IMG/VR virus record: IMGVR_UViG_3300033069_001798
Coordinates: 128,001-140,366 of that record
Length of the DNA stretch: 12,366 nt
Source of the DNA: a virus
Lineage: Duplodnaviria > Heunggongvirae > Uroviricota > Caudoviricetes
Reading direction: 5' to 3' (one strand)
Shown: positions 1 through 12,366 of the stretch, piece by piece
Layout of the letters: every line of letters starts with the position of its first letter
Numbering within the stretch: the first letter of the stretch is position 1
Translations under genes and position numbers: made by a program
Notes under the pieces: generated by a model
Told to the model about the DNA's origin: nothing
The model's input: only the letters and a program-made list of their open reading frames with translations
The model's database searches: none

Positions 1-666
1 AAGGCTCAAGAGAATCAAGTTAACCTTCTTCACATCTTCGAAGATGAATGGAAAAACAAGCGTGACATCGTCTGCAGCATGATCGATCATAAGCTTAAGC
101 TTCATTCTAAAAAGTACGATGCAAGAAAGTGCACTGTGCGAAGCGTGAGCACGCAAGAACGTAAAGCATTCTTCAACGTGAATCACATCGATGGAGACGT
201 TGCTAGCAATGCTGCGTACGGGTTGTTTGAAAATGATGAGCTGCTTGCTTGCATGTCAGTAAGAAAACCGTTTCATTCTGCGCACAAAGATGCAATTGAA
301 ATTGCTAGAGCGTGCTGCGTGTCAAACGTTAACGTCAGAGGATGGCTGGGTCGTCTGACAAAGCACTGTGCTGCACAGTCAAAGCTGATGGGAGCACGCA
401 AGATGATATCTTACATCGACACTCGACTAGGAACAAATGGCAAGTCATGGGAACGCGCTGGTTGGAAGTTTAATTCTTCTACGCCTCCACGATTCTGGTG
501 GACTGACTTTGACAACCGCTTCAATCGCTTCAAGTTCAAAGCCAACAAACCCATGGGTCTGACTGAAGCTCAAGTTGCAGAAGAAGCTGGCGTTGTCAAG
601 ATATATGGGTGCGGCAACATGCTCTACGAGATGGCGCTCTTACCGTCTCTACGGCCCACAGATTGA
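1..666 (+). CDS. Hypothetical protein, 5'-partial. Frame 1 is open from nt 1 with no stop before the first ATG at 79, so the gene probably starts upstream of the window. It carries an N-H-I-D-G-D...N motif like the His-Me/HNH core of phage homing endonucleases such as I-HmuI. This is a possible nuclease.
   Basis: I translated frame 1 by hand: nt 1..78 give KAQENQVNLLHIFEDEWKNKRDIVCS with no stop, joining the listed 195-aa ORF. The stop is TGA at 664..666. It is the only plus-strand gene at this end and is convergent with the minus-strand module. A bidirectional terminator lies just downstream. The motif 'FFNVNHIDGDVASNAAYGL' resembles 'VNHIDGNKTNN' of HNH_3 endonucleases. This motif call is weak and rests on memory only. 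Confidence 0.5.
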   Translation, partial: KAQENQVNLLHIFEDEWKNKRDIVCSMIDHKLKLHSKKYDARKCTVRSVSTQERKAFFNVNHIDGDVASNAAYGLFENDELLACMSVRKPFHSAHKDAIEIARACCVSNVNVRGWLGRLTKHCAAQSKLMGARKMISYIDTRLGTNGKSWERAGWKFNSSTPPRFWWTDFDNRFNRFKFKANKPMGLTEAQVAEEAGVVKIYGCGNMLYEMALLPSLRPTD

Positions 667-672
667 AACGAG

Positions 673-703
673 AAAACCTCGGAAAAAAGATCCGAGGTTT
701 TCC
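673..703. terminator. Bidirectional rho-independent terminator. The core stem is CCTCGGA/TCCGAGG (7 bp, 677..683 and 691..697) with loop AAAAAGA. With the flanking A4 and T4 runs it extends to 11 bp. Both transcript orientations get a U-run after the stem.
   Basis: Seen directly in the sequence at 673..703: aaaaCCTCGGAaaaaagaTCCGAGGtttt. It sits between the convergent stop codons at 664..666 (plus gene) and 729..731 (minus gene). Confidence 0.6.
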
Positions 704-728
704 ATACCCTAATTTATGAATTAACTGG

Positions 729-1070
729 TCAGCTTCTCTTGCCCACGCCTGCCCAAGGGTCTTTGGTCATGCTTGAAGCTGAAGTGCTATTGAGCCAGTT
801 CATCACTGAATCGATGTTTGATTCGATCTGCGTGATCGCCTTCAGCAGCTGCTGAGCCTTCTCAGACTCAGAAGTGTTCTGCATCAGCTCTGACACGGCT
901 CTCTTTGCACCCTCACGGCCAAGCTGCTTCTTGGCAGTCTGAAGGGAAGTGTACAAGTCTCTAAGCGGACCCTGGACTTTGGCTTGCTCCATGGATGCTT
1001 CGGACAGTTCAGCCTCTTCCTTCAGAACTTCCTTGATTAGCTTTCTTAGCTGCGATTCAGTAATTTTCAT
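729..1070 (-). CDS. Hypothetical 113-aa protein. It is predicted to be all alpha-helical or coiled-coil, rich in K/E/Q/A/S. Function unknown. It is not tube-like.
   Basis: The ORF has an ATG start (cat at 1068..1070) and a TGA stop (729..731). It begins 13 nt after the HEG stop and is followed by the bidirectional terminator. I found no recognisable motif. There is no strong SD upstream (cacttaatacttaactttagATG). Confidence 0.5.
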   Translation of the reverse strand: MKITESQLRKLIKEVLKEEAELSEASMEQAKVQGPLRDLYTSLQTAKKQLGREGAKRAVSELMQNTSESEKAQQLLKAITQIESNIDSVMNWLNSTSASSMTKDPWAGVGKRS

Positions 1071-1083
1071 CTAAAGTTAAGTA

Positions 1084-1905
1084 TTAAGTGACGTGCTTCC
1101 AACACGTTCTTCTGACAATTCCGCATATCAACTCTGGCGTCACAGAATATTTTTCAGCCATATGTCTGTAGAAAATTGATTTTGCACCAAATTTAGTTAC
1201 ATCAACTTGCTGGAAGTCTAGTCTTATTTGTCGAATAGTTTCTTCTGACAATTTTGCACTTGAATTATTCTCACCTTGTCGTTTTTTGATTTCTCTCTGA
1301 CGAAAGTCTTCATCTTCTTTCCATTTCTTCTTCAACTTGGAGCCGGTTATTGGACTTTTGCCGGTATGATCATTTGATGAACATTCAACAATGGGCCCAA
1401 CACCCATCCACAATCTGCCTTTAATGATGTGGGTTATAGTGTCTGGTTTAACACCATAAAGCTTAGCATATTTTTGATAAAATTCACCCAACAACAACGT
1501 TTCGTATGGTTTTTCTTCATTCCATGCTGCTTTTATCTTAGCTACAATTTCTTCTGTCAAAATAGCCATTGGATTTCTACTGCCAGATCCAACGCCACCT
1601 CCGAGGATCATGTTATAACCACCGTAAGCAACATACGATTTAAGTTTTTCGATCCAAAATATTTCTAGTTGATTTGCTTGCTCTTGATTTTCACATATTT
1701 CTATAACTTCATGAAGAAAATTTTCTTCTCCAAAATCTCTAATTGCTACGTGAAATCTTAGTTTTGAATTCAATTTTGCATCTTTGCAATGTGATGCCCA
1801 TCTTTTGTACATAGACTCTTCAGCTGTATTTTCATTCAACGTTACTGTTTGCCCGACATAAATTTTCAAATTTAGTTTGTTTGTGTGTCTGTAGATAACA
1901 TGCAT
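1084..1905 (-). CDS. Freestanding GIY-YIG homing endonuclease of the I-TevI/Seg type, with a NUMOD-like linker and a C-terminal helix-turn-helix. The preferred start is the ATG at 1905 (273 aa). The track's 1944 start is a TTG inside the upstream terminator stem.
   Basis: From the ATG at 1905 the N-terminus reads 'MHVIYRHTNKLNLKIYVGQT...', matching the GIY-x10-YIG spacing of I-TevI ('SGIYQIKNTLNNKVYVGSA'). It has 'YKRWASHCKD' (R...H), 'EIFWIEKLKS' (catalytic Glu region) and 'GGYNMILGG' (the conserved Asn). 'GENNSSAKLSEETIRQIR' resembles I-TevI 'SGENNSFFNHKHSD' (NUMOD3). The C-terminus 'AEKYSVTPELICGIVRRTCW' is HTH-like, similar to the I-TevI tail. I checked that the codon at 1942..1944 is caa (TTG on minus) and the codon at 1903..1905 is cat (ATG on minus). 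The region is about 33% GC against about 47% in flanking genes. Confidence 0.85.
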   Translation of the reverse strand: MHVIYRHTNKLNLKIYVGQTVTLNENTAEESMYKRWASHCKDAKLNSKLRFHVAIRDFGEENFLHEVIEICENQEQANQLEIFWIEKLKSYVAYGGYNMILGGGVGSGSRNPMAILTEEIVAKIKAAWNEEKPYETLLLGEFYQKYAKLYGVKPDTITHIIKGRLWMGVGPIVECSSNDHTGKSPITGSKLKKKWKEDEDFRQREIKKRQGENNSSAKLSEETIRQIRLDFQQVDVTKFGAKSIFYRHMAEKYSVTPELICGIVRRTCWKHVT

Positions 1906-1942
1906 TAAGTTACTCAATTCAGTTGGTACTATTGTAACAAAC

Positions 1943-1971
1943 AAACGCTCGGATGAACAATCCGAGCGTTT
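1943..1971 (-). terminator. Hairpin terminator downstream of sheath paralog 2. It has an 11-bp perfect stem AAACGCTCGGA/TCCGAGCGTTT and a 7-nt loop. On the minus transcript it is followed by GUUUGUU.
   Basis: Seen directly at 1943..1971: aaacgctcggatgaacaatccgagcgttt. It lies 14 nt after the sheath-2 stop (TGA, rc of 1985..1987) and 37 nt upstream of the HEG ATG. It shares the CTCGGA-N7-TCCGAG core with the terminator at 673..703. Confidence 0.5.
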
Positions 1972-1984
1972 GAAGTTAACTGAT

Positions 1985-4900
1985 TCAGTTGGAAGTTAAT
2001 GCTGCTTGAATGTTGTTTGTTACAACAAAATCAAGACTGACATACTCTATCGTACGGGTTGGCTGCACGAAGATTTTTCCTCGAATCGTATTGTTCTCGA
2101 TGTCTGCTTGCGTCGTGGTTGAAGAATCAATGATGACCCTGAACCTCTCAAGACCAGACAGTGCCTGGATTCTCTGCAAACGTGGTGTGACGGCTGAAGA
2201 GAACCTTGCGAGCGTCGCGGCTCTGTTTGGCTCGAAGATGATCGTCCTAGAGATGTCTCTGACTTGCCTTCTGATCTCGATCAGGAGTCGTCTTACGTTG
2301 ACTCTGTCAAGAGCTGATGCAGCGGCCTGAAGCGTCTTCTGACCCCACACAACAACTCCGCCCTTCGGGCTAGTTCCACCAGATGCATTCCCTGGGAATG
2401 CAACGATTGGGTTGATGTTGACATCGTACAGAGCATCCATGTTCGTCTTGGACAGCTGAACTCTTGCTTCCAGCGTCGTCGACAGAGCGCCTCTGGTGAA
2501 GCCTGCTGGTGCAAACCATGGGTGACCCACCGCGTCATTCAACGCTAGTGCGCCCAGGACTGCGACAGAAGGAGGAACCACGAGGTTAGTCTTCGTGTTA
2601 GGATCTGGCATCACAACGTCTGGGAAGTATGCAGCTGCAAAACTGTTGTCAACTGCCCTAGAGCTGAACGATGAAGCCGTCGACGTGACAGAAGGCATCT
2701 GGCTGTCTGACGTGACTTCGGTGCCAGTGTTATCAAACTGCTCGATATCCATGATGTATAGAGCGTCGAATCTCTCCCTTACTGCATCTGCAGCAGCATC
2801 TGTTACGATTGCATGCCTGATGCCTGGGATTGCTAGAAGTTGGACATCAACGCTGACGACGTTCTTCATGATCTCTAGCGCTTTTGCGTAAGATCTTACG
2901 TTTGCACCTTGATCACGATTTCTTGTCGAAGAATTCATGTCTGCAGTGACTGCGGCGTTGTTGATCTCAACAGAGTCTCTGTCAAAGAGATTGACGCCAT
3001 CGAAACCACCTTGCATCAAGAAGGAGAACTTTGCGTACCTTCTGTTTGCCTGAATCAAGTCATTGACAGAGAATCTACGAGTCTTGGCAGAATCAGAAGC
3101 AGTGATGTTTCCATTCCTGACATACTGAGCAGATGCCCACTGAGCAGAATCAGCGTACGTGGTCGAACCGGTCACAACTTGGATATTTTCCAGCGTGAAC
3201 ATGTTGTTGCAGAACCTATCTGCATCGATGATACCCCACGTGTCTGTGTCAACGTCTCCCGTGTTGTCACCAACTGAGAAGTTCTGATTCACAGTAGAGA
3301 AGTTAGGGAAGTACTTGGCAAAAGCCTTCATCGAATCGTTCTTATACGTCGATGCATTTGGTGTTGACAAGCTGGTGACATGCTCAAACTGAGCGCCCCA
3401 GTAGAGAAGCGGGTTCACTTGAACCTTGTTGCCGCTGCCGGCAGTGATGTTGGTTCTCATTGGAAGAGGTGGAGTGACCACTCTCTTCAAGTAAGTTCCT
3501 GCGCTAAGCTGCGTTCCTGCGATCGACGTCAAAGGAGCAGATCCAGACGTGACCAGGTGCTCAATACCCCTGAAACCCATCGGAAGTGCTGTTGGATCGA
3601 CAGTCTGGTTCTCAACGCCAGGATCAACTTCCACTCTTACGAGGTTGGAGTTGGACGTGTAGTTTCCATCTACAACAAGCTTCTGTGCCGGTTCTGAACG
3701 ATCGAAGTCATAGAACACATGAGCATCGCCGATGATCTTAGCAATGTAACGATCAGAGCTTGGATCGAGCGACAAACCTCTGAACTGCTCCAGAGGAATC
3801 AAGTTACCGTCTCTATCAGACCAGTCTCTCAAGACAAGATCGAAGGTACCGTAACGATTCTGCGAATCAGACGAAGGTGTGATGTTCTCGATAGACACCT
3901 TGTAGAGAGTAGAAACTCCAGCGCCGGCGTCGAGAGCGTGCAACCTGAATAGGTTAGCTGCTGAACCACCGAACTTCTGAGAGATAACCCAAGGGGACTT
4001 AGCATGGGAGAATCTATCAGAGAATGACTCGTAGTTTGGTACAGTCGAAGAACCAAGATTTCTTCCAAGTGAGCCAGTTGTCAAGAATGCTGATGATTCC
4101 TGACCAGACTTAGCAACTCTAGAACCCGCGGCACCGCTGACTGGGTACACTAGACCAGAACCAGTGACTGCTGCAACGGCTGGGTGGATGTCCCAAGATG
4201 CGTACAGGTAGTGACCTGCTTGCTGCATCTTGTAAGGATCAGTGTTCAGAACGTTTGCAAAGTAATTTGGTGAAGTAAGATCGAAGGATGCAGTGATCAC
4301 GTTCGGGTACAGAGGATCTGTTCCCTTGTGGCCGTTGAGAAGCATGACAAAGTCTTGCTTCGAAACTGATCCATCTGTCAAAACAACTGCACCGATCATG
4401 CTGCCGTTTGCAGTAGCATCTGTAGCAACAAGCGTGGAAGAAGGAGCTGAGTTCGTTCCTTCAGCAGACGATGAGAGGCGAAGGATGACGCCAGAAGGTG
4501 CCATAAGCACACCTCTGAGGACTGGAACTGAGCTTGTGATGCCAGGTGTTACAGAACCTGCGCCCTGCAGGCCTGCATCAGAGAACGCTGTTGAACCAGC
4601 AGACTCTGACATGAAGGCGCCGAGGAAATACGTTCTTCCAAGCGGTGATCCAAGCGTTCCAGAGTTTGCATAATCGTTTCCAGCTAGAGCACCATCAGAT
4701 GATCGTGGTTGCAAGCTACCAACTGTGAAACCTGCGTTTGTGACAGAGCCAGCAGTCGTTCCATCAGCAACTCTTTGCTTGCCGTCACCTACACCAAGAA
4801 CTCGAACGTACGTCAAAGCTCCGGCGTTTCTTAGCCACTCAGTAACAGCAAGCGGACCGAACTTTTTTCCGTCTGTCTTGCCGAACTTTAGGTAGAAGTC

Positions 4901-5056
4901 ATCGATAGAACCAACGGTGACTGGCACGAATGCCGGACCCTTTGTTGCAGTTCCGATGACGCCGGCTGGGATGCCGACAGGTTGCTGAACAACTGGACCT
5001 GATAGGTCAATTTCTTTTGCTGAAACTCCAGCACTTCCAAACTTTATCTGTGACAT
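1985..5056 (-). CDS. Tail sheath protein, paralog 2. It is gp18-like, very large (about 1023 aa from the ATG at 5056), with the conserved N- and C-terminal sheath-core regions.
   Basis: The C-terminus reads 'ALDRVNVRRLL...FEPNRAATLARF...FRVIIDSSTTTQ...IFVQPTRTIEYVSLDFVVTN'. T4 gp18 reads 'DRINVRRLFN...FELNNAFTRSSF...YRVVCDTTNNT...FYIQPARSINYITLNFVAT'. 'WFAPAGFTRGAL' matches gp18 'WMSPAGYNRGQIL'. The N-terminus 'KGPAFVPVTVG' matches gp18 'WGPAF'. The track start at 5083 is TTG (caa at 5081..5083) inside a hairpin. The ATG at 5056 (cat at 5054..5056) gives an N-terminus (MSQIKFGSAGVSAKEIDLSGP...) that aligns exactly with paralog 1 (MPEQTFKSPNFYEREIDLSAP...). A GAGG lies 6 nt upstream. Confidence 0.9.
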   Translation of the reverse strand: MSQIKFGSAGVSAKEIDLSGPVVQQPVGIPAGVIGTATKGPAFVPVTVGSIDDFYLKFGKTDGKKFGPLAVTEWLRNAGALTYVRVLGVGDGKQRVADGTTAGSVTNAGFTVGSLQPRSSDGALAGNDYANSGTLGSPLGRTYFLGAFMSESAGSTAFSDAGLQGAGSVTPGITSSVPVLRGVLMAPSGVILRLSSSAEGTNSAPSSTLVATDATANGSMIGAVVLTDGSVSKQDFVMLLNGHKGTDPLYPNVITASFDLTSPNYFANVLNTDPYKMQQAGHYLYASWDIHPAVAAVTGSGLVYPVSGAAGSRVAKSGQESSAFLTTGSLGRNLGSSTVPNYESFSDRFSHAKSPWVISQKFGGSAANLFRLHALDAGAGVSTLYKVSIENITPSSDSQNRYGTFDLVLRDWSDRDGNLIPLEQFRGLSLDPSSDRYIAKIIGDAHVFYDFDRSEPAQKLVVDGNYTSNSNLVRVEVDPGVENQTVDPTALPMGFRGIEHLVTSGSAPLTSIAGTQLSAGTYLKRVVTPPLPMRTNITAGSGNKVQVNPLLYWGAQFEHVTSLSTPNASTYKNDSMKAFAKYFPNFSTVNQNFSVGDNTGDVDTDTWGIIDADRFCNNMFTLENIQVVTGSTTYADSAQWASAQYVRNGNITASDSAKTRRFSVNDLIQANRRYAKFSFLMQGGFDGVNLFDRDSVEINNAAVTADMNSSTRNRDQGANVRSYAKALEIMKNVVSVDVQLLAIPGIRHAIVTDAAADAVRERFDALYIMDIEQFDNTGTEVTSDSQMPSVTSTASSFSSRAVDNSFAAAYFPDVVMPDPNTKTNLVVPPSVAVLGALALNDAVGHPWFAPAGFTRGALSTTLEARVQLSKTNMDALYDVNINPIVAFPGNASGGTSPKGGVVVWGQKTLQAAASALDRVNVRRLLIEIRRQVRDISRTIIFEPNRAATLARFSSAVTPRLQRIQALSGLERFRVIIDSSTTTQADIENNTIRGKIFVQPTRTIEYVSLDFVVTNNIQAALTSN

Positions 5057-5080
5057 CCTATGCCTCTGCAGTGTAAGTAT

Positions 5081-5113
5081 CAATCTTTCCGCACACTACG
5101 TGCGGAAAGATTG
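5081..5113 (-). promoter_or_regulatory. Intercistronic stem-loop between the two sheath genes. It has a perfect 14-bp stem CAATCTTTCCGCAC/GTGCGGAAAGATTG and a 5-nt loop ACTAC. There is no U-tract, so it is not a canonical terminator. It is a candidate attenuator, RNA-processing or stability element.
   Basis: Seen directly in the sequence. The left arm is 5081..5094, the loop 5095..5099 and the right arm 5100..5113. It lies 23 nt after the sheath-1 stop (5137..5139) and 24 nt before the sheath-2 ATG at 5056. Confidence 0.5.
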
Positions 5114-5136
5114 TTGTTGAACTCGTAATTTCACCA

Positions 5137-8100
5137 TCAGCCGAACGTGACTCCGCTGTTCGTAATGATAAAGTCGATTGCGATATACTCGATTGTGCGT
5201 GTTGGAACAATCATGATCTTTCCGTTGAGGCGGTTAAGATCGACGTCTTCCTGCGTGTTGTTCGTTTCGTTCATCACAACTTGGAACTGCTCAACACCAG
5301 CTTGCGCCTGGATGAGTCCGAGTTGCAACGTTGCATCTGCAACGAACTTGTTTCTAACTTCTGGCGTGTTGTTCTCAAACACGCCGCGCTGTGCGATGTC
5401 AATGATGATTCTCTTGACTTCTAGGAGGAGGCGCCTGACATTGACTCTGTCAAGAGCAGACTTGTTGATCTGCAGCGTCTTCTGACCGTAGATCACAAAG
5501 CCCAACCTTGGGAAAGTTGCGATCGGGTTGATCCTAGAAGCATCAAGCCTATCTCTGTCAGAGACGTTCAATCTGACAGCAACATTGCTGACAAAGTCAA
5601 GAGACGCTCTGTTGAAACCTGCTGGTGCGAACCAAGGATATGCAACCCTGTCGTTGAATGCCAAAGCACCCATCGCTGCAACAGACGCCGGCACCTTGAC
5701 CCTACGCTTGTTCGTAGCATCATCGATGTATACGTCTGGGTAGTACGTTCCAGCGTAGTTGTTATCAATCGCTCTTGTGTCAACTTGCTCCGCCGTCTTG
5801 TCAACAGATGGGCGTGCTGTTGAATCATCGTACAGACGAGCTGATGCATCATCGTACGAAGGAATGTCCATGACGTAGTATGCTAGACCGTAGTCACGCA
5901 CCTTCTTCATAGCGTAATCAGACACAAACGTCTCTCTGATACCAGGGATCGTGAGGATGTTAGTGTTGACAGTCATTGGATCAGTCATGATATCAACTGC
6001 AGTCTTGTAAGACGCAACAGTCGAGTTAAGCTGACCAGTACCGCTTGGATTGAATCCAAGGCCTGGTGCGGTGTAACCAACTTCTGCTCCGCCACCCGCA
6101 TCGAACGATGATGCCTTATCGTTGAGCCTGCGTGCATCCCTATCAAGGATGTTGACGCCGTCCCAGCCGCCACCCATGAAGGTGACGAACTTGGTGAACG
6201 TAGAGAACTTGTTAAAGTTCGCTGCTGTGTCCTTTGCAAGGATCGTAGCTAGCGTAACTCTCGTTCCGATAGCTGAATCGTTGATCGTGTAGTTCGACGT
6301 ATCAAGCTTACCATTTCTGATGTACGCAGCTTCCTTCATGTGTTCGTTGACAGATGCAGTGAGGTGCGTGATCGCACCGTTGGAGAAAGCAACCTTTGCA
6401 AGCGTAAACTTGTTGTTGTTGAACGTGTCTGCACCAGATCCGCTTACCAGAACATCGAGCTTATCGATGCCAAGGAACTTCGTGTAAGATGCAAGCAGCG
6501 CGTTCTTCTCGCTGACAAGATTTGGGTTCAGAGCATTCGTGTTTCTTTCGAACTTAACGCCCCAGTAAAGCTGCGACAAAACAAGCTCTGTTGAACCTGG
6601 GAGACCTTGCCAAGCTGCACCAGAAGGTGCATCGCCCTTCGTAACTTTCACTCTGAAAGGCACTGGTGGGAGCAAGGAACCAGACAGAGAAGATGCAACA
6701 GATACGCCCAACGATGCCGCCAACCTTGACGTTGCTGTCGAAGGAGACGTATCAGTCAGAAGATCGTTTGTCTTTGGAAGCTGATGTCCATGAAATCCGA
6801 ATGGAAGCGTCTTCTGAGGAACTAGTGCCCTCTCGACTGCGTCAGTCATGACGATTCTGACGTACCTAGACTTGTTATCGTACTTTCCGAAGGTGACAAT
6901 CCTGCGCTCGGCGTCGACAGTTGCATCAAAGTTAAACGTAACCTTTCTATCACCAACTAGCTTCGCAACGTAGTTCGCAGCGGTTGGATTCAAAGAGCAG
7001 TTAGGGAATGACTCTAGAACCTTAGGATTCGTGTCCGTGTCTGTCCAATCTCTCACCTGCACGGTGAACGTACCGTAAGGGTTTGAATCATCGAGCGATG
7101 CCTTAAGATCAGTAATTGCAATCTTGTAGAGAGTGTTTGCGTATTCACCATCATCAAGAGCTTCAAACTTGAACAGATCGTACTCAGTTGCACCGAAAGG
7201 TTGCGAGATGAAGTACGAAGTTGATGGTGCCTTGTATCTAGTGTCGAAAGCACCAAACGCTTTCCTCATTGCTAGCGTGGTATCACCAGAATTAGCTGAA
7301 GTGACATTCGACCCAGAGAGGACGCCGACGACTGTTGCTGTTGCTAGCTCATCATCAACTGGGAAATCAGCATACAAGTAGTGCTGCTCAGAGACGAATT
7401 TGTCCGGATCCGTGTTAAGGATCTTCGCAAAGTAATCTGCGTCAGTTGGGTTCAAGCTAGCAGTGAAGATCTTCACGCCTGGGTTATTGTCTGAATTCCA
7501 GAACGTGTTTCCCAACGTAGAAGAGATGATCAGCTTGAACTTGCCGCTAGACAACGTTGCTGAATCAGAGTTAGATCCGTTGAACGTTCCAAGAGGTGCC
7601 GCAGTTCCACCGCCAAGGACCATGACCCTCGAAGAGGTTGGTGTCATGATCATGCCTCTAATCAAGTTAACAGTAGAACCAGTGTAAGAATCGTTGTCAG
7701 TGAAGAGCGGGATTCCGTAAGCTTCATTCGTCTGCAGCGTGTGCCGAGCAGCAAGGAACTGCACCGCACCGTTGTGACGACCAAGGTTATCGTGAGCCGC
7801 TGCCGTTCCATTCAAGTACATGCCTGCCGACAGAACTCGACCGGTCGTTTGAGTCGTAAGAATGTCAGAAGAAGATGCGTTTGCTCCCGCACCAAGGACT
7901 CTCAAGTACGTTAGAGCGGTCTTGTGCTGCAAGAATTCTTTGACAGCATACGGTCCAAATCTCTTTGGATCTAGATTACCAAATCTAGCTACGAATTCAT
8001 CAAAATTTCCAACAGTGACCGGCACAAACGCTGGTCCCTTGTTGCTAGTTCCGATGACACCAGCCGGTACGCCGACGGGACCTGCAATCTGCGGAGCTGA

Positions 8101-8154
8101 AAGATCAATTTCGCGCTCGTAAAAATTTGGTGACTTAAATGTTTGCTCTGGCAT
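5137..8154 (-). CDS. Tail sheath protein, paralog 1. It is gp18-like and 1005 aa.
   Basis: The start is ATG (cat at 8152..8154). The N-terminus 'EREIDLSAPQIAGPVGVPAGVIGTSNKGPAFVPVTVGNFDEFVARFGN' aligns with the T4 gp18 N-terminus ('...TGTAALAGKFQWGPAF...NEVDLVNTFGQP'). The C-terminus reads 'WFAPAGFNRASL', 'FVIYGQKTL', 'ALDRVNVRRLLLEVKR', 'VVMNETNNTQEDVDLNRLNGKIMIVPTRTIEYIAIDFIITN'. This closely parallels the gp18 C-terminal domain. Identity to paralog 2 is about 40-55% in the conserved blocks, by eye. Confidence 0.9.
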   Translation of the reverse strand: MPEQTFKSPNFYEREIDLSAPQIAGPVGVPAGVIGTSNKGPAFVPVTVGNFDEFVARFGNLDPKRFGPYAVKEFLQHKTALTYLRVLGAGANASSSDILTTQTTGRVLSAGMYLNGTAAAHDNLGRHNGAVQFLAARHTLQTNEAYGIPLFTDNDSYTGSTVNLIRGMIMTPTSSRVMVLGGGTAAPLGTFNGSNSDSATLSSGKFKLIISSTLGNTFWNSDNNPGVKIFTASLNPTDADYFAKILNTDPDKFVSEQHYLYADFPVDDELATATVVGVLSGSNVTSANSGDTTLAMRKAFGAFDTRYKAPSTSYFISQPFGATEYDLFKFEALDDGEYANTLYKIAITDLKASLDDSNPYGTFTVQVRDWTDTDTNPKVLESFPNCSLNPTAANYVAKLVGDRKVTFNFDATVDAERRIVTFGKYDNKSRYVRIVMTDAVERALVPQKTLPFGFHGHQLPKTNDLLTDTSPSTATSRLAASLGVSVASSLSGSLLPPVPFRVKVTKGDAPSGAAWQGLPGSTELVLSQLYWGVKFERNTNALNPNLVSEKNALLASYTKFLGIDKLDVLVSGSGADTFNNNKFTLAKVAFSNGAITHLTASVNEHMKEAAYIRNGKLDTSNYTINDSAIGTRVTLATILAKDTAANFNKFSTFTKFVTFMGGGWDGVNILDRDARRLNDKASSFDAGGGAEVGYTAPGLGFNPSGTGQLNSTVASYKTAVDIMTDPMTVNTNILTIPGIRETFVSDYAMKKVRDYGLAYYVMDIPSYDDASARLYDDSTARPSVDKTAEQVDTRAIDNNYAGTYYPDVYIDDATNKRRVKVPASVAAMGALAFNDRVAYPWFAPAGFNRASLDFVSNVAVRLNVSDRDRLDASRINPIATFPRLGFVIYGQKTLQINKSALDRVNVRRLLLEVKRIIIDIAQRGVFENNTPEVRNKFVADATLQLGLIQAQAGVEQFQVVMNETNNTQEDVDLNRLNGKIMIVPTRTIEYIAIDFIITNSGVTFG

Positions 8155-9526
8155 CGATCTTCTCTTCTGTGGTTGGAATCGCTACGATAAGTATCAAAGG
8201 TTCTTGACGAAAACCGCGTGAGATTGGTGCTAATCCATCGATCACTTCTATTGACAAGTCGCCCATGTCTACGCCCGTCGAGTAGACTGTTTCACCAGTG
8301 TTAGAATTAACAGTTGTGATTCGAACGAACCTTTCAACAAGTTCACCACGAGAATTACGAGCCAAGTATCTCTTGTACTGAGGTGGGTTTCTTCCCCTTG
8401 AGAATGCTTGAAGAGCTGGATCATTTGGATCGATCTGTTCGCTAGCAATGAACAGACGACCTCGCCCAGTTTCTCTTTGATCACGTCTACCATTTCTAAC
8501 GGCAGACAACGGCAACGTCGGATCGTCAGCTCCCAAGAATGGATCATCAACGCCATCTCTAACAGTTGCTTCTGGCAACGGTAGACCGACGCTAAAGTTA
8601 ACTTCTGGGACTGAAACGTAGCGCTTCACAGCTAGCGGCACGCCTGGTGCTGACGATGCCAAGATGTACGCAGGAACGTTGATCTCAAACTTCGTCTTGA
8701 TCATCCTTTCCGCGGTGCTCATGTCATCAAAGTTCATGTCTGGCGTGAAATTTTCATCTGCTAGCGTTGCAACGAACCAATAACCGGCTGGTGTTGAAAG
8801 TTTCCAACCACGTGTCTGCGGCAAGAAAGAAGAGATCAACGTCTCAAGCAGCTGATTCATCTGTCGACGGTACTGCGCCCAGATCTCAACTTCGTACGTT
8901 GCTGTGTAAAACTGCGGTGATGGAACAACAAGCGTCTCGTAGATGTTGTTTGTGCGATCTGGTACCATCAAGCCGCCATCAGCAACGATTCCAACTTCAT
9001 CCCCGAGCTCGCCGACGCGGCGCTCAGTGGCTAGCTGACCGCTGTCAGCCATCGCAACTGGCACACCAAGCCCACTCGAGTGACGCAGAAAAACTCGATT
9101 AATCAAACCTTGGTAGCTACGGTCTGAATTATCTAGTTTTCTTCTCACTATGATCTCGCCGGTCATCTGGTTGATTCCCCGACCGGTGATGTCAGTGACT
9201 GGTGATTGCGTTATGTTAGTACGTCCGATCACTATGATCGGTAGGATCAAAGAACCATTCTTGTCTCTTATCGACTTGTTCTTCTTGATGAGTGCCCACT
9301 TCTCACCACCGGCAAAGATGATCGGTACTCTTTTCGTACCGGTGCCTTCACCTTCTGTCACTAGCAACGGCAACTCTTTGTTGAACAACTGGAACAAGGA
9401 CACATCGACGTCTTCAATCCCTACTGGCGGGATGGCGATGGACGTAGTCGGGCCTTCTGGGTACCCAGATGGAAGCGGTGCTACACCGTGATTGACTGCT
9501 CCTCTAGCGTTAAATCTGTTGGTCAT
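8135..9526 (-). CDS. Hypothetical virion structural protein of 463 aa. It lies immediately upstream of sheath paralog 1 and overlaps its start by 20 nt. By position it corresponds to a tail terminator / sheath stabiliser (T4 gp15). There is no sequence-level support for that role.
   Basis: It has an ATG start (cat at 9524..9526) and a TAA stop (rc of 8135..8137). Its ATG overlaps the upstream gene's stop as ATGA. No ATPase or terminase motifs were seen. The assignment is by synteny only. Confidence 0.6.
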   Translation of the reverse strand: MTNRFNARGAVNHGVAPLPSGYPEGPTTSIAIPPVGIEDVDVSLFQLFNKELPLLVTEGEGTGTKRVPIIFAGGEKWALIKKNKSIRDKNGSLILPIIVIGRTNITQSPVTDITGRGINQMTGEIIVRRKLDNSDRSYQGLINRVFLRHSSGLGVPVAMADSGQLATERRVGELGDEVGIVADGGLMVPDRTNNIYETLVVPSPQFYTATYEVEIWAQYRRQMNQLLETLISSFLPQTRGWKLSTPAGYWFVATLADENFTPDMNFDDMSTAERMIKTKFEINVPAYILASSAPGVPLAVKRYVSVPEVNFSVGLPLPEATVRDGVDDPFLGADDPTLPLSAVRNGRRDQRETGRGRLFIASEQIDPNDPALQAFSRGRNPPQYKRYLARNSRGELVERFVRITTVNSNTGETVYSTGVDMGDLSIEVIDGLAPISRGFRQEPLILIVAIPTTEEKIDARANI

Positions 9527-10197
9527 GGATCCTCATCGTAGAATGATGATCCGACGCCGTCTGGATCGCCACGCGAGGAAACCTCGCGAGCTCCAGTAAG
9601 CGGAGGATCTAGAACGCCAGCTCTCACCAAATCTCTTACATCACCGGTCGGCTCGCCTCGAGAATCCAACGACTGACCTCTCTGCTGTTCAAACGTCTTC
9701 TGGACTGCATCATCTTCTGGCCGTGAGATATCTGTTGGACCCATGAGAAGCGCCTTGAATTGCTCTTCTCTTGCCTTCAAACCGACGATCTTCACGCCGT
9801 CTTTGTGCTCTGGCAAACCGTAGATGTTTCTCATGACTTGTTCTTCGGTAATCTCGTAGAACACGTCGTTGAAAGAGAAGAAATCACCTATCTGGACGTT
9901 TATTCCTTTCTCAACGATGTCTCTGTATTGAACGAACAATTCAAGCTTGTATTGCTGGTCAACGCCGTACTTTCCGATCTTGGTATCAATCTGGTACTGG
10001 GAATCGACAAGAGCATCGATGATTATCGGATTATCAAAAACTTTCTTGATCGCTTCGTTGTAGATTCCTACTGTCAAAGTCTTTGCTTCTGAGATCGGAT
10101 AATAGTAGATCTTCTGGCCAACAATATCCTTTATCAGTTCTTTTGTGATATCTGATATGAAGTTAAGTTCTCTTGGAGTTATGAACAATCGTGACAT
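9523..10197 (-). CDS. Hypothetical structural protein of 224 aa. It has a folded domain of about 155 aa followed by an acidic, Gly/Pro/Asp/Arg-rich disordered tail of about 70 aa. By position it is a neck/tail-completion protein (T4 gp14 position).
   Basis: It has an ATG start (cat at 10195..10197) and a TGA stop overlapping the next ATG (9523..9526). It lies 6 nt after the 392-aa gene. The tail 'RPEDDAVQKTFEQQRGQSLDSRGEPTGDVRDLVRAGVLDPPLTGAREVSSRGDPDGVGSSFYDEDP' is low-complexity. Confidence 0.55.
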   Translation of the reverse strand: MSRLFITPRELNFISDITKELIKDIVGQKIYYYPISEAKTLTVGIYNEAIKKVFDNPIIIDALVDSQYQIDTKIGKYGVDQQYKLELFVQYRDIVEKGINVQIGDFFSFNDVFYEITEEQVMRNIYGLPEHKDGVKIVGLKAREEQFKALLMGPTDISRPEDDAVQKTFEQQRGQSLDSRGEPTGDVRDLVRAGVLDPPLTGAREVSSRGDPDGVGSSFYDEDP

Positions 10198-10203
10198 ATT
10201 TCA

Positions 10204-11382
10204 TCATCCAATCACGATTGCATGCGGCATAGGAACGAAGCGCAATTGCTTCTGCAAGTTTTCTGCTAGAGTTGCTTGCTGCTCGACGAGCTTAGCATTC
10301 GTCAGATTATCAAGGAATTCCTTCAGCTGCGTTAGAAGCTTCTCTTTGTCTTCTCTTGCTGTCGAAACTAGAGACTCACCGTTCAACTGCAAGTCTGCGT
10401 TAGGAATCGGAATAGACTGAAATTTCGATCTGGTGATTCCAAGCAACTCTCTGCACAGCGCAAGAGTGTACTGCCTGATCCATTGACGACCTGGTTGAGT
10501 GATCGTTGCAAAAGGGATGTTTCCTAGCGGCACGTTCTGCGGTCCGGAAACGCCGTAGATAGTTTGATCCAATCCTTGCAACGCAGTTGCATTCAGAGGA
10601 TCAGATGCACCAGCTTGAACTTTAACGAACAACTTACCCAGCTGAAGAGTCGTAGAAGGAATCGGAAATATTCTAAGTTTGCTACCGATGATCTCATAGC
10701 TGTAGTTTGACCTTCTCACTCTGAACGCTGCTTCAAGCATCCCTCTCCTAAGAACGTCTTCAAAGATCGGCAGCACGTAGAACACGGTGCTGTTGACGTA
10801 AGACTCGTAGTTGAAGTTCGTTGCTAGAAAGTTGGTGATGTTGCTAGCGTTAAGCAAAAAGTGCTGAGCAGCTAGCGGCTCCATGTGAAAGACTTCAATG
10901 ATGCGAATTGGACTCTTTGTCGTCATGTTGGTGTATATAACGCTGCCAGAGACTGCATCCTTTAGTTCAGTGTAGATGTTGTAATCCTGACGTCCTGCCT
11001 CGAGATCAAAGTAGCCCAACGTTGCATCGTACGAACCTCCAACGCCAGCGTAGGAAGCATACGGCGAAGCCTGCCTCATGAGATACTCAAGAGTCTGGTG
11101 CAAGTAACGGTTCGTCATGTCATTCAAGCTTCCAGTCGGCATGCCTAGCACGTTTGCCAGCTCTGACTGGATCTTCATCTCGTGAACTTTCCTTGCGTAC
11201 TCGCAGCATGCTTCTTCAAAGCATGCCCATATCTCTTTCTTCGACAGCTCGACAGACAAGACATCATCGCCGAGCTTTCTCTTCACGAAAGTTACCATGC
11301 CGTCTGCTTCTGTCTGAAAGCTAGCATCAGAATCGAAAAATCCAAAAGGCGTTGGCCTGATTGTTTGCACAAACGTTGACAT
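10204..11382 (-). CDS. Putative neck protein of 392 aa, gp13-like.
   Basis: It has an ATG start (cat at 11380..11382) with a strong SD upstream (AAGGAAAG, 9-nt spacer). The N-terminus 'FVKRKLGDDVLSVELSKKEIWACFEEACCEYARKVH' resembles T4 gp13 '[34 protein letters not shown]'. The C-terminus '...ALCRELLGITRSKFQ...NGESLVSTAREDKEKLLTQL...PMPHAIVIG' resembles the gp13 C-terminus '...ALAKELNGQILARHQG...[20 protein letters not shown]...PFGILVG'. I recalled the gp13 sequence from memory and it needs confirming. Confidence 0.55.
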   Translation of the reverse strand: MSTFVQTIRPTPFGFFDSDASFQTEADGMVTFVKRKLGDDVLSVELSKKEIWACFEEACCEYARKVHEMKIQSELANVLGMPTGSLNDMTNRYLHQTLEYLMRQASPYASYAGVGGSYDATLGYFDLEAGRQDYNIYTELKDAVSGSVIYTNMTTKSPIRIIEVFHMEPLAAQHFLLNASNITNFLATNFNYESYVNSTVFYVLPIFEDVLRRGMLEAAFRVRRSNYSYEIIGSKLRIFPIPSTTLQLGKLFVKVQAGASDPLNATALQGLDQTIYGVSGPQNVPLGNIPFATITQPGRQWIRQYTLALCRELLGITRSKFQSIPIPNADLQLNGESLVSTAREDKEKLLTQLKEFLDNLTNAKLVEQQATLAENLQKQLRFVPMPHAIVIG

Positions 11383-11484
11383 TCTTTACTTTCCTTTTCG
11401 ATCTAGCACTACGAATATGTATTGAACGTAACCCGGTTGAACTCATGTATGCAACGTTTATCTGAAGAGAGGTACAGTTAAATT
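11383..11484. promoter_or_regulatory. Divergent 102-nt intergenic region. It presumably carries promoters for the minus-strand structural operon and for the plus-strand zinc-ribbon gene. It contains a TTGAAC direct repeat (11431..11436 and 11447..11452). No canonical T4 late promoter (TATAAATA) was found.
   Basis: This is the only sizeable non-coding gap between divergent starts (11382 minus, 11485 plus). The -35-like TTGAAC hexamer occurs twice, 16 nt apart. The SD elements for both genes lie at the edges of the gap. Confidence 0.3.
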
Positions 11485-11874
11485 ATGGCTAGCAATGTTG
11501 GCGACGAGCTGGTTCTAAACATCGAAGACAACTTTGGGTACAGGGACAAGACGATCAGGCAGATCAAAGTCCAGATCATCAACGTCTCATACGATGAATA
11601 CGATTCATCGCCGATGTATCTCTGTTACGTCCCCAATTATTTGACCCATCCAGGGTCATTTAAGATTAGCGAACTCACTTGCAAAAAGTTCAAGCTAGCA
11701 AAGAAGTGGCTTGGTGAGCAAGCAGTCATGGTGCAGCACGTTGCATCAATTGCGCGCCGAATTGAAGCACCTCGAGGCGAACAATGCACGCGGTGCAAGG
11801 ACTTTATCGTTGGTGCATCTAAGAGCGAAGACGAGTTTCGCTGCAGAGCGTGCAAAGAAAATCCTTGGCGTTAA
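11485..11874 (+). CDS. Hypothetical small protein of 129 aa with a C-terminal zinc ribbon (CxxC-x17-CxxC).
   Basis: It has an ATG at 11485 with GAGAGG 11 nt upstream, and a TAA stop at 11872..11874. The sequence 'CTRCKDFIVGASKSEDEFRCRACKENPW' is a four-Cys zinc-ribbon pattern. The N-terminal 85 aa have protein-like composition. The gene overlaps the 3' end of the minus-strand partial ORF by 129 nt in antisense register. Confidence 0.5.
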   Translation: MASNVGDELVLNIEDNFGYRDKTIRQIKVQIINVSYDEYDSSPMYLCYVPNYLTHPGSFKISELTCKKFKLAKKWLGEQAVMVQHVASIARRIEAPRGEQCTRCKDFIVGASKSEDEFRCRACKENPWR

Positions 11875-12366
11875 CTTTGAGAAGCGCTGGGCGAGGCGCT
11901 TGATGCTAGCTAGAGCATCTGGCGATGTCTTCGAAGCATAACGCTCACGAAGCGTAGAAGCTGAATTAGCTCTCGCCGAAGAAATGTCTTCTGAGACACT
12001 TGGCGTTCTTGGCGCTGGACGTTGCTCAAAAGTCAGCTTCTCAGCAGATATCTCTTTCTTCTGCACGACAATCGGCGTTGCTGTCACCTTGAACTCTTGC
12101 GTTGAAGGCTTCTTCTTCACCTGAATCGATTCAGCCATGACCTTCAATGCTTTCTTGAAGGCGATCTGAAACTGCACTGGCGCGAAATAGCGATTCTCGA
12201 TCAGAACTTCCACTCGAGCGTTGTAAGTTCCCTCAGCTAGCCTTGAAGACATCTGAGGTAGAACAAACTGGACAACGCCATCTTCACCGGTACCATAACC
12301 GTTGAACATGTAAGATACGTCTTCGCCTTCGCACACCAATCGAACTTTAGCAGGTGACGGAGATGA
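11746..12366 (-). CDS. Hypothetical protein, N-terminus outside the window. It has a beta-rich, Ig-like-looking segment followed by a K/A/S/R-rich low-complexity C-terminal region. The last 40 or so codons overlap the zinc-ribbon gene.
   Basis: The minus-strand frame is open from the window end (SSPSPAKVRLVCEGEDVSYMFNGYG...) down to a stop at 11746..11748. The segment 'VQFVLPQMSSRLAEGTYNARVEVLIENRYFAPVQFQIAF' looks like a folded domain. The distal roughly 100 aa (ARANSASTLRERYASK...RALFASRCFNSARN) are junk-like. They could be a shadow of plus-strand coding or a disordered basic tail. Confidence 0.45.
   Translation of the reverse strand, partial: SSPSPAKVRLVCEGEDVSYMFNGYGTGEDGVVQFVLPQMSSRLAEGTYNARVEVLIENRYFAPVQFQIAFKKALKVMAESIQVKKKPSTQEFKVTATPIVVQKKEISAEKLTFEQRPAPRTPSVSEDISSARANSASTLRERYASKTSPDALASIKRLAQRFSKLTPRIFFARSAAKLVFALRCTNDKVLAPRALFASRCFNSARN

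What the first reader, a model, noticed from the sequence alone, without database searches (positions are those of the whole stretch)
1985..8154. Tandem, anciently diverged duplication of a giant (~1000 aa) gp18-like tail sheath gene
Two adjacent minus-strand genes (5137..8154, 1005 aa; 1985..5056, about 1023 aa) both carry the full set of sheath-core motifs. These are the N-terminal 'KGPAFVPVTVG...FGP.AV.E.L....ALTY.RVLG' block and the C-terminal 'WFAPAGF.R', 'YGQKTL', 'ALDRVNVRRLL' and 'PTRTIEY...DF..TN' blocks. They also share internal blocks such as 'DYFAKILNTDPDK/NYFANVLNTDPYK' and 'NPYGTFTVQVRDWTD/NRYGTFDLVLRDWSD'. They are only about 40-55% identical, so this is an old duplication, not an assembly artefact. 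Canonical myoviruses, including T4, have a single sheath gene of about 660 aa. Two co-transcribed giant paralogs suggest one of two things. The contractile sheath may be built from two different subunits, a hetero-oligomer or a segmented sheath. Alternatively, the copies may be exchangeable variants. Both are about 50% longer than T4 gp18, which implies large extra surface-exposed insertion domains (the S/T/N/G-rich middle regions).
Basis: partly seen in the sequence, partly recalled or inferred. Interest (0 to 1): 0.85.

Follow-up and report, generated by a model that had tools for sequence, protein, structure and literature searches.

The report
Conserved pair of giant tail-sheath genes
An uncultured T4-like giant phage carries two adjacent, anciently duplicated ~1000-residue tail-sheath genes that are kept together across its whole environmental clade, so its contractile tail is probably built from two non-identical sheath subunits, an arrangement reported in phages only for Pseudomonas phage PaBG in the literature I searched.

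Summary
Minus-strand genes 5137..8154 (A, 1005 aa) and 1985..5056 (B, 1023 aa) are both full-length gp18-type sheath proteins. Evidence: PHROG tail sheath E~1e-54/1e-58, AF2 models at pLDDT 86/84, and T4 gp18 as top fold hit. They are 35-41% identical, not 40-55%.

It is not an artefact or pseudogene. DNA similarity between the copies is at most 74% over 87 nt. dN/dS against a sister strain is 0.016 (A) and 0.024 (B).

The pair is a fixed trait of a large uncultured T4-superfamily clade, with contigs up to ~370 kb. In 53 of 54 testable loci A is directly followed by B. The two paralogs evolve at the same rate (mean identity 0.690 vs 0.691) and carry 68 paralog-specific fixed residues. A keeps the ancestral C-terminal TxGVxF tail (101/119); B never has it (0/120). 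Each gene has its own GATACTTA promoter-like motif.

Sister lineages have one ~1000-aa sheath, so the large size came before the duplication.

Best reading: an obligate two-subunit sheath, arisen independently of the PaBG duplication and analogous to Afp2/Afp3. The lattice arrangement is untested.

Novelty: new variant of a known kind. Interest is moderate to high.

The parts
5137..8154 (-). Sheath paralog A (1005 aa), gp18-type contractile tail sheath subunit; retains the ancestral C-terminal TxGVxF tail
   Evidence: AF2 model pLDDT 86.2, pTM 0.81. Foldseek top hit is T4 gp18 9mkb, E=6e-18. More than 100 orthologs at 66-99% identity. dN/dS 0.016. C-terminal motif present in 101/119 orthologs.
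1985..5056 (-). Sheath paralog B (1023 aa), gp18-type contractile tail sheath subunit; C-terminal tail diverged (ends ..TNNIQ..)
   Evidence: AF2 model pLDDT 84.0, pTM 0.81. Foldseek top hit is T4 gp18, E=2e-19. More than 100 orthologs at 66-100% identity. dN/dS 0.024. C-terminal motif present in 0/120 orthologs.
8188..8195 (-). GATACTTA promoter-like motif 34 nt upstream of the ATG of A (lies inside the 3' end of the gp15-like gene)
   Evidence: One of only two GATACTTA copies in the window, against 0.17 expected by chance. ATA[GC]TTA is found upstream of 28/48 A genes across loci, against 1.2% of background 70-nt windows.
5074..5081 (-). GATACTTA promoter-like motif 18 nt upstream of the ATG of B
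   Evidence: ATA[GC]TTA is found upstream of 22/56 B genes across loci.
5081..5113 (-). Perfect 14-bp stem, 5-nt loop hairpin in the 80-nt A-B spacer, with no U tract; possible transcript end or stabiliser for A
   Evidence: Sequence read. Spacer minimum free energy is -26.1 kcal/mol. Not conserved: the median spacer in relatives is 41 nt and most have no hairpin.
1942..1972 (-). Strong intrinsic-terminator-like hairpin (13 bp followed by TTTGTT) directly after the stop codon of B
8135..9526 (-). gp15-like tail sheath stabiliser/terminator gene immediately upstream of A (context)
   Evidence: Weak PF16724 T4-gp15_tss hit, E=1e-4. The same position and family appear in relatives.
10204..11382 (-). 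gp13-like neck/head-tail adaptor gene (context; start of the gp13-gp14?-gp15-sheath module)
   Evidence: phrog_211, E=6e-9. Orthologs in relatives carry PF26809 Phage_T4_gp13.

Best explanation
Both genes encode complete, functional gp18-type sheath subunits, and both are needed to build one contractile tail sheath around a single tube protein. This would be a two-subunit (heteromeric) sheath.

Shown here:
- The two proteins are ancient paralogs with the full sheath fold.
- Both are under strong purifying selection.
- They are retained as an A-then-B tandem pair in essentially every member of a large uncultured T4-superfamily clade.
- They evolve at the same rate.
- They have fixed paralog-specific residues, including in the N-terminal arm (positions 3, 5, 7, 9) and at the extreme C-terminus. 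In known sheaths these are the strands that interlock neighbouring subunits.
- Each gene has its own late-promoter-like motif, and in most relatives also a GGAG-type ribosome-binding site.

Inferred:
- After duplication of an already enlarged (~1000 aa) sheath gene, the copies subfunctionalised into two non-equivalent positions in the same helical lattice. Possible layouts are A and B alternating within each six-membered ring, or alternating rings.
- The conserved tube-proximal core drives contraction as in T4.
- The divergent middle domains give the tail surface two different exposed faces.

The exact lattice arrangement is not determined.
For: Fold and family.

The duplication is real and old. 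BLASTP identity is 35% over the full length. DNA similarity is at most 74% over 87 nt. A and B are each monophyletic in 200/200 bootstrap replicates.

Both copies are functional. dN/dS is 0.016 for A and 0.024 for B at dS of about 0.3 against a sister strain.

Co-retention is near universal. In 53 of 54 testable loci A is directly followed by B on the same strand, with a median spacer of 41 nt. The same pairing is seen in 277-357 kb contigs.

Constraint is equal: mean within-A identity is 0.690 and within-B 0.691. There are 188 columns conserved and identical in both paralogs, and 68 columns conserved within each but different between them, including E3/Q3, T5/K5, R7/G7 and P9/A9.

The ancestral C-terminal motif is present in 101/119 A orthologs and 0/120 B orthologs.

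Both genes have the same promoter-like motif.

Only one tail tube gene lies downstream in relatives.

Precedents exist. In PaBG, two sheath paralogs at 38% identity both appear as bands in the structural proteome. Afp2 and Afp3 are both chains of the AFP helical sheath entries 6rbn and 6rc8.
Against: There is no direct evidence (proteomics, cryo-EM or co-assembly) that both proteins are in the virion or the sheath trunk.

Stoichiometry is unknown. In this window a strong hairpin sits between A and B and could lower read-through into B. It is not conserved in relatives, however, and B has its own promoter-like motif.

Equal rates and co-retention would also fit a model in which one paralog forms only a specialised ring.

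The phylogeny is neighbour-joining only. A+B as exclusive sisters drops to 72/200 once the L049 pair is added, although A+B+L049 is 199/200.
Confidence: 0.6

Rival explanations
1. Specialised-ring model, as in Photorhabdus PVC. One paralog forms the whole helical trunk. The other forms only one or a few rings at the baseplate-proximal or neck-proximal end, adapting the trunk to the sheath initiator or to the gp15-like terminator.
For: In PVC, Pvc2 is in the trunk entries (6j0b, 6j0c), whereas Pvc3 and Pvc4 occur only in the baseplate entry 6j0n. B has lost the ancestral C-terminal tail, which would suit a subunit at an end of the lattice. The hairpin between A and B in this window could reduce B expression.
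Against: A and B have the same length and domain layout and evolve at identical rates. Both have the same promoter-like motif, and in most relatives a GGAG ribosome-binding site too. The hairpin is absent from most relatives. In the phage precedent PaBG both paralogs are listed as structural-proteome gel bands.
Confidence: 0.2
2. Exchangeable or alternative sheaths. Either paralog alone can build a sheath, and the phage uses them as alternatives, for example two virion types, evasion of a sheath-sensing host defence, or redundancy.
For: Both copies carry every core polymerisation motif. Each has its own promoter-like motif.
Against: Redundant copies should be lost often, yet 53/54 loci keep both. 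dN/dS is very low in both. There are 68 reciprocally fixed differences and an asymmetric C-terminus. No inverted repeats or recombinase that could form a switch were found. There has been no gene conversion between A and B across the clade, since each is monophyletic in 200/200 replicates.
Confidence: 0.08
3. One paralog has left the sheath. It keeps the sheath fold but serves as another tail component, for example an outer decoration layer, a collar or fibre scaffold, or a baseplate-periphery protein.
For: In some relatives (L050, L069, L072) a third sheath-derived gene follows B. Its C-terminal polymerisation domain no longer aligns, showing that sheath copies in this group can drift to other roles. 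B-type proteins in the wider clade carry very large insertions, reaching 1655 aa.
Against: In this window both A and B keep the conserved N-terminal block and the WFAPAGF, GQKTL and LDRVNVRRL core. Both models match T4 gp18 over the whole chain with equal scores.
Confidence: 0.07
4. Assembly artefact, or one copy is a decaying pseudogene.
For: None found.
Against: The same pair occurs in independent assemblies from many samples. The copies are only 35% identical. Both ORFs are intact, with dN/dS of 0.016 and 0.024.
Confidence: 0.01

Closest known systems
Two-component tail sheath of Pseudomonas jumbo phage PaBG (Kurochkina et al. 2018, Virology 515:46; discussed in PMC7412058)
   Same: Two full-length sheath paralogs in one phage genome, about 38% identical, produced by gene duplication. 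Both appear as bands in the structural proteome. The trait defines a whole phage group, called 'Lupandier'.
   Different: The origin is independent: the PaBG pair is monophyletic in 200/200 replicates and lies outside the A/B clade. The PaBG proteins are 528 and 547 aa, not about 1000. Their genes lie about 118 kb apart rather than in tandem. PaBG is not in the T4-like gp13-gp15-sheath synteny group studied here.
T4 gp18 tail sheath (PDB 3j2m, 9mkb) and the T4-type tail module
   Same: Best sequence and fold match for both A and B. Neighbouring genes are gp13-like and gp15-like upstream, and a gp19-type tube, a PF12322 T4_baseplate protein and a gp23-type capsid in relatives.
   Different: T4 has one 659-aa sheath gene. 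Here there are two genes of about 1000 aa. Sequence similarity to gp18 is confined to the C-terminal ~200 residues and a weak N-terminal stretch. No cultured phage exceeds about 37% identity.
Multi-paralog sheaths of extracellular contractile injection systems (Serratia AFP Afp2/3/4; Photorhabdus PVC Pvc2/3/4; PlPVC1)
   Same: Adjacent sheath paralogs in one operon assemble into one contractile sheath. Afp2 and Afp3 are both chains of the AFP helical sheath entries. Pvc3 and Pvc4 appear only in the PVC baseplate entry.
   Different: Those are tailocin-like particles without capsids, with 350-450 aa sheath proteins. This locus belongs to a phage, with capsid and neck genes nearby. The duplications are unrelated.
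Uncultured huge phage LR756508.1 (484 kb) and Microcystis phage Mel-JY01
   Same: Closest deposited genomes by both sheath and major capsid protein. LR756508 also has two sheath paralogs of 824 aa each, 29% identical.
   Different: Mel-JY01 has a single 812-aa sheath followed by the tube gene. In LR756508, copy 2 fell within the Mel-JY01/Flavobacterium/L083 single-copy group (sister to Mel-JY01 in 183/200 replicates, but only 25/200 once more taxa were added). Copy 1 is on a long separate branch. That pair is therefore probably a separate event.

Membership tests
gp18-type contractile tail sheath protein (Pfam Phage_sheath_1 / Phage_sheath_1C; PHROG phrog_23) | Significant match to curated sheath family profiles | tested here: met
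   phrog_23 E=3e-54 for A and 3e-58 for B. Pfam Phage_sheath_1C: B scores 28.7, above the cut-off of 26.9; A scores 19.0, below it. The family profile hits T4 gp18 at E=2e-38.
gp18-type contractile tail sheath protein (Pfam Phage_sheath_1 / Phage_sheath_1C; PHROG phrog_23) | Sheath fold (core domains carrying the N- and C-terminal interlocking arms) | tested here: met
   AF2 pLDDT 86 and 84, pTM 0.81. Top Foldseek PDB hits for both are T4 gp18 (9mkb) and Klebsiella phage KP1 sheath, E=1e-17 to 1e-19, probability 1.00. The N-terminal ~20 residues are disordered in the monomer models, as expected for an exchange arm.
gp18-type contractile tail sheath protein (Pfam Phage_sheath_1 / Phage_sheath_1C; PHROG phrog_23) | Genomic position in a myovirus tail module next to tube and sheath-terminator genes | tested here: met
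   A gp15-like gene lies directly upstream. A tube gene (phrog_4542, E=3e-30) and a T4_baseplate protein lie downstream in relatives. In this window the tube gene lies beyond the inserted homing-endonuclease genes and is not seen.
gp18-type contractile tail sheath protein (Pfam Phage_sheath_1 / Phage_sheath_1C; PHROG phrog_23) | Polymerises around the tube and contracts | not testable with these tools
   Needs assembly assays or cryo-EM.
Two-component phage tail sheath (PaBG type) | Two full-length sheath paralogs encoded in one phage genome, both intact and under selection | tested here: met
   Conserved in 53/54 loci.
Two-component phage tail sheath (PaBG type) | Both paralogs present in the virion sheath | not testable with these tools
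   No proteome or structure exists for any member of this clade.
Two-component phage tail sheath (PaBG type) | Descent from the same duplication as PaBG (Lupandier group) | tested here: not met
   The PaBG pair is monophyletic in 200/200 replicates. A+B(+L049) is monophyletic in 199/200 and nests among single-copy giant sheaths. The system is analogous to PaBG, not homologous at the level of the duplication.
Extracellular contractile injection system (AFP/PVC-like) | Several sheath paralogs adjacent in one operon | tested here: met
Extracellular contractile injection system (AFP/PVC-like) | No capsid or packaging genes; a bacterial chromosomal locus | tested here: not met
   A gp23-type capsid gene and gp13-like neck genes lie on the same contigs of 277-357 kb. 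The contigs are phage genomes, and the MAG assignments to four unrelated taxa indicate misbinning.

The most novel reading that the evidence does not exclude
A widespread uncultured clade of T4-like jumbo phages builds its contractile sheath from two obligately co-assembling, non-equivalent giant subunits. The interlocking arms have become asymmetric: A keeps the ancestral C-terminal strand and B has replaced it. The sheath lattice would then have lowered symmetry or a doubled repeat. The same solution has evolved repeatedly in large phages: this clade, the L049 lineage, LR756508 and PaBG. That points to a general selective advantage of heteromeric sheaths for very large virions.
Probability: 0.45. 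Interest if true: 0.75.

Novelty: new variant of a known kind. Interest (0 to 1): 0.6.

Why it matters
Phage sheaths are generally treated as homopolymers, as in T4. The one characterised phage exception I found in the literature, PaBG, was published as 'unique'.

The results here show that a tandem A/B sheath pair is a fixed, strongly selected trait of a very large environmental phage clade. That clade spans dozens of 50%-identity clusters for each paralog and contigs up to ~370 kb from many samples. Sheath duplication also appears to have arisen independently several times in large phages.

This suggests heteromeric sheaths are a recurrent design rather than a curiosity. It yields a concrete structural hypothesis, namely asymmetric interlocking arms. 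It also provides a clean natural system for asking how a helical contractile lattice accommodates two subunit types.

For annotation, the second copy should not be dismissed as redundant.

Tried and rejected
- **Assembly artefact or recent duplication:** rejected. The best DNA repeat between the copies is 74% over 87 nt, and the pair recurs in many independent assemblies.
- **Pseudogene:** rejected. dN/dS is 0.016 and 0.024.
- **Invertible or switchable cassette:** no flanking inverted repeats and no recombinase.
- **Conserved attenuator between A and B:** the 14-bp hairpin is specific to this lineage. Most relatives have 16-50 nt spacers without structure.
- **Membership of a described phage group:** megablast against 50,697 phage records found nothing. 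By tblastn the best match is 31-37% identity. The major capsid protein is 35-45% identical to LR756508, Mel-JY01 and Immutovirus.
- **Host inference from genome bins:** the four MAG hits are assigned to Patescibacteria, Flavobacteriales, Halobacteriovorax and Methylococcaceae. This scatter points to misbinned phage contigs and is uninformative.
- **Literature:** searches for two tail sheath proteins, sheath paralogs and two-component sheath returned only PaBG as a phage with two sheath paralogs; contractile-injection-system and unrelated papers made up the rest.
- **Orthology of the LR756508 pair to A/B:** not supported.

Full report
**1. Observation**

The window carries a minus-strand tail module. 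In order it holds:
- a gp13-like gene (10204..11382);
- a 224-aa gene (9523..10197);
- a gp15-like sheath-terminator gene (8135..9526);
- two long ORFs, 5137..8154 (A, 1005 aa) and 1985..5083.

The plausible start of the second ORF is the ATG at 5056, behind a GAGG ribosome-binding site, which gives B at 1023 aa.

A and B align over their full length by BLASTP (543 bits). Identity is 35%, or 37% mean in a 116-sequence alignment and 41% on gap-trimmed columns. This is lower than the 40-55% stated.

At the DNA level the best repeat between the two genes is 74% over 87 nt, so this is not an assembly duplication.

**2. What the two proteins are**

- Both match the PHROG tail-sheath family phrog_23, at E=3e-54 and 3e-58.
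- In Pfam, B passes the Phage_sheath_1C gathering score and A falls just below it.
- A profile of the family finds T4 gp18 as the best solved relative, E=2e-38 over the C-terminal ~200 residues.
- AlphaFold2 models built on a 116-row alignment are confident: pLDDT 86.2 and 84.0, pTM 0.81 for both.
- For both models the best Foldseek PDB hits are T4 gp18 in the 2025 portal-neck-tail complex and the Klebsiella phage KP1 sheath, E=1e-17 to 1e-19.
- The N-terminal ~90 and C-terminal ~210 residues are colinear with all sheaths. The extra ~350 residues relative to T4-type gp18 are spread between residues ~90 and ~790.

**3. Both copies are functional**

I compared the window with a sister strain, L093, which is 99% identical in protein with dS of about 0.3. 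dN/dS is 0.016 for A and 0.024 for B.

**4. Distribution**

Word-indexed searches found more than 100 orthologs of A (66-99% identity) and more than 100 of B (66-100%). All are about 1000 aa and all come from metagenomic assemblies. Matching contig lengths show that the two genes travel together.

Three long contigs (357 kb, 277 kb and a 92-kb JGI contig) show the same gene order: gp13-like, a ~225-aa gene, gp15-like, A, B, small genes including one gp19-type tube gene (phrog_4542, E=3e-30), then a T4_baseplate protein. A gp23-type capsid gene lies nearby.

I built separate HMMs for A and B and scanned 80 IMG/VR loci and 4 GTDB-MAG loci.
- In 53 of 54 cases where the contig continues past A, the next gene on the same strand is B-type.
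- Six further A genes sit at contig ends and cannot be tested.
- The median A-B spacer is 41 nt.

An exhaustive search of 1.84 billion cluster representatives gave 7633 hits at E<=1e-3. The best 150 representatives split cleanly into three groups:
- about 45 A-type clusters, 950-1490 aa;
- about 70 B-type clusters, 975-1655 aa, many with large insertions;
- about 25 undifferentiated single-type sheaths, 750-990 aa.

No deposited phage genome belongs to the clade. Megablast finds nothing. The best tblastn hits are Microcystis phage Mel-JY01 and the 484-kb uncultured phage LR756508, at about 30-37% identity. The major capsid protein gives the same neighbours.

The MAG contigs are labelled Patescibacteria, Flavobacteriales, Halobacteriovorax and Methylococcaceae. 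I read this scatter as misbinning.

**5. Evolutionary history**

These results come from neighbour-joining trees with Kimura distances and 200 bootstrap replicates. This is a crude method, though the key nodes are strongly supported.
- A and B are each monophyletic in 200/200 replicates.
- Together with one weakly differentiated pair (locus L049) they form a clade in 199/200.
- The sister group of that clade is a set of single-copy sheaths of about 1000 aa (L070, L073, L087). The enlargement therefore came before the duplication.
- The two L049 copies group with each other in 200/200. This means either a separate duplication or gene conversion.
- LR756508 also has two sheath genes, 824 aa each and 29% identical. 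Copy 2 falls within the single-copy Mel-JY01/Flavobacterium/L083 group, so that pair is probably a separate event. Its pairing with Mel-JY01 specifically was 183/200 in the first tree but only 25/200 once more taxa were added.
- The two PaBG sheath proteins form their own clade in 200/200.

Tandem or dispersed sheath duplication thus appears to have arisen several times in large phages.

**6. Signs of subfunctionalisation**

Across the same set of genomes the mean pairwise identity is 0.690 within A, 0.691 within B and 0.371 between them.
- 188 alignment columns are at least 90% conserved and identical in both paralogs.
- 68 columns are at least 90% conserved within each paralog but differ between them.

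The second class includes positions 3, 5, 7 and 9 of the N-terminal arm and many positions in the C-terminal domain.

The extreme C-terminus is asymmetric. The motif [TSN]xG[AVITSL]xF ends single-copy sheaths, as in T4 ..TATGAD, Mel-JY01 ..NTGAAF and SP-15 ..STGASF. It is present in 101 of 119 A orthologs and in 0 of 120 B orthologs, which end ..TNNIxQ instead.

From established knowledge of sheath structures (T4, pyocin, T6SS), the N- and C-terminal strands are the elements exchanged between neighbouring subunits. Fixed asymmetry there is what one would expect if A and B occupy non-equivalent lattice positions. This step is inference.

**7. Expression signals**

GATACTTA occurs exactly twice in the 12.4-kb window, against 0.17 expected by chance. 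Both copies are on the minus strand, 34 nt upstream of the ATG of A and 18 nt upstream of the ATG of B. A third ATACTTA precedes the next minus-strand ORF at 1070.

Across the related loci, ATA[GC]TTA lies within 70 nt upstream of 28/48 A starts and 22/56 B starts, against 1.2% of background windows. Its position is tight, and GGAG ribosome-binding sites are common. I read this as the clade's late-promoter element, analogous to T4's TATAAATA. That is inference.

In this window the 80-nt A-B spacer also holds a perfect 14-bp hairpin without a U tract (5081..5113). A strong terminator-like hairpin follows B (1942..1972). The spacer hairpin is not conserved in relatives.

**8. Interpretation**

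The best-supported reading is an obligate two-subunit sheath (confidence about 0.6).

Precedents:
- PaBG has a two-component sheath with paralogs 38% identical. Both are listed as gel bands in the structural proteome, and the trait defines its group (PMC7412058, citing Kurochkina et al. 2018).
- In the AFP injection system, Afp2 and Afp3 are both chains of the helical-sheath entries.

The main rival (about 0.2) is the PVC-like arrangement, where extra paralogs form only baseplate-proximal rings (Pvc3 and Pvc4 occur only in 6j0n).

Exchangeable variants (about 0.08) are disfavoured by near-universal co-retention, very low dN/dS in both copies, reciprocal fixed differences and the absence of any switch.

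A non-sheath role for one copy (about 0.07) is possible in principle. Some relatives carry a third, degenerate sheath-derived gene. In this window, however, both A and B keep all core motifs.

**9. Novelty and score**

The giant size alone is not remarkable. Single-copy ~1000-aa sheaths occur in the sister lineage, and cultured cyanophages have sheaths of 932-1137 aa.

A two-paralog phage sheath is known from PaBG, so the kind is known. What is new:
- an independent, tandem, giant-subunit version;
- its fixation across a very large uncultured T4-superfamily clade;
- asymmetric interlocking termini;
- evidence that such duplications recur.

I found no description of this in the searchable literature. 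I classify it as a new variant of a known kind, with interest 0.6.

Noticed in passing
window 1084..1944 (-), with GC dip to 36% over 1001..2000: A GIY-YIG homing-endonuclease gene (286 aa; PF01541 E=5e-8; phrog_314 E=2e-27) is inserted directly downstream of sheath B. Relatives have small ORFs and then the tail tube gene at this position. The tube gene is therefore displaced beyond the window edge.
   Followed up: partly
window 79..666 (+): A 195-aa ORF matches only the C-terminal third of the homing/HNH-endonuclease families (phrog_3339 profile positions 347-533 of 536, E=2e-32). It could be a truncated or split mobile endonuclease, and it sits on the opposite strand next to the GIY-YIG gene.
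   Followed up: no
L067 9522..10292 (771-nt A-B spacer): In one relative the A-B spacer holds an ORF beginning MTTISFKSGIYKIENEVNGRVYYGSS, which is a GIY-YIG-type N-terminus. Homing endonucleases therefore also land between the two sheath genes.
   Followed up: no
L050 8038..10839; L069 3150..6374; L072 3157..5889: Some lineages carry a third sheath-derived gene directly after B. It is 24% identical to B over residues 34-780, its C-terminal polymerisation domain is not alignable, and it has no PHROG hit.
   Followed up: partly
window 1078..1084, 5074..5081, 8188..8195 (all -); related loci: An ATACTTA/GATACTTA motif lies just upstream of three consecutive minus-strand gene starts. ATA[GC]TTA is enriched about 40-fold upstream of sheath genes across the clade. 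It is a candidate late promoter for this phage group.
   Followed up: partly
L093/L094 4236..5033 versus window ~10197..10204: A 99%-identical sister strain carries an extra 265-aa gene (weak DUF7487 hit) between the gp13-like gene and the 224-aa gene. It is absent from the window, so it is a presence/absence polymorphism, possibly another mobile gene.
   Followed up: no
L089-L092 (GTDB genome contigs): Phage contigs of this clade, including one of 305 kb, are deposited inside MAGs labelled Patescibacteria, Flavobacteriales, Halobacteriovorax and Methylococcaceae TMED69. This is probably binning contamination.
   Followed up: no
L095 1..4825: A relative has a multi-domain glycosyltransferase/methyltransferase gene (1128 aa), a second glycosyltransferase and a B12-binding radical-SAM gene a few kb upstream of the tail module, separated from the gp13-like gene by four small ORFs.
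   Followed up: no
L097 2665..3735 (PaBG gp75, gp74): In PaBG the first sheath gene is followed by two genes both annotated as tail tube. Relatives of this window show only one tube gene after the sheath pair.
   Followed up: no
window 8135..9526 (-): The gp15-like gene is 463 aa here and in the sister strain, but 429-431 aa in other relatives. It overlaps the start of sheath A by 20 nt.
   Followed up: no

Follow-up and report, generated by a model that had tools for sequence, protein, structure and literature searches.

A lineage-specific stem-loop and an adjacent candidate late-promoter motif between the tandem tail-sheath genes of an uncultured T4-like phage

The 80-nt spacer that separates two tandem tail-sheath genes in a 12,366-nt stretch of phage DNA (positions 128,001 to 140,366 of IMG/VR record IMGVR_UViG_3300033069_001798, hereafter the window) contains a perfect 14-bp stem-loop which, at a probability put at about one half, acts as a lineage-specific and dispensable transcript-end element for the message of the upstream gene, sheath-1. 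Comparison with related phages indicates that the feature conserved at this location is not the stem but a short promoter-like motif abutting it, together with the Shine-Dalgarno site that follows, and the motif probably drives the downstream gene, sheath-2, on its own.

The hairpin itself is of little import, being one more lineage-specific stem-loop located after a highly expressed phage structural gene. The comparison does, by way of contrast, yield (G/T)ATA(C/G/T)TTA as a candidate consensus of the late promoters in a large clade of T4-like phages, uncultured and widespread in the environment, in which tandem sheath paralogs, each apparently equipped with its own promoter, form a conserved feature. 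Both the consensus and the two-sheath layout should be of help in genome annotation and in the design of expression studies.

The stem-loop and its flanking genes

The relevant features of the window are as follows.

5137-8154, minus strand: tail-sheath paralog 1 (sheath-1), 1005 aa, PHROG 23 match
5057-5136, minus strand: sheath-1/sheath-2 spacer, 80 nt from the sheath-1 stop to the sheath-2 start
5081-5113, minus strand: stem-loop with a perfect 14-bp stem and a 5-nt loop
5063-5066, minus strand: GAGG Shine-Dalgarno site, 6 nt before the sheath-2 ATG at 5056
1985-5056, minus strand: tail-sheath paralog 2 (sheath-2), 1023 aa from ATG 5056, PHROG 23 match
1942-1972, minus strand: sister hairpin with a perfect 13-bp stem and a 5-nt loop, 12 nt past the sheath-2 stop and followed by UUUGUU
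1084-1944, minus strand: GIY-YIG homing-endonuclease gene
672-702: third hairpin, a perfect 12-bp stem between convergent genes
79-666, plus strand: HNH-type homing-endonuclease gene, with PHROG matches and no Pfam match

The two genes flanking the stem-loop were assigned by their matches to PHROG 23 (tail sheath; E = 3e-54 and 3e-58), both also giving weak Pfam sheath-domain matches, and their products are ~35% identical to one another. The sheath-1 stop codon occupies 5139-5137 and the sheath-2 ATG lies at 5056, coordinates which, like the PHROG 23 matches, agree with an initial annotation of this DNA that had described an 80-nt spacer between two sheath paralogs. All long ORFs around the stem-loop are on the minus strand, and the gene upstream of sheath-1 gave a sub-threshold match to the Pfam T4 gp15 tail-sheath stabiliser family (E = 1.2e-4; 21.8 bits against a cut-off of 25 bits). 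At ~1000 aa each, the two sheath proteins are far longer than the 496-position PHROG 23 profile, which aligns to their C-terminal parts only.

The program-made sheath-2 ORF (1985..5083) extends to a TTG at 5083 that was confirmed, as had been noted previously, to be inside the stem. It is ATG 5056, preceded by GAGG and opening the N-terminus M-(S/A)-Q-(I/L)-K-F conserved in all relatives, that is the real start of sheath-2.

On the plus strand the stem-loop reads CAATCTTTCCGCAC-ACTAC-GTGCGGAAAGATTG, and the transcribed spacer as a whole reads UGGUGAAAUUACGAGUUCAACAA-(CAAUCUUUCCGCAC-GUAGU-GUGCGGAAAGAUUG)-AUACUUACACUGCAGAGGCAUAGG-AUG, with the stem-loop, which begins 24 nt past the sheath-1 stop, in parentheses. 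A repeat search returned the two arms (5081-5094 and 5100-5113) as 14-nt segments, 100% complementary and 5 nt apart, with seven of the 14 pairs being G-C and neither G-U pairs nor mismatches present. Folding of the minus-strand transcript, as the initial annotation had advised, gave a stable hairpin of -22.0 kcal/mol, the same value being obtained for the other strand; within a 121-nt context it formed an independent helix not lengthened by its flanks. Repeat search and fold thereby bear out the perfect 14-bp stem-loop previously placed at 5081..5113. When the same 121-nt context was shuffled, the z-scores were -3.1 for the minus strand and -3.8 for the plus strand, and none of 200 shuffles proved equally stable.

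The likelihood of such stems arising by chance was assessed with 300 dinucleotide-preserving shuffles of the window, none of which contained a perfect stem of at least 13 bp, while stems of at least 12 bp occurred at a mean of 0.007 per shuffle. The window itself contains three of at least 12 bp, all intergenic, each directly downstream of genes and with no sequence in common. The 14-bp hairpin is thus far beyond chance expectation.

The nucleotides that follow the stem are AUACUUAC on the minus strand (3 U in 8) and UUGUUGAA on the plus strand (4 U in 8), such that the earlier statement that neither strand carries a U-tract was essentially right. A terminator scan placed the stem-loop below threshold on both strands, the sister hairpin at 1972-1942 being reported by the same scan, and an Rfam 15 covariance-model scan of the whole window returned no match overlapping 5057-5136 at E <= 1.

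Comparison with related spacers

A blastn search of cultured phages with the region gave no match, and tblastn recovered only distant T4-like sheaths, the best at ~31% identity over 72% of the query. Relatives were therefore drawn from uncultured phages: 25 loci from IMG/VR (56-100% sheath-2 identity, on contigs of up to 369 kb) and 80 more from a metagenome collection (44-79%). A sheath-1-like gene was located directly upstream of sheath-2 in 104 related loci, and the tandem pair was present in every related locus examined, these deriving from many different metagenome projects; it is accordingly a feature of the clade. The possession of two sheath proteins was known before from the unrelated PaBG-like jumbo phages (PMC7412058).

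The sheath-1/sheath-2 spacers of ~100 related uncultured phages comprised 79 distinct sequences with a median length of 51 nt, of which 55 were no longer than 62 nt, and a stable hairpin was found in none of these 55. Hairpins of -10 kcal/mol or stronger were recorded in 12 spacers representing 11 lineages, starting 8-52 nt past the sheath-1 stop, with sequences unrelated to each other and to the window stem. Most had a U-rich run at the end of the stem or directly after it, as in the following examples.

L004: GCGGCCCUAACUAG...CUAGUUUAGGGCCGC + UUUCUUUC, U-rich tail (DNA: TTTCTTTC)
L029: tail + UUUUUUAU (DNA: TTTTTTAT)
L056: tail + UCUUCUUU (DNA: TCTTCTTT)
L012: ...CCCGACC + UUUUUC (DNA: CCTTTTTC)
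L007: ...CGCCUU + UGUUU (DNA: TTTGTTT)
L072: tail + UAUUUGUG (DNA: TATTTGTG)

The occurrence of unrelated hairpins at the same position, mostly with U-rich tails, is what turnover of terminators would be expected to produce, and those with such tails appear to be ordinary intrinsic terminators that come and go. Among relatives at 78-83% protein identity, L002 and L005 had no hairpin while L003 and L004 had unrelated ones. The window hairpin is distinctive in two respects, namely its poor U tail and its immediate contact with the next conserved element, which no other strong hairpin shows.

Conservation of the stem among relatives, to which the initial annotation had looked for support, was not observed. 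When IMG/VR was scanned for the exact stem pattern, a single copy was found, in a contig (IMGVR_UViG_3300033121_002020; L001/L026) that matches the window at 97.6% identity across 11 kb, and a scan of the metagenome collection for closer relatives yielded none closer than 79%; in all 77 other distinct spacers the stem was either absent or replaced. The hairpin of the 97.6%-identical contig is identical, no substitution separating it from the window between positions 4980 and 5139, and hence there are no compensatory changes in the spacer that preserve the stem. As the only other copy is the same across the spacer, it offers no covariation evidence, and function and neutrality are inseparable by comparison. 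A dispersed repeat or mobile hairpin family was considered and rejected, the stem having been found once in the IMG/VR scan.

Outside the spacer, divergence between the window and L001 is patchy over the 11 kb, with no difference in 6251-7250 and two in 6251-8750, while other 250-nt bins have up to 19; such a distribution suggests mosaic recombination. At the extreme C-terminus of sheath-1 (5140-5179) a 5-nt indel and clustered substitutions give the two sheath-1 proteins different last residues and different stop positions.

Four divergent relatives (L003, L004, L012 and L021) share a segment, GGCCG(C/T)TT(T/C)(T/C)TTTCG(T/C)(G/A)G, located ~25-45 nt upstream of GATACTTA. In L004 it provides a strong terminator hairpin with its 3' arm and its U-tract, and in L021 an alternative pairing with an upstream arm is possible, which would result in two mutually exclusive terminator-like folds. 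Descent of the 5' arm of the window stem from the TTTCTTTCG tract of these four relatives was also considered, and set aside on the grounds of too weak an alignment.

A candidate late promoter

The motif that adjoins the stem recurs in the window as listed below, together with the gene that the third copy precedes.

5074-5081, minus strand: GATACTTA, candidate late-promoter -10-like element for sheath-2, abutting the stem
8188-8195, minus strand: second GATACTTA, candidate sheath-1 promoter, 33 nt upstream of the sheath-1 ATG (core 8194-8188)
1078-1084, minus strand: third ATACTTA, 7 nt upstream of the 113-aa ORF at 1070
729-1070, minus strand: 113-aa ORF with no assigned function

The first base of the sheath-2 copy (5081) is also the last base of the stem, and its ATA[CGT]TTA core ends 17 nt before the sheath-2 ATG; the sheath-1 copy sits within the 3' end of the ORF upstream of sheath-1. 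With both strands counted, ATAnTTA occurs three times in the window, each copy being an ATACTTA that is located on the minus strand and closely precedes a gene start, as against 0.55 occurrences of ATACTTA expected.

In 60 of the 79 distinct spacers an ATA[CGT]TTA core was present no more than 55 nt upstream of the sheath-2 start, ending, in the spacers examined, 13-38 nt before the ATG with a GGAG-type Shine-Dalgarno site between the two. The same core is found before sheath-1 and sheath-2, before the third sheath paralog of those loci that have one, and before a ~162-aa gene comparable in size to a tail-tube gene, and on the coding strand the motif is located 13-42 nt before late structural gene starts. 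Counts in 18 non-redundant loci (463 kb with both strands included; ORFs of at least 100 aa, taken from the first ATG) placed 44 of 96 motif matches within 45 nt upstream of a first ATG, the corresponding values for same-composition controls being 3/96 and 5/109. Of the ATA[CGT]TTA sites listed near a gene start, 41 out of 42 were on the late-gene strand.

The T4 late promoter, TATAAATA, is an element that functions alone, without a -35 partner (PMC2988020), and the motif resembles it in being 8 bp long, A/T-rich and devoid of a conserved upstream partner, with xATAxxTA in common, equivalent to six of eight positions (PMC2988020). The resemblance falls short of identity: the T4 promoter is gp55-dependent, and its consensus differs from the (G/T)ATA(C/G/T)TTA of the clade, being itself essentially absent from the 463 kb of the 18 loci (one occurrence). 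As a short, A/T-rich, -10-type element with no -35 partner, situated on the coding strand close to late genes, the motif nevertheless has the attributes of a T4-like late promoter. From its position, strand, conservation and resemblance to the T4 element, we infer that it is the late promoter of the clade, with one copy for each sheath gene. A promoter-like motif directly before sheath-2 would mean that this gene is not dependent on read-through from sheath-1.

A sigma-70-like arrangement at 5083-5055 (TTGATA-17-TAGGAT) was also evaluated and set aside, seven such matches being present in the window compared with 11.5 in shuffles, and the conserved element being the ATAnTTA motif instead.

Proposed role and alternatives

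In the reading that is preferred here, sheath-1 would be transcribed from its own late-type promoter, GATACTTA at 8195-8188, with the mRNA starting downstream of 8188, and a hairpin would form in the RNA 24 nt past the sheath-1 stop. Given the lack of a U-tract, this hairpin could at most pause the polymerase or terminate transcription weakly or in part. It would serve mainly as a barrier to 3'-to-5' exonucleases, messages either terminated at the hairpin or cut further downstream being trimmed back to a sheath-1 mRNA that ends in the protecting -22 kcal/mol stem. Sheath-2 would be expressed mainly from the promoter-like element GATACTTA at 5081-5074, with transcription starting, by analogy with T4 late promoters, near 5068 and giving a transcript that does not contain the hairpin. 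The stem would in this way insulate two adjacent transcription units and set no obligatory protein ratio.

Several observations favour a role at the transcript end: the stem is perfect, independent and beyond chance, all three long stems of the window lie after genes, and hairpins occupy the same position in 11 lineages, mostly with U-rich runs. The hairpin is predicted to form in vivo, and may there terminate transcription or stabilise the RNA. The tail has only 3 U in its first 8 nt, so that the stem is unlikely to serve as an efficient intrinsic terminator, and of the functions initially suggested a 3'-stabilising or partly attenuating role for the sheath-1 message is the most plausible. 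Any such effect must be dispensable, since 55 of the 79 distinct spacers have no structure. The role so envisaged, that of terminator or 3'-stabiliser, is an ordinary one of a known kind, and optional in the clade.

Two familiar classes of hairpin offer a partial precedent. Like the intrinsic terminators that follow phage late structural genes, the window stem is a stable and fairly G+C-rich stem-loop tens of nt past a stop codon, and full intrinsic-terminator forms, comprising stem and U-run, occur at the same position in relatives and after sheath-2 in the window. The window stem differs from these in having no U-rich tract (AUACUUAC), the promoter-like motif of sheath-2 starting in the place of the U-run. 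Among intercistronic 3'-protective stem-loops, the classical example is provided by the REP hairpins of E. coli malE-malF. The window hairpin shares with them a stable, U-less structure between co-oriented genes, and like them it could impede 3' exonucleases and render the upstream message more abundant. However, REP is a dispersed repeat family whereas the window stem is single-copy, and in the window layout the downstream gene, sheath-2, apparently has its own promoter.

A different precedent, that of T4 gene e and I-TevI, was examined and rejected. In that system the ribosome-binding site is hidden by a hairpin on read-through RNA, the helix sequestering the Shine-Dalgarno site or start codon of the gene that follows, and transcripts from a late promoter avoid the structure (PMC3014915). 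The window resembles it in having a hairpin beside a late-type promoter, with only read-through transcripts carrying the structure. The GAGG at 5066-5063 and the ATG at 5056 are, however, 14 and 24 nt outside the helix and remain unpaired with it in both minimum-free-energy and centroid folds, and no translational block is thereby imposed.

The alternative that survives best, possible though doubtful, is that the stem is a young and near-neutral palindrome tolerated in non-coding DNA with no significant effect on expression, which could have originated by template switching or by inverted duplication of a local pyrimidine-rich segment. Its confinement to one lineage would be consistent with such an origin, as would its perfect complementarity, the freedom from G-U pairs and mismatches being that of a young repeat. 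Removal of the 33-nt hairpin, moreover, leaves a spacer of modal length (47 nt vs the clade median of 51 nt), the 5' arm aligns loosely with the TTTCTTTCG tract mentioned above, and most relatives need no structure at this spacer. Against this, the homology of the 5' arm is weak in alignment, each of the three long perfect palindromes in the window is directly downstream of genes, and the presence of independent hairpins at the same position in ~10 other lineages argues for recurrent selection rather than accident.

An RNA processing site, at which an endonuclease would cut read-through transcripts and separate the sheath-1 and sheath-2 messages, is unlikely. The candidate activities would be RNase E, acting in the single-stranded AUACUUA 3' of the stem, or RNase III, acting within it. 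A stable stem succeeded by an A/U-rich single-stranded segment would suit such processing, and in the absence of a U-tract read-through is likely; yet the A/U-rich segment is better explained as the promoter-like motif, present also in hairpin-less relatives, and the hairpin is unconserved. RNase III substrates, T7 R1.1-like hairpins included, typically extend to about two helical turns, with ~20 bp or more of near-continuous double-stranded RNA. The present helix, at 14 bp only, is shorter than this, and judged from such general knowledge its processing by RNase III as an isolated helix is unlikely.

Still less credence is given to a role at the level of DNA, whether as a palindromic operator or cruciform modulating use of the late promoter, or as the target or scar of a homing endonuclease. 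The perfect inverted repeat does overlap at its end the first base of GATACTTA, the window does contain two homing-endonuclease genes, and GIY-YIG-like genes are inserted in the same spacer of L010/L011, L040 and L041. On the other hand, the related contig (104 kb) and IMG/VR as a whole each contain a single copy of the stem, the three window palindromes have no common sequence, and the insertion in L010 is not flanked by a comparable palindrome; in addition, T4-type late promoters need no upstream element (PMC2988020).

Equally improbable is the notion that a U-less hairpin fused to the sheath-2 promoter operates, in this lineage of large T4-like phages whose tails are built from two (sometimes three) sheath paralogs, as a dedicated tuner of the sheath-1:sheath-2 ratio, for which the means could be RNA processing combined with differential stability of read-through transcripts, or a cruciform affecting a clamp-activated late promoter. 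The related proposal of the initial annotation, that the hairpin sets a required ratio of the two proteins, found no support, the stem being unconserved and 55 of 79 spacers lacking any structure.

Finally, very little weight can be given to a terminator for antisense transcription entering the late operon from the plus strand. In its favour, the hairpin is just as stable in plus-strand RNA, with a tail, UUGUUGAA, a little richer in U. Within the sheath-2 gene, however, neither a gene nor a promoter-like motif precedes the hairpin on the plus strand, the one gene on that strand (79-666) is already followed by a hairpin of its own (672-702), and the structure scored below the terminator-scan threshold.

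Neighbouring hairpins and inserted genes

The sister hairpin at 1942-1972, flagged as terminator-like in the terminator scan, is probably the terminator of sheath-2. It is located just upstream of the GIY-YIG homing-endonuclease gene, the program-made TTG start of which (1944) is inside the sister stem while the likely start is ATG 1905, and the sister hairpin may in addition restrain endonuclease expression. In relatives the ~162-aa tube-like gene follows sheath-2; its place is taken in the window by the homing-endonuclease genes and the 113-aa ORF.

The sheath-1/sheath-2 spacer is itself a recurrent site of insertion, and the five spacers longer than 320 nt contained inserted ORFs. Insertions were recorded in the following loci.

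L010, 5322-5942: GIY-YIG-like ORF, in one 687-nt insertion common to L010/L011
L040, 1210-1902: GIY-YIG-like ORF, from its N-terminal sequence
L041, 1059-1814: GIY-YIG-like ORF, from its N-terminal sequence
L055, 1212-2417, opposite (minus) strand: 401-aa ORF with repeated Cys motifs
L070, 1679-2440: 253-aa acidic ORF

The one spacer ORF that was searched, that of L010, gave no Pfam match and matched the PHROG 314 homing endonuclease (E = 5e-11).

In five of the related loci (L015, L016, L019, L022 and L025) a third sheath paralog (~9275-12337) was located directly downstream of sheath-2, to which it is ~48-53% identical, and in L019 it is preceded by an ATAGTTA of its own.
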